Origin: Spirochaetia bacterium
GTDB lineage: Bacteria; Spirochaetota; Spirochaetia; SZUA-6; Bin103
Length of the DNA stretch: 64,000 bases
Reading direction: 5' to 3'
Assembly (NCBI GenBank): GCA_965198005.1
Contig: CBDAOI010000003.1
Span: 1,088,001 to 1,152,000 of the forward strand
Below, piece by piece: positions 1-64,000 of this stretch. The position numbers and the translations under genes are program-made. Position 1 is the stretch's first letter, and each line of letters opens with the position of its first letter. The notes beneath the pieces were generated by a model. That model was given only the letters and a program-made list of their open reading frames with translations, did not search any database and had not been told where the DNA came from.

Positions 1-6
1 AACATC

Positions 7-1158
7 GTGGGCCTCGACGCGGCCATCCTGATGCACCCGCGGGTGTGGGAAGCGTCCGGTCACGTCGAGAACTTCACCGACCCGCTGGTCGACTGCCGCA
101 ACTGCAAGGCGCGCTTCCGCGCCGACCAGATTGCGGACCCGTCCGGCCGCTGCCCGCAGTGCGGGGCGCCGGAGCTGACCGACGCGCGCCAGTTCAATCT
201 GATGTTCCGCACCCACCTCGGGCCGGTGCAGGACGCCGGCAGCGTGGTCTATCTGCGTCCCGAGACCGCCCAGGGCAGCTACGTCAACTTCAAGAACGTG
301 CTGCAGTCGAGCCGGCTCAAGATCCCGTTCGGGATCGCGCAGGTGGGCAAGGCGTTCCGCAACGAGATCACCACCAAGAGCTTCATCTTCCGTACCTGCG
401 AATTCGAGCAGATGGAGATGCAGTACTTCGTCCATCCCAGCGAGGACGTGCGCTGGTTCGAGCACTGGAAGGAGCGCCGCTTCCAGTACTACCTCGACCT
501 CGGCATCGACCCCGACAACCTGCGGTTTCATCAGCACGGCCCGGACGAGCTGGCCCACTACGCGCGCGACGCGTACGACATCCAGTACCGGTTTCCGTTC
601 GGCTGGCAGGAACTGGAGGGGATCCACAACCGCACCGACTACGACCTGAAGCGGCACATGGAATTCGCCGGCAAGGATCTGAGCTATCTGGACGAGAGCA
701 GCCGCCAGCGCTACGTGCCGTTCATCATCGAGACCGCGGTCGGGCTCACCCGGTCGGTGCTGATGGCGCTGGCCGATGCCTACGCCGAGGACGAGGTGGG
801 CGGCGAGCGGCGCGCGCTGCTGCGCTTCCACCCGCAAGTGGCCCCGATCACCGTCGGCGTGTTCCCGCTGGTCAAGAAGGACGGTCTGGCGGAGCGGGCG
901 CGTGCCATCGAGGAGGAGCTGCGCGAGTCGTTCGCCACCTTCTACGACCAGGGCGGGGCGATCGGCCGCCGCTACCGCCGGCAGGACGAGATCGGCACGC
1001 CGTTCTGCGTCACCGTGGACTACCAGACGATGGACGACGATACGGTGACGTTGCGCTTCCGCGACTCCACGCGGCAGGAGCGGGTGGCGCGGCGCGAGTT
1101 GACGGCACGCCTGCAGGAGGCGACCCGCAGCTACCGGCGGGTGGCGGCGGCGGGGTGA
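7..1158 (+). CDS. glyQS: Glycine--tRNA ligase (class II, homodimeric type), 5'-partial
   Basis: Motifs WEASGH, LRPETAQG, GKAFRNEI, EFEQME, IGRRYRRQDEIGTP; the frame continues off the left edge. Confidence 0.95.
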   Translation: MGLDAAILMHPRVWEASGHVENFTDPLVDCRNCKARFRADQIADPSGRCPQCGAPELTDARQFNLMFRTHLGPVQDAGSVVYLRPETAQGSYVNFKNVLQSSRLKIPFGIAQVGKAFRNEITTKSFIFRTCEFEQMEMQYFVHPSEDVRWFEHWKERRFQYYLDLGIDPDNLRFHQHGPDELAHYARDAYDIQYRFPFGWQELEGIHNRTDYDLKRHMEFAGKDLSYLDESSRQRYVPFIIETAVGLTRSVLMALADAYAEDEVGGERRALLRFHPQVAPITVGVFPLVKKDGLAERARAIEEELRESFATFYDQGGAIGRRYRRQDEIGTPFCVTVDYQTMDDDTVTLRFRDSTRQERVARRELTARLQEATRSYRRVAAAG

Positions 1159-1178
1159 GCGGCGGGGGCCGCCCGCGC

Positions 1179-2462
1179 ATGGCAACCACGGTCGGCGGGA
1201 GCGCCGCCGGGGGCGTAGCGCCCGCTAGCGCGGGCGCCGACGCGGGCGCGCTGGCCACCCTCGCGCGGCGCGGGCTGGTCAAGCAGACCACCGGCAACGA
1301 GGCGCTGGCGCGGCTGCTGGACGCCGCTCCGGTGACCTTCTACCTGGGCATCGACCCCACCGGCCCGAGCCTGCACGCCGGCCACCTGGTGGGCCTGCTG
1401 GCGATGGCGCACCTGCAGCGCGCCGGCCATCAGCCGGTGCTGCTGATCGGCGGCGGCACGGCGCGGGTCGGCGATCCGTCGGACAAGGACGACATGCGGC
1501 CGCTGCTGCCGGTGGAGGAGGTGGCGCGCAACGCCGAGCTGATGCAGCGCCAGGTCGGCCGCTTTATCGATCTGGAGCGCACCATCGTGGTCGACAACGC
1601 CGCGTGGCTGGCCGATCTGGGCTATCTCGACTTCCTGCGCGAGATCGGGCGCCATTTCTCGGTGAACCGCATGCTCGGCTTCGAGGCCTACCGGCGGCGG
1701 CTCAAGACCGGCTTGAGCTTTCTGGAATTCAACTACCTCCTGCTGCAGGCCTACGACTACCTGCTGCTGCACCAGCGCTACGGCTGCCTGCTGCAGATCG
1801 GCGGCGACGACCAGTGGGCGAACATTCTGGCGGGGGTCGACCTCATCCGGCGCGTGCAGCAGGCGGAGGCGCACGCGCTGACCTGGCCGCTGGTGACCAC
1901 CGCCGACGGCAAGAAGATGGGCAAGACCGCGGCCGGGGCGCTGTTCCTCGATCCGGAGCGGGTTACCCCCTACCAGTTCTACCAGTACTGGATCAACGTG
2001 CCGGATGCGGATGTCGGCAAGCTGCTGGCGCTGCTTACCCTGCTGCCCGAGGCGGAGGTGGCCGAGCTGAGCCGGCTGCGCGATCAGGCGACGGGTGCGG
2101 CCAAGCAGCGGCTGGCGCTGGAGCTGACCGGCATGGTGCACGGCGCGGAGCAGGCGCAGCGGGCGCAGGCGGCCAGCCGCGCGCTGTTTGCCGGCGCCGG
2201 CGGCAACCGTGACGCGATGCCGAGCGCGCCGCTGGCCGCCGCCGAACTGGCCGCCGGCGTGCCGCTGGTGGAGTTGCTCGCGCGCAGCTCGCTGTGCGCC
2301 TCCAGGAGCGACGCCCGCCGCCTGATCGAGCAGGGCGGCGCGCGGGTGGGGGACACGGTGCGCACCGACGTCCACGCGGTCGTCGGTCCGGCCGACGCGG
2401 CCGCGGGCGAGATCGTGCTGCGGGCCGGCAAGAAACGGTTCTTCCGCTACCGGATACGGTAA
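1179..2462 (+). CDS. tyrS: Tyrosine--tRNA ligase
   Basis: YLGIDPTGPSLHAGH (HIGH-like), QIGGDDQW, KMGKT, C-terminal S4 domain; start is ATG 1179 or GTG 1155 overlapping the glyQS stop. Confidence 0.95.
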   Translation: MATTVGGSAAGGVAPASAGADAGALATLARRGLVKQTTGNEALARLLDAAPVTFYLGIDPTGPSLHAGHLVGLLAMAHLQRAGHQPVLLIGGGTARVGDPSDKDDMRPLLPVEEVARNAELMQRQVGRFIDLERTIVVDNAAWLADLGYLDFLREIGRHFSVNRMLGFEAYRRRLKTGLSFLEFNYLLLQAYDYLLLHQRYGCLLQIGGDDQWANILAGVDLIRRVQQAEAHALTWPLVTTADGKKMGKTAAGALFLDPERVTPYQFYQYWINVPDADVGKLLALLTLLPEAEVAELSRLRDQATGAAKQRLALELTGMVHGAEQAQRAQAASRALFAGAGGNRDAMPSAPLAAAELAAGVPLVELLARSSLCASRSDARRLIEQGGARVGDTVRTDVHAVVGPADAAAGEIVLRAGKKRFFRYRIR

Positions 2463-2517
2463 CGCCCCGCCCCGCCGCCCCGCCGCCGGAGCCACCGTGC
2501 CACCGCTCCAGCCCGGC

Positions 2518-2546
2518 TTGACTTCGGCGCCGGCGGGCGGTACCGT
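2518..2546 (+). promoter_or_regulatory. Putative sigma70 promoter for rpsT-hbb
   Basis: TTGACT-N17-TACCGT upstream of a GAGGAGG RBS. Confidence 0.5.
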
Positions 2547-2593
2547 AAATGTTCGGATAGTGGCGACTTGGATTCGCCCAGAGGAGGTACGCT

Positions 2594-2860
2594 GTGCCCG
2601 CCAAACGATCGGCTGCCAAGCGCCAACGGCAAAACGCGAAACGCCGGGTCCGCAATCGCGCCGTGTTGAGTCGTGTGCGGACCACCCTGCGCAAAGCGCG
2701 CGAGGCGCTGGCGGCGGGGGGAACCGCCACGGACGAACATCTGGTGGCCGCGGTCCGGGAACTGGATCGCGCCGTTTCCAAGGGCACGTTGAAGCGTAAC
2801 ACCGCGGCCCGCCGCAAGCGGCGTCTGCATGCACGGGCGGCGCGCGTGGCGTCGGCCTGA
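2594..2860 (+). CDS. rpsT: 30S ribosomal protein S20
   Basis: SAAKRQRQNAKRRVRN...LDRAVSKGTLKRNTAARRKRRL; strong RBS. Confidence 0.95.
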   Translation: MPAKRSAAKRQRQNAKRRVRNRAVLSRVRTTLRKAREALAAGGTATDEHLVAAVRELDRAVSKGTLKRNTAARRKRRLHARAARVASA

Positions 2861-2916
2861 CCCCGGAATCATCCGCGCCGGCGAACGGCCGTGGCGAATC
2901 CCGGCGGAGAGCGCGT

Positions 2917-3219
2917 GTGGGCAAGGAGCGGAAGCTGACCAAGGCTCAACTCGTCGACAGCATTTACCTCGACGTAGACGTTGCCAAGAAAGACGTTCAC
3001 CAGGTTCTTGACCTGTTTTTCGAAGCGGTGAAGGACGGGTTGCTGGAGGATCGCGTGATCGAGTTGCGCGGCTTTGGCACCTTCGAGCTGCGCACCCGCC
3101 GCGGCCGTCAGGCGCGCAATCCGAAGACCGGCGAGACGGTACGCGTGGGCGAGCACGGGGTGGCCGTGTTCCGGCCCGGCCGCGAACTGAAGCAGAAGGC
3201 GTGGGAGATCCGGGGCTGA
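2917..3219 (+). CDS. hbb: HU/IHF-family nucleoid protein (spirochaete Hbb-like)
   Basis: IELRGFGTF...ARNPKTGE...FRPGRELK; follows rpsT as in Borrelia. Confidence 0.85.
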   Translation: MGKERKLTKAQLVDSIYLDVDVAKKDVHQVLDLFFEAVKDGLLEDRVIELRGFGTFELRTRRGRQARNPKTGETVRVGEHGVAVFRPGRELKQKAWEIRG

Positions 3220-3241
3220 CTCCGGAGTCTGTCGGCTGACC

Positions 3242-4954
3242 ATGCCCGCGCCGCGGGCGCCTTCCTTGACCGACACGACCGCACCGATTGCCGGCGGCCG
3301 GCCCGGCCGCAACCGGGCGGTCGCGCTGCTGTGGAGCGGCAGCGGCGACCTGGGGCTGCTCCTGGTCGCCGCGGTGCTGTTCGCGCTGGCCCACCCCAAC
3401 CCGCTCATGCAGTGGGGGCTCGGGCCGCTGGCGTTCGTGGCGCTGGCGCCGGTGTTCATGGTGCTGCGGCGCGCCGGCTGGGTGCGCGTGCTGCCGTACG
3501 GCGTGGCGTTCGGGTACGTCAGCTACGCCCTCTACAACTACTGGCTGGCCACCTTCCATCCGCTGGCGATCATCATCGTGCCGGTGGTGTACATGGGTTG
3601 GTTCCTGCTCCTGTTCCCGCTGCTGAAGCTGGCGGACAGTCTCCTGCCGCGCTACGGCTATCTGCTCCAGGTGCTGCTGTGGGCGGGCTACGAGTACGCC
3701 AAGAGCCTCGGCTTTCTGGGATACAGCTACGGCATCCTCGGTTACAGCCAGTACCTGTGGACCGACTTCATCCGGATCGCCGGGGTCACCGGCGTCTGGG
3801 GCGTATCGCTGCTCGTGATCGCCGCGTCCGCGCTGCTCGGGCGGCTGCTGACCGCCGCCCTGGAGGCGGGAGCTTGGCCGTGGCGGCGCGCGGTCTGGCG
3901 CCCGTACCTCCGGCTCCACCGGATCCCGCTGCTGGCGTACGCGCTGCTGCTGGTCGCCAACGTGGGCTACGGCGCGGCCACCCGGACCGACTACAGCCAG
4001 GAGCGGCAGTGGCGCGTGGCCCTGATCCAACAGAACGTCGATCCCTGGCGCGGCGGCTTCTACGCCTACGAGCGGTCGCTGGAGACGCTGCTGCGCCTGA
4101 GCGACGCGGCGCTGCGGGAAGACCCGGAGATCGTCATCTGGTCCGAAACCTCGTTCGTGCCGGGCATCGACTGGCACACCCGGCACCGGACCGACCCGCG
4201 CCGGTTCGCGCTGGTGCAGCGGCTGCGCGCCTATCTGGATCGCCAGACCGTGCCGTTCGTGGTGGGCAACGACGACGGCCAGTTGGAGCGCACCGACGCG
4301 GGCGAAGAGCGCGTCGACTACAACGCGGCGATCGTGTTCGAGGAGGGGGAGATCGTCGAGACCTACCGCAAGGTGCGCCTGGTGCCGTTTACCGAGAGCT
4401 TTCCGTTCAAGGAGCAACTGCCCGGCATCTACAACTGGCTGCTCGAGGCCGACACCCACTTCTGGAAGCCGGGCACCGAGTACGTGGTGTTCGACGCCGC
4501 CGGCGTGCGCTTCTCCACCCCGATCTGTTTCGAGGACACCTTCGGCTACCTCGGGCGCGAGTTCGTGCGTCATGGAGCGCAGGTACTGGTGAACATGACC
4601 AACGACTCCTGGTCGTTCTCGGTGGCGGCGGAGGTCCAGCACATGACGATGGGGGTGTTCCGGGCGGTCGAGAACCGCCGGTCGATGGTGCGCTCCACCA
4701 ACGGCGGGATGACGGTCACGATCGACCCGGACGGCCGCATACTGGACCTGCTCGAGCCGTTCACCGACGACTACCTGATCGGCACCGTGCCGGTCGTGGA
4801 GGGGCCGCCAACGCTGTACACACGCTGGGGAGACTGGCTCGGTGTCCTGGTGCTGGCCGCGGCGCTGCCGTGGCTGGCGGGTGCCGGCCTGCGGCGCGTG
4901 GTCGCGGGAGGTGACCGGCCGCGCCCCCGGCCGCGGCGCCGGCGGCACCGTTGA
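3242..4954 (+). CDS. lnt: Apolipoprotein N-acyltransferase (copy 1)
   Basis: TM helices plus nitrilase-fold triad WSETS / YRKVRLVPFTE / PICFED; TLYTRWGDW. Confidence 0.93.
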   Translation: MPAPRAPSLTDTTAPIAGGRPGRNRAVALLWSGSGDLGLLLVAAVLFALAHPNPLMQWGLGPLAFVALAPVFMVLRRAGWVRVLPYGVAFGYVSYALYNYWLATFHPLAIIIVPVVYMGWFLLLFPLLKLADSLLPRYGYLLQVLLWAGYEYAKSLGFLGYSYGILGYSQYLWTDFIRIAGVTGVWGVSLLVIAASALLGRLLTAALEAGAWPWRRAVWRPYLRLHRIPLLAYALLLVANVGYGAATRTDYSQERQWRVALIQQNVDPWRGGFYAYERSLETLLRLSDAALREDPEIVIWSETSFVPGIDWHTRHRTDPRRFALVQRLRAYLDRQTVPFVVGNDDGQLERTDAGEERVDYNAAIVFEEGEIVETYRKVRLVPFTESFPFKEQLPGIYNWLLEADTHFWKPGTEYVVFDAAGVRFSTPICFEDTFGYLGREFVRHGAQVLVNMTNDSWSFSVAAEVQHMTMGVFRAVENRRSMVRSTNGGMTVTIDPDGRILDLLEPFTDDYLIGTVPVVEGPPTLYTRWGDWLGVLVLAAALPWLAGAGLRRVVAGGDRPRPRPRRRRHR

Positions 4955-4999
4955 CAACGAGGCGGCAGGTGCGCGAGGATCGACTTACGTCCGCTACCC

Positions 5000-5728
5000 A
5001 TGCCGGTGCTTGATACTGCGCACGCGAAAATCCTCCTGGTCGACGACGAGCCGATCAATCTCGAATTGTTCGAGGTGATGCTGTCCAAGCTCGGCTTTCA
5101 GGTGTCGATGGCGGCCAACGGCGAGCAGGCGCTGGAACTGCTTGCCGAGGTGGAGCCCGATCTGATCATTCTCGACAACCTGATGCCGGGGATCTCCGGC
5201 TGGGAGGTGACCAGGAGAATCAAGCACGACGCCGCCTACGCCGCCTTTCGGCACGTCCCGATCATCATGTTCTCGGCGCTGGACGGTATCGAGGATCGGA
5301 TCGAAGGACTGGAGCTGGGAGTCGACGACTATATCGCCAAGCCGTTCCGGTTCTCAGAGGTGCTGGCGCGGATCCGGGCGGTTCTGCACCGGCACGAGCT
5401 GACCCGGCAGTTGGCGCGCCGCGAGCACCGGTTGGGAATCATCGAGGCGCTGAACGAGTCGCTGGTGTTCTTTTCCCAGCACGTCAAGCGTCCGTTGCAG
5501 GAACAGGTGGAACGCGCCACGCAGCTGCGCCGGCAGGGAGACGTCACCGAGTTGCGGGCGTTCGCGGCGGTCGTGCAACAGCAGGCGCAGAACTTCCTGA
5601 CCACGCTCACCGAGTTGGAACGCGAGATCACCGACGTGCGGGACCAGGGCCAGCGGCTGAAGGAGGGCGATCTCGGTCTCGAAGAGCTGCAGGCGCTGAT
5701 TCACGAACGCCTGAGCGGGCGCACGTGA
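5000..5728 (+). CDS. Response regulator: receiver domain plus helical C-terminus
   Basis: ILLVDD, LIILDNLMPG, DDYIAKPF; the C-terminus has an H-box-like FSQHVKRPL but no HATPase or HTH domain. Confidence 0.85.
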   Translation: MPVLDTAHAKILLVDDEPINLELFEVMLSKLGFQVSMAANGEQALELLAEVEPDLIILDNLMPGISGWEVTRRIKHDAAYAAFRHVPIIMFSALDGIEDRIEGLELGVDDYIAKPFRFSEVLARIRAVLHRHELTRQLARREHRLGIIEALNESLVFFSQHVKRPLQEQVERATQLRRQGDVTELRAFAAVVQQQAQNFLTTLTELEREITDVRDQGQRLKEGDLGLEELQALIHERLSGRT

Positions 5729-5794
5729 TCGGCCGGGATCGAGGAGGGTTCACCGATGAGGGCAACCGTGTTTCACGCGATGTCGCAGCCGCGG

Positions 5795-5823
5795 TTGACA
5801 CGCCGTTAGCGGAGGGGTACAGT
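5795..5823 (+). promoter_or_regulatory. Sigma70 promoter upstream of rho, giving a ~260-nt leader
   Basis: TTGACA-N17-TACAGT. Confidence 0.7.
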
Positions 5824-6087
5824 AAGTGGGTTACCGGGTGTGACGTGCTCGGTTCGGCCCCCCGGACAGCGGACGGCGGGGCCGTTACGCGCGACTCTTC
5901 TTCCGAGTCGGCAAGGTCACTCCGTGACACCGAAGACGATGCATCGTCCGCGGGGACCGGTATTTTCGGACCAGAAACCATAGGCCGGCAGGTGCACCCT
6001 GACGGTGCAGTTGCCTCGAACGTGTAGTGAATTATTCCTCGTTTACGGAGTCTCATTCCAGGAATCTCATTGCAAGGAGTCTCATCA

Positions 6088-7782
6088 ATGGAAGACGACA
6101 GCCAGACTACTCCCGCATTCGACGACCTGACCGAGCCGGCGGCCGCTCCGGTGGAGCAGCCGGCCGCAGCCGCCGACGCCGATCCTGCGCCGCCGCGGCG
6201 CAACGACCGCAATGACAACGGGGCGGATGAACGGACGGTGCGCCGCGGCCGCAAGCGCCGGCTGCGGGTCGAGCTGGTCGACGACAGAGATGCCGACCAG
6301 TTCCCGGCCGGCCTGATGGAGCGCGAGCGCGACCGGCGGGAACGGCCGGATCGGCAGCGCCCGCGGCGCGACTACGACGGCGGGTCCCACGACGGCATGC
6401 TTCCCGGCCGGCGCCGGGGCCGCGGCCGGGTCCGTGGCGGCAGTCCGCCCCCGGGCGGTCTGCCGCCGGCGCATCTCCCGCCCCCGGCGCCGCTGACCGG
6501 CAACGAGGAGAAGCTGCATATCAACGAGCTGTCGGTAAAGCCGATCACCGAGCTGCGCGCAATGGCGGTCGCCCTGGGCGGCAATCACGAGTCGCTGGTC
6601 TCCATGAAGAAGCAGGAGATCATCTTCACCATCCTCAAGCAGCATACCGAGCGCAACGGCGTGATCTATGCGCACGGCGCGCTCGAGATCCTGCCCGACG
6701 GCTACGGCTTCCTGCGCTCGTCGAACTACAGTTATCTGCCGGGCCCCGACGACATCTACATCTCGCCGTCGCAGATTCGCCTGTTCAATCTCAAGACCGG
6801 CGACACGGTCTCCGGCCAGATCCGCTCGCCCAAGGAGCAGGAGCGGTTCTTCGCCCTGCTGCGCGTGGAAACGGTGAACTTCGACGAGCCGGCGGTAGCC
6901 CAGGGGCGGATCCCGTTCGAGAGTCTTACGCCGCTGTACCCGCACGAGCGGATCAACATGGAAACCGTGAACGGTGAGCCGGCCACGCGCATGATCAACC
7001 TGTTCTGTCCGATCGGAAAAGGGCAGCGCGGTCTGATCGTCTCGCCGCCGCGTGCCGGCAAGACGGTGATCATGCAGCGCATCGCCAACGCCATCACCGA
7101 GAATGATCCCGACATCTTTCTGATCGTGCTGTTGATCGACGAGCGCCCGGAAGAAGTGACCGACATGCAGCGCAACGTGCAGGGCGAGGTGGTGTCCTCT
7201 ACCTTCGACGAGCAGGCCACGCGGCACGTGCAGGTGGCCGAGATGGTGATCGAGAAGGCCAAGCGGCTGGTGGAGCACGGCAAGGACGTGGTGATTCTGC
7301 TCGATTCGATCACCCGGCTGGCGCGGGCCTACAACCAGACCGTGCCCACCTCGGGCAAGATCCTGTCGGGCGGCGTGGACTCGAATGCGCTGCACAAGCC
7401 CAAGCGGTTCTTCGGCGCCGCGCGCAACGTGGAGGGCGGCGGCAGCCTGACCATCGTCGCCACCGCCCTGATCGAGACCGGCAGCCGCATGGACGAGGTG
7501 ATCTTCGAGGAGTTCAAGGGCACCGGCAACATGGAGATCAAGCTCGACCGCCGCCTGGCCGATCGCCGCCTGTACCCGGCGATCAACATCAACGCCTCCG
7601 CCACGCGCAAGGAGGAGCTGCTGCTGACCGAACAGGAACTGGCCAAGATGTGGGTGCTGCGCAAGGTGATCGGGCCGATGGACGAGGTCAGCGTGGTCGA
7701 GCTGCTGCTGGCGCGGATGCGCCTGAGCAAGAACAACGAGGCGTTCCTGCGGTCCATGAACACCACCGCCATCTCCGAGTAG
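6088..7782 (+). CDS. rho: Transcription termination factor Rho with N-terminal low-complexity extension
   Basis: [57 protein letters not shown] before ATG 6088. Confidence 0.97.
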
Positions 7783-8609
7783 TGCCTGACGCCGCGGTCG
7801 CCGCGCGGGAGATCAGCCTGCTGATCGACGGCGCGCGCATTCTCGACCGGGTGGAGCTGACCCTGCGCGCCGGCGAGCGCTGGGTGGTGTTGGGCCCGAA
7901 CGGCAGCGGCAAGACCTCGCTGGTGCGGCTGTTCGCGGGCTACGGCTACCCCTCCACCGGCACGCTGTGGGTACTCGGCGAACGGTTCGGGCGCACCGAC
8001 CTGCGCCGGCTGCGGATCCGGATCGGCTGGGTGCACGGCGACCTGCACTATCAGATTCCCCCGTTCATGACCGCCGCCGAGGTGGTCCTGGCGCGCGCCC
8101 GCGGCGGACTGGTGCTGTACGGCGACGTGCCTGCCGCCGAGGCGGCCCGGGCCTGCGCTCAGCTTGCCCAGCTCGAGGTCGAGATGTTGGCGGCGCGGCG
8201 GTTCGCGACCCTGTCGACCGGCGAGCGCCAGCGCGTCCTGATCGCGCGCGCGCTCGTTCCCGAGGTGGAGCTGCTGCTGCTGGACGAGCCCGCGATCGGT
8301 CTCGATCCGGCGGCGCGCGAGCGGTTCCTGGACGACTTGGCGGCGCTGTATCGGCGGCGTCCCGAGTTGACCGTGGTGTACGTCACCCACGACGTCGGCG
8401 AGCTTACCGCCCACTACGACGGCGTGCTGCTCCTGGACCGGGGACGGGTAGTCGCCTGCGGGCCGCCCGCCGCGGCCCTTACCGGGGCCCATCTGCAGGC
8501 GGTATTCGGTCCGCACTGCCGTCTCGACCGCCACGGCGACCGCTACGCGATCCGGTTCGCCGCGCCGCGACCAGTGCGCCGAACAGCGCCAGCAGCCCGG
8601 CGGCGATGA
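7782..8609 (+). CDS. ABC transporter ATP-binding protein (ModF/YlmA-like)
   Basis: GPNGSGKT, LSTGERQR, LLLLDEP, VTHD; GTG start overlaps the rho stop. Confidence 0.85.
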   Translation: MPDAAVAAREISLLIDGARILDRVELTLRAGERWVVLGPNGSGKTSLVRLFAGYGYPSTGTLWVLGERFGRTDLRRLRIRIGWVHGDLHYQIPPFMTAAEVVLARARGGLVLYGDVPAAEAARACAQLAQLEVEMLAARRFATLSTGERQRVLIARALVPEVELLLLDEPAIGLDPAARERFLDDLAALYRRRPELTVVYVTHDVGELTAHYDGVLLLDRGRVVACGPPAAALTGAHLQAVFGPHCRLDRHGDRYAIRFAAPRPVRRTAPAARRR

Positions 8610-10095
8610 CCGCCGGCAGGTAATCGCCGAAGCGCGTATACACGGTCGGGTGGGTCGGACGGTATACGGGCACCTGCAGCCGCAGGGCGTACTCGGTGAA
8701 CAACGGCGCCGGGGAGCCGATCACGCGTCCCCACGGATCGATGGCGGTGGTCACCCCGCCGTTGGTGGCGCGCACCAGGACCCGCCGGTTCTCCACCGCC
8801 CGCAGCTTGGCCGCCACCAGGTGCTGGGTCTCGGCAGACACGGTCCGCGACCAGGCGTCGTTGGTCAGGTTGATCAGCAGGTCGGCGCCGGCGCGTACGA
8901 AGCGCCGGTTGATGTAGGGAAAGGAATCTTCGAAGCAGATCGGCGCGGCGAAGCGGAGCGTGCCTCCGGCGCGCAGGGGCAGCGCAAACACGGTCCATCT
9001 GCTGCCCGCCGCCCAGGTGGCGTGCAGCCCGACGACGTCATTGAAGAAGCGCCGCACCGCCGGCACCTCCCAGAACGGCACGCTCTCCGCGAACGGCACC
9101 AGATGGCGCTTGCCGTAGTGGTCCAGCACCCGGCCGCCGGGGCCGACCAGGAGGGCCGCGTTCATCGCCTGCACCGGGTCGTGTTCCAGCAGCCACGGAA
9201 TGCCGGTCAGCAGCGGCACCGACAGACCGGTAACCGCGGCCGGTACGCGCGGTTGCGTCGTCTCCCCGCCGGGGAGGACCGGGTACGTTACCGCCGTCTC
9301 GCTCCATACCACCAGGTCCGGCGGGTGCCGGCGGGCCGCGATCGCGTCGGCGGTGAGGCGTTGCAGCGTCTCCACGGTCTCCTCGGCATCGCCGGTCAAC
9401 CACGGATTGCTGTTGTGCTGGACCAGGACCAGGTCAGCGGTGCCGGTGGCGGGGATCTCCCTGCCCAGTGCGGCGGTGCCGTAGCCGAGCGCGGCCGCCA
9501 CCAGGCACGCCACCGCCGCGGTGCCCCTCCACCGGTGCGCCGGGATGGGAGTGCCGCGCGGGTAGAGCGCCGGCTCGAGCCACTCGGCCGCGATCGCGTT
9601 GACCAGCGCCATCAGCAGCGACAGCCCCCAGACGCCGGTAATGTCGACCAACTGGATCAGGGGCGTGAGGCCGTGCACGGGATAGGCGATCAGGCCCCAC
9701 GGGTAGCCGAGAAAGCCGGACGACTTGAGATACTCGTAGAGCGCCCACACCGCGGCGATCGCGAACGGACGGTAGGTCGCGGGTACGCTGGAGGTGAACC
9801 GCAGGATCGGGGCCAGCAGCGCATGCCAACCGAGGTAGGCGAGGGTGACGCCCCCCAGAGTCCAGACCGAGAAATCCTGAAAGAAGAGCAGCCAGTAGTT
9901 GGTCAGCAGGCTCGAGAGCGTGCCGAACACGGCCCCGATGCCCACCGCCTGACGGTAGCTCGGCGTGTGGTAGAGCGCGACCAGCAACGGCGCCAGGGCG
10001 ACCGTCCCGAACAGCGGACTGCCGAGGGAAAACAGCTCGTTGGGCAGGGCCAGCGCGAGCAGCACCGCCGAGACGACGGCGAGCAGCAGGCGCAG
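8479..10095 (-). CDS. lnt: Apolipoprotein N-acyltransferase (copy 2); start codon uncertain
   Basis: WSETA / YGKRHLVPFAE / PICFEDSF triad, TVYTRFGDY. Candidate starts: CTG 10095, GTG 10065, or TTG 10140 inside tRNA-Leu. Confidence 0.9.
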   Translation of the reverse strand: MRLLLAVVSAVLLALALPNELFSLGSPLFGTVALAPLLVALYHTPSYRQAVGIGAVFGTLSSLLTNYWLLFFQDFSVWTLGGVTLAYLGWHALLAPILRFTSSVPATYRPFAIAAVWALYEYLKSSGFLGYPWGLIAYPVHGLTPLIQLVDITGVWGLSLLMALVNAIAAEWLEPALYPRGTPIPAHRWRGTAAVACLVAAALGYGTAALGREIPATGTADLVLVQHNSNPWLTGDAEETVETLQRLTADAIAARRHPPDLVVWSETAVTYPVLPGGETTQPRVPAAVTGLSVPLLTGIPWLLEHDPVQAMNAALLVGPGGRVLDHYGKRHLVPFAESVPFWEVPAVRRFFNDVVGLHATWAAGSRWTVFALPLRAGGTLRFAAPICFEDSFPYINRRFVRAGADLLINLTNDAWSRTVSAETQHLVAAKLRAVENRRVLVRATNGGVTTAIDPWGRVIGSPAPLFTEYALRLQVPVYRPTHPTVYTRFGDYLPAVIAAGLLALFGALVAARRTGSRSGRRGGRDGSADRIPPADGPR

Positions 10096-10097
10096 GT

Positions 10098-10183
10098 TGC
10101 CGGAGACCGGACTCGAACCGGTACGGTCCGTCAGGACCAAGGGATTTTAAGTCCCCAGTGTCTGCCAATTTCACCACTCCGGC
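10098..10183 (-). tRNA. tRNA-Leu (UAA)
   Basis: GCCGGAG/CTCCGGC acceptor stem, anticodon arm GGGGA-CTTAAAA-TCCCT, long variable arm, GGTTCGAGTCC T-loop; CCA not encoded. Confidence 0.95.
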
Positions 10184-10261
10184 ACATCCGTCACGTCTCC
10201 ATGGTACCGGTAAACGGCAGCATCTGCCCACGGGCACCGAATCCCGAAGAACACGGAATCC

Positions 10262-10310
10262 CCGATATCTCCGATATCCCCGATTGACCGGCTTGACCGG
10301 CTTGACCGGC
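10262..10310. repeat. 9-bp tandem repeats (CCGATATCY x2, TTGACCGGC x3) in the divergent tRNA-Leu/rplU promoter region
   Basis: Read directly from the sequence. Confidence 0.8.
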
Positions 10311-10364
10311 GCGGTGCCGCCGCGGTAGGTTTCCGGGCACGAGACACGTTGTTCTCGCCGAATC

Positions 10365-10676
10365 ATGTATGCATTAGTGGAAATTCAGGGACGGCAGTAT
10401 CGCGTACGCGAGGGGGCCCGGATCACCGTCGACCGCATGGCGGACGCCGGCGAGACCGTCGAGTTGAGCGGCGTGCTGCTGGTGGCGCACGACGGCGAGG
10501 TTCGCATCGGGCGGCCCTACGTGGCCGGGGCGCGGGTGACAGCCACGCTCCAGGGACACACCCGCGGGCGCAAGGTGGTAGTCTACAAGTATCGCCGGCG
10601 CAAGCACTATCGCCGCAAGCAGGGGCATCGCCAGGCGCTGACGCGGCTGCGGATCGATTCGATCGAGGTGGCCTGA
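10365..10676 (+). CDS. rplU: 50S ribosomal protein L21
   Basis: [14 protein letters not shown]...[11 protein letters not shown]. Confidence 0.96.
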
Positions 10677-10930
10677 TGGCACACAAGAAGGGTGGCGGAA
10701 GCTCGCGCAACGGTCGCGATTCGCGTGGCCAGCGACTCGGAGTAAAGCGGTTCGGCGGTGAGGTGGTGACCGCGGGGACGATCCTGGTGCGGCAACGCGG
10801 AACCCGCCTGCACGCCGGCGACAACGTCGGCTGCGGTCGCGACCACACCTTGTACGCACGCGTCACCGGCACCGTGACGTATCTGACGCGGCGCGGGCGC
10901 ACGCTGGTCGCGATCGATCCGCTCACCTGA
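10676..10930 (+). CDS. rpmA: 50S ribosomal protein L27
   Basis: [29 protein letters not shown] coupling to rplU. Confidence 0.97.
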
Positions 10931-10940
10931 TACCGGTGGC

Positions 10941-11957
10941 GTGTCGGGATTCGTCGACCAGGCCACGATTACCGTAAGCTCGGGCGCCGGAGGCAGGGGC
11001 GTGGTCTCCTTCCGGCGCGAAAGGTATGTCCCGCGCGGGGGCCCCGACGGCGGCGACGGCGGCCGCGGCGGCGACGTGATCTTCGTCGTACGACGAAACC
11101 TGCATACGCTCGCGCACCTGACCGGGCGGCGCGAGTATCGGGCCGAGGACGGCCGTCCCGGCGGCGCGCGCCGGCAGTCCGGGGCTGGCGGCGCCGCGGT
11201 GCGGATCCTGGTGCCGCCCGGTACCGCGGTGCATGACGCCGCTTCCGGGGATCTGGTGTGCGATCTGATCGAGCCTGACCGGGAGTGGGTGTGCCTGCAG
11301 GGCGGCGGCGGCGGTGCCGGCAACGTCCGGTTCGCGACCGCCGTACGCCGGGCGCCGCGCATCGCGACGCCCGGCCGCCCGCGCCGCGAGTTGCGGCTGC
11401 GGCTCGAGCTCCGGATGATCGCCGACATCGGTCTGGTGGGATTGCCCAACGCCGGCAAGTCGACCCTGCTGCGGTCCCTGACCAACGCCAGGCCGCGGGT
11501 CGCCGCCTATCCGTTCACCACCACCATCCCCCATCTGGGGGTGCTCCGCGAACGCGATCGGTGGGACCGGTTGCCGGACGTCGTAATCGCCGACATTCCC
11601 GGTATTCTGGAGGGAGCGTCGGCCGGCGCCGGCCTCGGGCTGCGGTTTCTCGACCACGTCACGCGCGCGCGCATGCTGGCGTTCGTCATCGATCTTACCG
11701 AACTTGCCGATCGTGCAGTGGTCGAACGTGATCCGGTCGGGCTGCTGGAAACCGAGCTGCGCTCCTACCGCCCGGAGTTGGTGGAGCGACCGCGGGTGGT
11801 CATCGGCACCAAGCAGGACCTGGACGTCGACGGCTCCCTCGGCGCGGGTCTCCGTGCCCGTTACCCGGAGGAGCGGGTCGTGACCGTCTCCGCCCGATCC
11901 GGAATCGGCCTTCCGCAGCTGCGCGGCCTGCTGTGCGAGCTGGCCCACGCCGCGTGA
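10941..11957 (+). CDS. obgE: GTPase ObgE/CgtA
   Basis: FRRERYVPRGGPDGGDGGRGG, GLPNAGKST, YPFTT, DIPG. Confidence 0.95.
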   Translation: MSGFVDQATITVSSGAGGRGVVSFRRERYVPRGGPDGGDGGRGGDVIFVVRRNLHTLAHLTGRREYRAEDGRPGGARRQSGAGGAAVRILVPPGTAVHDAASGDLVCDLIEPDREWVCLQGGGGGAGNVRFATAVRRAPRIATPGRPRRELRLRLELRMIADIGLVGLPNAGKSTLLRSLTNARPRVAAYPFTTTIPHLGVLRERDRWDRLPDVVIADIPGILEGASAGAGLGLRFLDHVTRARMLAFVIDLTELADRAVVERDPVGLLETELRSYRPELVERPRVVIGTKQDLDVDGSLGAGLRARYPEERVVTVSARSGIGLPQLRGLLCELAHAA

Positions 11958-12565
11958 GTCGGCAGCCGGCGCCGATCGGCTCGCGGCGCGTGGCGCTGCT
12001 GGGCGGCTCGTTCGACCCGGTCCACGTCGCCCATCTGCACATTGCGGAAGTAGTGCTTGCCACGGGTCGGTACGACCAGGTATTGCTGGTGCCGGCGCAC
12101 CTCCCGTCGCGCCCGTCAGCCGCGTGCCTGGCCGCCGGGGAACACCGGTTGGCGATGCTGCGCCTGGCGATTGCCGGCAGGCCGGGCTTCGCGGTGTCCG
12201 ACCTGGAGCTGCGGCGCGGCGGCGTCTCCTACACCGTCGACACGGTGCGCGAGCTGCAGCGCGCGCGCCTGGTGAGCGCGCATCCCGGTTTGGTGGTGGG
12301 CGACGATCTCGGCCCGGAACTGAATTCCTGGCGCGAGGCGCCGGCGCTGTTGGCGATGGTCGAGCTTCTCGTAGCGCGGCGCAGCCCACGACCGGCCGCG
12401 CTGGCGCTGCCGCACCGTGCGCTCGGCAACCATCTGCTGCCGCTGTCCTCGTCCGCGGTACGCGCCCGCGTGCGTGCCGGCAAGGTGATCCGGTTCCTGG
12501 TGCCGGACGCCGTGGCGGCTTACATTACCGAGCACAATCTGTATGGCACGGACTACGGTCACTAA
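11954..12565 (+). CDS. nadD: Nicotinate-nucleotide adenylyltransferase
   Basis: LLGGSFDPVHVAH, SYTVDT, LSSSAVR; follows obgE. Confidence 0.9.
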   Translation: MSRQPAPIGSRRVALLGGSFDPVHVAHLHIAEVVLATGRYDQVLLVPAHLPSRPSAACLAAGEHRLAMLRLAIAGRPGFAVSDLELRRGGVSYTVDTVRELQRARLVSAHPGLVVGDDLGPELNSWREAPALLAMVELLVARRSPRPAALALPHRALGNHLLPLSSSAVRARVRAGKVIRFLVPDAVAAYITEHNLYGTDYGH

Positions 12566-13811
12566 CGCCGGTTATCCGTCCACCCGGCGCGGCGGTCGTT
12601 CCTCCGGTACCCGACTCGGTCGGCGTGAGGGACGAGACCGTCACTATCTGCTGCTGATCGCCATCATCCTGTTGCTCGGCGGTGCCGTGACCTGGGCCGT
12701 AACGGAGCTCCGCAGTGACGAGGTTACCCAATGGCTGCAGGAGGACAAGCAACTGGTCGGGATAATCGTGGTCTCGGATCCCGACCATCGCGTGGCCTTC
12801 GAGGTGCTGTTCGCGGATACCGGAACCGGCCAGGCAGCGCTGCTGTTCGTGCCGGGGAACCTGGGAACGTTGATCGAGAGTCGCAATCGCATGGACGCCC
12901 TGGAGACCGTCTACCAGCAGCCCGGCGCCGCGGCGCCGCTGATCGCTCAGCTCACCGATCTGCTCGGCGTAGAGCCGCAGTTCGTGCTCGACCTTACCGG
13001 TACGCGGATGCGTGATCTGGTGGACCTGGTCGGCGGCGTCCAGGTGTTCATTCCCGATTCCGTAGATACCCGGAGCGCCGGCGGCGAAGTGCTGCTGCCG
13101 TCCGGGTCGGTGCTGCTCGACGGCGACAAGGCACTGGCCTATCTCGGCTACACGGTCGACGGCGAGCCGTTGCTTGAGCGCGCCGGACGGATCCACCGGC
13201 TGCACCACGGGCTGCTCAAACGGCTGCGCGAGCAGCCCCGGCTCATGCAGGACGAGAGCGTCCGGCGGCTGCTGTATCGCCGACTGGACACCGATCTGAC
13301 GGCGCGCGGGTTGGCCACGCTCATGTCGGTGCTCTCCGAGCTTCGTCCCGAGCAGATGATATTCCAGTACGCTCTCGGTCAGCCGCAGCTCGTAGATGGT
13401 CGCACGCTGCTGTTTCCCTACTACGAAGGCGGACTGGTGCGGGAGGCGACCGCCCAGATCGTCGGGAATCTGGCTACGGACAACTCCGGGTCCGGTGTCG
13501 GCGGCGGCAGCGGCCGTTCGGCGACCGTCGAGATCCTGAACGGTACCGATGTTCCGGGCTTGGCGCGCCGTACCGCCAATCTGTTCCAGAGCTTCGGCTA
13601 CGGCGTTCGCACCATCGCCAACGCCGACCACAACCAGCACGTCGTCACGCGGGTGATCGACCGCCGCGGCCGACCCGAGCTGGCTTCCGAGGTGGTGGAG
13701 CTGATGGGCTGCAGTTCGGACCGGATCGCCACCGAGATCGCCACAGATGCGGCGGCGGACATCACAATCGTGCTCGGCGGCGACTTCAACGGTAGACGCT
13801 GCGATGGATAG
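12543..13811 (+). CDS. LCP (LytR-CpsA-Psr) family protein with LytR C-terminal domain
   Basis: N-terminal TM helix, LVDLVGGVQV, LDGDKALAY, VEILNGTDVPGLA, ADITIVLGGD. Confidence 0.85.
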   Translation: MARTTVTNAGYPSTRRGGRSSGTRLGRREGRDRHYLLLIAIILLLGGAVTWAVTELRSDEVTQWLQEDKQLVGIIVVSDPDHRVAFEVLFADTGTGQAALLFVPGNLGTLIESRNRMDALETVYQQPGAAAPLIAQLTDLLGVEPQFVLDLTGTRMRDLVDLVGGVQVFIPDSVDTRSAGGEVLLPSGSVLLDGDKALAYLGYTVDGEPLLERAGRIHRLHHGLLKRLREQPRLMQDESVRRLLYRRLDTDLTARGLATLMSVLSELRPEQMIFQYALGQPQLVDGRTLLFPYYEGGLVREATAQIVGNLATDNSGSGVGGGSGRSATVEILNGTDVPGLARRTANLFQSFGYGVRTIANADHNQHVVTRVIDRRGRPELASEVVELMGCSSDRIATEIATDAAADITIVLGGDFNGRRCDG

Positions 13812-14169
13812 TCCCCTGGGAGAGGGGCAGGCGTGCGCCTTGGGGCGGCTGCTGGACGAGCACCAGTGCACGGGCACGGTGGTCCTTGACATCTCCGCCG
13901 TGAGCGACGTAGCGGACTTCTTCATCATCGCCACCGCCCGCAGCTCGACCCACCTGCGCGGCGTCCATGGCTACGTGCTGGACTATCTCAGGGAACAGGG
14001 GATCCGGCCCCTGGCCGGGCACAAGCGGGCGCACGACAATCTCTGGCTGCTGGTAGATCTCGGACCCATCGTGGTGCACCTGATGGAGCACGACACGCGT
14101 GCGTTCTACGAGCTGGAGAAGCTCTGGTTCACCGGTCGCGTGGTGGACTACTCCTCGAATTCGTCGTAA
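13804..14169 (+). CDS. rsfS: Ribosome silencing factor RsfS (Iojap)
   Basis: ADFFIIATARS, WLLVDLGPIVVHLM, RAFYELEKLW. Confidence 0.92.
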   Translation: MDSPLGEGQACALGRLLDEHQCTGTVVLDISAVSDVADFFIIATARSSTHLRGVHGYVLDYLREQGIRPLAGHKRAHDNLWLLVDLGPIVVHLMEHDTRAFYELEKLWFTGRVVDYSSNSS

Positions 14170-14660
14170 TCGCGGATGTCGTCGTCATCATCCTCGAAGG
14201 TATCCCCTTCGACCATGACTCCGTCCGTCTCCTTGTCGAGCTCGCCGTCGTCGCCGTCGTCGTCGTCATCATCATCATCATCATCGTCGTCGTCGTCGTC
14301 GGTGAATTTCGCCGCCCCGGCGGGGCTGTCGCCGAGGTCGTCGTCGTCGAGTTCATCCGAGTCCTTGTCGTCCTCCTCTTCCTCATCGTCCTCGTCGTCC
14401 TCCTCGTCGTCGTCGTCGTCGTCCTCGCCATCGTCGAACTCGCCGTCGAGGTCGTCCTCGTCGTCCTCCTCTTCCTCATCATCGAGGTTGTCGTCCTCGA
14501 ACTCCTCGTCGTCGTCCTCGAATCCATCCTCAAAGTCGTCGTCGAAGTCCTCGAAGTCACCGCCGAGGCCGGCTGCCTCCAGGTAGCCTCGAGCCGAATC
14601 GCCACCGCCGGAGGGGACGGTACCGGCACCACACCGCATAGGGGTCAATAACGAAGCCAA
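14148..14660 (-). CDS. Extremely acidic (Asp/Glu-rich) low-complexity hypothetical protein
   Basis: Open frame with a long D/E tract using mixed GAC/GAT/GAG/GAA codons; AGAGGA RBS before TTG 14660. Confidence 0.65.
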   Translation of the reverse strand: MASLLTPMRCGAGTVPSGGGDSARGYLEAAGLGGDFEDFDDDFEDGFEDDDEEFEDDNLDDEEEEDDEDDLDGEFDDGEDDDDDDEEDDEDDEEEEDDKDSDELDDDDLGDSPAGAAKFTDDDDDDDDDDDDDDDGDDGELDKETDGVMVEGDTFEDDDDDIRDYDEFEE

Positions 14661-14791
14661 GGTTCCTCTCTTTACACCATCCAGTAGCAGATCCGCCACC
14701 GCGCCGCCCCTTCGGGGGACGGATGACGGGGCCTCACCGTCGTGTGCCAGCATTCTATGAGCCACGTGTCGAGTTGTGTCAACGCATGCGC

Positions 14792-14820
14792 TGGACAAGT
14801 TTGGGATCTTGTTCTATGTT
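14792..14820 (+). promoter_or_regulatory. Putative promoter for spoVG-tRNA-rplY
   Basis: TGGACA-N17-TATGTT. Confidence 0.4.
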
Positions 14821-14863
14821 CAGTGCCCGTGCTGGCAGCCGCCGCGCGAGTTCGGAGGTTTTC

Positions 14864-15145
14864 GTGGAGATCACCGATATCCGTATCAAGCGAACCGCCT
14901 CCGAGGGTAAGCTGATGGCGTACGTCACGGTTACGTTCGGCGGCTGCTTCGTGGTACACAACATCAAGGTTATCCAGGGGCTGCAGGGTCCGTTCGTGGC
15001 CATGCCCAGCCGCAGGACCAGAACCGGCGAGTACAAGGATATCGCGCACCCGATCAACTCGGAGTTCCGCAATGTGCTCCAGAAGCGTATTCTGGAGGTG
15101 TACCAGCGGACTTCAGCCGCTCCGCCCGAAGCCGAAGCGGATTGA
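14864..15145 (+). CDS. spoVG: SpoVG family nucleic-acid-binding protein
   Basis: MEITDIRI...FVVHNIKVI...FVAMPSRR...YKDIAHPIN; GGAGG RBS. Confidence 0.95.
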   Translation: MEITDIRIKRTASEGKLMAYVTVTFGGCFVVHNIKVIQGLQGPFVAMPSRRTRTGEYKDIAHPINSEFRNVLQKRILEVYQRTSAAPPEAEAD

Positions 15146-15162
15146 AGCGTCTGTGTTCACCA

Positions 15163-15234
15163 TGGGACGTCGGCAAGTGGTAAGCCACCGGTTTTTGGTA
15201 CCGGCACTCGCAGGTTCGAATCCTGCCGTCCCAG
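15163..15234 (+). tRNA. tRNA-Gln (UUG)
   Basis: TGGGACG/CGTCCCA stem, CCGGT-TTTTGGT-ACCGG anticodon arm, GGTTCGAATCC. Confidence 0.95.
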
Positions 15235-15330
15235 CAACCGGAGCGTTGCGCCGGCCGCGCGCGCACCGGACACCGGCACCGGATCACATGCACCGCAGCC
15301 GCCCGGGTGGCTGCCAGGGAGTTCGTTCAC

Positions 15331-15963
15331 ATGGCTGACCGCAGTTTGACCGCCGCCCTGCGCGCGGAGACCAAGAAGGGTGCGGCGCGTCGTTTGCGCC
15401 GCCAGGGACGGATCCCCGCCGTCATGTACGGGCACCGCGAGCCGGTGCTGCTGAGCATCGACGCCCTGGAGTTCTCGCGCAAGTTTCAACAGATATCGGA
15501 AAGCACGATCATCCATCTCACCGCCGGCGGCGAGAGCTACGACGTGCTGGTAAAGGATTATCAGGCCGACCACCTCGCCGACCGGATCAACCACATCGAC
15601 TTCTTCGAGATCGAGCGGGGCAAGCTGCTGCGGGCCAAAGTGCTGCTGCACTTTGTCGGCAACCCGATCGGGGTGCGTGAGGGGGGGCTGCAGGAGTTGC
15701 TCCTGCATGAGGTGGACGTGGAGAGTCTGCCCAAGGATCTGCCGGAGCGGCTCGACGTGGAACTCGAGCCGCTGGCGGTCGGCCAATCGGTGCGCGTCTC
15801 GGAGCTGACCCCGCCGGAGGGAGTACGGATACTGAATTCCCCCGATCAGGTAGTCGTGTTGATCGCTCACAAGGTGGAGGAGGTGGCGCCGGACGAAGCC
15901 GAGGACTCGGATGAGGAGTTGGATGCCGCCGACGAGGGTGCGGTCGACGAGGACGAGGTCTGA
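15331..15963 (+). CDS. rplY: 50S ribosomal protein L25/Ctc
   Basis: ARRLRRQGRIPAVMYG, HIDF, GVREGG, acidic tail. Confidence 0.95.
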   Translation: MADRSLTAALRAETKKGAARRLRRQGRIPAVMYGHREPVLLSIDALEFSRKFQQISESTIIHLTAGGESYDVLVKDYQADHLADRINHIDFFEIERGKLLRAKVLLHFVGNPIGVREGGLQELLLHEVDVESLPKDLPERLDVELEPLAVGQSVRVSELTPPEGVRILNSPDQVVVLIAHKVEEVAPDEAEDSDEELDAADEGAVDEDEV

Positions 15964-16024
15964 CGCGCGAGTCGAGTGCACGGCGCCACGTGCCGGCGCC
16001 GGATCCGGGTAGCACGGGCGGGCG

Positions 16025-16606
16025 ATGGGCCTCGTCTTGGTCGGTCTGGGCAACCCGGGGTTGCGCTATGCCCGGACCCGGCATAATGCCGGGTTTCAGG
16101 TAGTGGACTGTGTCGCTCGGCGGCTCGGGGTACGGTTGCACCGGCGCCCGCGCCGCAGCTATGCGCTGGCGCGGGTGCGGTTCGAGGGTGCGCCGCTGAC
16201 ACTGGTGCGGCCGCTGACCTACATGAACACCGCGGGCGCGGTGGTGAAGCCGGTGCTCGCCGAAAGCAACGCCGAGGTCGCGGACCTGATGGTGGTGTGC
16301 GACACCATGGATCTGGAGCCGGGTGCGAGCCGGTTGCGGCTGAGCGGGTCGTCGGCCGGCAACAAGGGGCTGGACTCGATCCTGCGCGTGCTCGGCACCG
16401 AGCAGGTGAAGCGGATCTACCTCGGCGTCGGTCGCCCGCTCCCTGGAGTGCCGGTGATAGAGCACGTGCTCGGGCGGCCGCGGGGAGCCGCGGCGCGCGC
16501 GCTCGAGCAGGCGGTGGAGCGGGTCTGCGCGAACCTCGAACTGCTCATGCAGGGCGACTACGGGCGGGCGATGAACCGGATCAACCAGCGGGGGCCGGCG
16601 GCGTGA
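16025..16606 (+). CDS. pth: Peptidyl-tRNA hydrolase
   Basis: GLGNPG..Y..TRHNAG, PLTYMN; follows rplY. Confidence 0.92.
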   Translation: MGLVLVGLGNPGLRYARTRHNAGFQVVDCVARRLGVRLHRRPRRSYALARVRFEGAPLTLVRPLTYMNTAGAVVKPVLAESNAEVADLMVVCDTMDLEPGASRLRLSGSSAGNKGLDSILRVLGTEQVKRIYLGVGRPLPGVPVIEHVLGRPRGAAARALEQAVERVCANLELLMQGDYGRAMNRINQRGPAA

Positions 16607-17694
16607 GCGGCCGGCGGGCGTCCGACCCGCTGCACCGGACCCGTCTGGCGGTGGAGCGGGCCGCGTTGCCGCGTCCCGCCACGGTGGTGGTAGCCATGTC
16701 GGGCGGCCCCGACTCGGCGGCCTTGGGTCTGACCCTGTGCCGTGTGGCGCCGCAACTCGACCTGCGCGTGGTGGCCGCCCACTACGACCACGGACTGCGC
16801 GCGGCCGCCTCCCGCGCCGAGGAACGGACTGTGGTGCGGCGGCAGGCGGCGGTGCTGGGATTGGAGTTGGTGGAGGGCGCGGCACCGCCGGGGCACCTCC
16901 AGCGCCGTCGGCAGGTCAGCGGCCGCAGCGTGGAAGAGCTCGCGCGCGAGCAGCGCTACGCCTTTCTGCTCGCCGTGCTGGCCAAGCGCCGCGCCCACTG
17001 TCTCGCGGTTGGCCATCACCTGGATGACGATCTGGAGACGATTCTCATGCGCGCGTTGCAGGGCAGCCTGCACGGCGGCGGCATTCCGTTCCGCAGCGGC
17101 GTAGTGCTGCGTCCGCTGCTGCACGTGCGCCGGGCCACGCTGCGCGCGTACGTGGCGGCCGCCGGGCTGCCCGTGCTGGAAGACCCGACCAATTGCGATC
17201 GGCGCCTGCTGCGGAATCGGATTCGAGGTGTGCTGCCGGCGTTGGAGGCGGCCGTTCCCGGTATGGCCGGCAACCTGCCCGCCCTGGCGCAGGCCGCGGC
17301 GGGCGGGTGGCACCGGGTTCTGGAGGAGGCGCAGCGGGAGGTGCCGTGGCGCTACGGGTACGATCGCGCGCGCGGCGTCCACTACACCGTGCGGGCGGTC
17401 AGTTTCTGGGGGGCGGCACCGCTGGTGCGGCAGGCGGCCCTGTACCGCGTGTATGACGCCGTGTCCAGCGCCGGCGTCAGCGGGCGCCACGGCCGCCCGC
17501 GGCTGCCGCGCCGGTTCCTGCGCACGTTGCTGGGTGCGCCGCCGGCGCACGGGCGGCTGCAGCTCAGCGGCCACGGCGTATCCATTACCTGCGGCCCGGT
17601 CCTGGTGTGTGTGGCCCGGCAACCCCGGCAAGCGGTGCGGCCGGCGGGGCCGGCGGCGTCAGGTTGTCTCCGGCCGCCACAATCGCTATCTTAA
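16603..17694 (+). CDS. tilS: tRNA(Ile)-lysidine synthetase
   Basis: SGGPDS PP-loop, HYDHGLR, AREQRY, GHHLDDDLET, EDPTN, RNRIR. Confidence 0.9.
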   Translation: MSGRRASDPLHRTRLAVERAALPRPATVVVAMSGGPDSAALGLTLCRVAPQLDLRVVAAHYDHGLRAAASRAEERTVVRRQAAVLGLELVEGAAPPGHLQRRRQVSGRSVEELAREQRYAFLLAVLAKRRAHCLAVGHHLDDDLETILMRALQGSLHGGGIPFRSGVVLRPLLHVRRATLRAYVAAAGLPVLEDPTNCDRRLLRNRIRGVLPALEAAVPGMAGNLPALAQAAAGGWHRVLEEAQREVPWRYGYDRARGVHYTVRAVSFWGAAPLVRQAALYRVYDAVSSAGVSGRHGRPRLPRRFLRTLLGAPPAHGRLQLSGHGVSITCGPVLVCVARQPRQAVRPAGPAASGCLRPPQSLS

Positions 17695-17762
17695 CCCTGT
17701 TCGAGCGTACCCCGCGCCGTTGCAGCAGCGTGTGACCGGCGTCATTCTCGGGTCAGCGAAAC

Positions 17763-19655
17763 GTGAGTAGCGGCGACAACAAAAATCCTCAGCGGAAAGG
17801 TCCCGACTCGGGGTTCCCGAAGTTCAACTTCAACAATCGCGCCGCGCTTGTCACGCTCGTCATTCTGATCGTCATATTTCTGTTCATCTTCGTGTACAAT
17901 CAGGGTTCGTACACGCAGGAAGTGGCGTACTCCGTGTTCCTGAACTATCTCAACCAGGACTTGGTGGAGACGGTCGAGATCATCGACGGCTACGAGATTC
18001 AGGGGCAGCTCAAGGGGCGTCCCGGCGAGGTATTCAGAACTACCATCCCCTATTCCGATCCCGATCTGATGCGCAAGCTGGAGGAACGGACCGTCCAGGT
18101 CACCGGCCGGCCGCGCAACGTGTCGCCGTTGCGGGTGTTCGTCGACTTTCTGCCCTGGGTGTTCGGGTTCTTCTTCATCTGGTTCATGTTCCGCCAAGTG
18201 CAGGGCAGCGGGAACCGGGCCTTTTCGTTCGGCAAGAGTCGCGCCAAGCGCTACGACGAGGCCGCCAAGAAGATCAGTTTCACCGACGTCGCGGGTCAGG
18301 ACGAGGCCAAGTACGAGCTGCAGGAGGTGGTCGAGTTCCTCAAGGACCCGGGCAAGTTCGTCAAGTTGGGAGCACGCATCCCCAAGGGGGTGTTGCTGGT
18401 TGGCATGCCGGGGACCGGCAAGACGCTGCTGGCCAAGGCGATCGCCGGGGAGGCCAACGTCCCCTTCTTCCACATGTCCGGCTCCGACTTCGTGGAGATG
18501 TTCGTCGGCGTCGGGGCGAGCCGGGTCCGCGACCTGTTCGAGCAAGGGCGCAAGAATGCCCCGTGCATCCTGTTCATCGATGAGCTGGATGCGGTGGGGC
18601 GCACCCGCGGCGCCGGTTACGGCGGCGGCCACGACGAACGCGAGCAGACGCTCAACCAGATGCTGGTCGAGATGGACGGGTTCGATACCAAGGAGGGGGT
18701 GATCATCATCGCCGCTACCAATCGGCCCGACGTGCTCGACGCCGCGCTGCTGCGGCCCGGCCGGTTCGATCGGCAGGTGGTGGTGGACATGCCCGACGTC
18801 CGGGGGCGGGAGGAGATCCTCGGTATCCATATCAGGAAGATCCCGATCGCCGCCGGCGTCGATCTGAACCGGGTCGCCCGGGCCACCCCGGGCACGTCGG
18901 GCGCGGATCTGGCCAACATCGTCAACGAAGCTGCGTTGCTGGCCGCGCGCAAGAACAAAGAGCGGGTCGACATGGACGACTTCGAGGAGGCGCGCGACAA
19001 GATCATGATGGGGGTCGCGCGCCATTCGATGGTGCTGGAGCCCGAGGAACGCGAGATGACCGCCTGCCACGAGTCGGGCCACGCGTTGCTGCACTACCAC
19101 CTGGAGCACGCCGACCCGCTGCACAAGGTCACGATCGTCCCGCACGGCAATGCGCTCGGGGTCGCGTTCTCGCTGCCCGAGAAGGACTACTATTCGCGCG
19201 GCCGGGGGTGGCTGCTGGACCGCATCACCATCGCCATGGGCGGCTACGCGGCCGAACGGATCACCTACAGCGAAACCTCTACGGGAGCCAGGAACGATAT
19301 CGAGCAGGCTACCGCTCTGGCGCGCAGGATGGTGTGCGAGTGGGGCATGAGCGACACCCTGGGCCCGATCGCGTACGGCCAGAAGGATGAGCCGATCTTT
19401 CTGGGCAAGGAGATCGCGCGCCACAAGGGCTATTCGGAGGAAACCGCGCGCACGATCGACGCGGAGGTCAACGAAATCGTGACCTCCCGCCTCAACCGCG
19501 CCACCGAGTTGCTCAAGGAACATCGAGACCAGATGGAGCTGTTGGCCACCACCCTGGTACGGGAGGAGACGCTGGATGATGTCGAGATTCGCAAGCTGCT
19601 CGGCCTCGAGCCACGTCAATCCTCGTCCGGAGAGAGCAACCAGCGGGCCAGTTAG
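17763..19655 (+). CDS. ftsH: ATP-dependent zinc metalloprotease FtsH
   Basis: Two TM helices, [26 protein letters not shown]. Confidence 0.97.
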
Positions 19656-19696
19656 GAGTCTGTCGGATTGCGACGGACTCCTGGCGGACGGACGGG

Positions 19697-21532
19697 ATGG
19701 GCCAAAAGCGGCGGTTTTGGGGCGTTAGGACGGCCGCCGCCATCCTGCTGGGGGCGTGGCTGGGCTTGGCGGCGCTCGCCGGTTGCGTCACCCGGCCGCA
19801 TTCCGCCGTTCCCTCACTCGGTGCCGTCTACGTAGAAGAAATCGAGCAGATGGTGGCCGGCGGCGAGGCGCTCGCCGCCATTCCACGAATCGTGGCCCTG
19901 CGCAGCCGGGCGGACGCTCCGGTCGCCGCCGCCACGCTCGACGAGCTGCGCCGCACGGCGATCTCTGCGGTGCGCCGCGAGCTGGAACGGGCGCGGAACG
20001 AACAGCGCTACCTGGACGCGGCGGCGCTGGTGGCGTCGCTGGCCATTCTGCCGGACGGCGGCGTGGCCGGCGACGGGGCCCGCGGCGGGCAGGCGGCGCC
20101 GCTGATAGTCGATCTGTACCGGAGTGAAGTGCGGCGGCTCGCGGCGGACGGTCATGAGGTGAGTGCTCTGGCGATCGGGTTGCCGGAGCTGGAACGGGAG
20201 GAGTTGCCGTTCACGGAGGCGGACCTGCAGGAGCTGGCGGGCCTCGCTGCCCGGGTGGGCAACCGCGGCGCGTTGGTGCGGATCGCGCAGGCGGCGTCGG
20301 CGCGCGGACTGGCCGTGCGGCTGCCCACGCTGCCCCCGGCGCCGCCGTTTGCCGAGATGCTGGCGGGAACGGTAACCGTGGAGGTGGACCGCGGTCTCGA
20401 CGTGAGGGGCGGTGTGGGGGTCCCCGATCGGGTGATCGGCAGCGGGTTCTTCGTCGATCGGCACGGTCATCTGCTCACCAACTACCACGTGATCGAGAGC
20501 GAGGTCGATCCCGCCTACGAGGGCTACTCGCGGCTGTTCATCCGGCTCTCCGATCAGGATGATCAGAAGGTTTCGGCCAAGGTGGTGGGTTACGACCGGA
20601 TCTTCGACCTGGCGTTGCTGAAGACCGAGGTCAGGCCGGAGTACGTGTTCGCCTCCGCCGGAGCCGGTGAGCTGGTGAGCGGCGCTCCGGTGGTGGCGAT
20701 CGGGTCGCCCGGCGGGCTCGCCAAGACGGTCACGTCCGGCATCGTCTCGGCCACCGGGCGTCCGTTTCTTCAGCTCGGCGACGCGTTGCAGGTGGACGCG
20801 CCGCTCAATCCGGGCAACAGCGGCGGGCCGCTGCTGAGTCAGGACGGGGAACTGGTCGGCGTCACCTATGCCGGAATCGAGGAATTCGAGGGGATCAACT
20901 TCGGGATTCCGTACGTCTGGATACAGTACGTGCTGCCGCGGCTGTACCGGGGCGGCGCGGTTGTCCATCTGTGGCTGGGGGCCAACGTGCATCGGCAGGC
21001 GGGCGAGTTGGTGGTGAATTACGTGGTCCCCGGGTCTCCGGCCGCGATCGCGGGACTGGCGGTCGACGACGTGCTGCTCCAGGTGGGGAAGCATCGGGTG
21101 GACGGCGTCGCGGAGGTGCAGCGCCGGCTGCTCGGCTATCACGCCCCCACCCTGATCGAGCTGGTCGTGCGGCGCGGCGGGGCGGAACGTCGTCTCCTGG
21201 CGAGTCCGGGCGAGCGGCCCCACTTGCCGCTGGAACTGGCCCTCGAACGGGACACGCGCGACCGCGTGCTGGTGCCGCTGTTCGGGTTCGGCGTGGAGCA
21301 GGTGGGCGAGAGCCTGTTCGGTACCGACTACCGGGTGACGCGGGTGATTCCGGGGTCGCTCGCCGACGATACCGACATTGCGGTCGACGATCCGGTACGG
21401 GTCAGCCGCTTTCGCGTGGACGAGGAGGCGCGGGTCGCCAGTCTGCTGATCACGATCAAGCGGCGGCGCGGAGGCTTTCTGGAGAGCACGCTGCTGCTGG
21501 CGGTGAGCCTCGAACAGCGGTACTTTCTGTAG
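19697..21532 (+). CDS. HtrA/S1C-family serine protease with PDZ domain, probable lipoprotein
   Basis: LAGC lipobox, GSGF, TNYHV, DLALL, NPGNSGGPL, PDZ (GSPAAIAGL). Confidence 0.88.
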   Translation: MGQKRRFWGVRTAAAILLGAWLGLAALAGCVTRPHSAVPSLGAVYVEEIEQMVAGGEALAAIPRIVALRSRADAPVAAATLDELRRTAISAVRRELERARNEQRYLDAAALVASLAILPDGGVAGDGARGGQAAPLIVDLYRSEVRRLAADGHEVSALAIGLPELEREELPFTEADLQELAGLAARVGNRGALVRIAQAASARGLAVRLPTLPPAPPFAEMLAGTVTVEVDRGLDVRGGVGVPDRVIGSGFFVDRHGHLLTNYHVIESEVDPAYEGYSRLFIRLSDQDDQKVSAKVVGYDRIFDLALLKTEVRPEYVFASAGAGELVSGAPVVAIGSPGGLAKTVTSGIVSATGRPFLQLGDALQVDAPLNPGNSGGPLLSQDGELVGVTYAGIEEFEGINFGIPYVWIQYVLPRLYRGGAVVHLWLGANVHRQAGELVVNYVVPGSPAAIAGLAVDDVLLQVGKHRVDGVAEVQRRLLGYHAPTLIELVVRRGGAERRLLASPGERPHLPLELALERDTRDRVLVPLFGFGVEQVGESLFGTDYRVTRVIPGSLADDTDIAVDDPVRVSRFRVDEEARVASLLITIKRRRGGFLESTLLLAVSLEQRYFL

Positions 21533-21542
21533 CCTGAAGCAC

Positions 21543-23342
21543 ATGACCTCGACCACCCGCAACTTCTGCATCATCGCCCACGTCGACCACGGCAAGTCGA
21601 CGCTCGCCGATCGGTTCATTCAGCGTGCGCACCTGGTCTCGGAGCGGGAGTTCCACGATCAGATGCTCGATTCGATGCCGATCGAGCGCGAGCGCGGCAT
21701 CACCATCAAGTCGCAGGCGGTCTCGATCCCGTTTCCGGTAAACGGTACGCCGTACAACCTCAATCTGGTGGATACGCCGGGACACGTCGACTTCACCTAC
21801 GAGGTGTCGCGGGCGATCTGTTCGTGTGAGGGCGCGCTGCTCCTGATTGACGCCTCCCAGGGGGTCGAGGCGCAAACGCTGTCCAACTTCTATCTGGCGC
21901 TGGAGCAGGGTCTGGAGATCATTCCCGTGATCAACAAGACCGACCTGCCGGGAATCGACTACGACTGGCTGGCGGAGCAGATCGACCGCGATCTGGGGAT
22001 GGATCCGGAGCGTGCCATCCGGGTGTCGGCCAAGCGCGGAACCGGGATGGACGAGTTGCTGGCGGCCATCGTCACGCGGGTGCCGCCGCCGAGCGGGCGG
22101 CGCGATGACCCGTTGCGGGCGCTGATCTTCGATTCGGTATACGACCCCTACCGCGGGGTGGTGATCCACCTGCGGGTATTCGACGGTGCCATCGCGCCCG
22201 GCATGCCGTTGCGCTTCTGGTCCACCGGCAGCGTGCACACGGTGGAAGAAACCGGCACCTTCGGGGTCGGCACGACCAGCCGGACCGCCGGGCTGGCCGC
22301 CGGCGACGTAGGCTACCTGGTGGCCGGGGTGAAGGAGATCGCGGACGCCCGCGTCGGCGACACCGTGACGCGCGACGATCTCCCCTGCAGCGAGCCCCTG
22401 GCCGGCTTTCGTGAGGTAAAGCCGGTAGTGTTCGCCTCGATCTACCCGGTCGACTCCAACGACTGCGACGAGCTGTCCGCGGCGCTCGACCGGCTGGCGC
22501 TGAACGACGCCTCCCTTACCTACGAGAAGGACAGCTCGGCGGCGCTGGGGTTCGGGTTCCGCTGCGGGTTTCTCGGCATGCTCCACCTGGAGATCATGCA
22601 GGAGCGGCTGGAGCGGGAGTTCGACTTGGCGGTGATCGTGACCGTGCCGACCGTGCGCTACCGCGTGCACCGGAGCGACGGCACCGAGCTGGCCGTGGAC
22701 AACCCGCTGGACTACCCCGACCCCGCCCAGGTCGAGCGCGTCGAGGAACCGTTCATCCGCGCCAGCATCATCACGCCGACCGAGTACGTCGGGGCGGTAA
22801 TCGGGCTGTGCCTGGCCAAGCGCGGCACCCAGCGGTCGATGAACTACCTCGATCAGCGGCGGGTGGAGCTGGTGTACGACCTGCCGCTGGCGGACGTGAT
22901 CTACGAATTCTACGACACCTTGAAGTCGGTGAGCCGCGGCTACGCCTCATTCGACTACGAGCTGACCGACTATCGGCCGTCCGACCTGGTGCGGCTGGAC
23001 ATCCTGCTCAACGGCCGTACGGTGGACGCGCTCGCCCAGCTCGTGTTCCGCGCAGGCGCGCGCCAGCGCGCGCACGAGATCTGTCGCCGGCTCAAGGACG
23101 AGATTCCGCGCCACCAGTTCAAGGTGCCGATCCAGGGCGCCGTGGGCAGCCAGATCATTGCCCGCGAGACCGTGTCCGCGGTGCGCAAGGACGTCACGGC
23201 CAAGTGTTACGGCGGCGACGTTACGCGCAAGCGCAAGCTGCTCGAGCGCCAGAAGGAGGGCAAGAAACGGATGAAGCAGATCGGCGACGTGCAACTGCCC
23301 AAGTCCGCCTTTCTGGCAGTGCTGAAACCCCCAGCCGCGTAG
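21543..23342 (+). CDS. lepA: Elongation factor 4 (LepA)
   Basis: AHVDHGKST, RERGITIK, DTPGH, GFRCGFLG, KCYGGDVTRKRKLL. Confidence 0.97.
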   Translation: MTSTTRNFCIIAHVDHGKSTLADRFIQRAHLVSEREFHDQMLDSMPIERERGITIKSQAVSIPFPVNGTPYNLNLVDTPGHVDFTYEVSRAICSCEGALLLIDASQGVEAQTLSNFYLALEQGLEIIPVINKTDLPGIDYDWLAEQIDRDLGMDPERAIRVSAKRGTGMDELLAAIVTRVPPPSGRRDDPLRALIFDSVYDPYRGVVIHLRVFDGAIAPGMPLRFWSTGSVHTVEETGTFGVGTTSRTAGLAAGDVGYLVAGVKEIADARVGDTVTRDDLPCSEPLAGFREVKPVVFASIYPVDSNDCDELSAALDRLALNDASLTYEKDSSAALGFGFRCGFLGMLHLEIMQERLEREFDLAVIVTVPTVRYRVHRSDGTELAVDNPLDYPDPAQVERVEEPFIRASIITPTEYVGAVIGLCLAKRGTQRSMNYLDQRRVELVYDLPLADVIYEFYDTLKSVSRGYASFDYELTDYRPSDLVRLDILLNGRTVDALAQLVFRAGARQRAHEICRRLKDEIPRHQFKVPIQGAVGSQIIARETVSAVRKDVTAKCYGGDVTRKRKLLERQKEGKKRMKQIGDVQLPKSAFLAVLKPPAA

Positions 23343-23353
23343 GAGTCCGATGG

Positions 23354-24910
23354 CTAGAATATCGCCTGGGTGGGCGGTCCCTGCACCGGGGTGCTCTGGG
23401 CCTGGGTGAAGCGCCCGATCGCTTCCTGGAAGTTGTCGACCAGGAGCTCGGACTCGAACACGTTGCGCTGAAGATCCTGCGGTACGGCGGTGGCCACGAA
23501 GTACTCGTGGAACGACTCCAGGTCGCGCTGCGTGGTCTCGTCGATGGTGCGTTCCTCGCGGAGCTGCAGCACCAGGATGCCGGTGTCGAGTGCAATCGGG
23601 CCCGAGATCTCGCCCGGCCCGAGGCTGAAGCCGCGCGCAAAGAACTCTTCGTGGTACGGTGCGGTCCGGAGCAGGTCGCTGTCGAGGTCGAGCGCGCGCA
23701 CCGGCTGCGTGAGCAGCAGATTGCGGAAATTGATCGGGAAGAACTCGCTCTCGACGGTCTCGACTCCCAACGCGGCGGCGGCCGCGGCGAAGCCGTCGGC
23801 CAGCGCCTGCTGCCGGAACCGCTCCGCCTCGGCGACGTGGAAGTCCTGGACGAAGCCGCGCTCGTAGCGGCTCAGGTAGTCCTGCACCGCGGCCCATACC
23901 TCGGCATCGCCGAAGTCCGGCTCGATCATCTCCGTGTCCGCACGGTAGATCACCTCGCCGAAGCGGCTGGACAACACGTCGGTGGTCTCCCCCGTACTCA
24001 GGGCGAACACCGCTTCCGCGAGCGTAGCGTCCTCGAAGTCGCGCTCCAGGTCGTAGTAGTACTTCCAGCCGACGTCGCCACCGGTGGCTACATCGTCCAG
24101 AGAGTACAGGCGCGCCAGCTCTTCGAAGCTCGCGGAGCCGTCCCGCAGCCGCTGGAGCACGTCCGCGCTCTCCCCACTGCCCGCGCGCACCCGAATCCGG
24201 CTGAGCTTGATCCGGCGGAACAGGTCCGTGCGCTCCTGGCCGAGTTCGATCAGGCGCGCCTCCGGGAGCTGGTCGAAGCTGAATGCAGCGACCATGAAGC
24301 TGCGTTCCGTGGTGCCCATCGCCTGAAAGAACGCGCCCGCCTTGGAACTGGTGTTCACCTCGGCCAGGTCGCGGAAGTACTGGCGCTCCACGAGCTGCTC
24401 GGCCACCAGCTTCCGGTTGGTCCGCTTCTGCGAGGCCGGCGTGGCGTTGTACCGGTCCTCGCTGAACACCCCGCCGATCACGTACGGACCGGTACGGATC
24501 AGCTCGCTGTCGATCAGGTTGTCGGAGACCGTCAGGTCGGAGCCGGCGGCCCGGTCCAGCACCGCGACCCGGAAGGTGGCGCGTTGAAACGCCTGGCGGA
24601 TGATGGTGTAGAGCTCGGAGCCGTCAGAGTCGGCGCGGTTCAGTCCCCGGCGCTGATCCGAAATCTGCAGGATCTGACTGTGGAAGTAGTTGCCGGGTTT
24701 GTGGACGATCTCCACGCCGTCGTAGAACCCGAAGACCGTGGACGAGCCGACGCCGGCGAACCGGCCGATCGCCGGCGCGCCGATGAAGGACACCGTGATC
24801 AGCACCAGCACGATCACGCTGCCGATATAGAGCAGCGGGTTGGACTTGCGCTGCGCCGCAATGGCGGCATGCGGGCGCTTCGGGGAAGTGCGTTCGTGTT
24901 TCTTTGCCAT
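23354..24910 (-). CDS. SurA/PpiD-like membrane-anchored parvulin peptidyl-prolyl isomerase/chaperone
   Basis: N-terminal TM helix, SFEELARLYSLD..TGGDVGW, FALSTGETTDV, LGPGEISGPI. Confidence 0.75.
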   Translation of the reverse strand: MAKKHERTSPKRPHAAIAAQRKSNPLLYIGSVIVLVLITVSFIGAPAIGRFAGVGSSTVFGFYDGVEIVHKPGNYFHSQILQISDQRRGLNRADSDGSELYTIIRQAFQRATFRVAVLDRAAGSDLTVSDNLIDSELIRTGPYVIGGVFSEDRYNATPASQKRTNRKLVAEQLVERQYFRDLAEVNTSSKAGAFFQAMGTTERSFMVAAFSFDQLPEARLIELGQERTDLFRRIKLSRIRVRAGSGESADVLQRLRDGSASFEELARLYSLDDVATGGDVGWKYYYDLERDFEDATLAEAVFALSTGETTDVLSSRFGEVIYRADTEMIEPDFGDAEVWAAVQDYLSRYERGFVQDFHVAEAERFRQQALADGFAAAAAALGVETVESEFFPINFRNLLLTQPVRALDLDSDLLRTAPYHEEFFARGFSLGPGEISGPIALDTGILVLQLREERTIDETTQRDLESFHEYFVATAVPQDLQRNVFESELLVDNFQEAIGRFTQAQSTPVQGPPTQAIF

Positions 24911-25014
24911 GGATTCGGGGAGCTTGCCACGAATAGTAGCGCAAGCCGCGGGTTGCGACAACAGGGGGTTTCCGCGCGAACCGGGTGCGCAGCGCTGCGG
25001 AGCGCACGCAAGCG

Positions 25015-25044
25015 TTGACAGCGGCGCCGGTCGGCACCTATATT
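25015..25044 (+). promoter_or_regulatory. Promoter for the tRNA-Asp/tRNA-Pro pair
   Basis: TTGACA-N18-TATATT. Confidence 0.6.
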
Positions 25045-25061
25045 GAGCGGGCAGTTGAACT

Positions 25062-25135
25062 GGGGGCGTGGCGAAGGTGGTTATCGCGCCGGCCTGTCAA
25101 GCCGGAGGCCGCGGGTTCAAGTCCCGTCGCTCCCG
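25062..25135 (+). tRNA. tRNA-Asp (GUC)
   Basis: GGGGGCG/CGCTCCC stem, CCGGC-CTGTCAA-GCCGG, GGTTCAAGTCC. Confidence 0.95.
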
Positions 25136-25152
25136 AACCAGCATCACGTTTG

Positions 25153-25225
25153 CGGGCTGTGGCGCAGTGGCTAGCGCGCTCGGTTCGGGACCGAGAGGTC
25201 GGGAGTTCAAGTCTCCCCAGCCCGA
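25153..25225 (+). tRNA. tRNA-Pro (CGG)
   Basis: CGGGCTG/CAGCCCG stem, CTCGG-TTCGGGA-CCGAG, AGTTCAAGTCT. Confidence 0.95.
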
Positions 25226-25273
25226 CATCCCGCCGCACTCCAGATCAGGCGCATCCGAACCGAAACTTAGGCT

Positions 25274-26131
25274 ATGAGGCGCACATCTCTCGGTAGCGTC
25301 CCGGTGCCGGTGTCGCTTGGCGGCCGCGGCGGCCGGTACCGGTTGCGGTGGTGGGTGCTCGGACTGGCCCTGCTGGTCGCAGTTGCCGCGCCGGCGCCGG
25401 CCGACTCCGGGCGTACGCATCGCGTGGCCGCGGGAGAGACTCTGTATCGGATCGCCAAGAACTACGGGATTACCGTGGACCTGTTGCGTGACGCGAACGC
25501 GATTACCGATCCGACCCGGTTGCGCGTCGGCCAGGAGCTGGTCATCCCGCGCGCGCACGTGGTGCGGCCGGGCGATACGGTGTACGCCCTGAGCCGCCGG
25601 TTTCAGGTCGAAGTGGCGGAGATTCTGCGCGCCAATGGCATCACCGATCCGACCTCGATGGAGATCGGGGAACTGCTGGTGATACCGGGGGGCAACGGGG
25701 AGGCGGCGCGCCGACCCGAGGCCGCGGCCACCGTCGCCCGCGCGGCGCCCGCCGCGTCCACGCGCCCCGTGAGCGACGAGAATCGGTTGTGGCCGCTACA
25801 CGGCCCGCGCCGCCGGCTCACCGGCAAGCTCACGGGAATCGTAATCGCGGGCCAGGAGGGGGCGGCGGTACGCTCGGTGTCGTCCGGCACCGTGCGCTGG
25901 GCCAGCCCCAGCCGCGGGTTTGGACACGTGGTCCTGGTGCAGAATCCGTTGGGGTACATCTTCGGGTACCTCGGCAACAGCGAGACCTTGGTGGACGTGG
26001 GCGATCGGGTCGAGATCGGCACCGAGATCGGGCGCCTCGGCATCAACCCGCACGATGACCAGCCCAGCCTGTACTTCGTGGTGTTCAAGGACGGGCGCCC
26101 CGCCGACCCGTCACTCGCGCCGCGCGTGTGA
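25274..26131 (+). CDS. 2x LysM plus M23-like domain protein (NlpD-like, metal ligands degenerate)
   Basis: HRVAAGETLYRIAKNYG and HVVRPGDTVYALSRRF LysM repeats; GFGHVVLVQ..YLGN..VDVGDRV M23-like region. Confidence 0.85.
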   Translation: MRRTSLGSVPVPVSLGGRGGRYRLRWWVLGLALLVAVAAPAPADSGRTHRVAAGETLYRIAKNYGITVDLLRDANAITDPTRLRVGQELVIPRAHVVRPGDTVYALSRRFQVEVAEILRANGITDPTSMEIGELLVIPGGNGEAARRPEAAATVARAAPAASTRPVSDENRLWPLHGPRRRLTGKLTGIVIAGQEGAAVRSVSSGTVRWASPSRGFGHVVLVQNPLGYIFGYLGNSETLVDVGDRVEIGTEIGRLGINPHDDQPSLYFVVFKDGRPADPSLAPRV

Positions 26132-27195
26132 CCACCTATCGCTTCGCCGCGGCGCCGCCGGTTACGCGGGTACTGTTCAATGACGAGCTGGCCGCCGCGT
26201 TGCGCGCCGCGGCCAACCGGGTGGTGGTGTTCGACGGCACCACGGCGCGGCTGTTCGGCGCGGGGGTGCCGGACCCGGTGCTGCTGGAAGACCGGGAGCG
26301 CGCCAAGGGCTGGAGCTCCGTGGAGCGGGTGCTGCTGGCCGCGCACGGACGCGGCCTGGACCGGGCCGGTGAGATCGTGGGCGTCGGCGGCGGCGCGGTG
26401 TGCGACGTGGCCGCGTTCGCGGCGTCGATCTATCTGCGCGGCGTGCGCCTGATGCTGATCCCGACCACGGTCACCGCGATGGTGGATGCCGCGCTGGGCG
26501 GCAAGACCGGCATCAACCTGCGCCAGGGCAAGAACCTGGTCGGCACGTTCTACCCCGCGCACACGCTGGTGATCGTGCCGCGCGTGGTGGGGCACCTGTC
26601 CGACGTCGACTACCTGGACGGGCTGGCCGAGGTGATCAAGACCGCCCTGCTGGGGGACGCCGAGCTGCTGGCGCTGCTGGAGCGGCAGCGCGCGGGAGTT
26701 CTGGCGCGGGCGCCGGCCCTGGTGGGCGAGTACGTGCGCCGCTGCCTGGCGGTCAAGGCGCGGTTCGTGGCCGGCGACCTGCGCGAGGAACGCGGGACGG
26801 CGGTGGGGCCGGACGGCACGTCGCGGGCGTTTCTCAACCTGGGACACACCTTCGCGCATGCGCTGGAGTCGGCGTCCGGGTTTGCCTGGACCCACGGCGC
26901 GGCGGTGGCGTGGGGCATCGTGCGCGCCATGCGCCTGGGCCGGGCGCTGGGCGTGACCGACCCCGCGTACGCGGCGCGCGTCGAGCGCTTGGTGCGCGCC
27001 TACGGGTACCGGCTGACCGCGGGCGGGATCGATCCGGACCGCCTGCTGGCCGCGATGCGGTCGGACAAGAAGCGGAGCGGCAACGAGCTGCGCTTCGTTC
27101 TGCAGCGCGCTCTGGCGCAGACCGTGCTGCAGGCAGTGGACCCTGCGCAGGTGCGCCGGGTCCTGGCGGACGACGACGGCCGCAACGCGGGATAA
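26128..27195 (+). CDS. aroB: 3-dehydroquinate synthase
   Basis: GGGAVCD, PTT...VDAALGGKTGIN, GLAEVIK, LNLGHTFAHALE, HGAAV. Confidence 0.93.
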   Translation: MTTYRFAAAPPVTRVLFNDELAAALRAAANRVVVFDGTTARLFGAGVPDPVLLEDRERAKGWSSVERVLLAAHGRGLDRAGEIVGVGGGAVCDVAAFAASIYLRGVRLMLIPTTVTAMVDAALGGKTGINLRQGKNLVGTFYPAHTLVIVPRVVGHLSDVDYLDGLAEVIKTALLGDAELLALLERQRAGVLARAPALVGEYVRRCLAVKARFVAGDLREERGTAVGPDGTSRAFLNLGHTFAHALESASGFAWTHGAAVAWGIVRAMRLGRALGVTDPAYAARVERLVRAYGYRLTAGGIDPDRLLAAMRSDKKRSGNELRFVLQRALAQTVLQAVDPAQVRRVLADDDGRNAG

Positions 27196-27219
27196 GCCTG
27201 GGTAAGCCTTGGATAAGCC

Positions 27220-29853
27220 CTACAGCAGTTCGGATACGCGCCGGTAGACTGCGCTGAGGCGGGCCTGCTGCGCGTTGTCCAGCGTGCCGGCGGGCGCGTC
27301 GGCCAGTTCCTCCAGCGCCGCCAGGCTATCGGCCACCGCGCTCTGCAGAGTGCGGCGCGCCGCCAGCCGGAAGCGGCCGTGCGAATCGGTGCGCAGCGCC
27401 AGGAAGGCGAGCTGGGTGCCGGCGGGGGTGCGCGGGGCGAGCGCCAGCACATGGTCGAGCCGCCGCACCAGGGGAGCGGCGTCGCCGGGAAGCTGCATCG
27501 GCTCGCGCGGCCAGGTTGCGTCAACGCGGTGGTCGGGGTCGGCCTTGCGCAGCACCTCGAACAGGACCGGCAGGCGGGCGCCGGTCATCACCTCGGCCCC
27601 GTCCAGCATGATCCGGCCGCGCAGCTTGCGGTGGGCGGCCAGCGCCCGCCGGCCGGCGCGCCGCGCCAGCGGCGCCGCCTGCCGCCACGGCAGGGTGACC
27701 ATCTGCCCCTTGCTGCCGTGCGCGGACAGCGCGAAGGTCTCGCCCAGGATGCGCACCTGGGCCTCGGCGCGCCGCGCCCAGCCGCGGTCGGGCGGTTCGT
27801 CCACCGCCGCCGCGGCTCCGCGCCTCCGGCGGCGCCGGCCGCCGTCCCGCGCCGCGGCCGGCGCCGCCGCCACCAGGTCGGCCAGCAGATCGGGCGACAG
27901 CGCCTGCACTTCCGCGCGCTGCAGCGGCGACACCGAACGGGCGTAGGTGCGCGACGTGCGCACGACCTCGCCGGCGACGATGAAGCGGGCCTGCTGCCCG
28001 TACATGCCGGATCCCGGGTGGATGAAGATGTTGCCGGCGGTGGGGCTGCGGTAGCGTCCGGGCCCCACGGCCACGCACACGAACTGGATCAGCCCGCGCG
28101 CCACCGCGCACAAGTAATGGCTCAGCGCGGCGTCAGTCGCGCCGCCGCTCGCGCCGCCGCTTGCGCCCTCGGTGGCACCACCGCCATCTCCACCGGCGGC
28201 GCGCGGCGCGAACCGCGCGGCCGGAACCCCGAGGCCGGTGACGATCTCCTCGAGTTGCGTCTTGATGTTGAGAATCTCGTGCATCGTACGCGGCTCAAGG
28301 TAGTTGCGCGCGCAGAACTCCTCCCGGTCGCGGCTGTCGCGGAAGTCCCGGAACAGGTGCAGATAAGCCACCAGGTCGCCGAGCGGGTGGCGAAACCGGT
28401 GGTGCGCGTGGCGCGCCTCCAGCTCGTGCCCCTCGGGCAGCACCAGCGGGCTCGGCACCGACAGAAACGCGGCGGCGATCAGCGTCTCCTCCAGCACGTC
28501 CGGGTAGCGGCGGATCGCTTCCACCAGCATGCGCGCGTGGCGCGGGAGGATCGGAAACTGCACCATCAGCCGGCCGGCCTCGGTCAGCGACCGGTCCGCA
28601 TCGAGGGCGTCCAGCAGTTCCAGCAGGCGGACGGCGCCGGCGATCCGTTCCGCTCCGGGTGACGACAGAAAGTCGAACTCCTCGTAATCGCTGATCCCGA
28701 GATCGGCCATGCGCAGCACCACCTCGGACAGGTCGGTGCGGTGGATCTCCTCCAGTTGGAACAGCGGACGCTGGCGGTAGGACTCCTCGGAGTAGAGGCG
28801 GTAGCAGACGCCGGGCCCGGTACGGCCCGCGCGGCCCCGGCGCTGGTTGCAGGAAGCGTGCGCGATCGGTTGTTCGGTAAGGGCCGCGGTGAAGGTGCGC
28901 GGGTTGTAGGAGTTGATCTTTCCCAGCCCCGCGTCGATCACGAAGCCGATGCCGGGGATGGTGAGGCTGGTCTCGGCGATGTTGGTGGCCACCACCATTT
29001 TGCGCCGGCCCGGAAACGAATCGAACACGCGTCCCTGCTCCGCCTGAGACAGCCGCGCGAACAGCGGCAGCAGTTGCCAGCGGCGGCTCTCGTGGCGGGC
29101 GCCGAGCCGGGCGATACAGGCGCGGATGTCGCGCTCGCCGGAGAGGAAAATCAACACGTCGCCGCGCTCGCGCGCGCGGTCGATCTCCAGCACCACCGTT
29201 TCGATGCCGTCCAGAAGCTGCTCGGGGTCGCCGGCCGGCTGGAACGGACGGTAGAGGATCCGCACCGGATGCTGCGGCGTGTCGATACGCACGATCGGGC
29301 ATTGATCGAAGTACTCCGAAAACACCTCGGCGTTGATCGTGGCGGAGGACACGATCACCTTGAACTCGGGACGCTGCGCCAGCACCCCCTTGAGCAGCCC
29401 GAGCGCGAAGTCGATGTTGAGCGAGCGTTCATGCGCCTCGTCGATGATCAGCACCGTGTACTCGCGCAGCAGGCGGTCGTGCTTGAGCTCCTGCAGCAGC
29501 ACGCCGTCGGTCATGAACTTGATCCGGGTGCGGGCGGTGGTAGTGTCCTCGAACCGCATCTTGTAGGCCACCAGATCGGCCGGCACGTCGCCGGTGGCCA
29601 GGAGCTGGGCGCGGATGAAGTCGCTCACCGACACCGCGGCGATGCGGCGCGGCTGGGTCACGCCGATGCGGTGCGTGCCGGCGTACCCCGCTTCGTACAG
29701 GATGCGGGGAAGCTGGGTGGTCTTGCCGGAACCGGTGGGGCTCTCGACTACGATCACGGGGCTGCGCGCGAGCTGCTCCAGGATTTCCTCCCGGTGGCGG
29801 GACACGGGCAGCGCGGCGGCCAGTTCGATGATTGCCGCGGAGTCGGGTTGCAT
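27220..29853 (-). CDS. hrpA: ATP-dependent DEAH-box RNA helicase HrpA
   Basis: SPTGSGKTTQ, TQPRR, DEAHERS, SAT, TNIAETSLT, QRRGRAGR; start ATG 29853. Confidence 0.92.
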   Translation of the reverse strand: MQPDSAAIIELAAALPVSRHREEILEQLARSPVIVVESPTGSGKTTQLPRILYEAGYAGTHRIGVTQPRRIAAVSVSDFIRAQLLATGDVPADLVAYKMRFEDTTTARTRIKFMTDGVLLQELKHDRLLREYTVLIIDEAHERSLNIDFALGLLKGVLAQRPEFKVIVSSATINAEVFSEYFDQCPIVRIDTPQHPVRILYRPFQPAGDPEQLLDGIETVVLEIDRARERGDVLIFLSGERDIRACIARLGARHESRRWQLLPLFARLSQAEQGRVFDSFPGRRKMVVATNIAETSLTIPGIGFVIDAGLGKINSYNPRTFTAALTEQPIAHASCNQRRGRAGRTGPGVCYRLYSEESYRQRPLFQLEEIHRTDLSEVVLRMADLGISDYEEFDFLSSPGAERIAGAVRLLELLDALDADRSLTEAGRLMVQFPILPRHARMLVEAIRRYPDVLEETLIAAAFLSVPSPLVLPEGHELEARHAHHRFRHPLGDLVAYLHLFRDFRDSRDREEFCARNYLEPRTMHEILNIKTQLEEIVTGLGVPAARFAPRAAGGDGGGATEGASGGASGGATDAALSHYLCAVARGLIQFVCVAVGPGRYRSPTAGNIFIHPGSGMYGQQARFIVAGEVVRTSRTYARSVSPLQRAEVQALSPDLLADLVAAAPAAARDGGRRRRRRGAAAAVDEPPDRGWARRAEAQVRILGETFALSAHGSKGQMVTLPWRQAAPLARRAGRRALAAHRKLRGRIMLDGAEVMTGARLPVLFEVLRKADPDHRVDATWPREPMQLPGDAAPLVRRLDHVLALAPRTPAGTQLAFLALRTDSHGRFRLAARRTLQSAVADSLAALEELADAPAGTLDNAQQARLSAVYRRVSELL

Positions 29854-29862
29854 TCTCCAGTG

Positions 29863-29947
29863 TACCCCAACCATGCTACCCTGGGCGAGCGCGCACGAGG
29901 CACACCGGCAGCCATGGCACTTCCGCGACAGATTCGTCCGCCCCGGG
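29863..29947. repeat. Direct repeat copy 1 (~85 bp; partner at 37124-37207)
   Basis: 29898-29947 is identical to 37158-37207; the 5' part has a few mismatches. Confidence 0.9.
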
Positions 29948-31059
29948 GGGCGGAGCGCACCGAGCAGGAGATCGTGCTCTACGTGCGCAGTATCCCGTTT
30001 CTGACGCCGCGCGAGATCGCGGCCACGATCCGCGGCCTGGGCTACGTCGGGCAGGACCGCGCGGTCACGGTGGCGGCGCTGATGGCCCATCGCCACGTGT
30101 CGCGCCTGCGCAAGATCTACCTCGAGGGGGTGAGCCGCGACCTGCTGCCGGCCAAGACCAACCTGCTGCTGGTCGGCCCGACCGGGTGCGGCAAGACCTA
30201 CCTGGTGGAGCTGCTGTTCCGGCACGTGCTGCATCTGCCGACGGTGATCGTGGATCTGACCGGCTACTCCGAGACCGGCTACGTGGGCCAGGACGTCACG
30301 TCGATCCTCACGCGCCTGCTCTATGCCGCCGACCTCAGCCAGGCGGCGACCTCGGTCGGGGTGGTGTGCCTGGACGAGTTCGACAAGGTGGCGTCGGGCC
30401 AGAACAACGCGGTGTTCGCCGGCGCCGGGACCACCAAGGACGTGTCGGGGGTCGGGGTCCAGCGCGAGCTGCTCAAGATGCTCGAGACAGTCGAGGTGGC
30501 GGTGCCGAACGAGCTGTCCCACTCCGAGTACGGCGCGCGCACGCTGCTGTCCACCTCCGACATCGCCTTCATAAGCTGCGGCGCGTTCTCGGGATTCAAG
30601 GGGGTGACCGACGCCGGACGGGCGGAGGGGATCGGCTTCGGCCGCACCGGCGACGCCCGCGACCTGGAGCGGATCGCGGTGTCCTACAGCGAGGACGAGG
30701 TCGGGACCGTGCGCCATTTCCAGAGCTACGGGTTCCTGCCGGAGCTGATCGGCCGCTTCAAGCGCATCGTTCCGTTCCAGGCGCTGTCCGCCGGCCAGCT
30801 CATGCAGATCCTCCGGCAGAACATCCTCAAGCAGTACACCAACGAGTTCCTGTTCGACGAGATTCGGCTGGAGGTGGACGACGACGTCCTGGAGCTGATG
30901 GTCGAGCGGGCGCTGGGCAAGGAGACCGGCGCGCGCGGGCTGGAGGCGGTGTTCATGCGCTGCCTGGAGGACGCCGCGTTCGAGGCGTACTCCGAGCAGG
31001 GCGCGAGCCGTATCCGGCTGCTGCGGCAGGGCGGCGAGGTGACTTTCAAGCTGTCGTGA
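29914..31059 (+). CDS. ClpX-like AAA+ ATPase lacking the N-terminal zinc-binding domain
   Basis: GPTGCGKT, GYVG pore loop, LDEFDK, KDVSGVGVQRELLK, GIGF loop, PELIGRF, GARGL. Confidence 0.85.
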   Translation: MALPRQIRPPRGAERTEQEIVLYVRSIPFLTPREIAATIRGLGYVGQDRAVTVAALMAHRHVSRLRKIYLEGVSRDLLPAKTNLLLVGPTGCGKTYLVELLFRHVLHLPTVIVDLTGYSETGYVGQDVTSILTRLLYAADLSQAATSVGVVCLDEFDKVASGQNNAVFAGAGTTKDVSGVGVQRELLKMLETVEVAVPNELSHSEYGARTLLSTSDIAFISCGAFSGFKGVTDAGRAEGIGFGRTGDARDLERIAVSYSEDEVGTVRHFQSYGFLPELIGRFKRIVPFQALSAGQLMQILRQNILKQYTNEFLFDEIRLEVDDDVLELMVERALGKETGARGLEAVFMRCLEDAAFEAYSEQGASRIRLLRQGGEVTFKLS

Positions 31060-31105
31060 CGACCGGGGGCTGGGGTGGCCGCGCAGCCGGCGCAGGGGGT
31101 GGCGC

Positions 31106-31732
31106 TCAGGCCTCCGCGCCGGCGCTCCGCTCGAGCCAGAGCGCGTCCACCCGGCCGCGGAGTTGTTCCAGCCCGCCGCTGTTGTCGATTACCACGTCGG
31201 CGTAGGGGAGCCGTTCCGCGGGCGTGACCTGGGCGTCGATCACCGCCCGAATGGTCGCCTCCGGCATGCGGCCGCGCGCGCGCACGCGCTCGATCACCTG
31301 CGCTTCCGGCGCGGTGACCACCCAGACTTCGTCGAACATCCGGGTCCACTCAGCCGAGTTCCGGATCGCCTCGACCAGCAGCGGCACCTCCACCACGATG
31401 AGCTGCGCCCCGCGGCCGCGCGCGACGGCGACCTGGTCGCACAGCAGGCGGCGCACCTGGGGATGGACGATGGCGTTCAGCCGGTCGCGGGCCGCGGCGT
31501 CGCGGAACACGGTGGCGGCCAGCCGCGTGCGGGAAATGCTCCCGTCGGGCTCGACCATCTCCGCCCCGAAGGCGGCGACGATCGCGCGCCAGCCGGCGGT
31601 CTTCGGCAGGTACACTTGGTGCGCGGCCGTGTCGGCGTCGATTACCGCGGCCCCCCGTTCAGCGAGCAGACGCGCCACCGCCGACTTGCCGCTGCCGATC
31701 CCGCCGGTCACCCCGATTACCCGGCTCGCCAT
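31106..31732 (-). CDS. coaE: Dephospho-CoA kinase
   Basis: IGVTGGIGSGKS, IDAD, LNAIVHP, EVPLL, ADVVIDNSG. Confidence 0.93.
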   Translation of the reverse strand: MASRVIGVTGGIGSGKSAVARLLAERGAAVIDADTAAHQVYLPKTAGWRAIVAAFGAEMVEPDGSISRTRLAATVFRDAAARDRLNAIVHPQVRRLLCDQVAVARGRGAQLIVVEVPLLVEAIRNSAEWTRMFDEVWVVTAPEAQVIERVRARGRMPEATIRAVIDAQVTPAERLPYADVVIDNSGGLEQLRGRVDALWLERSAGAEA

Positions 31733-31927
31733 CGTCCGCGTGTGATCCTCCTCCAAAGCCCGCGGCCGCTCATACTCGGCTTTGGGCAGGATACTGAAAG
31801 CGGCCCGCCCTGCACAAACCCCGACATCCGCCTGCCGCGCTCGCCGAGAACTGCCGCTACGGGATCGACTGTCAGGTTTCGGAAGCTACTGCAAGCCGGT
31901 GACCGTTCGGCGAGAGAAGATGCCGGT

Positions 31928-33163
31928 CTACTCGTAGCGCAGGACGTGGGCGACGCTCATGCGGGCGGTGCGCAGTACCGGGACCAGCGTGGCGCCGGCG
32001 GTCATCAGCAGCGTGATGGCGGCCGGGACCAGGAAGTAGCGCAGTTCCAGGTCGATGAAGAAGGGCACGGCGAGGTTGCTGCCGATCGGGACGAAGCTGA
32101 TCTCCAGGGCGTTGATGACGGCGCCGGCAGCGAGCCCGAGGCCCAGCGCCGCCGCGGCGCCGAGCAGGTAGGTGGCCAGCGCCTCCACCAGCAACAGCAG
32201 CAGCACCTGCGCGCGGGTGGTGCCGATGGCGCGCAGCGATCCCAGCTCGCGCAGGCGCTCCAGGAAGGCTACCGATACGATGGCGAAGATGGCGACCATG
32301 GAGAGCAGGGTGATGACCGCGATCGCGAACGTGAACAGCAGATCGTAGAACGACTTGAGCTGGTCGTAGAAGTCCTGTACCTCCCGCCAGCTCGACACGG
32401 CCACCGGCAGCCCGGCCTGCTTGAGCTGCCGGCGGAGGCGCTCCTGCACCGCGTCCAGGTCTCGTTCCCACCGTTCCGGGCGCAGGAACAGCAGCATCCG
32501 GTGCGCGCCCGCGGTATCCAGCAGCCGGCGCGCGAACGGCAGCGGCACGTAGATCGCGTACGCGTCGTTGATGCTGCTGCCGGTGCGGACGATTCCCTTC
32601 ATCTGCAGGTCCGCGGTCCTCTCCGCGCCGGCCACGCTATGCACGAACAGCGTCGCCCGGCGGTCCGGTGTGTCCGGCGTGACGGCCAGTTGCCGGGCCA
32701 CGCCCTCGCCGAGGATGGCCGCGGCGGCGTCGCCGGAGGTCAGGTCGTGCCCTGCCACCAGCAGCCGCCGGCTCGCGGCGCCGCGGTTCAACCGATCGGT
32801 CTGCACGCCTACTGCGGCCACGCCGGTGCTCCGTTCGCCGGCCTGCAGCAATCCCCCGAACAACAGCTCTCTGCTCGTGGTCCGCAGTTCGGGAAGCTCT
32901 GCAACCAGGCGCTCGACCCGGGCCAGTACGTCGCCGGACATGAGGGGTTGGGCGCTCGGGCTGGCGTGCTGGTAGTCGGCGTGATGGAGCTGCAGGTCGC
33001 CGGCCTGGTTGCGGATTCCGAAGCTGAGGATGGAGTAGAGACCCTGCAGGTAGGCGTGACTCAGGAACAGCAGCCCGGTCCCGAGCGCAATGATCAGCAC
33101 CGCGGCCACGGTGCGGCGCAGGTTGTGCACCACGTTGAGCAGTGCGGAGATGACCAGCGCCAC
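31928..33163 (-). CDS. ABC transporter permease (FtsX/MacB/LolE family)
   Basis: TM helix, periplasmic domain, then ERLRELGSLRAIG and three more TM helices. Confidence 0.88.
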   Translation of the reverse strand: MALVISALLNVVHNLRRTVAAVLIIALGTGLLFLSHAYLQGLYSILSFGIRNQAGDLQLHHADYQHASPSAQPLMSGDVLARVERLVAELPELRTTSRELLFGGLLQAGERSTGVAAVGVQTDRLNRGAASRRLLVAGHDLTSGDAAAAILGEGVARQLAVTPDTPDRRATLFVHSVAGAERTADLQMKGIVRTGSSINDAYAIYVPLPFARRLLDTAGAHRMLLFLRPERWERDLDAVQERLRRQLKQAGLPVAVSSWREVQDFYDQLKSFYDLLFTFAIAVITLLSMVAIFAIVSVAFLERLRELGSLRAIGTTRAQVLLLLLVEALATYLLGAAAALGLGLAAGAVINALEISFVPIGSNLAVPFFIDLELRYFLVPAAITLLMTAGATLVPVLRTARMSVAHVLRYE

Positions 33164-33165
33164 GC

Positions 33166-33870
33166 CTACGCGGTCCGTTCCCGCAGCAGGCCGTCGCGCA
33201 TCTGCAACAGCCGGTCGGTGGGTTCCACCAGCGAGCGGTCGTGGGTGACCATCACGAAGGTGCGTCCCTCGGCGCGCTGCTGTTCGCGCAGCAGGGCGTA
33301 GATGCGCCGCGACCAGTGCGCGTCCAGACTGCCGGTTATCTCGTCGCCCAGCACCACCTCCGGCTCCCCGACCAGGGCGCGGGCGATGGCGACCCGCTGC
33401 CGCTGCCCCGCGGACACGGCGCTGACCCGGCGCGCAAGCAGATCCCCGATCTCCAGGAGGTCGGCGATCCGCTGTACGCGGCGCCGGCGCTCGCGCCGGG
33501 GGATGCGCGCCAGCAGCAGCGGAAACTCGAGGTTGCGATAGCAGCTCATCAGCGGCACCAGTTCGAAGCTCTGCAGCACCACCGCCAGGGCGCGCCGCCG
33601 CAACCGGGTGCGCTGAGCGTCCGTGTAGCTGCGCAACTCCCGGCCCCGGTAAAGGATCCGGCCCTCGTCGACGGTTTCGAGGCCGCTCAGCACGTTGAGC
33701 AGGGTGCTCTTGCCGCTGCCGGACGGACCGAGCACGACCGCGAAGTCGCCGCGCCGCACGGTGAGGTCCACGCCGCGCAGCGCCGCCACCGCGCCGGTCT
33801 TGCTGCGGTAGCTTCTGGTGGCGCGCCGTGCCTCCAGCAGCGGTGGCGGCGCGTGGCTGCTCCCCGTCAC
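33166..33870 (-). CDS. ABC transporter ATP-binding protein (LolD-like)
   Basis: GPSGSGKST, VSAGQRQRVAIARAL, DEITGSLD, VTHD. Confidence 0.9.
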   Translation of the reverse strand: MTGSSHAPPPLLEARRATRSYRSKTGAVAALRGVDLTVRRGDFAVVLGPSGSGKSTLLNVLSGLETVDEGRILYRGRELRSYTDAQRTRLRRRALAVVLQSFELVPLMSCYRNLEFPLLLARIPRRERRRRVQRIADLLEIGDLLARRVSAVSAGQRQRVAIARALVGEPEVVLGDEITGSLDAHWSRRIYALLREQQRAEGRTFVMVTHDRSLVEPTDRLLQMRDGLLRERTA

Positions 33871-34679
33871 TGCAATCGCTCCAGGTACGGCACCGGGTCG
33901 TCGCCGGCGGCCAGGGCGCGGGCTGTGGCCACGGCCGGTGGGAAGCCGGGAGCGAATTCCAGCACCTGCCCGATCACCTCCGCTGCCCGCTCCGGTTCGC
34001 CGAGCTGGTCGTAGGTCACGCTGAGCCAGACGCCCGCGACCGCCCGCAGCGCCGGTGCGCCGCCGGCGAACGCCGTGCGGAAGTGCTTGACCGCCAGCTT
34101 GCGGTCGCCGCCGAAGGCTTCGGGCGCGTTGGCGAAGGTGAAGCCGAGATTGAGGTGCGCCAACTGGTGGTCCGGATCGAGGCGCAGCGCAGTGGTGGTC
34201 GCCCGCTTGGCGGCGCGCGCGTGGAGCATGGCGCTGGCCGGGTGGGCGGCGATCTTCTGGCCCAGGATGGCGCCGTGCAGCGCGAAGCCGTCGGCGAACC
34301 GGACGTTCCGTTCCACGAACCGCTTGATCTGCTTCAGCGCGCGGTCCAGGTAGCCGGCGCGGGCGTCGCCGTCGGTGCCGGCCAGCCGATGGTAGGCGTC
34401 GTACTCGATGCGGGCGCGCATATAATGGTAGGCGGCGGGATCGCCGTGCAGCTCTTCGCTCCGTTCGCGCCAGCGCTGCACGTCATCCGTGACCTGCGCC
34501 GGATCGGGGGCGGGAGCGGCCGCCCGAGCGAACCCCTCCGCTTGCGCACGTTCATACTCGGCCAGCATCTGCGCCGCCGGCGGCGAGGGAGCGTACTCGT
34601 GCAGCTCCCCGGCGCCGCCCGCGAACCCGGCCGCCGCGCCGGCCAGCAGCAAAACCAGAACGGAGGTGTACATTTTCAT
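33867..34679 (-). CDS. Secreted TPR-like repeat protein
   Basis: Signal peptide, ALRLDPDH..AHLNLG, APEAFGGD helical repeats; GAGGAG RBS. Confidence 0.7.
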   Translation of the reverse strand: MKMYTSVLVLLLAGAAAGFAGGAGELHEYAPSPPAAQMLAEYERAQAEGFARAAAPAPDPAQVTDDVQRWRERSEELHGDPAAYHYMRARIEYDAYHRLAGTDGDARAGYLDRALKQIKRFVERNVRFADGFALHGAILGQKIAAHPASAMLHARAAKRATTTALRLDPDHQLAHLNLGFTFANAPEAFGGDRKLAVKHFRTAFAGGAPALRAVAGVWLSVTYDQLGEPERAAEVIGQVLEFAPGFPPAVATARALAAGDDPVPYLERLQ

Positions 34680-34694
34680 CGTTCGTCTCCTCAT

Positions 34695-35021
34695 CTACCG
34701 CCCGCGTCCGATCAGGCGGGTCAGATTTTCGACGTGCCGTGCCAGATGCTGCTGGCCGGTGGCGGTCAGTTGATACCAGGTCACCGGGCGCCGGTCGCGG
34801 TAGGTCTTGTCGATCGCCAGGTATCCGGCATCCTCCAGCTTGCGCAGGTGGGTGCCCAGACTGCCGTCCTTCTCTTCCAGCACTTGCTTCAGGCGGCTGA
34901 ACGACATCGCGTCGTACTTGGACAGCAGCACGCAGATCGCCAGCCGGACCCGATGCTGGAGCAGGCCGTTCAGCGCCGCCAGCTCATCCAGGCTGGGAAC
35001 CTCGGGATCAGTGGGCGGCAT
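34695..35021 (-). CDS. Winged-helix transcriptional regulator (HTH_34/MarR-like)
   Basis: RVRLAICVLL...FSRLK...DGSLGTHLRKLEDAGY...RPVTWYQLT..G. Confidence 0.88.
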   Translation of the reverse strand: MPPTDPEVPSLDELAALNGLLQHRVRLAICVLLSKYDAMSFSRLKQVLEEKDGSLGTHLRKLEDAGYLAIDKTYRDRRPVTWYQLTATGQQHLARHVENLTRLIGRGR

Positions 35022-35577
35022 CGCGCGCCCGCGCTCCGAGGACCGCCTGCCAGACGAGTGCCACGGCCATGAGGACGCCGGCCAGGGTCCACTGGTACCC
35101 CGGTATGAACAAGGTCACCAGGTAGCACGCGCCGAGCACCCCGCCGATCGCCAGCATCCGGCGGTCCACGTACAGCCCCGCGTGAAAGTAGGACAGGGCC
35201 AGCAGCAGCACCACGAGCGAGCCGAACCCGGACCACGGCAGATGCCCGGCTGCAACCAGGGCAGCACCGAGCGCGCCGGCCACCATGAACGCCAGCCAGT
35301 GCAGGCCCCAGCGCACGCCGATCTGTCGGTTTCCCTGCCCGGCGTGGCGACTGGCGCGATAGCCGAGCCAGCCGGAGACGCAGAACCCGACCGGACCTGC
35401 CACCAGCCAGAATCGCCCGATCCACCGGGGATCGGCCACAAAGTCCGCCAGCGCGAAGCCGCACAGCCCGATCACTGCCCACAGCACGTAGATCGACGGG
35501 ATCGATCCGGCTCCCGCCCGTTCCGCCGCCGCCCGCACGTACGCGATGTCTTCCTTGAGGTTGTCGGTAGTAGTCAC
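35008..35577 (-). CDS. Multi-pass membrane protein
   Basis: About six hydrophobic segments; AGGAGG RBS before GTG 35577; first gene of the operon. Confidence 0.75.
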   Translation of the reverse strand: MTTTDNLKEDIAYVRAAAERAGAGSIPSIYVLWAVIGLCGFALADFVADPRWIGRFWLVAGPVGFCVSGWLGYRASRHAGQGNRQIGVRWGLHWLAFMVAGALGAALVAAGHLPWSGFGSLVVLLLALSYFHAGLYVDRRMLAIGGVLGACYLVTLFIPGYQWTLAGVLMAVALVWQAVLGARARDAAH

Positions 35578-35623
35578 TCTGTTCCTCCTGACTCTCGAAC
35601 CAAGATAGCTCTCCAAACACGTG

Positions 35624-35642
35624 TACTCTATAAATTAGAGTA
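35624..35642. promoter_or_regulatory. Palindromic operator TACTCTA-N5-TAGAGTA upstream of the wHTH/ABC operon
   Basis: Perfect 7-5-7 inverted repeat in an AT-rich promoter region. Confidence 0.6.
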
Positions 35643-35984
35643 AACGCCTTGACCAGTCAATCGGAAAATCAACCGCCGATCACCAGCATCCGGCCCGGTC
35701 GGACCAGTCGCGGGCGGTGCCGTCGAAGCAGGCGAGGGCGCGCCGGAACCCGTCCTTGCCGATGCGCGCGCCGATGCGGCGGCCGGGCCGATTCGTCCAT
35801 GCGCGGATGGCTGCCGCCGTAAAGGCGCGAGATGGTTGCTAACTGATTCACCAGCAATCAGTTACAAGAATTCCTGCTGGTTGGGCCGTGCGGTGCTTGC
35901 CCGCCACGGGAGGAGTCGTTACCATTGGGCCCGGCAATCATGGGCCAACATGTGGGCAAGTATGGTGGATGGCTCCGTATGCGT

Positions 35985-36169
35985 CCGGATGGAGCAATTC
36001 CAAGGGGACCCAAGGCGTTGCTGGAGAAGTACGGCTGGAGCGACACGCTCGTCCTGCAAGAAGTGGACGAGGGCGTCGTGCTTCACGGCCGGGCGTCGGA
36101 CAGGCCATGGCGGCAGAGCGCGAAGTTTGGAACGATCTGGAGGTTACCGTCGCGGATGGTCTGGATTGA
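35985..36169 (+). pseudogene. AbrB/MazE-family antitoxin, frameshifted remnant
   Basis: Pieces in alternating frames: SNSKG / PKALLEKYGWSDTLVLQEVDEGVVL / AMAAEREVWNDLEVTVADGLD*. Confidence 0.65.
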
Positions 36170-36261
36170 TGGCGAAGTTCCCACGCCGATACGCCATCTA
36201 CCTTGCCGACCTCAATCAGCCGCGATGCGATGACGGTAGTCGTGCCACGCGGTGGACGTGA
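36169..36261 (+). pseudogene. PemK/MazF toxin N-terminal stub
   Basis: MAKFPRRYAIYLADLN coupled by TGATG to the antitoxin, then unrelated sequence. Confidence 0.6.
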
Positions 36262-36350
36262 TCGCGCAACGTCTGCGCCGGGCGCGCGGGGTGGCGGCCG
36301 GGCGCGCTACCACCGCCGAGGTGATGCGGCTCACGCGTGGGGATGACTGA
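36260..36350 (+). pseudogene. C-terminal remnant of an AbrB/VapB antitoxin
   Basis: IAQRLRRARGVAAGRATTAEVMRLTRGDD* overlapping a PIN toxin start. Confidence 0.5.
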
Positions 36351-36537
36351 GGTGGTGCTGGTCGATACCAACGTCCTGCTTGACTTGTTTACCAATGATC
36401 CGCAGTGGCGCAATTGGTCCGAACGCGCCCTGGCCGGCGCATTCATGACCGATGGCGTGGGCATCAACCAGATCGTGTACGCGGAAGTCTCGTTGGCCTT
36501 CGACGACGCGGAGAGTGCGGTAGACATAGTCAGTTAA
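36343..36537 (+). pseudogene. VapC/PIN toxin, truncated
   Basis: VLVDTNVLLD...INQIVYAEVS; only 64 codons, C-terminal acidic residues missing. Confidence 0.75.
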
Positions 36538-36541
36538 CTGA
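36530..36541. promoter_or_regulatory. Palindrome TCAGTTAACTGA, putative antitoxin operator
   Basis: Perfect 12-bp palindrome ending 14 nt before the phd-family start. Confidence 0.5.
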
Positions 36542-36555
36542 TCTGCTATAAGACT

Positions 36556-36804
36556 ATGAATCAGATCAATATCGCTGAGGCGAAGGCTCGTCTGTCGTAT
36601 TACCTCGACAGAGTAGGCAAGGGTGAAACGGTGCTCATCTGTCGTCGGAACGTCCCGATAGCCGAGCTGCGGCCGATTCCGGCCCCACTGCGTCAGCCGC
36701 GTCCCGTGGGGATCGATCGGGGCATGACGATCCCGGACAGCTTCTTCGACCCGTTGCCTGACGACCTGCTTGACGCCTTCGAGGGAAGGGGTGAATCAGG
36801 GTGA
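36556..36804 (+). CDS. Phd/YefM-family antitoxin
   Basis: INIAEAKARLSYYLDRVGKGETVLICRRNVPIAEL...FFDPLPDD. Confidence 0.9.
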   Translation: MNQINIAEAKARLSYYLDRVGKGETVLICRRNVPIAELRPIPAPLRQPRPVGIDRGMTIPDSFFDPLPDDLLDAFEGRGESG

Positions 36805-37088
36805 GACTCTTGCTCGATACCTGCACGTTTCTCTGGCTGGCGGCTGACGACGCCCGGCTGACGCCGCGTGCCCGGAGCACATGCCGCAGTCCCGACAACG
36901 ACGTGTTTCTCAGCGCGCTCTGTGCGTGGGAGATCGCGATCAAGCATCGGCTTGGGCGCTTGCCACTGCCCGCGTCGCCCGTGCGTTACGTGGTGAGTCG
37001 GCGCGAGGCGCTCCGGATCGAGCCGCTGAGTTTCGACGAATCCAGCGCCGTCCACGAAGGGCTGCTGCCGCCGCATCACCGTGATCCT
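36801..37088 (+). pseudogene. VapC/PIN toxin with replaced C-terminus
   Basis: MRLLLDTCTFLW...WEIAIK...LPPHHRDP, but the expected FDR-x-LIAQA is absent; the frame runs into unrelated/duplicated DNA to 37298. Confidence 0.8.
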
Positions 37089-37123
37089 ATGGTAGTGCAA
37101 CTCGGCGACCTGGAGTTCACAAC

Positions 37124-37207
37124 TACCCCAACCGTGCTACCCTGGGCGAAGGCACGCAGGCACACCGGCAGCCATGGCACTTCCGCGACAGATTCGTCCG
37201 CCCCGGG
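37124..37207. repeat. Direct repeat copy 2: upstream region plus first 11 codons of the ClpX-like gene
   Basis: Matches 29863-29947. Confidence 0.9.
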
Positions 37208-37311
37208 CTGCAGTCGCCACTCGATCCCCCCTCGTTGGCCTCGAACTGGTGCTCGGCGCCCACTTGGCATCATCGATTATAGACCTTCGCCAGTGTAGCA
37301 CGCGCAACAGG

Positions 37312-37327
37312 GCTATACTTGTATAGC
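37312..37327. promoter_or_regulatory. Palindrome GCTATAC-TT-GTATAGC, putative RHH antitoxin operator
   Basis: Perfect 7-2-7 inverted repeat next to a GAGGAGG RBS. Confidence 0.6.
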
Positions 37328-37341
37328 GAGGAGGCGGACCG

Positions 37342-37554
37342 ATGCTGGCGCTCAGGTTGCCTGAGGATGTGGAATCTCGACTTGAGGAACTGGCCAGGCG
37401 CACTGGCCGGACGAAGTCATACTATGCACGGGAAGCGATCGTTGAGCATTTGGCCGACCTGGAAGAGTTATATCTGGCCGAGGCGGAATTGGAAGCGATC
37501 AGGAAAGGAGCGAAGACTTACCCGCTAAGCGACGTGGAGCGGGACCTTGGCTGA
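37342..37554 (+). CDS. Ribbon-helix-helix antitoxin (RelB/DUF6290-like), orphan
   Basis: MLALRLPEDVESRLEELARRTGRTKSYYAREAI...LEELYLAE. Confidence 0.85.
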   Translation: MLALRLPEDVESRLEELARRTGRTKSYYAREAIVEHLADLEELYLAEAELEAIRKGAKTYPLSDVERDLG

Positions 37555-37771
37555 GGACATGGCGGTGCGGGCCGGCGGGCAGGTGTACCTGTTCGAGTTC
37601 AAGGTGGTGGAGATGGAGCCGGAGGGGAGTGCGCTGGCGCAGCTTCAGAGCCGGGACTACGCGGCCAAGTACCGCCACCTGGGCGAGCCCATCCACCTGG
37701 TGGGGGTGGAGTTCAGCCGCGCCACGCGCAACGTGACCGCGTTCGCGGTGTTCGCGGTGGCGCCGGGCTGA
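37547..37771 (+). pseudogene. C-terminal PD-(D/E)XK nuclease fragment of an AAA-ATPase-like family
   Basis: DMAV...YLFEFK...ALAQL...YAAKY...IHLVGVEFS. Confidence 0.7.
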
Positions 37772-37907
37772 CTAGCAGCCCGTGGCCTTATAGCACATCG
37801 TAGAATAGGCCTTGGTACAGGAACGCAGGTCGGATCGCTTCACAGTCGCGCTCGCTCACTCCGGCGCGCCGCATCTCGGAATGCCATCCTGCGCGCATCG
37901 GCCCGAT

Positions 37908-38544
37908 TCAGACGATCGGCCGCCTGCCGCTGATCGGTCTCAAGATCTTCACATTCGTGCTTAGGCACAGCCGGCTTCGTTCACGAAGCGCCGCATACCC
38001 GTCGGCCCAAATTTTTTTCAGTTCAGGATCGGAGGGTTCGGAGGAAACATCTCGCGTTTGCTCCCAATGGGCCATGTCATCGTACCGCGTCATCAGATAG
38101 ATGCGTCTTTCAGGCGCGATGATCGATATCCACTCTCCCAGCGGCATCTGCCTTAAGCCCTTTTCAGCCCAGTGCCACCAGCGCTCTTCAGACAGGTACA
38201 CCAGCCGGTCAACGTCGTTGTCACGGACCTCGAACGTCCTTACCGTGTAGATCCCCGGGTCATCTGACGTATCAGACCTCGTCGGATACCGCCGCGTTAG
38301 AAGCCGCAAAGCGATCACGTCCGTATCTTTGACCAGCGCGGCGCGTCCCGAGGAAGCGTCTGAAAGGCTTTCCCAGTTGCGTGTTTCCTGCCACTTGGCG
38401 AGGCTGTCGTAGCTGGTCATCGCCAAGATTGTTTCCGGACCGCCCATAACGACCGACCAGAGCCCAAGGGGTCTCCTCGCTAATGTTGACAAACTCGGCG
38501 TAATCCTTCCGCTCGACATGAAAGGTTTGCAGGGTAAAGATCAT
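37908..38544 (-). pseudogene. Two-domain NIPSNAP-like protein with deletion/frameshift near 38480
   Basis: Internal repeat IFTLQTFHV..SEE/PLGLW..TSYDSLAKWQETR versus IYTVRTFEV..SEE..PLGEW..TRYDDMAHWEQTR; the first copy is split across frames. Confidence 0.6.
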
Positions 38545-38821
38545 GTTTGCGCTCCTCTTTCTTTTCAATTTCTGTCGCTCCCATTCAAGTGAGCGTGACC
38601 GGAAGTCGCGCTTGGCGCTACATCCCCCAGACCGTGACCGGCACGCCAGCTCCCGACGGCTCGCGGCTGATCGGGTAGACTCGGGTTGATCAACACTCGT
38701 CCGGTGGTACAACCTAAACGACCAGCGCGACCAGCGGGATCGGGGTCGTCTCGAGAGTTGGGCTGGGGTACTGCCTGCCGATTCACCATGGGTGGCCACG
38801 TTGGGACGCTGAGGTGCAACG

Positions 38822-40330
38822 ATGAAGGATAGTAAGAAGGATAGACCAAATCCATACTGCGACGCGCTCGGGGTCGGGATTCCGAAGCTTGAGGTGGCCA
38901 AGGACAACCGGGGGACCCATTATTACAGGCTACTGATCGTGGTACTCCTGGAGCGAGGCGAACCCGTCACCCTGCAGGAAGCCGCGCAGCGCTTCGAGGA
39001 GGCTGGGGTGGCGCCTGCCGCGCATGCCCTGGCTTCGCTGAAGCGGTGCAAGCCGGGGCGTGCACCGATCTACCGTGATGGCGACCGGTACGCGCTCGAT
39101 CCCTACGACGCCGAGGCCGATCTGTGGGTCTATCGCCTTGGCTTGCGCCCATGGAAGGCTGCGTCGCCCGTGGATCGCCCCGCGCCGGAACCACTTCCCA
39201 CCGTTGATGCTCCGTTGACGGCGGCGTATCTCGACGAGGCATGGCGAGACGGCGTCCCAAGCAGTTGGTCGGCTCAGCGCGTGGTTCTCTGCGTCCTGGA
39301 TGCGCACGGCAGGGCTATGGATCCGGAGGACGTGATCTCGTTCGTGTCGGCGCGCAGCCAGTGGTATCCCGTCCCAGCCAGGTCGGCCAACTATTGGCGG
39401 CGTGGATCTGCGATTCGAGCAAGAGAGGACGGCTGCTGGGAACTCGACCCCAACCACGATGCGCTTCGCTCTGCACGGCAAGCTGTCATCGACCGGATCG
39501 AGACTCGCAGGCGTTGGGCAAACGAGCCACCTGATCCGGCTGTGGTTGCCGCCAATCGAATACGCTTGGAACACGAGCGCGAGGCCCGCGCCAAGGAACT
39601 CGGCCGCATGCGGCGAGTGCTGATCCACCCGTTCCCCGCCAGGAAGCCTGAGGCGCTGGTGCTGGTCGACGTCGCCGAGCGGGATCTCCACACTTTCGTG
39701 CGAGACGAGATCGCAAGCGCCGTGGAGAAGCTCGCTGCCTATGACATCATTGCAGCCATCGACGTGCGCACGCTGCTGCGGACGTTAGGCTTCGAGCCCG
39801 GGGCCCGTCGCCTTGGTGAGTTGGGACCTCCGCAGAAGACAAGAACGATCAATAGGAGCGGGCGGACCCTCAAGATCACGGTGAGTTTGCTGGTACAGGG
39901 CTCGTGCGGCATCAGCCGCCCGTTCGGCGACGCCAAGAAAATGCGTGAGTACCTCGCCGGCGGCGAGCTGACGAAGCTGCGTCGCCGGCTCGAAGCCGAC
40001 GCCAAGTCGCTCTACGCCATCTATCAATATGGGCGCCTGCACGGCACCGTGCGGCTACGCTGGGGATTTCTGGACGAACTCCTCCCCGCTCCATGGGTGC
40101 AGCGCGACGAGGTAAAGCTCTACCACCTCAAGGATCAGTCTTACCAGCGCGGCGTGCCGCTCGAGATCGTGGTTGGCAGTGCACCCGGCTGGGCGGACCC
40201 ATGGTCACGGCGACAGTTGGCCCACGTCGAAAAGGAGCAGGACGGCTGGCGGTCGTGGCTGGTCGACGACTACGGCCACGTGATCCACGAGCATGAGATC
40301 CAGCTCGCTCGGCTGTCGGGCTCCGGGTAG
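38822..40330 (+). CDS. Hypothetical protein (502 aa), possibly with two winged-helix-like segments
   Basis: Long uninterrupted ORF with GAGG RBS; no family recognised. Confidence 0.7.
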   Translation: MKDSKKDRPNPYCDALGVGIPKLEVAKDNRGTHYYRLLIVVLLERGEPVTLQEAAQRFEEAGVAPAAHALASLKRCKPGRAPIYRDGDRYALDPYDAEADLWVYRLGLRPWKAASPVDRPAPEPLPTVDAPLTAAYLDEAWRDGVPSSWSAQRVVLCVLDAHGRAMDPEDVISFVSARSQWYPVPARSANYWRRGSAIRAREDGCWELDPNHDALRSARQAVIDRIETRRRWANEPPDPAVVAANRIRLEHEREARAKELGRMRRVLIHPFPARKPEALVLVDVAERDLHTFVRDEIASAVEKLAAYDIIAAIDVRTLLRTLGFEPGARRLGELGPPQKTRTINRSGRTLKITVSLLVQGSCGISRPFGDAKKMREYLAGGELTKLRRRLEADAKSLYAIYQYGRLHGTVRLRWGFLDELLPAPWVQRDEVKLYHLKDQSYQRGVPLEIVVGSAPGWADPWSRRQLAHVEKEQDGWRSWLVDDYGHVIHEHEIQLARLSGSG

Positions 40331-40468
40331 TGCTGTGCTTGAGGATGGCTTCGCGCCATAGGTGCCGGGAATGCCCCGGGACCTGGGTCGGGCGATCAAA
40401 TGCCGGTCACCGGTCCACCGTAAGCGGCATTCAAGCGGCATGCAGCTACCCGCACAAGATACCTATCA

Positions 40469-40680
40469 GCCGATCGGGACGAAGGTGATTTCCAGGGCTT
40501 CCAGGGCATTGATGATGGCGCTGGCGACCAAGCCGAGCCCCAGCGCCGCCGCGGCGCCGAGCAGGTAGGTGGCCAGCGCCTCCACCAGCAACAGCAGCAG
40601 CAACTGCGCGCGGGTCGTGCCGATGGCGCGTAGCGATCCCAGCTCGCGCAGGCGTTCCAGGAAGGAGACCGAGATGATCG
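40469..40680 (-). pseudogene. Fragment of an ABC permease paralogous to 32081-32283
   Basis: Closely similar nucleotide sequence encoding FLERLRELGSLRAIGTTRAQ.LLLLLVEALATYLLG; contains a 9-nt tandem duplication (TTCCAGGGC). Confidence 0.85.
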
Positions 40681-40696
40681 CAGGTCAGCAGCCAGA

Positions 40697-41614
40697 TCAG
40701 CAGGGGAGTGTTAGGTCTTCATCGTCTTCCTCGTTCGCCTCGTACCTGAATGACTTGAGTTCCACGCCCCATACGAAGCCGGCATCGGCGTGGTTGTAGC
40801 CGGCCTCGACCGCCAGCGAGACGCGCAGCCAGTCGATTCCCAGAGCGCCGCCGACGGTGAAGTCGCCCGCCGGGGCGGCTCCCCGCGTCTCGTCCCAGAA
40901 CAGGCCGCCGTCCGCAAACGTGCCCACGTAGATCCCGTCCAGGATCGGCACGCCGCCGGTTTGCAGAAAGTGGAGCCGGGCCTCCAGGTCGAGCACCAGC
41001 GCGGTCGTGCCGCCGGTATCGCTGCGTATCCCTTCCAGCAGCCCCAACAGGCGCCCGACGCTGAAGTCGCCGAACCGGTAACCGATCAGGTCGCGTGCCA
41101 GCTCCGGAGTCCGGCGGGTCAGGCCGCCGTGCAGCAGGCGCGGCTCGACGATGAAGGTGCGGTCGAGGAACCGCATCGGAGCGGCCAGTCCGACGCCGTA
41201 CGCGGCGGCCGCCCGGCGCAGGAGCTGGAGGGTGCTGAGGTCCGCTACCAGCGAGACGCGGCTGCGGTAGTCGGCCAGCAGCAGTAGCCCGCCCCGGTGG
41301 TCGCTCGCGTCCAGGTAGGGCAGGCGTCCCGGCGAGTGCTGCCGGTAGAGGCCGACCGCCTGCAGCGCGTCGTTGCCGTAGCCGGCGCCGAGATTGAAGC
41401 CGAGCGGGTCGAATCCCAGCACCGATCCGTAGCCCAGCACCCGGTGCGGCCCGAAGCCGACCCCCAGCCCCAGCAGGTATTCGCCACCCCATCGGGAGGC
41501 CTCCCCGACCAGCTCGGGCGCCGGGCCGGGCCGGTCGGACTGCGCGAACGCGGCGACCGCCGCCAGCAGGAGCACACAGCAAGGTGTCAACCCCCGGGCG
41601 CTGGAAGCGATCAA
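40697..41614 (-). CDS. Secreted/outer-membrane hypothetical protein; start uncertain
   Basis: Signal peptide LLLAAVAAFA-Q; Gly/aromatic-rich amphipathic strands. Confidence 0.6.
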   Translation of the reverse strand: MIASSARGLTPCCVLLLAAVAAFAQSDRPGPAPELVGEASRWGGEYLLGLGVGFGPHRVLGYGSVLGFDPLGFNLGAGYGNDALQAVGLYRQHSPGRLPYLDASDHRGGLLLLADYRSRVSLVADLSTLQLLRRAAAAYGVGLAAPMRFLDRTFIVEPRLLHGGLTRRTPELARDLIGYRFGDFSVGRLLGLLEGIRSDTGGTTALVLDLEARLHFLQTGGVPILDGIYVGTFADGGLFWDETRGAAPAGDFTVGGALGIDWLRVSLAVEAGYNHADAGFVWGVELKSFRYEANEEDDEDLTLPC

Positions 41615-41639
41615 CCAGGAAGGTCAGAATCGCCCGTTC

Positions 41640-42388
41640 CTACGCTACGGAACGCCTGCCACGAAGATCCTGCTCGAAGTGGATCGCGTCTCGGACCCGT
41701 TCGAGGGGCATATCGTAATCTCCAGCGAGCAGAACCATAGCATCCCCCCCCCGGTGGCGTTGATACAACATTTCCGTCGGTATACCCGTCCCGGCGAGAC
41801 ATGGCCTGCCGAACTGAACCGAAGGATTGATCTCGATTGTCCGTGGCTCCGCCGACTCTACTTCGGCTGTGGGGAACGGGAAGAGCTTACAGGCGTCCCC
41901 GCCGGGGTGTCTTTCGATTCTTTGCAGGGCAGCCCTGAGCACCTTGTCGAGAAGGATCTGCTTGTCGTGGTCGCTGACGTTGGTCAACAACCCGGACACG
42001 TGCGCAAACAGCTCGTACCCATCGGTAAGAATGTCTTGCTCCGCCAAGGGATGCTCTGAGTTCCACACGTCGGACAGGATTGCTATGGCTGTTCTGACGC
42101 GGTATAGTGTCACCCGGTGCCGCTTCCGTATCGAATTGAGGACGTGCAACTCAACCAGATTGCGAAACGACAACATCCGGTGCCGGGAGTCGTCCAACTG
42201 AAGCACAGGCTGGAACGTTCCCCATCCGGTCTTCGTGCCAACAAACCAAGCTCGAACGGTGGCTACCGGGGCCCTGACGTAGCGTGAGGCATCGGCGAAC
42301 GTGTATGCGCCGAGCGTCGATACGTCATAGCCCACAGGCGGAGCCCTTGGCCAAGGGGTGGGGGAACGCCGCGCCGCTGGTCGGGCAT
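41640..42388 (-). pseudogene. HTH plus DUF433 antitoxin (VapB45-like), apparent 1-nt frameshift at ~42332
   Basis: AYTFADASRY, LSFRNLVELHVL, INPSVQFGRPCLAGTGIP; the GGGAGG-ATG start at 42388 joins the main frame if one G is added at the GGG run. Confidence 0.75.
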
Positions 42389-42651
42389 GGCGATCCTCCC
42401 GCTGGCACCTGTTCCGTGGCAGTGATGCTTCCACCCATCTTGCAGAACCGTACTGCTGGCAGCCCGGTGCGTCAATTACGTGGAGCGTCGTGATCGATGT
42501 CCGCGTCGACATCCGCGCTGTCCGCGCTGGACCCTGGGCTCGACGTGTGCGAAGGAGTGGCGCGCCCTGGCTCGCCGTGTGGCCGTTGTGGCCGCCCGCC
42601 CGCTTGACACCCCGGCTGCACGCCGGTCAGATGGAAAGGCGAGGCTTGGTC

Positions 42652-43215
42652 ATGAGCACCCTGGTCGAACAACGCCGGCTTGTCGTCGATGAGTACCACG
42701 CGATGGCCGAGACCGGCATTCTGAGGGCGGACGAGCGCGTCGAACTGCTGGAGGGGGTGATCGTTCCCATGTCCCCGATCGGTGAGCGACACGCGGGGTG
42801 CGTCATGGCGCTGGCCCAGTTTCTGTATGAAGGCGCGCGGCGCCGGGCCAACGTCAGTGTGCAGGGGCCGCTCCGCATCGATGAGCGCACCGAGTTGCAG
42901 CCCGATCTGATGCTGCTCAGGTGGCGCGACGACTTCTACCGCTCGCGCCACCCTGTTCCCGCAGACGTGCTGCTGCTGATCGAGGTGTCCGACACCACCC
43001 TCTCCTTCGACCGTACGGAGAAGTCCCCCCTCTACGCCCGTGCCGGGATCTCCGAGGTATGGCTGGTGAATCTCCCGGAGCAATGCATCGAGGTGCACAC
43101 CGAGCCACGCGGCTCGCGCTACGGCACGGTACGAGTGGCGCGCAGCGGTATCGACCTCGTGCCGTCCGCGTTGGCAGACATCTCGCTGCCCGTAACTCAG
43201 GTGCTGGCCGGCTAG
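42652..43215 (+). CDS. Uma2 family endonuclease
   Basis: VDEYHAMAETGIL...RVELLEG...QPDL...LLIEVSDTTL..DR..K..LYARAGI.EVWLVNL. Confidence 0.92.
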   Translation: MSTLVEQRRLVVDEYHAMAETGILRADERVELLEGVIVPMSPIGERHAGCVMALAQFLYEGARRRANVSVQGPLRIDERTELQPDLMLLRWRDDFYRSRHPVPADVLLLIEVSDTTLSFDRTEKSPLYARAGISEVWLVNLPEQCIEVHTEPRGSRYGTVRVARSGIDLVPSALADISLPVTQVLAG

Positions 43216-43511
43216 CCCAGTACCCGATAGGCGCGGTCCCGAGAAGCGCGATGACACCTGTCTGGCCGGGCGGCGGTCGTTCGAGGTGGCCGGCGGCGAC
43301 GACCAACCGCTACTGGGCCTCCGTACCTACGTGTTCTCGCGCACGTAAACATTCGGTTCACTGGTATCCCCGAGGGTAGTGAGCGCGCTGAACGGTAACC
43401 ACTAACACTCAAGTTTCGAAGTTTCGACTGGACACTCCCGAATTCGGGTGTTAGATTCTTGTAGGCGAGAGCTGGATGAGGGGAACTGCTCGGCACACTG
43501 ATGGGGAACGG

Positions 43512-44055
43512 TGAGGTGGTCCCGGTTGGTTGGACAGCCCGGGGGGTAGGTTAAGGTGTATTCCGTTGGTTGTCAACCCACCCCTCCCTGTCAAAAACAG
43601 GTGGCGGTAACAGGGGGTGGGGGTCCGGGGGAGGGGGAGCTCGATCCTGTGCATATTGTGGATAACTCCTCGCACCGGATCGCACACCCGCTCGCCTTCT
43701 GACCTCGGAACCCGCAATTGCCACCTGCTCCCCATGTCCGTTTACGCCACCTCCCGTCCGGGCGCCGCGACGCCGCGGTAGGCCTCGGACGGCGTCCGGC
43801 CACCGAGTGCCGAGTGCGGTCGCACGTCGTTGTAGAACTCGATCCACTCGTCGATCACCCGCTGCGCCACGAAGCCGTCCGCCAACTCGTGCAGGTACAC
43901 CGCTTCGTACTTCAGGGACCGCCACAGCCGCTCGATGAACACATTGTCCAGGCAACGCCCGCGCCCATCCATCGAGCACCGTATCCCCGCCGCCACCAGC
44001 AGCTCCGTGAACGCGATGCTGGTGAACTGGCTCCCCTGATCGGTGTTGAAGATCC
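43512..44055 (-). mobile_element. IS3-family insertion sequence remnant (3' part of the integrase core plus one terminal inverted repeat)
   Basis: IFNTDQGSQFTS...SMDGRGRCLDNVFIERLWRSLKYE...YN..RPHSALG; end sequence TGAGGTGGTCCCGGTTGGTTGGACAG at 43512. Confidence 0.85.
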
Positions 44056-44059
44056 GCAT

Positions 44060-44578
44060 CATGGACGATAAGATTGTAGCGCTTAGAGGGATCGATATCG
44101 TCGCAGAATTCGATTCGCTTCCTTCGGAGACAGCTAATGCCATCATTGAGTCCCATTGCGAGGCCTACGGAAAGGTCCAAGCTGTATACGAAATGGCTGA
44201 TACGGCAGAGATTACGATAGAATAATAGCTTCGATGGAGAGCACGATGTCCTCAGCACACGATACGAACGATCTTTATCGGATTCCTCAGTGGAATGATG
44301 GAAGAACTTATACCCCATCTCTTGGTTGTCATGGATGCCCAGATCGTGACGTCTGTGGCGGTTTAAGCGGGTTTAAGCGTCCGTCGGTCGTTGTAAACCT
44401 CACGCGTCTTGCCGCAGAAGTGCCGCGTCGGTTACATCTCATAACGCGGGCGGCGCCGCGGAGCGTGCTGCGGACCTTCGCCACCGCGTTTGCAGAAGTG
44501 ACGGCGCTTGATGCAAATGCATTTATGAAGACGATTCTGCGGCAGTGCGCTGTACGAGCATCATGCGGAGAGAAGTGA
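44060..44578 (+). pseudogene. Lower-GC fragments of two hypothetical genes, the second with a CxxC-x4-C motif
   Basis: Short adjacent ORFs truncated by the IS; SLGCHGCPDRDVCGGL. Confidence 0.35.
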
Positions 44579-44750
44579 TGGCGAGAGGAGCGGAAGAACG
44601 CTGACCCGGCGCCAGCGCGGCTGCAAGGCGGCGTTCGAGGTCGCGCGCAAGATCGCCGCCCGCTGGCAGTGAGGTCAGCGCCCAGGCGAACAAAGTAAGC
44701 CCGCAGACCCGTTTGGCTTCACTCGTCGTTACTGGATGCGTTTCGGGCAC

Positions 44751-45089
44751 CTATCCCTGACCTGCGGCGAGCTCCAATACCTCTTCGGCCCACTGATTCA
44801 GGCTCTTGCCCGATATTTCTGCCGCCATGGCAGCCTTGCGGTGCGTTTCCGGGCTGACACGGAACATCACCCGGCCGGAGTAGGCCTTCTGGGGCTCCTT
44901 GCCGACCTTGGCGCAGGTCTCGAGGTAATCCTCGACTGCCTCGTGGAAGGCGAGTCTCAGGCCGTCCACCGATTCGGCGTGAAAGCCCACGCCATCCCGA
45001 ATCCCCGCGATCCGTCCCGTGAAGATTCGGTCGTCGTCGTCATATTCGATCCGGGCCGCGTAGCCCTTGTAGATCATGGTGTTTCTCAT
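44751..45089 (-). CDS. hicB: HicB family antitoxin
   Basis: YKGYAARIEYDDDDRIFTG...FHEAVEDYLETC...YSGRVMFRVSPETH..SLNQW. Confidence 0.92.
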   Translation of the reverse strand: MRNTMIYKGYAARIEYDDDDRIFTGRIAGIRDGVGFHAESVDGLRLAFHEAVEDYLETCAKVGKEPQKAYSGRVMFRVSPETHRKAAMAAEISGKSLNQWAEEVLELAAGQG

Positions 45090-45340
45090 GGGGTTACTCC
45101 GATCCGTTGCAGGAACGCACGGGCCGCGCGGACCTGGTAGCGTTTGGCCTCTTTTGTAGGATGCGGTCGGTGGAACGTCTCGATCTCGCCATCCTTCTCG
45201 AACCGCACCCGTGATCCTCGGCCCTCGATCAGCCGCGCACCGGCAGCGACAAGAAGGCTCTCGATCGCCGCCCACTCGATGGTGCCCGACAGCGGGTCCG
45301 TGAAGATGGCGGCAAGGGTCTTTCGTTGCTTGCTGTTCAA
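45086..45340 (-). CDS. hicA: HicA family toxin
   Basis: NSKQRKTLAAIF...IEWAAIESLL...EGRGSRVRF...FHRPHP.KEAKRYQV; TTG start, ATGA overlap with hicB. Confidence 0.92.
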   Translation of the reverse strand: MNSKQRKTLAAIFTDPLSGTIEWAAIESLLVAAGARLIEGRGSRVRFEKDGEIETFHRPHPTKEAKRYQVRAARAFLQRIGVTP

Positions 45341-45355
45341 CAGGCATAGGTTACA

Positions 45356-45384
45356 CACAAGCTTGCACAATATGCAAGCTTGTG
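45356..45384. promoter_or_regulatory. hicAB operator palindrome CACAAGCTTGCA-N5-TGCAAGCTTGTG
   Basis: Perfect 12-bp inverted repeat just upstream of hicA. Confidence 0.7.
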
Positions 45385-45569
45385 AATCGTCCGTGACTGC
45401 TACGGGACGAGCCGGGCCTGAGCCTCCGTGGCCGCAAGCAGCACCTCCACGGTCACGCGAGCGCCAATTCCGTAAGCGCCTCGCGCCAGTGCACGCACAG
45501 GACGCGTCCGATCTGCATGCGCGCCGGGTCGCGACTGATGCACAGGGCCACCGGGGAGGCGTGGAGGTC

Positions 45570-45716
45570 GGGGACGACGTGGTGCCGGCGCTCTCCCACC
45601 ACCCGTTCCCCGGCAACGTGCGGGAATTGCGGTCCCTGATCTTCGACGCCGTGTACCGCATGCGGGGCAGCCTGCTCACCGCCGGTGACCTGCAGTCGCT
45701 GCCCGGGGCTGCGTGA
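45570..45716 (+). pseudogene. Fragment of a sigma54-dependent activator (C-terminus of AAA+ domain)
   Basis: LSHHPFPGNVRELRSLI. Confidence 0.6.
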
Positions 45717-45849
45717 GGATCCCGCCGCAGGTAGCGGTCGCCGCCCATCGGTGTGAGCACGGGTTCGTCCCGGCGTCGCCGAACATGTTATGTTGAAACT
45801 GTAGACGGCTCAGCGTACCGTGACCGAAGCTGACCAAGGGATTTGGAAT

Positions 45850-46770
45850 ATGATGGATGAACCGGATGAACCGGTAATTCAGACCGACGGTCTGACCAAG
45901 CGTTTCGGAGCGATCACGGCGGTGGATGACCTCTCGATGGAGGTCCGGCGTGGCCATATCTACGGATTGCTGGGACCGAACGGGTCCGGTAAGACTACGA
46001 CGATGGGGATGCTGCTCGGCGTGCTGAGGCCGACGTCGGGCAGCTTTCGGCTGTTTGGCTCGACCGCGCGACACCGGGAGGCGCTGCGCCGCGTCGGGGC
46101 CGTCATCGAGAGCCCGGCCTTCTATCCGAACATGTCGGGGCGGGAGAATCTCGAGTACTTCCGTCTCATCTCGGGACGCGGTTCGTCGGCCGACGTCGAC
46201 GACGTGCTCCAAAAGGTGGGACTGGCGGGCCGGGGCGACGACCGCTTTCACACCTACTCGCAAGGGATGAAGCAGCGGCTGGGGATAGGCTACGCCCTGC
46301 TGGGTGACCCGGAACTGGTGTGCCTGGACGAGCCCACCAACGGCCTGGACCCCGAGGGCATGATCCAGGTGCGCGAGTTGATAAGGAGCCTCGGCGACGG
46401 CAGCAGGACGGTGCTGCTGTCGAGCCACCTGCTGCACGAGATCGAACAGGTCTGCGACCGCGTCACCATCATCTCGAAGGGAAAGCTGGTAGTCCAGGGC
46501 GAGGTCGCCGAACTGGTCCGTGCGGACAGGGACGAACTGGTCCGCGTGAAGACCACCGACGACGGGAAGGCGCGCGCGATACTGTCGGCGCTGGACTGGG
46601 TCGGGGAGGTGGGAACGACGGAGGATGGCGCACTTTCCGTGGCGGCGCCTATCGAGAGGTCGGGCGAGTTGACGGCGGCCATGAGCCGCTCCGAGGTCTA
46701 CGTCACCGAGATGGCGCCCGTCGGGAGGTCCCTCGAACAGTATTTCCTGGAAGTAACCGGCAGCGACTGA
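45850..46770 (+). CDS. ABC-2 type exporter ATP-binding protein (BcrA-like)
   Basis: GPNGSGKTT, YSQGMKQRLG, LDEPTNGLDP, SSHLL. Confidence 0.92.
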   Translation: MMDEPDEPVIQTDGLTKRFGAITAVDDLSMEVRRGHIYGLLGPNGSGKTTTMGMLLGVLRPTSGSFRLFGSTARHREALRRVGAVIESPAFYPNMSGRENLEYFRLISGRGSSADVDDVLQKVGLAGRGDDRFHTYSQGMKQRLGIGYALLGDPELVCLDEPTNGLDPEGMIQVRELIRSLGDGSRTVLLSSHLLHEIEQVCDRVTIISKGKLVVQGEVAELVRADRDELVRVKTTDDGKARAILSALDWVGEVGTTEDGALSVAAPIERSGELTAAMSRSEVYVTEMAPVGRSLEQYFLEVTGSD

Positions 46771-46783
46771 TGGAGAGGACACC

Positions 46784-47683
46784 ATGATAACCCACGTTCT
46801 GAGACTGACGAGAGGAGAGTGGTACAAGCTGCGCCGACGGCGGATACCCTGGATGCTGCTGGGCATCATCGCCGCCATTACGCAGGGCGTCTTCTGGTTG
46901 GGCTATGTCAGCTACCACCTTGGCGCCGATTCCGTAGCGGCAGCGGGGACCGCCGCGGCTCCTGAGAGCGGCGAAGGAGTCTCGGTAAGCGTCGGTCTGG
47001 TCGCAGACGGCGCAGGCGCGGACGGGTTCATCCTGCCGTTCAGCATCAATCGCAGGACCGAGCAACTCCCCATGATCTTCGTCATCCCCATCATGATCCT
47101 TACGGCTACGGTCATCGGGGTGGAGTACGGTCTGGGCACGCTGAGGGCGACGTTGACCCGAGGGGCCGGACGCTGGCAGCTGCTCAGCGCGAAGTTCGTC
47201 ATGCTCATGGTTGCGGGTAGCGCCGGGATCATCGTCATAGCCGCGCTCGTCGGCATTGCCAGCATCGTCGCGGCAATCTTACCGCCCTCCGGGGAGGGGC
47301 CGCTCGTGGCTGGCAACGCGGCGGCATGGAAGGCCGTGGCAACAGCGCTGGGCAAGGCGGTGTACGCCCTGGCGCCGTACGTCGCGTTGGCCGTGTTCCT
47401 GACGGTGGCGACCCGTTCCAACGCACAGGGCTTGGCGCTGTCGATGGGCTACTTCCTCTTCGAGCTGTTGATCGCTCCCGCGCTCGCCGGGATAGCCGTA
47501 TGGTTGGGGAACGTCCTGGACGTAACTCTCTTGGGCTCCAACGTTTCCGAATGGATGAGCGCGGCGTTCCCAACGGACAGCGCCCGGGCGTTCTTCGTCA
47601 TACTGGCATACACGGCGGTCTTGCTTGGCGCAGCGCTCTGGATCTTCCAGCGCAGGGACGTGCCCGGCGCAAAGGGGGAGTGA
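46784..47683 (+). CDS. ABC-2 type permease
   Basis: EWYKLRRR, EYGLGTLRATL, SAKF, C-terminal FQRRDV. Confidence 0.88.
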   Translation: MITHVLRLTRGEWYKLRRRRIPWMLLGIIAAITQGVFWLGYVSYHLGADSVAAAGTAAAPESGEGVSVSVGLVADGAGADGFILPFSINRRTEQLPMIFVIPIMILTATVIGVEYGLGTLRATLTRGAGRWQLLSAKFVMLMVAGSAGIIVIAALVGIASIVAAILPPSGEGPLVAGNAAAWKAVATALGKAVYALAPYVALAVFLTVATRSNAQGLALSMGYFLFELLIAPALAGIAVWLGNVLDVTLLGSNVSEWMSAAFPTDSARAFFVILAYTAVLLGAALWIFQRRDVPGAKGE

Positions 47684-47899
47684 ACAGGAAGTGACAGGAA
47701 CGGTAGTCGTGCGCTGTGCGGCAACCGCGTCGAACCCACCGCGGCCGGCGGCACGCGGCGCGTTCACGGCACCTTGAACACAACCATCGGAGCGCTCTGC
47801 TTGCCCGGAAGAATGAAGTCAATCACCGGAGATGGTCCCGAAGGAATGCCCGTGTCTTCACGAAATGGAGTGACATAGTTGTTGCGCGATTCGCCACCG

Positions 47900-48125
47900 A
47901 GGTAGAGCGGTGCACCACCCTGGAGCTGCGCGGCGGATGGGAACTGGACCTCACTCATGCTTCCGAGTACAGTGCGGTGCTGCTCGGTGACCGGGAACTG
48001 GTCGATGGCGCCGAGGTGTCGACCGCCGGCGATCGACTCAGCATCCACCTGCAAGGGGACGTCGATGAGGACCGGACCGTGCGGATCCTGATCACTGCGC
48101 CGACAATCGAGGCGCTGAATGGGAT
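47900..48125 (+). pseudogene. Fragment of a DUF2807/GIN-domain protein
   Basis: LELRGGWELDL...GDRELVDGAEVSTAGDRLSI...VRILITAPTIEAL; no start or signal peptide. Confidence 0.45.
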
Positions 48126-48441
48126 CGATGGGATCCGAGCGGTTGACGGGTTGCGGGATTGTTGGTTCACGGCCCGCGCGATGATTTTCGGGAGGAACTG
48201 TCGATGCAAAGCGTACCCTAGGGACGCAAGCTCCGACTCGCGGCCCCGCTGGCGATCTGGTAGTTGGCGCGGCTGTCCGGTTACCACGGCGTGAAGCGCT
48301 TTAGATGGCTTTAGATGTGCATATTCCCGAATGCAAGCAAACCCACAAGGAAGGTATCAGACATCAGATTTACAATCGGATAACGACGTTCGTCCACTTT
48401 GGCACAGCGGCGGGCATGGCGCCGCGCGGCCTTGCTTGCTA

Positions 48442-48590
48442 GTAGCTGCGTCTTCGCGGCACAGCCCGTAGACGTGGCAGTAGAGAGCGTCGAGGCGGGT
48501 GCGGAGGTGGCCGCGGCTCGGGGTTCCAGATGAACGGCGGGCCGTCGTAGCTGAAGTCCGCGCGAAGGGCGCCATGTCGCGGGCGGTGTA
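48442..48590 (-). pseudogene. Degenerate third copy of the Type IIG RM C-terminus
   Basis: YTARDMAPFAR / YDGPPFIWNPE / HLRTRLDALYCHVYGLCREDAA across frames. Confidence 0.8.
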
Positions 48591-49135
48591 TCGCCCTGAC
48601 TCTTGGCCAACCGGCCCCAGCGTGGCAGCAACTCCCGGCAGTACGGCAAGCGCACCGACACGTGCCCGGTGAGACGGTGAGACGCCGTGCGCTCCAGCGT
48701 GCGCCCCATTGCTGGGTTTATGCGTTTGTGTCGTGGGCGATCAGCGTATCGAGCGTTATCTGTGGATGGGGATGTAGACAGCGATGCCAAGGGACATCTC
48801 CATCGGCGACGTGCCGCCCTACCTCGCTTCGCGACGCCTGTCCGCCCACCGGACTCGTTCCGAAAATACGGAGCGGAGTGGACTTCTTCCGCTGCCTAAT
48901 ACGATGCTGAATGGTAACTTATTCAGCCCGTTGAGAGAATCTTGAGGATAAGTTGTTCAAGGGGATAGACTTGCTTACGCAGGATGTTTGCCGGCCGCCC
49001 GATCCTTCCCCCTTGTCTCACTCCCCCCACCCCGGCTGAATAGTTACCAGAACGGATGGATATACGTCAAGTATATCCTGCGGTCCTGCTGTTTGTTTTT
49101 CTGCTCACGGCCCATCTGAAAGCGGACAACGGCGA

Positions 49136-49620
49136 CTAGTGCCACAACCGTCTCCGTGTCGCCAGCGGCGAGGGCGTTCATGTAGCCGAGGCTGAGGTTG
49201 CGTGTGCGGTAGTGGCCGAACTCGGCTTCATCCTGACGGCGGATGATGGGAAGGTGTCTAGAACGTAGGCGGCGTCCTCGCGGGACAGCCCGTAAAGGTG
49301 GAAGTAAAGGGCGTCGAGACGGGCGCGGAGGTGGCGGCGCTGCTCGGCGTTCCAGATGAACGGCTGCCCGTCGTATCCGAGATCGCGGGCGAAGGATGCC
49401 ATGTCGTAGGCGCTGTAGGTGAGGCGCAGGACGTGATCGCGGATCAGATCCCGGGCGTTCCGGTCGCCGAAGCGCCGGTCGTAGTTCCCTGGTGAGATGA
49501 CGGGAAGCTGCTCGACGATGAAAAGATTGAGGGTCTGGCCGTGAACCTTCTGCCGGGCGATGAAGTCGAAAGCGAAAGTGTTTAGATTGGCGACCAACAG
49601 CGGTGCGGAAGTGTTGCCCG
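49136..49620 (-). pseudogene. Second copy of the Type IIG RM C-terminal (TRD) region, 1-nt frameshift at ~49248
   Basis: ANLNTFAFDFIARQKVHGQTLNLFIVEQLP...RARLDALYFHLYGL...DTFP / IIRRQDEAEFG...YMNALAAGDTETVV. Confidence 0.85.
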
Positions 49621-49930
49621 CCAGGTGAGATTTCCGGGATGTAGACGAACCCGCCAGGTGCCGTAGGATAGGTTCGCCCGGGCGCCCGGGAAGGGCTCTG
49701 GAGATCACGAAAAAGAGATAGGGGCCACCGCCAGTACTTACTCCGGGTACAACGGTGACCCCCACCTAAAAGCTGGATCATCCTAAACTAGACGGCTTCG
49801 ACTTTCAAGCCTACCGCCAATCCCTGATCAGAGAAGGCGGCAAGCGTCCCTGCGTGCTGTGCGGGGAGAGCCATGCGGTGGTGATTCATTGCTACTGCAA
49901 ACGCCTGGTGCGGTGCACCGACGGCAGTAA

Positions 49931-52900
49931 TCACCAACACCTGATCGTGGTGCGGCCACCGCCCGTGCTGGTGCGGATGAACTCGCCGCCGAGCCGCGTC
50001 CGGGCGTCGTGGCCGAGGGCGCGGGCGAACGGCGCCATATCGTGGGCTGTGTAGGTCAGGCGCAGGACGTGATGGCGGACCATCTCGCGGGCGGTCGTGT
50101 CGCCGAAACGCCGATCGTAGTCGTTGGGTGCGATTACGGGCAGTTGCTCGACTATGTACCAGTTCAGATTTGTGCCCTGAACTTTCTGTCTCGCCACGAA
50201 GTCTACCGGGATGGCGCTCAGATTCGCCCCGAGACAGGCGGCGGCGAGACCGTCACCTCCCACGAGAAGAGGGACCTTGTTGCCATAACCCGCCCACGGG
50301 ACGACCGCCGTTACGACCGTTCGTACGTCGGTCGGCCTGGCGATATCGCGGAAGCCCAAGGCCCATCCTCGCGCGCGAGGAATCCTTGACTCCACGTCCT
50401 TCGCTGGAACCCAGTACTGCGTCCGCGGAAGGAAGCCGGGATCTGCATGCTGGGCGTCGCTCACGGCTTCACTCACATACGGATTGTGCGTGTTCTGTGG
50501 GTTGATACGTACCGAGTTGGCGCGGTGATCGAAATGCGAAATCATCCGACCCTGGTATAGGGGCAGATACCACTCATCCGCTTTCTTATAGCGGTTGCCC
50601 TCGACCAGGTAGAAGCCCGCGGTTTCGAGCTCGGCAGCGGTGCGGAACAAGGCGGAGTCGTTGGTCATGTCGAACATTCGGTAGTAGCGCACCGGCCAGA
50701 CGCGCCGTTCCTCGGAGCCCGAGCGATCGACGAGCACCGGGTGTCGTTCGTAGATGCGACGCGTGATGTCGGCGTCGCGGCGGGTGCGGAACACGGGGGC
50801 GGTGCCGGTGTTGGGGTTCACCCGGGCGAAGTCGTCCGGCGTCAGCGGGAAGCAACGCTGCGGGTCGTCGACGGTGCCGGTGTCGTGCAGGAAGAAGGCG
50901 CACTTGGTCTGCGCGAAGCGGCGCTCGTCGCCGCCGAAGATGAGCGCGCAGAACTTGAACCGCGAATCGACGTCCGGGAAGAATGGTGGCAGCTCGGTGC
51001 CAAGACGGCGGTTCTCGAAGTCGAACAGGCCGCCGATTCTGCCGGTGGTGGAGAGGCTCTTGAAGAAGCGGGCGGCGGTCTTGTCGGCGTAGATGCCGGA
51101 TGGCGTGAGCAGGCCTACCAGTCCGTCGGGCGTCACCAAGCTCATGGCGCGTTCGACGAACAGCGAGTAGAGGTTGATGTCGCCGCCGCCGAGCAGCGGG
51201 TAGCTGCCGGACATGCGCACCATGCGGCCGAGTTGGTCGGCACGCCCCTTGGCGGCGTCGAAGTCCGCCGCCAGCGGCTCACTCCGGTCCCGCAGTCGCC
51301 GGATCGCGGCGCGCCGGGCGGCCGCGGTCGGGGCAAGGGCGATCTCCCGAGCACGGGTCGCGAACCACTCCACCTCCTGCAGCTTGATCCGGTCCCAGGG
51401 CGGATTGCCGATCACGGCGTCGAAGCCGCCTTCGGGCCGGCGGTTCTGCCAGTGCCGCCATACGCCGGGAAAGGCCGCCTGCCAATGCAGGAATGCCTCC
51501 CGCCGCGCAATGGCTCTGGCTTCCTGCCAGCGCTCGCGCAGCGTTGCCCAGTGTTCCTGGTCGACGTCGTCGGCGCCGTCACCCCCGGAATCCGGCCCAC
51601 GCGCCAGAATCCGGTACGCATCGGTGGGTTTTCGGCTGAGCGTTGCCGCCAGCGGCGTCTCGAATTGGGAGCGCGCCGTGGTTTTCATGCCGGCGCTCAT
51701 CCACTGCAGTCCGCAGAGAAAATCGAGCAACCCACGCAGGTCGGCCGTGGTCTCCTCTACACCGCGAAACGCCGACGCCGACTCGTGCACCTCCACCACG
51801 TCGGCATCCGACATCTCCTCGATCCGCGCCATCCCCTCCGCGGCGACCTCCGCGCCGGCCATCGCCGAACCGGCAAACAACCCGCCGAGCCGATCCAGCT
51901 CGCGAATCGCGTCCCGCACCCGGATCCCGATCAGCGAGTCGCCGCACCGCAGGTGATGGTCGAGGAACGACAGCGGCGCACCTGCGGTGAAGCTGTGCAA
52001 CCACAGCGAGACCTTCGCCAGTTCCACGGTCAGGCGGTTCTTGTCCACCCCGTAGATGCAGCGCTTGAGCACCATGCGCCGGATGATGGCCTGGTCCGTG
52101 AGCTGGGCGACGTCGATGATCCAGTTGCCTGCCTGCGCCCGGTGCAGAATCCCCCGCCGAATCTCGGCGATCCGGCCTACCAGGGGCGATTCATAGGCGC
52201 CGTCGGACCACTCCGGCACGCCCGGCACGTATTCGATCAACTCGGCGATGTAGTCGGACAGGAAGTCGACAGCGCTTACCAGAAAGTGGCCGCTGCCCAT
52301 GGCCGGATCGAGCACCTTGAGCCGCAGCACCGCTTCCGCCGGATCCAGCCGTGCCAGCGTCGCCATCCGAACGGCCTTGGGGCGGCGATCGGTCGCAAGC
52401 TCGTGCGCCCTGGCCTCGAACGCACGCAACCGCTCCTCCGCCAGCGGTTTGAGTGTCTGGTCCACGATCAGGTCGACCAGTTCCTGCGGCGTGTAGAAAC
52501 TGCCGCTGTCCTTGCGGGCGTAGGAGTCGAGCCGGATCTCCACGCCGCCGTCTGCCGTGCGCGTGGGTTCGCGTTCGAGGAGGCGTTCGTAGATGGAACC
52601 GAGTTGCTGCACCGACATGTCGCGGTAGTTGACGAAACGGCGGGCACCATTGTCCTGCTGGCCCGCCGCCGTGTGGCTGAGGTCGTAAATGACGTCCGCC
52701 ACCACCGTGTCCGGGACCCGGACTTGCTGCAGGATCGGCGCGGCCTCGGGCGCGAACAGGCCGCCGTTGTAGGGCGGCAGGCCGATCGACTCATCGCCCT
52801 GGTCGATCTGTCGGAACAGCTCGGTCAGGCGGTTGTAGTAGTGACCGGCGGTGGAGGAAAAGGTGTCGCCCTCGGCCATGCGGCGCGCAACATCCTCGCG

Positions 52901-53815
52901 CACGCGCTTCCGCAAGCCGTAGTCATCGTAGCGCGCGTCGTTGACCGGCAGCAGACCTCGGTCCTCGGCGTAGAGCACGAACAGCAGCCGGTAGAGGAAG
53001 ATCAGCGCCGCTGAGCGGACATCCGACAGGCTGTCGGAACCGGCGGCATCGGCGATCGCCGCTACCAGTCGCGGGAACACGCGTTCGAACACCACGCTGG
53101 ACAGGTCCTGTGCCACCGATTCCTCGTAGCGGCGTCCTTCCGCGATGGCGGCCTCGAGGAAGGTGGTCGTGGCCGTGCCCTGCAACGTAAAGGAGGCGCG
53201 ACCGAACAACAGGTGGAAGATCCGCAGGCCATCCTCGTTGCCGAGCTGGAGCACTTCCGCGAGGTCGGTCTCGAAGAAACCGCCCGCGCGCGGCCGGGCG
53301 CGCCGGTCATACAGGCGCCACACGCTGCCGTTGGTCAGGATCCCGAACCGGATGCGTCCTTCCGAAGCGACGTCGGCGGTCGTCAGATAGCGCAGCATCT
53401 GCCCGTGCGGGGTGCCGCCCCGGGGCCCGTCGGTGCGGTCGCGCTGATCAAGCGCAAGCCCGAAGCGCTTGCTCTCCTGCACGACCAGGGCGTCCTGAAA
53501 GCGGTCGTCGGAATTGCCGCGAGCAGTCGCGCGCGCCTTGGCTGCCGCGTCGGCGAACAGTAGATGGTCGGGAACGTCCTCATGGCCGGCTGCTGCCTGC
53601 TGCGGCAGGTAGGTCCAGCCCAACAGCTCCAGCACCGGGCGAATGAGGTCCTGCTCGGTCACCGCCTCGTTGGGCTGGTGCAGCGAGCTGAACCGTTCGT
53701 ACGCCTGCCCGAGGTCGCGGCGGAAGTCGGCAAGCTTCGTTACCGCCGCCTCCCATTCAGGAGTCGTGCGGATGCCGTCGGTAAGAAAGTACTGAGTAAA
53801 CAACTGGCCCTTCAT
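49931..53815 (-). CDS. Type IIG restriction-modification enzyme (nuclease + N6-adenine MTase + TRD), C-terminus apparently truncated
   Basis: PD...ESK nuclease motif, ILTNG..WRLY, GSFYTP, LDPAMGSGHF, GNPPW; similarity to the 49136-49620 copy breaks after ALGHD (~50005). Confidence 0.9.
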   Translation of the reverse strand: MKGQLFTQYFLTDGIRTTPEWEAAVTKLADFRRDLGQAYERFSSLHQPNEAVTEQDLIRPVLELLGWTYLPQQAAAGHEDVPDHLLFADAAAKARATARGNSDDRFQDALVVQESKRFGLALDQRDRTDGPRGGTPHGQMLRYLTTADVASEGRIRFGILTNGSVWRLYDRRARPRAGGFFETDLAEVLQLGNEDGLRIFHLLFGRASFTLQGTATTTFLEAAIAEGRRYEESVAQDLSSVVFERVFPRLVAAIADAAGSDSLSDVRSAALIFLYRLLFVLYAEDRGLLPVNDARYDDYGLRKRVREDVARRMAEGDTFSSTAGHYYNRLTELFRQIDQGDESIGLPPYNGGLFAPEAAPILQQVRVPDTVVADVIYDLSHTAAGQQDNGARRFVNYRDMSVQQLGSIYERLLEREPTRTADGGVEIRLDSYARKDSGSFYTPQELVDLIVDQTLKPLAEERLRAFEARAHELATDRRPKAVRMATLARLDPAEAVLRLKVLDPAMGSGHFLVSAVDFLSDYIAELIEYVPGVPEWSDGAYESPLVGRIAEIRRGILHRAQAGNWIIDVAQLTDQAIIRRMVLKRCIYGVDKNRLTVELAKVSLWLHSFTAGAPLSFLDHHLRCGDSLIGIRVRDAIRELDRLGGLFAGSAMAGAEVAAEGMARIEEMSDADVVEVHESASAFRGVEETTADLRGLLDFLCGLQWMSAGMKTTARSQFETPLAATLSRKPTDAYRILARGPDSGGDGADDVDQEHWATLRERWQEARAIARREAFLHWQAAFPGVWRHWQNRRPEGGFDAVIGNPPWDRIKLQEVEWFATRAREIALAPTAAARRAAIRRLRDRSEPLAADFDAAKGRADQLGRMVRMSGSYPLLGGGDINLYSLFVERAMSLVTPDGLVGLLTPSGIYADKTAARFFKSLSTTGRIGGLFDFENRRLGTELPPFFPDVDSRFKFCALIFGGDERRFAQTKCAFFLHDTGTVDDPQRCFPLTPDDFARVNPNTGTAPVFRTRRDADITRRIYERHPVLVDRSGSEERRVWPVRYYRMFDMTNDSALFRTAAELETAGFYLVEGNRYKKADEWYLPLYQGRMISHFDHRANSVRINPQNTHNPYVSEAVSDAQHADPGFLPRTQYWVPAKDVESRIPRARGWALGFRDIARPTDVRTVVTAVVPWAGYGNKVPLLVGGDGLAAACLGANLSAIPVDFVARQKVQGTNLNWYIVEQLPVIAPNDYDRRFGDTTAREMVRHHVLRLTYTAHDMAPFARALGHDARTRLGGEFIRTSTGGGRTTIRCW

Positions 53816-54010
53816 GATCGGGTGTAAGACCGGAGCCCGGCTCGACTCTGGCCATCATAGCAGACAGATGCAGATGTCGTCGTACTGCATCGTCGAGTGA
53901 CTCGAACAGGGTGTCACGGTAGGATGCCCCCGGGGTCCGTGGCTACCGAGGGTGTAGACCTCGCGTGTTCCGGATTACGATAGTCCCCACGGCATAGATT
54001 GATGTTGGCA

Positions 54011-54262
54011 TTACCCACTACGTGCAGTATGGACGCTGGCTGGGAATGGCATGGTATCGTTCTCATCGATTATACACTCAATGCCTGACACATAGCAGAT
54101 TAGGGAGCGTTTGGTGCGTTCCTGAATCTGATTGATTAGCGTTTGCCGTTGGTAGCGACTTGCGTGATTTGCCTCGAATAACGGCGTCTTGCTGGCTGGT
54201 CGCGAACCATCCTTGGCCGACGAAGGATCGCCGCTACTCTCTTGTGTCGACTCGTCGGTCAT
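54011..54262 (-). pseudogene. N-terminal fragment of a putative SDH/Clp-fold serine protease
   Basis: KTPLFEANHASRYQRQTLINQIQERTKRSLICYVSG...IDENDTMPF, then an early stop; GAGGAG RBS. Confidence 0.5.
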
Positions 54263-54266
54263 GGGG

Positions 54267-54617
54267 TTACTCCTCGTTCGTACAAATTGCCCATCGGATC
54301 CTACCATCGCGGATGGTGAAGTGGCAGCGGCGTTGAGCAGTGATGTCGTCGATGCTAGGACGGATCGACAGCGGTTTTCGAGACTCGATCCTCCAGAATG
54401 GGTATCGGGTGATGTCCAGATTCACCATGAGTCGATGCCGCGTTCGGCAGGGGCAGTCGAAAACAGCCCAGGTCGCGCGATCTCGTGTCACGACAAGAAC
54501 TACGCCTCGGTAGGGTAGGCGCTCAGCTACGTCGTCACCCGCCTCGACGTGTCCGACAACCCGCCAGGAGCGCCAGGGGAGCGGTAGCGATTGCCACCAA
54601 GGAAACAACCCTTTCAT
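54267..54617 (-). CDS. DUF6527-like small Cys/His metal-binding protein
   Basis: WAVFDCPC..RH.LMVNL....P.W......LSIRPSI.......CHFTIRDGRIRW; ATGA overlap with the E1 gene. Confidence 0.8.
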   Translation of the reverse strand: MKGLFPWWQSLPLPWRSWRVVGHVEAGDDVAERLPYRGVVLVVTRDRATWAVFDCPCRTRHRLMVNLDITRYPFWRIESRKPLSIRPSIDDITAQRRCHFTIRDGRIRWAICTNEE

Positions 54618-55612
54618 CCCTGCCATGTCTGCTCCAGGAACGGTTCGGTGACGCCAAGTCCGAGTTTCTGAGCCTGTGGATGGCAATAGTGACGTTCGCG
54701 AGGTTCCTGGTCGTTCGTGGACACCTCACGCTCATGCGAGCGGAGCAGTATTTCCGTGGGGGCAGGGTCAGGCCCATAGTGAATGAGTCGCTCGAGCAGT
54801 TCGCTTACGGCCGCTGAGGCAACCTGCGTCGTAAACGCCACGACCGCGGGCTCGGGGTCTGCCAGCGCGGGCGCGTAGCCTTCTTCGGCGAGTCGACGGT
54901 ACTCAGATGGGTTGAGCATTTCAGCGGCTGCACGCTGTAAGTCAACGCGGTTGCGACAGACCAGGCACCCAGCGCCCGGGGCGAGGACTGTCACGCGGCC
55001 GTCGATTCCAACAAGTTGCCCTCCGGAGCCACTGCTCAGCAGCACACCGCAATCGATGACGGGAGTCAACAGGTACGACGCGATGCGCGACAGCACGAGC
55101 CGACCAGCGTTGTCATCGGTGCAGCCGAACACGACATCAGCGTCAAGCAGCAGTCTGGCCGTGGATTCGATCGTAATCTTGGTCTGTGCGGTCGTCACTT
55201 CGGCATCGGGCGCGATTCGGCTCACGTGGGCGGCACTCAGGCTTACTTTCGGCTGGCCGACGCAATGGAGGTAGGATCCGTATACGCGCGTGACGTTCCC
55301 GGCAGTCAACGTATCGGGATCAAACAACTGCAGATGACGTACGCCGAGACGGACGAGTTGCTCGATAACTGCCGACCCGGTGCCACCGCAGCCGACGACA
55401 GCGATGCGAAGATTGCCGAGAACCTGTTGTATTTTGCCGCCGAAGGCTCTGATGTTCCGGTCGAATTGCTCAGAAGGTGGCGTTGTGCCGTGGAGCCAAT
55501 TCTGCATGAGCGCGAAACGCCGGCCGGTCACCCACAGGCGATCGATCTCGGTTCGCCGGTTTTCGGATTCGACGTGGCCCGTGAAACACAGTTGGCCCCG
55601 GGGCCGCGCCAT
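54614..55612 (-). CDS. ThiF/MoeB (E1-like) adenylyltransferase, C-terminal part of a JAB-E1 fusion
   Basis: VVGCGGTGS, DPDTL...NVTR, PKV, GCTDD..GR, CLVC. Confidence 0.9.
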   Translation of the reverse strand: MARPRGQLCFTGHVESENRRTEIDRLWVTGRRFALMQNWLHGTTPPSEQFDRNIRAFGGKIQQVLGNLRIAVVGCGGTGSAVIEQLVRLGVRHLQLFDPDTLTAGNVTRVYGSYLHCVGQPKVSLSAAHVSRIAPDAEVTTAQTKITIESTARLLLDADVVFGCTDDNAGRLVLSRIASYLLTPVIDCGVLLSSGSGGQLVGIDGRVTVLAPGAGCLVCRNRVDLQRAAAEMLNPSEYRRLAEEGYAPALADPEPAVVAFTTQVASAAVSELLERLIHYGPDPAPTEILLRSHEREVSTNDQEPRERHYCHPQAQKLGLGVTEPFLEQTWQG

Positions 55613-55995
55613 GACATCGCTCCGTACAGGGGACTCGCTGCGCGGAGTCGGAAGAGGTCAGAAAGCTGTCGGTCGACGAGTTCGTCGTGCTTGCTCGGCT
55701 TGGGCGATGAGTCGATGCCGGGATGGGTATGCAACCAGATCGGGACGGACCGGTCGGCCTCCGCAGCAGCGAGGGCGGGGACGTAGCCATTGGAGGCAAC
55801 GCTGAGCCCGGTTGCATCGCGCCGACGGTAGGCGTCATCCGGCACCCAATGCAACGCACGGGCGAGCAAGCGGACATTGTCGCCGGGAGTGTCCACTTGC
55901 CGCGCCAGCAGAACGCAGGCGGACTCCGTTTCAGCCGCTGCCGCGTCAAAGAGCTCGGCTGCGAGTTGGTCCGGCAGTACCAGCGTGACGGCCAT
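55613..55995 (-). CDS. JAB/MPN+ metallopeptidase domain, N-terminal part of the frameshifted JAB-E1 fusion
   Basis: ETESAC...WLHTHPG....PS..D motif; start ATG 55995 is TGATG-coupled to E2; as sequenced the frame stops at 55528. Confidence 0.85.
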
Positions 55996-56384
55996 CAAGC
56001 CACCTTCGGCACGCTGTGTTCCAGGTCCTGCCGGATCAGGGAGAGGAAGCTCGCAAGGCCATCGACTCCGGATTGCCACTGTCCGTTGTTGAAGTGTCTC
56101 GACCAGCGTTGCCACTGGCGACCCAGGTACACCTCGACGACGCTGGTGGCAGGCAGAGCCACGCCGTTGGCCAAGTGCACTGCCGGATAGAACCACCACA
56201 TGTCGGGGGGGACATCGGGATAGCCGGGACTGAGCCGAACCAGGAGATCCGATGCATTGCGATCCAGCCCTTTCGGGAGCGGCCACTGCGGTATCACGAC
56301 ACATATCATGCCGGACTCGGTCGCGACCTCATGAACGACACCTCGTTCGTTCAGGTACGTGATGTCCGCTTGGGGAAGAGTCAT
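55995..56384 (-). CDS. Prokaryotic E2/UBC-like protein (Prok-E2_E type, Ser at the active-site position)
   Basis: WPLPKG...LLVRLSPGYPDVPPDMWWFYP...WQRWSRH...W.SGVDGL. Confidence 0.88.
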   Translation of the reverse strand: MTLPQADITYLNERGVVHEVATESGMICVVIPQWPLPKGLDRNASDLLVRLSPGYPDVPPDMWWFYPAVHLANGVALPATSVVEVYLGRQWQRWSRHFNNGQWQSGVDGLASFLSLIRQDLEHSVPKVA

Positions 56385-56392
56385 GGCGATTG

Positions 56393-56443
56393 CTACGCCC
56401 TCACGCGGAAAGCGTGGTTGGTGCCAGGGTTGATCGTCCACAT
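56393..56443 (-). pseudogene. Possible C-terminal stub of a ubiquitin-like protein (MWTINPG-TNHAFRVRA*)
   Basis: 16-codon ORF ending 8 nt before the E2 start, at the position where the Ubl gene is expected. Confidence 0.4.
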
Positions 56444-56466
56444 TCTCCGATAGCACAATGTGCAGC

Positions 56467-56679
56467 ATGAGACCCGTCAAAGCGATGACGATTCGCCTGT
56501 CTGCCGACCAGTCAGAGCAGTTGAGCACGATCGCGGCCGTCGACGGTCAGCCAGTATCGCATGTGATCCGCTCGGCAATCGCCGAGCACATCAAGGGGCG
56601 CAGACGTGACGCCGAGTTTCAGGACATGCTCCGTCAGCGCATCGAGCGCGAGCAACGGATGCTGCCAAATGACGAATAG
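56467..56679 (+). CDS. Ribbon-helix-helix (CopG-like) protein, possible orphan antitoxin
   Basis: KAMTIRLSADQSEQLSTIAAVDGQPVSHVIRSAIAEHI. Confidence 0.8.
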   Translation: MRPVKAMTIRLSADQSEQLSTIAAVDGQPVSHVIRSAIAEHIKGRRRDAEFQDMLRQRIEREQRMLPNDE

Positions 56680-57197
56680 CGTGAGCGGGCGGCGCTACGA
56701 GCGACGCGCCCGACAACCACGCTACCGCTTCAGGCGAGCCGCGTTCAATCTCCGCTGCAACCTCTCCATGCTCGCGCACCACCACCGGGTGAGCAGCAGT
56801 GGGCACGCACTGGGAGCGCCGCGCCGCGTTGGCGTCCTGCTGCACCAGCTCCACGAACTCATGGTCACCGATCATGACGCGCCGGAGGTTACCGATCCAT
56901 ATTCCATATAGCGATAGCGGTTCGTTGCGGCGCTCACCGCGGGCGCCGTTCATCAGACGAGCTTCAGCAGCCCAGAGGCGATCTCTCATCGGACACCTGT
57001 CGGCATGCCATTGGCTCGGTGCAGGTCAATGCTTTGCCGTCGCGGTGGCGGTGCACCGGCGCCAGACTCTGTGATCGTTGACTGCCACGCCACGATTCAT
57101 GCACGCCGCGCTATCCTGCATTTTTCCACGGGTCCCTTCGCACATCGACCTCCTTGGGGCACCCAGTAACTTCCTCGGTGTCGACCAGGCGCTGCGC

Positions 57198-58304
57198 TCA
57201 GATGAACATGGTGTTGGTGTCGTAGTTCTTGAGGACTTGCTCGCGGGTGGCCTCGTTCCAGCGGTGGTCGTCCAGCTCGTTCGCCAGCGGCTGGTAGAGG
57301 TAGCTGCGCTCGTGCGGAAACCGCTGCCGGCGCGCATCGATCGCCAGCGCGATGATGCGCGAGCGCTGGTGGATGCGCGCGGCGTCGTAGGTCACGGGAG
57401 GGTCTCCGCGCACCACGCCGAGCAGCGAGCAGCGGCGGTGAAAGCCGAACACCAGCGTGACCCGCATGCCCTCGGACTCGTTGGCGAACGCGCCGTGCAC
57501 GACCTGGCGGTTGTTGATCGCCACGTCGCCGGGATTGCCAAGCATCGGCACCGCGCCGGGCAGGCGGTCCGAGCCGCCGTTGGCAGCCACCTGCGCCGCG
57601 ATGTCGAACCGGCTGCGGTGGGTGCCGGGCACCACCCAGAGCGCGTTGGCGGGGGTGGTCGCGTAGAGCTGGGTCATCAGGTTGAAGCCGTGGGTGCCGG
57701 CGTCCAGCTCGTCGCTGTTCCAGTGCGTGGTGCCGTCCTGATGCCATGCCGTGGACGGCCCCAGTCCCGGTTGCTTGACGAAGATTCCCTCGTTCCACGG
57801 CACGAAGTCGGGTCCGTTGATCTGCTCGGCCACCGCCAGCAGCTCCGGATGGCCGTACAGCCGCAGATAGGCGTCCATGAGCTGCAACGCGCCCCCGCCG
57901 ATGAAATTCACCACCTGCTCCGGCGCGCCGGCCGCCGCCTCGGGTTCGGCCATCTTCACCGGGTGGCGGCCGTCGCTGGCCGCGGTGCCCCCGGACGGGT
58001 CGCTCAGCGGCTTGGCGAATTGAAATTGCGGGCGCTCCAGATCCGCGCCGAGCGCCGGCCGGCCCTGGGCATCGGTGGCAGCCCCGCTCGAGTGCGGCGC
58101 GCGCTCCAGCACGCGCGCGAAGTCGGTCTTCAGCTCGTTCAGCTCCGCCGCGCCCACCACGCCCTCGAACACGTAGAAGCCGGTGCGCCAGTAGGCATCG
58201 ACAATCTCCTGCCGCAGATTGCCGTTGCCGTCGAGCCGGAGCGGCCCGCGGTTGCCGAGCTCGTAGGCGCGTCGTTCGCCTTCGATCAGGTACGCGTCAG
58301 TCAT
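57198..58304 (-). CDS. Phytanoyl-CoA dioxygenase (PhyH) family Fe(II)/2OG oxygenase
   Basis: YWRTGFYVF, KQPG, WHQD, LWVVPGTH, VVHGAFAN...R. Confidence 0.88.
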   Translation of the reverse strand: MTDAYLIEGERRAYELGNRGPLRLDGNGNLRQEIVDAYWRTGFYVFEGVVGAAELNELKTDFARVLERAPHSSGAATDAQGRPALGADLERPQFQFAKPLSDPSGGTAASDGRHPVKMAEPEAAAGAPEQVVNFIGGGALQLMDAYLRLYGHPELLAVAEQINGPDFVPWNEGIFVKQPGLGPSTAWHQDGTTHWNSDELDAGTHGFNLMTQLYATTPANALWVVPGTHRSRFDIAAQVAANGGSDRLPGAVPMLGNPGDVAINNRQVVHGAFANESEGMRVTLVFGFHRRCSLLGVVRGDPPVTYDAARIHQRSRIIALAIDARRQRFPHERSYLYQPLANELDDHRWNEATREQVLKNYDTNTMFI

Positions 58305-58414
58305 CCCATCACTCCATCGCCACGCCCCATTATATCCAGTACCCCGCAGCTTGACGCAAACCAGGAGGTAAGATTGGCAACGCCCGGGCAAGCGGTGCTA
58401 CCATGCCGGTTCTC

Positions 58415-59704
58415 ATGCCGCCTGTAGCACGGGTCAAGGGAACGCAGGACTTCTATCCGGACGCCTGGGCGCAGCAGATCGCCCTGCGCGAAATCATGCT
58501 GGCCGCCGGCCGCGGGTACGGATATCGGGAGTATGAGGGCCCCGCCATCGAGTACCTCGATCTCTACCTGGGCAAGAGCAGCGAAGAGATCGTTAGCCAG
58601 CAGACGTTCCGCATTCAGGACCGTGACGGCAAGGCGCTGCTGTTGCGGCCCGAGCTGACGCCCACGCTGGCACGGATGATCGCCGCCCGCGAACGCGAGC
58701 TCACGATGCCGGCGCGCTGGCAGTCGTTCGGCCAGTTCTTTCGCTACGAACGCCCGCAACGCGGCCGCGGACGCTCCTTTTTTCAGTGGAACGTCGACCT
58801 GCTCGGCAGCGAGAGCGCGGTCGCCGACGCCGAGGTGATCCAGGTCGCGTGCGCACTGTTCCATGCCCTCGGGCTCGGGCCCGACGAGGTGCAGATCAGA
58901 ATCAACGACCGCGCCGCCCTGGAGCACGACCTCACCGGCGCTCTGGGCGTGGCCGACTCTCAGGTGCGCGGTGTCCTGCAGGTGATCGACCGGCTGGACA
59001 AGGTGGGTGCGGATCGGGCCCGCGGCCAACTGGTGGAACTTGGGCTGGGCGCGGGTCAGGCCGGCGAGCTGGTGGAGTTGGTCGGCGCTCCCGTTACCGA
59101 ACCTTCGCCGCGGCTGGCGACCATCGTCGAGCAACTCGGTATCGCCGGCCAGGCGGGATACGTACGCCTCGACCGCGCCATCGTGCGCGGCTTCGACTAC
59201 TACACCAGCACGGTGTTCGAGGCGTGGGCCGCCGGCGATCTTCGGCGCGCGATCTTCGGCGGCGGACGGTACGACGACCTGACCCGGCAGGTGGGCGGCA
59301 AGCAGCGCATCCCCGGCGTCGGCATGGCGGTGGGTGATCTGGCGCTGCTTGAATTGCTGCGGGCGGTGGGGCGCGTTCCGGCGCCGGCGGAATGCGGGCC
59401 GGCGGCGGTCGTGACCGTGTTTGACGCCGAGTTGCAGCCGGTCTCGGCGCGCACTGCCGAGGCGCTGCGCCGGCACGGCGTCGCGGTCGAATTGTGCCTC
59501 GACGCCGGTCAGCGCCTCGACCGCCAGTTGAAACACGCAGACCGGGTAGGGGCTCGCTACGCGCTGATAATCGGCCCTGACGAGGCGGCCGCCGGTACGG
59601 TAATGGTCAAGGACTTGCGGCGCCGAACCCAGGAGCGGTATCCGGCGGCGGCTCCCGATGCGCTCACCCGGGTGGCGGCGCGCCTGCGAGAGGACGCGCC
59701 GTAG
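58415..59704 (+). CDS. hisS: Histidine--tRNA ligase
   Basis: VKGTQDFYP, LRPELTPTLAR, FRYERPQRGR, VRGFDYYT, GGGRYD; start is 58415 or 58403. Confidence 0.96.
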   Translation: MPPVARVKGTQDFYPDAWAQQIALREIMLAAGRGYGYREYEGPAIEYLDLYLGKSSEEIVSQQTFRIQDRDGKALLLRPELTPTLARMIAARERELTMPARWQSFGQFFRYERPQRGRGRSFFQWNVDLLGSESAVADAEVIQVACALFHALGLGPDEVQIRINDRAALEHDLTGALGVADSQVRGVLQVIDRLDKVGADRARGQLVELGLGAGQAGELVELVGAPVTEPSPRLATIVEQLGIAGQAGYVRLDRAIVRGFDYYTSTVFEAWAAGDLRRAIFGGGRYDDLTRQVGGKQRIPGVGMAVGDLALLELLRAVGRVPAPAECGPAAVVTVFDAELQPVSARTAEALRRHGVAVELCLDAGQRLDRQLKHADRVGARYALIIGPDEAAAGTVMVKDLRRRTQERYPAAAPDALTRVAARLREDAP

Positions 59705-59841
59705 CGTGACGACCTCGAGCTGTGCGCGCCGTGCGCGCGCCCGGTTGTCAAGGTTCGCGGTCTCGCCTACCATACGCTGAAATACGGTCGGAACACGGCA
59801 GATGAACGGCCGGCTGCGATGCTGGCTTTCCCTACGAACCA

Positions 59842-60900
59842 TTGCTCAAGCGCTATCGCAAATCCGAGGGCGGCGTTACCCGCGCCACCGCCCTCGTCTA
59901 TCTCCCCGCCGAGCACGGCATCCGCAGTGAGGCAATCGACCCTGCGGCGGTCGCGATCTGCCAGCGTCTGGCGCGCGGCGGCCATGAGGCGTACATCGTC
60001 GGCGGGGCTCTGCGCGACCTGCTCGCCGGCCGCACCCCCAAGGACTTCGACATTGCCACCAGCGCGCGGCCCCGCCAGGTGGGCACCCTGTTCCGCCGCG
60101 CACGCGTGATCGGCCGCCGGTTCAAGCTGGCGCACGTGGCGTCCGGCCCTCGGGTGTACGAGGTGGCGACCTTTCGCTGCGCGGACCGCCTCACCTCCAA
60201 TCGCTACGGAACGCTGGATCAGGACGCGTTCCGGCGTGACTTCAGCTGCAACGCGCTCTACTACGCGCCGCGCTCGGAACGGCTGATCGACTACGTGGGT
60301 GGAGTCGAGGACATCCGCGGTCGCATCCTGCGCACGCTGGGCGCGCCCGAGGGGTCGTTCGTCGAAGATCCGGTGCGGATGATCCGCGCGGTGAAGTACG
60401 CGCAGCTCACCGGCTTCGTGCTCGCCGGCGAGTACCGCATGCTGATCGGCCGCCACGGCGACCGCCTGCGCGAATGCTCGGCGGAGCGGTTGACCGAGGA
60501 GTTGCTCAAGATCCTGGGGTCCGGCCAGGCGTGCGGGATTCTCGAGCTGGCGCACAAGGTCGGGCTGTTGGCCGCGTTGCTGCCGCAGCTTGCGCGCTCC
60601 ATCGGGCCGCGCGTGACGGACACCGAGCTTGGCCGGCGCCTGGCGCATCTGGACCAGGAAGTGGGCGATGGCCGGTTGGCCGGCCGCGCGCTGCGCACGC
60701 TCATGTTCTGGGGCATACTGGCCGACGCCGCGGCGGCCGACACCCGCTGGCAGCACGCGGAGCAGCCCACGACCGCGCTGGCGCAGCAGCTCCGGCAGGC
60801 GCTGGAGCCGCTGGTCCTGCCCCAGCTCGATGCGCTGCGGGTGGCGGAACGGATCGTCCGAGGCGCCGTTTCCGCACCGGCCGCGCGGGATTCCGACTGA
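59842..60900 (+). CDS. pcnB: Poly(A) polymerase I
   Basis: VGGALRDLL...PKDFDIAT, PAP-type signature VIGRRFKLAHV, RRDFSCNAL, EDPVRMIR. Confidence 0.88.
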   Translation: MLKRYRKSEGGVTRATALVYLPAEHGIRSEAIDPAAVAICQRLARGGHEAYIVGGALRDLLAGRTPKDFDIATSARPRQVGTLFRRARVIGRRFKLAHVASGPRVYEVATFRCADRLTSNRYGTLDQDAFRRDFSCNALYYAPRSERLIDYVGGVEDIRGRILRTLGAPEGSFVEDPVRMIRAVKYAQLTGFVLAGEYRMLIGRHGDRLRECSAERLTEELLKILGSGQACGILELAHKVGLLAALLPQLARSIGPRVTDTELGRRLAHLDQEVGDGRLAGRALRTLMFWGILADAAAADTRWQHAEQPTTALAQQLRQALEPLVLPQLDALRVAERIVRGAVSAPAARDSD

Positions 60901-60922
60901 CGCGCGCCGCGCCGGCCGCCGC

Positions 60923-61945
60923 CTACCGGTCGTGGTCCCCGGGGGTGCGGCGGCGGCGCCCCGGACGGGCTCGATGCCAAAGCGCGCGCAGCCGGCGCTG
61001 GGCAATCTCGGGCGCGGTCGCCGCGGTCGCCGCCGCCGGCTCGGGCCGGTCGGCCCCGGCGGAGTCGGGCGCGCCGGGGCGCGGTCCGACGTCTCCCACC
61101 GTGATCGACACCGTGGTGACCATCAGGCCCGAGAACCGTTCGACGCTGGAGATGATGTAGTCGCGCAGTTGGTGCAGGCGCCCTGCCACGGGCGTGTTGA
61201 ACGGCACCCGCAGCACCACCTCGAGCGCCGGCTGGCGCATGTTGCCCACCACCAGCAGCCGCTCGACGTGCAGCGCCGGATCGAATTCCTCGACGCAGTG
61301 GAACACCATCTGCGTCAGCGCCCCCTCGGTCACGGTCACCTGGCCACGCTGCTCGAAGTCGGGACTGACCACGGTCTTTTCGAATACGCGGCCGCGCTGG
61401 CGCAGAATGTTGCGCCGCAGGAAGATCTTGATCGAGTCGATCACGATGTTCGGATAGTCCCGCTTCACCTCGATCGGCGGCACCGGAATAATGTGCCGCC
61501 CCAGCATCCGGCGCGATTGCAGCGCTGCCTCGATCTCCTCGCGGGTCGCTACCTCCTCGATATTGATCACCCGCCCCGGCGCCGGCAGGATGAGGCGTTC
61601 GGCGATCCGCAGCGCCATCCGTTCCGAGGTCGCCAGGATCAGGATGCGCCGCGAGCGGGTGCGGTCGAGCACGCGCCGGACTTCACGCGCATGGGTGGTA
61701 TCGTGGAACACGGCCTTCTTGACCGCTTCCATTCTCCCGGTTTCGCGTTTGGCGGAGCGTCCGGCCAGGATCTTCTGCCCCTGAATCAACAGGCCGTCGT
61801 CGATGATCGCTTCGATCTCGTACTTTTCGGCGATCAGTTGGGCGCGAAAGCTCTTGCCGGTGCCGCTCTTGCCCACCAAGGCCATTACTTGGACTCCGCG
61901 CACCATCCACAGCATCGTGTACAGCATGCGGCGCGGTCTGATCAC
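60923..61945 (-). CDS. Conserved P-loop protein with C-terminal Asp23/Gls24-like region
   Basis: ALVGKSGTGKSFRA, IIDDGLLI, LAGRSAK, GRHIIPVP, EKTVV.P. Confidence 0.75.
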   Translation of the reverse strand: MIRPRRMLYTMLWMVRGVQVMALVGKSGTGKSFRAQLIAEKYEIEAIIDDGLLIQGQKILAGRSAKRETGRMEAVKKAVFHDTTHAREVRRVLDRTRSRRILILATSERMALRIAERLILPAPGRVINIEEVATREEIEAALQSRRMLGRHIIPVPPIEVKRDYPNIVIDSIKIFLRRNILRQRGRVFEKTVVSPDFEQRGQVTVTEGALTQMVFHCVEEFDPALHVERLLVVGNMRQPALEVVLRVPFNTPVAGRLHQLRDYIISSVERFSGLMVTTVSITVGDVGPRPGAPDSAGADRPEPAAATAATAPEIAQRRLRALWHRARPGRRRRTPGDHDR

Positions 61946-62997
61946 GGCGCGGACCTCCCGGCGGCCGGCGTACGGTCCGGCGTATCCAGCCGGGCGCGGA
62001 CGGCGGCTTCAGCCCGGCGCGCGCTGCCGGGTCCGAAGCGCGCGTCGATGACGCGCCGCGCCGCGGGCGGCAATGGGGCGACCACCGCCGCCGGTGCCGG
62101 CAGCCGGTCGTTGCGGATCGCCGCGGCGTGCAGCAGCGGCAGCGCAGGACCGGCCGGCCCGGTGCGACTGCCGTAGCGCCGGTCGCCGAGCAGCGGGTGG
62201 CCGCGCAGGGCGGCCTGCGCGCGAATCTGATGCCGCCGGCCGGTGAACAACTGCACCAGCAGCAGGCTGACCGGGCCGTCGGACGGACCGGCAGCGGGCG
62301 CGACCGCCAGGGTCCAGGTGCTGGCGTACGCCGGCTTGGGGCCCGCGCCGGTGGCGCCAGGGCGGCCGGCGGGGGCCCGAATGGCACGCGCACGGCGCCG
62401 GTCGTACTCCAGGGTATCGACCCACGGCGCACCGTCCGCTGATCCGCCGGCGTCGCCCTCGACCAGGGCGAGGTACAGTTTCACGACCTGCCCGCCCCGG
62501 AGGGCGGCCGACCACCGGCGGGCGCCGTCCAGGGTTTCCGCGATCACCAGCGCGCCGGTGGTAATCCGGTCGAGTTGATGTACCGGACCCGGCGTGAAGC
62601 TCAGGGAGCGGCCGGCCGGGGCCCGGGTGGGGAGCAGCCGCGCCAGCACCGAATCCGGGCCGCCATGGACCGGCAACCCGGCCGGCTTGTCGATCACCAT
62701 CACTCCGTCGCCTCGGAACAGAATCGCGGGGAGGTCCCCGGCCGCAGGGCGGTCGTCCGTTTCCCGTATGGCCCGCGCCAACGCTGCGCAGACCCAGATC
62801 AGGTCGGCCTCGCGGGTGCGGGTAGCCGGCGCCACGCGCGCGCCGTTTACCCGGATGTCGCCCGCGCGCAGCGCCCGGTAGAGACGGGCCAGCGGAACCT
62901 GGGGCAGCAGCCTCCGCACCACCCGGTCCACCCGTCGATCAATATCGTCGCCGCGTATGCGAAACGACGCGGAGGCGGGATGCGGTAAACCGGGCAC
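61942..62997 (-). CDS. RluA/RluC-family pseudouridine synthase
   Basis: S4 domain (RRVDRVVR...LRAGDIRVNG), DKPAGLPVH, HQLDRITTG, TGRRHQIR, GDRRYG. Confidence 0.9.
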   Translation of the reverse strand: MPGLPHPASASFRIRGDDIDRRVDRVVRRLLPQVPLARLYRALRAGDIRVNGARVAPATRTREADLIWVCAALARAIRETDDRPAAGDLPAILFRGDGVMVIDKPAGLPVHGGPDSVLARLLPTRAPAGRSLSFTPGPVHQLDRITTGALVIAETLDGARRWSAALRGGQVVKLYLALVEGDAGGSADGAPWVDTLEYDRRRARAIRAPAGRPGATGAGPKPAYASTWTLAVAPAAGPSDGPVSLLLVQLFTGRRHQIRAQAALRGHPLLGDRRYGSRTGPAGPALPLLHAAAIRNDRLPAPAAVVAPLPPAARRVIDARFGPGSARRAEAAVRARLDTPDRTPAAGRSAP

Positions 62998-63157
62998 GAC
63001 GCAACGGTAACCCCGTCGGTTTTTCGCTGTCAACGGCGCCGGGGCCGGCCGGCCGGGTGCTGGCCGGCTGCATCGCTTCCCAAACGAGCGCTTATCGTTC
63101 ACCAATAGTAACTACTCAAGCGCTAGCGGGTTCGGGTATGCGTCCCGGGGAGGTCAC

Positions 63158-64000
63158 ATGCGGCACCTGGCCGCGGCAGCGCTCGCCGCGGTAGCGGTTG
63201 CGGCCGCCGGCCACTGGCTGGCCGGCCGCGGCGAACTTGCCGCTGCCGTGCAACACTGGCCGGGCTACTACACCGTCATCATCGAGTCCGGCGGTTCGAC
63301 CGCCGGCGACATTCAGATCCGCGGGAGTCGGACCGCCGGCAGCCGTGACCGTATCCTGGCGGCCAATCTCGGGCCCGTGGTGGCGGCCCATACCAGCCGG
63401 GTGCGCGTGACCACGTTCGGCGGCCTCGAATGGGTGGCGGTCCCCGATCTGGCGTCGCGGCTGGACCAGCTCGACCCGCGCTTCGACCCCTACCTGCGGG
63501 AGTTGCCGGCGTGGTTCGCCGCGCGTTCGGCCGGCGGGGCTGCGCAGGAACTGGTCTATGTACGCAGCGCGCTGCCCCCGGCGCTGTTCGGCGCGCGGTT
63601 GGCCGCGGCGCTGCACCCGGTGCGGTGGCGTCCGCCGTTCGCTACCGCGGGCAATTCCGGCGCGGCGGCGGAACCGGCGGCGGCGGAACCGGCGGCGGCC
63701 GAACCGGCGCCGCGCGAGCACGGTGAACGGGTCTATCTGGCGGAGCTGGACGGGGCACGCGTGCTGGCGGCGCTGCTGCTGTTCGGCGTGGGCGCGGTCA
63801 CGGCTACGCAGCCGCGCCGGTCGCGGCTGCCGCGCTGGTGGCGGCTGCCGCAGGCGGTGCCGTGGGCGTTCCTGATTCTGAATGGCGGCCTGCCGGCGGC
63901 GCTGGTCGGACTGCCGGTGTACGCCGGTGGCGTCTGGCTGGCCGAGCGCCACCGCGGCGCCGGCCTGCTGGCGGACCTGACCACCGCGGTCGCGGTACTG
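63158..64000 (+). CDS. Hypothetical membrane protein, 3'-partial (not in the ORF track)
   Basis: GGAGG RBS, ATG 63158, MRHLAAAALAAVAV...WPGYYTV...DPRFDPYL; AAAEP x3 repeat near 63660-63707; appears open to the window end. Confidence 0.65.
   Translation, partial: MRHLAAAALAAVAVAAAGHWLAGRGELAAAVQHWPGYYTVIIESGGSTAGDIQIRGSRTAGSRDRILAANLGPVVAAHTSRVRVTTFGGLEWVAVPDLASRLDQLDPRFDPYLRELPAWFAARSAGGAAQELVYVRSALPPALFGARLAAALHPVRWRPPFATAGNSGAAAEPAAAEPAAAEPAPREHGERVYLAELDGARVLAALLLFGVGAVTATQPRRSRLPRWWRLPQAVPWAFLILNGGLPAALVGLPVYAGGVWLAERHRGAGLLADLTTAVAVL

Follow-up and report, generated by a model that had tools for sequence, protein, structure and literature searches.

The closest described systems to the locus analysed here are the Bub operons. 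The BubAB, BubCD, and BubE proteins of Citrobacter sp. RHBSTW-00271 represent Type I Bub (6E.1) and are covered by PDB entries 9ea4, 9eae, and 9eav (Ye, Gong, Chambers, Corbett; 10.1101/2024.11.21.623953). In the parts of that preprint covered here, Bub chemistry is described as oxyester-based, in agreement with an earlier first-pass annotation of this DNA, and no phage protection by Bub is reported so far (10.1101/2024.11.21.623953). Within the passages on operon class 6e covered here, the E2-like protein of that class was then regarded as inactive (Iyer, Burroughs, Aravind 2006, PMC1779556).

The present locus lies in a stretch of 64,000 nucleotides from a Spirochaetia bacterium, referred to as the window. 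Judged from its sequence, the locus is probably what remains, in a decaying state, of a Type I Bub-like (6E) cassette for ubiquitin-like conjugation that was acquired horizontally (probability about 0.85). The first-pass annotation had proposed a Bub-like conjugation/defence module; the Bub-like family stands, with the E2 resembling BubB and the E1 resembling BubCD in the PDB, but the window copy is not a working one. The features are as follows.

56458..56679, plus strand: RHH (DUF6290/CopG-like) gene, intact and divergent from the operon
56393..56437, minus strand: remnant of the Ubl gene (Multi_ubiq, BubA-like), the last 14 codons (56396-56437; ..INPG and tail) and the stop
55995..56384, minus strand: E2 gene (BubB-like, Prok-E2_E), 129 aa, intact, Pfam 2.2e-36
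54614..55995, minus strand: JAB-E1 (BubCD-like) pseudogene, JAB frame from 55995 to a stop at 55528 and E1 frame at 55612-54614
54267..54617, minus strand: DUF6527 (BubE-like) gene, 116 aa, intact, Pfam 1.3e-16
54011..54262, minus strand: 5′ stub of an SDH/ClpP-like serine protease gene, all catalytic motifs lost
54018..54048, plus strand: YVQYGRW fragment (ABC peptide-permease coding motif), at the protease truncation junction

The architecture of intact cassettes was obtained from 80 related loci in many phyla, the window locus being excluded. The order in intact relatives is a divergent RHH gene, a Multi_ubiq Ubl, E2, JAB-E1, DUF6527/BubE, and an SDH/ClpP-like serine protease. All seven parts, with JAB and E1 counted apart, occur in 64 of the 80 loci; the Ubl is present in 78 and the protease in 67, and the divergent position of the RHH gene is kept in 71. 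The Ubl of relatives belongs to Multi_ubiq and carries an invariant INPG followed by a tail of 0-12 residues. Most loci, and the annotated plasmids, encode Ubl and E2 separately rather than as the Ubl-E2 pre-protein (BubAB) of Type I Bub, and an in-frame fusion is found only in L017 and L040. Clade members include cultured Methylocystis, Phenylobacterium, Bradyrhizobium, and Mesorhizobium strains; examples of intact copies are those on Methylocystis bryophila pDSM21852-1 and on pA of Phenylobacterium sp. LH3H17. Cassette decay is common, since five of the 80 other loci (L005, L006, L013, L032, and L040) are also cut short. PADLOC matches are confined to the adenylation domain, which its generic E1-E2 models detect; models of the E2, DUF6527, Ubl, RHH, or protease are absent from PADLOC. 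The link to a Type IIG RM gene drawn in the first-pass annotation did not hold up: a close RM homologue stands beside the cassette in one locus of 80, from a same-genus genome, and the RM neighbourhood is lineage-specific. Nothing in the window matches Fic, integrase, dCTP deaminase, or the L006 methyltransferase, and synteny with L006 ends at the RHH gene.

The cassette appears to be of horizontal origin, as indicated by E2 identities across phyla, plasmid carriage, and low G+C. The window E2 shares 81% identity with Vicinamibacterales copies and 72-73% with Dehalococcoidia copies, an E2 match is carried by 99 plasmid records, and the G+C of the cassette region is lower than that of its flanks. 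A search of a phage collection with the E2 returned zero matches.

At the upstream end of the window locus, the RHH gene matches Pfam DUF6290 at 4.8e-05 and RHH_1 at 0.0011, both below the cut-offs, and DUF6290 or CopG is the annotation of this gene on two RefSeq plasmids; its product is likely a repressor of the cassette. In the window, 74 nt separate the RHH gene from the E2 gene, and the same place in homologues is occupied by a Multi_ubiq gene of ~95 aa. Because the blastn alignment to L006 jumps from 6627 to 6937 at window 56438|56437, 309 bp are missing from the window at this junction, and the deletion is clean. By tblastn, the window remnant matches Ubl residues 85-98 only; thus, of the Multi_ubiq beta-grasp domain with C-terminal Gly of a Type I Bub Ubl, merely 14 codons are left. 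The absence of the Ubl from the window had been overlooked in the first-pass annotation. The E2 gene downstream is in good order and bears out the earlier call of an E2 with Ser for the catalytic Cys (Prok-E2_E, E 2.2e-36). Its active-site motif WQRWSRH (Ser95-x-His97) is invariant in 80 E2 sequences and, in the alignment with Citrobacter BubB (9eae; E 9.7e-12), stands opposite QRWSRH, so that the Ser and His replacing Cys in the Prok-E2_E protein of Type I Bub are found in the window E2. The gene coupling described earlier is likewise read in the sequence, as TGATG (E2/JAB) and ATGA (E1/DUF6527) overlaps.

The earlier call of a JAB-E1 gene at 54614-55995 is correct for the ThiF/E1 part (1.3e-36), but the span measures 1382 nt, a length not divisible by three, and comprises two frames. 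Homologues have one ORF of 460 aa, and comparison with six of them places a 1-nt deletion between 55616 and 55615. BubCD-type residues and homology are present in the window JAB-E1, yet the ORF is split by this deletion, which is polymorphic among sequencing runs. Invariant residues in the homologues are E24, H89, H91, S101, and D104 of JAB and E244-G245-Y246 of E1; the CxxC followed by a Cys-free loop, noted earlier, is seen as CLVC and a loop with EEGY. As for the profile matches expected of the operon, Prok-E2_E, ThiF, and DUF6527 were recovered, Prok-JAB was matched at 0.005, and the protease stub has zero Pfam matches of its own. The E1-like and beta-grasp genes might instead belong to sulfur-carrier/cofactor biosynthesis of the ThiF/MoeB type, and MoeB and ThiF are indeed among the ThiF-family matches (E 1e-12 to 1e-13). 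Against this, the best PDB match of the window E1 is Citrobacter BubCD (9ea4; E 1e-24), the operon carries E2, JAB, and DUF6527, and ThiS/MoaD, rhodanese, or biosynthetic genes are not seen in the cassette across the 80 loci and two annotated plasmids. The biosynthetic reading is contradicted by this gene content and retains a negligible probability.

The Cys/His protein of the first-pass annotation at 54267-54617 is identified as DUF6527 (1.3e-16). Ser88 and His99 are invariant and Cys55, Cys57, and Cys98 are conserved among 69 sequences, so the Ser-His dyad and Cys cluster of BubE are found in the window protein, Ser88 and His99 being the putative equivalents of Citrobacter S92/H102. Downstream, the ORF called a protease-like stub (54011-54262) exists and its homologues are PF01972 SDH_protease proteins, although the stub itself lacks a Pfam match. 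It represents the beginning, ~77 residues long, of a ~305-aa protease gene. Of a 321-aa query (L007:9092-10054), only residues 4-98 are matched; if a 311-aa start is taken, the match extends over roughly the first 77 residues. The alignment to homologues breaks off after ..DTMPF, before HTxGG and AKSAGT; the PF01972 fold and Ser nucleophile are therefore found in full-length homologues and not in the stub. DNA homology of the stub to L007 stops at 54044, and translation assigns the odd tail of the ORF to the YVQYGRW fragment, which recurs in the genome with 98 blastn-short matches and 120 copies of the pattern, always within permease-like coding sequence.

The window locus thus has three lesions: the Ubl deletion, the 1-nt deletion in JAB-E1, and the protease truncation. 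In principle, the organism could carry an undamaged operon and the lesions could be assembly or sequencing errors: the assembly consists of 4 contigs and is 90% complete, and single-base indels are a frequent error type. The lesions were checked in contigs from four public runs of three studies, namely X1, X2, X5, and X6, whose independence is incomplete as one may be the source of the window assembly. The Ubl-deletion junction is bridged by contigs with 0 differences in 4/4 runs and the protease-truncation junction is bridged in 4/4 runs, all bridging contigs at both junctions showing 0 or 1 differences. The same 1-nt deletion in JAB-E1 is found in three of the four runs (X1, X2, and X5) and lies outside any long homopolymer. 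An error of assembly or sequencing is already largely refuted by these observations and very improbable; the lesions are real. The X6 contig is otherwise identical and has one extra base at this site, giving an intact JAB-E1 frame; the frameshift therefore arose recently and has not reached fixation. The window copy, of little weight by itself as a dead operon, is thus an example of stepwise cassette decay in which the Ubl deletion and protease truncation are fixed and the E1 frameshift is still polymorphic.

Since the Ubl gene is lost, the catalytic part of the protease is gone, and JAB-E1 is frameshifted in most sampled populations, the pathway cannot run in the window genome. The ORFs of E2, BubE (DUF6527), and RHH are still intact and, because these proteins are full-length with their catalytic residues, some residual function is conceivable. 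A stronger version of this idea is that the locus is a working reduced module, in which E2, BubE, and RHH, together with an unframeshifted JAB-E1 such as the intact-frame allele of X6, use a Ubl from elsewhere. The window genome, which is 90% complete, holds one E2 and one DUF6527; Multi_ubiq over the cut-off was not found in it, nor were the cassette Ubl or a full protease, and a search with the L007 protease did not turn up the rest of the truncated gene. A second, very divergent Ubl-E2-JAB/E1 operon lies elsewhere on the same contig, and its 80-aa Ubl ending in GG is a candidate donor; in principle the cassette could draw on it in trans, though nothing suggests that it does. This Ubl has its own adjoining E2 and JAB-E1, ends in ..VVEGG in place of ..INPG, and scores 19 bits on Multi_ubiq. 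Furthermore, the Ubl is directly upstream of E2 in 78 of the 80 relatives, and three independent lesions in a single operon look like decay. A reduced working module is accordingly a distinctly improbable account, and the decaying remnant remains the preferred one. A 151-aa gene of the second operon was considered as DUF6527 and rejected as not DUF6527-like.

In intact relatives, the mechanism may be carried over from the Citrobacter Bub proteins, to which similarity is distant (100-230 aligned residues; E 1e-11 and 1e-24). JAB would cut the Ubl tail and expose the C-terminal Gly, E1 would adenylate the Ubl and bind it to the loop Tyr in an oxyester bond, E2 would hold it on Ser, with His, for transfer to target lysines, and BubE would take it off again. 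Conserved residues are what suggests conjugation via Tyr and Ser oxyester intermediates. The serine protease would be the addition made by the sixth gene.

The membership of a ClpP-fold protease in the operon, an early suggestion, is borne out by relatives, and the protease is a conserved sixth gene because the whole cassette recurs across the related loci. Full-length homologues have 298-327 aa, match PF01972 SDH_protease at ~1e-17, and share the motifs LHTxGGD and AKSAGT. The structure model (pLDDT 90.7) is nearest among solved folds to the 1510-N NfeD protease, ClpP, and SppA, the match being distant (Foldseek E ~1e-4, TM 0.34-0.39 on the query, 10-16% identity). The sixth-gene product shares with ClpP, NfeD (1510-N, stomatin-specific), and SppA the fold, the Ser nucleophile of AKSAGT, and an oxyanion-type HTxGG, and differs in an extra helical C-terminal part of ~130 residues; the cassette contains no gene for a partner ATPase. 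The protease would most likely serve as an effector or regulator for tagged proteins, a role that is pure inference. Complex prediction from alignments of protease (L007, 28-311) and Ubl (15-98) scored 0.00 in two runs and is informative neither way. The protease C-terminus was also considered as an E1 substrate in the style of CBASS and rejected: the tail K-L/I-F/Y-E-S-x-Y-x-S-L is conserved, and a terminal Gly is not.

A putative coupling of tagging to proteolysis had been raised in the first-pass annotation. One might tentatively propose, at rather low probability, that the intact relatives form a third Bub architecture, distinguished by a fixed ClpP/NfeD-like protease that acts on Ubl-tagged proteins in an oxyester-based tag-then-proteolyse pathway; if true, Bub systems would gain the effector they lack and a biological output open to testing. 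It is also unlikely that the SDH-type protease merely adjoins the core often, as a defence or housekeeping gene of its own that is transferred along with Bub. Four loci (L059, L067, L069, and L075) do have an intact Ubl-E2-JAB-E1-DUF6527 core without protease or RHH, the canonical Type I Bub of Pseudanabaena PCC 7367 has no protease, and further defence genes also adjoin the cassette in relatives. However, the protease comes next after DUF6527 on the same strand in 66 of the 70 loci with DUF6527, in many phyla and with 4-nt gene overlaps on two annotated RefSeq plasmids; it is retained in a second sub-clade at 34-36% identity, and the counts of relatives are similar (clusters: protease 1685, E2 1828). 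In the main text of the Bub preprint (10.1101/2024.11.21.623953), as far as covered here, ClpP, S49, and SDH have 0 occurrences, published literature on SDH_sah/PF01972, DUF6527, Bub, and Multiubiquitin yielded no link between the protease and Bub, and 6E terms are absent from the cGASylation preprint. With its conserved Clp-like protease and simple RHH regulator, this large, widely transferred clade opens a fresh approach to the outcome of Bub tagging.

Among known systems, Bil (BilABCD) and Type II CBASS Cap2/Cap3 are, like the present clade, bacterial E1/E2/JAB conjugation systems in defence islands. They have catalytic cysteines and neither has DUF6527, and in CBASS the cyclase itself is conjugated without a Ubl; the active-site Ser of the E2 and the Cys-free E1 loop set the present locus apart from both. 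Type II Bub (6E.2; BubA, BubBD, and BubE) shares the Multi_ubiq Ubl, DUF6527, and Ser/Tyr oxyester chemistry, the last assigned to the present clade by homology; there, E2 and E1 are fused without JAB, whereas the present clade has a free-standing E2 and a JAB-E1 fusion. With operon class 6e, as far as covered here, the clade shares a polyUbl or solo Ubl, a Cys-less E2-like protein, a JAB-E1 fusion, a small metal-binding protein, and a sporadic mobile distribution, and a ClpP-like protease is not listed there ("ClpP" 0 times in the text covered; PMC1779556). The closest likeness is to Type I Bub as portrayed in the covered parts of the preprint: both have a Prok-E2_E E2 with Ser-x-His, a JAB-E1 fusion with a Cys-free crossover loop and invariant Tyr, and a DUF6527 protein with invariant Ser and His, the Ubl of relatives is a Multi_ubiq ending in Gly, and both occur on plasmids and in islands. 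By contrast, the window copy is broken and without Ubl, and the present clade has separate Ubl and E2 genes in most loci where Citrobacter has the fused BubAB, an RHH regulator in place of CapW or CapH and CapP, and an SDH/ClpP-like protease added as its sixth gene.

Four tightly packed reading frames lie on the minus strand of the window between 54011 and 56384, with the following Pfam matches.

Reading frames of the Bub (bacterial ubiquitin-like conjugation) operon remnant
55995-56384, minus strand: E2, 129 aa; Prok-E2_E, 2.2e-36
within 54614-55995, minus strand: JAB part of JAB-E1; Prok-JAB, weak match, 0.005
within 54614-55995, minus strand: E1 part of JAB-E1; ThiF, 1.3e-36
54267-54617, minus strand: small Cys/His protein; DUF6527, 1.3e-16
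last frame, minus strand: protease stub, 83-98 aa; no match

The E2 and DUF6527-like identities proposed in the first-pass annotation are borne out by these matches. Its other sequence features are likewise present in the window: the TGATG and ATGA overlaps, WQRWSRH, and a CLVC with a Cys-free loop after it. The JAB-E1 had been listed as a single open reading frame and is not one: the interval measures 1382 nt, the stop that closes the JAB frame is at 55528, and the E1 is read in a different frame. At the family level, the assignment to a Bub-like module holds against solved Citrobacter structures: the E2 aligns to BubB (PDB 9eae; E 9.7e-12), with QRWSRH placed on QRWSRH, and the E1 to BubCD, the JAB-E1 (PDB 9ea4; E 1e-24), with the crossover loop ..EEGYAP.. 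placed on ..ERGYIT... According to the text of Ye, Gong, Chambers and Corbett (10.1101/2024.11.21.623953), the E1 works through a loop tyrosine and the E2 through a serine, forming oxyester intermediates, and the chemistry given for Bub-type operons in the first-pass annotation agrees with that text.

Among 1839 candidates, 1828 relatives of the E2 were identified (70-226 aa, E <= 0.001), lengths in the best 120 being 129-145 aa and identities 67-88%. When one genome per species was scanned, 169 pattern matches were obtained; 117 of them encode a relative, and from these the 80 best were retained as related loci (L003-L082). These loci span Acidobacteriota, Chloroflexota, Actinomycetota, Planctomycetota, Nitrospirota, Spirochaetia, and Saccharimonadales as well as Alpha-, Beta-, Gamma- and 'delta' proteobacteria; because identities are 70-86% across such taxonomic distances, the sequences point to horizontal transfer. 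Cassette parts were counted with profiles built from the 80 loci and searched in all six frames.

Parts of the cassette among the 80 related loci
E2: 80
Ubl (ubiquitin-like protein): 78
JAB: 78
E1: 74
RHH (ribbon-helix-helix regulator): 71
DUF6527: 70
Protease: 67
All seven together: 64

In the relatives, the RHH gene and the E2 flank the Ubl gene (approximately 90-130 aa), which matches Pfam Multi_ubiq (best 4.6e-27). Its product has an invariant ..INPG near the end, with 0-12 variable residues after it, as would be expected of a putative JAB-trimmed precursor. Ubl and E2, elsewhere in the clade separate genes, share one open frame in L017 (6593-7387) and L040 (6734-7378), a link between this clade and BubAB, the Ubl-E2 fusion. 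On RefSeq plasmids of Methylocystis bryophila and Phenylobacterium sp. LH3H17, the annotated order is DUF6290 or CopG, multiubiquitin, E2/UBC, ThiF, DUF6527, and a hypothetical protein, with 4-nt overlaps between the last cassette genes.

Residues relevant to this family are conserved as follows: WQRWSRH is invariant in 80 E2 sequences; E24, H89, H91, S101, and D104 in 75 JAB sequences; E244-G245-Y246 in 71 E1 sequences, the other loop tyrosine, Y238, being variable; and S88 and H99 in 69 DUF6527 sequences, in which C55, C57, and C98 are conserved. All are retained by the surviving window genes. Homology, architecture, conserved residues, and lesions were observed directly for this system; by analogy with the Citrobacter work, JAB would trim the Ubl tail, the E1 would adenylate the Ubl glycine and hold the Ubl on its loop tyrosine, the E2 would hold it on serine before transfer to lysines, and BubE, the DUF6527 protein, would take it off again.

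The gene after DUF6527 encodes 298-327 aa in the relatives and belongs to Pfam PF01972, ClpP-like SDH-type serine proteinases (about 1e-17), with conserved LHTxGGD, AKSAGT, and SELGPIDPQ motifs. The protease-like reading of the stub holds for its intact homologues; the stub itself matches no Pfam family. An AlphaFold2 model from 35 sequences (mean pLDDT 90.7) is nearest among solved folds to the 1510-N (NfeD) stomatin-specific protease, ClpP, and SppA. At E <= 1e-20, 1685 relatives of the protease were counted, close to the number for the E2, and a second sub-clade that is only 34-36% identical keeps the protease too. The 13 protease-less loci comprise four whose DNA ends before the protease position (L055, L063, L073, L079), five cut short or decayed (L005, L006, L013, L032, L040), and four with an intact core lacking both RHH and protease (L059, L067, L069, L075). 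Speculatively, the protease might regulate the pathway or act on tagged proteins.

The Type I Bub-like operon in the window is genuine but dead, and as a locus it is ordinary. Compared with L006, a locus in the same-genus genome G001, window 56678-56438 corresponds to 6388-6627 and window 56437-55828 to 6937-7545; the 309 bp absent between 56438 and 56437 are the body of the Ubl gene, of which 14 codons (..TINPG and tail) and a stop remain. Relative to six homologues, in which JAB and E1 form one 460-aa frame, one base is absent between 55616 and 55615. The stub matches the protease as far as ..DTMPF and diverges beyond, DNA homology ceasing at 54044, and at the junction a fragment of approximately 30 nt (54018-54048) carries the ABC peptide-permease motif YVQYGRW on the opposite strand, which explains the odd tail of the stub frame and a depth peak in read data. 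The 22-nt core of this motif has 120 copies in the genome (up to 3 mismatches), all within permease-like genes, implying a very large transporter family of that type. The window genome (90% complete, 4 contigs) contains one E2 and one DUF6527, no Multi_ubiq above the cut-off (best 18 bits), and, in the protease search, residues 4-98 only.

The lesions were checked by placing contigs assembled from four public runs of three studies on 53900-56700. Because the window itself may derive from one of these runs, they are not fully independent. Contigs spanned both deletion junctions in 4/4 runs, the Ubl junction with 0 differences and the protease junction with 0 differences in three contigs and 1 substitution and 1 indel elsewhere in the fourth. 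The 1-nt deletion was found in contigs of X1, X2, and X5, and an otherwise identical 570-nt contig of X6 has one extra base at that site, restoring the frame; a relative approximately 91% identical with an intact frame also occurs in X1 and X6. The two deletions are thus fixed, and the JAB-E1 frameshift is recent and polymorphic.

In L006 (6390-10009), decay has taken a different course: Ubl and E2 are intact, JAB-E1 has internal deletions leaving residues 1-56 and 173-301, DUF6527 and protease are gone, and a DNA methyltransferase-like ORF with a DPPY motif precedes the restriction-modification (RM) gene. A second cassette of G001, which is intact and divergent, is located at C1:4945-4949 kb. 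The window's own genome also has a second operon, outside the window (contig C3, about 600-603.4 kb; locus L102), that is very divergent and seems to be intact.

Second operon of the window genome (L102)
5285-7376, minus strand: operon; XRE-type HTH at 7445-7813, plus strand
Ubl: 80 aa, ends in GG; Multi_ubiq, 19 bits
E2-like protein: 134 aa, S-Y-H motif; Prok-E2_E, 0.027
JAB-E1: 523 aa; ThiF, 1.3e-30; Prok-JAB, 6e-05

The next gene (151 aa) was considered as a DUF6527 and rejected, being not DUF6527-like.

The RM gene of the window is Type IIG (Pfam Eco57I/MmeI domains; PADLOC models DrmMI and REase_MTase_IIG). Its proposed link with the Bub operon did not hold: a close homologue adjoins the cassette in 1/80 loci, the same-genus L006, and two further matches are weak and partial; its proximity is lineage history and no part of the Bub system. 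At its 3′ end (49931-50010), alignment to the same-genus orthologue covers only residues 1-1270 of 1294, and the orthologue's frame extends about 79 residues beyond, so the C-terminal end of the window's RM gene may have changed as well. Among the 80 loci, a dCTP deaminase defence gene of approximately 525 aa adjoins the cassette in 7-8 (PADLOC dCTPase 1e-140; Pfam dCMP_cyt_deam_1), Fic genes in 19, and a RecB-like/SF1 helicase-nuclease in 7, and integrases are also neighbours, which fits mobile defence islands. The deaminase gene is directly downstream in L029, L033, L044, L059, L069, L075, and L076, after the protease or, in protease-less loci, after DUF6527. The Fic/DOC gene adjoins the RHH gene in either orientation, often with a partner of approximately 70 aa (e.g., L074 3273-3848, L061 5604-6182), and the annotation of both the Methylocystis and the Phenylobacterium plasmids includes it too; the window has no trace of it. 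The window segment has 58-63% G+C vs 67-75% in the flanks, an island signal. The low-G+C stretch that contains the RM gene and the operon remnant also includes a 198-aa ORF (44754-45347, minus strand) whose C-terminal part is a HicB antitoxin domain (1.8e-20).

An E2 match occurs in 99 plasmid records, of which only seven also carry a near-full-length cassette-type protease (four Methylocystis, Rhizobium sp. CCGE531, Phenylobacterium, and Microbacterium), and these seven have the most similar E2. The terms ClpP, S49, and SDH have 0 occurrences in the text of 10.1101/2024.11.21.623953, whose supplementary tables, outside this count, may list such operons; 'ClpP' likewise has 0 in the text of Iyer et al. 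(2006; PMC1779556). Table 1 of the latter describes class 6e as a polyUbl or solo Ubl, an 'inactive' E2-like protein, JAB-E1, and a metal-binding protein. In the text of 10.1101/2024.11.21.623953, Type II Bub comprises Ubl, an E2-E1 fusion, and BubE, and Pseudanabaena sp. PCC 7367 is classed as Type I. The Pseudanabaena operon combines HTH and ImmA/IrrE, a multiubiquitin-E2 fusion, ThiF, and DUF6527, without a cassette-type protease. Through the present locus, a widespread variant of Bub comes to light in which a Clp-like protease is conserved.
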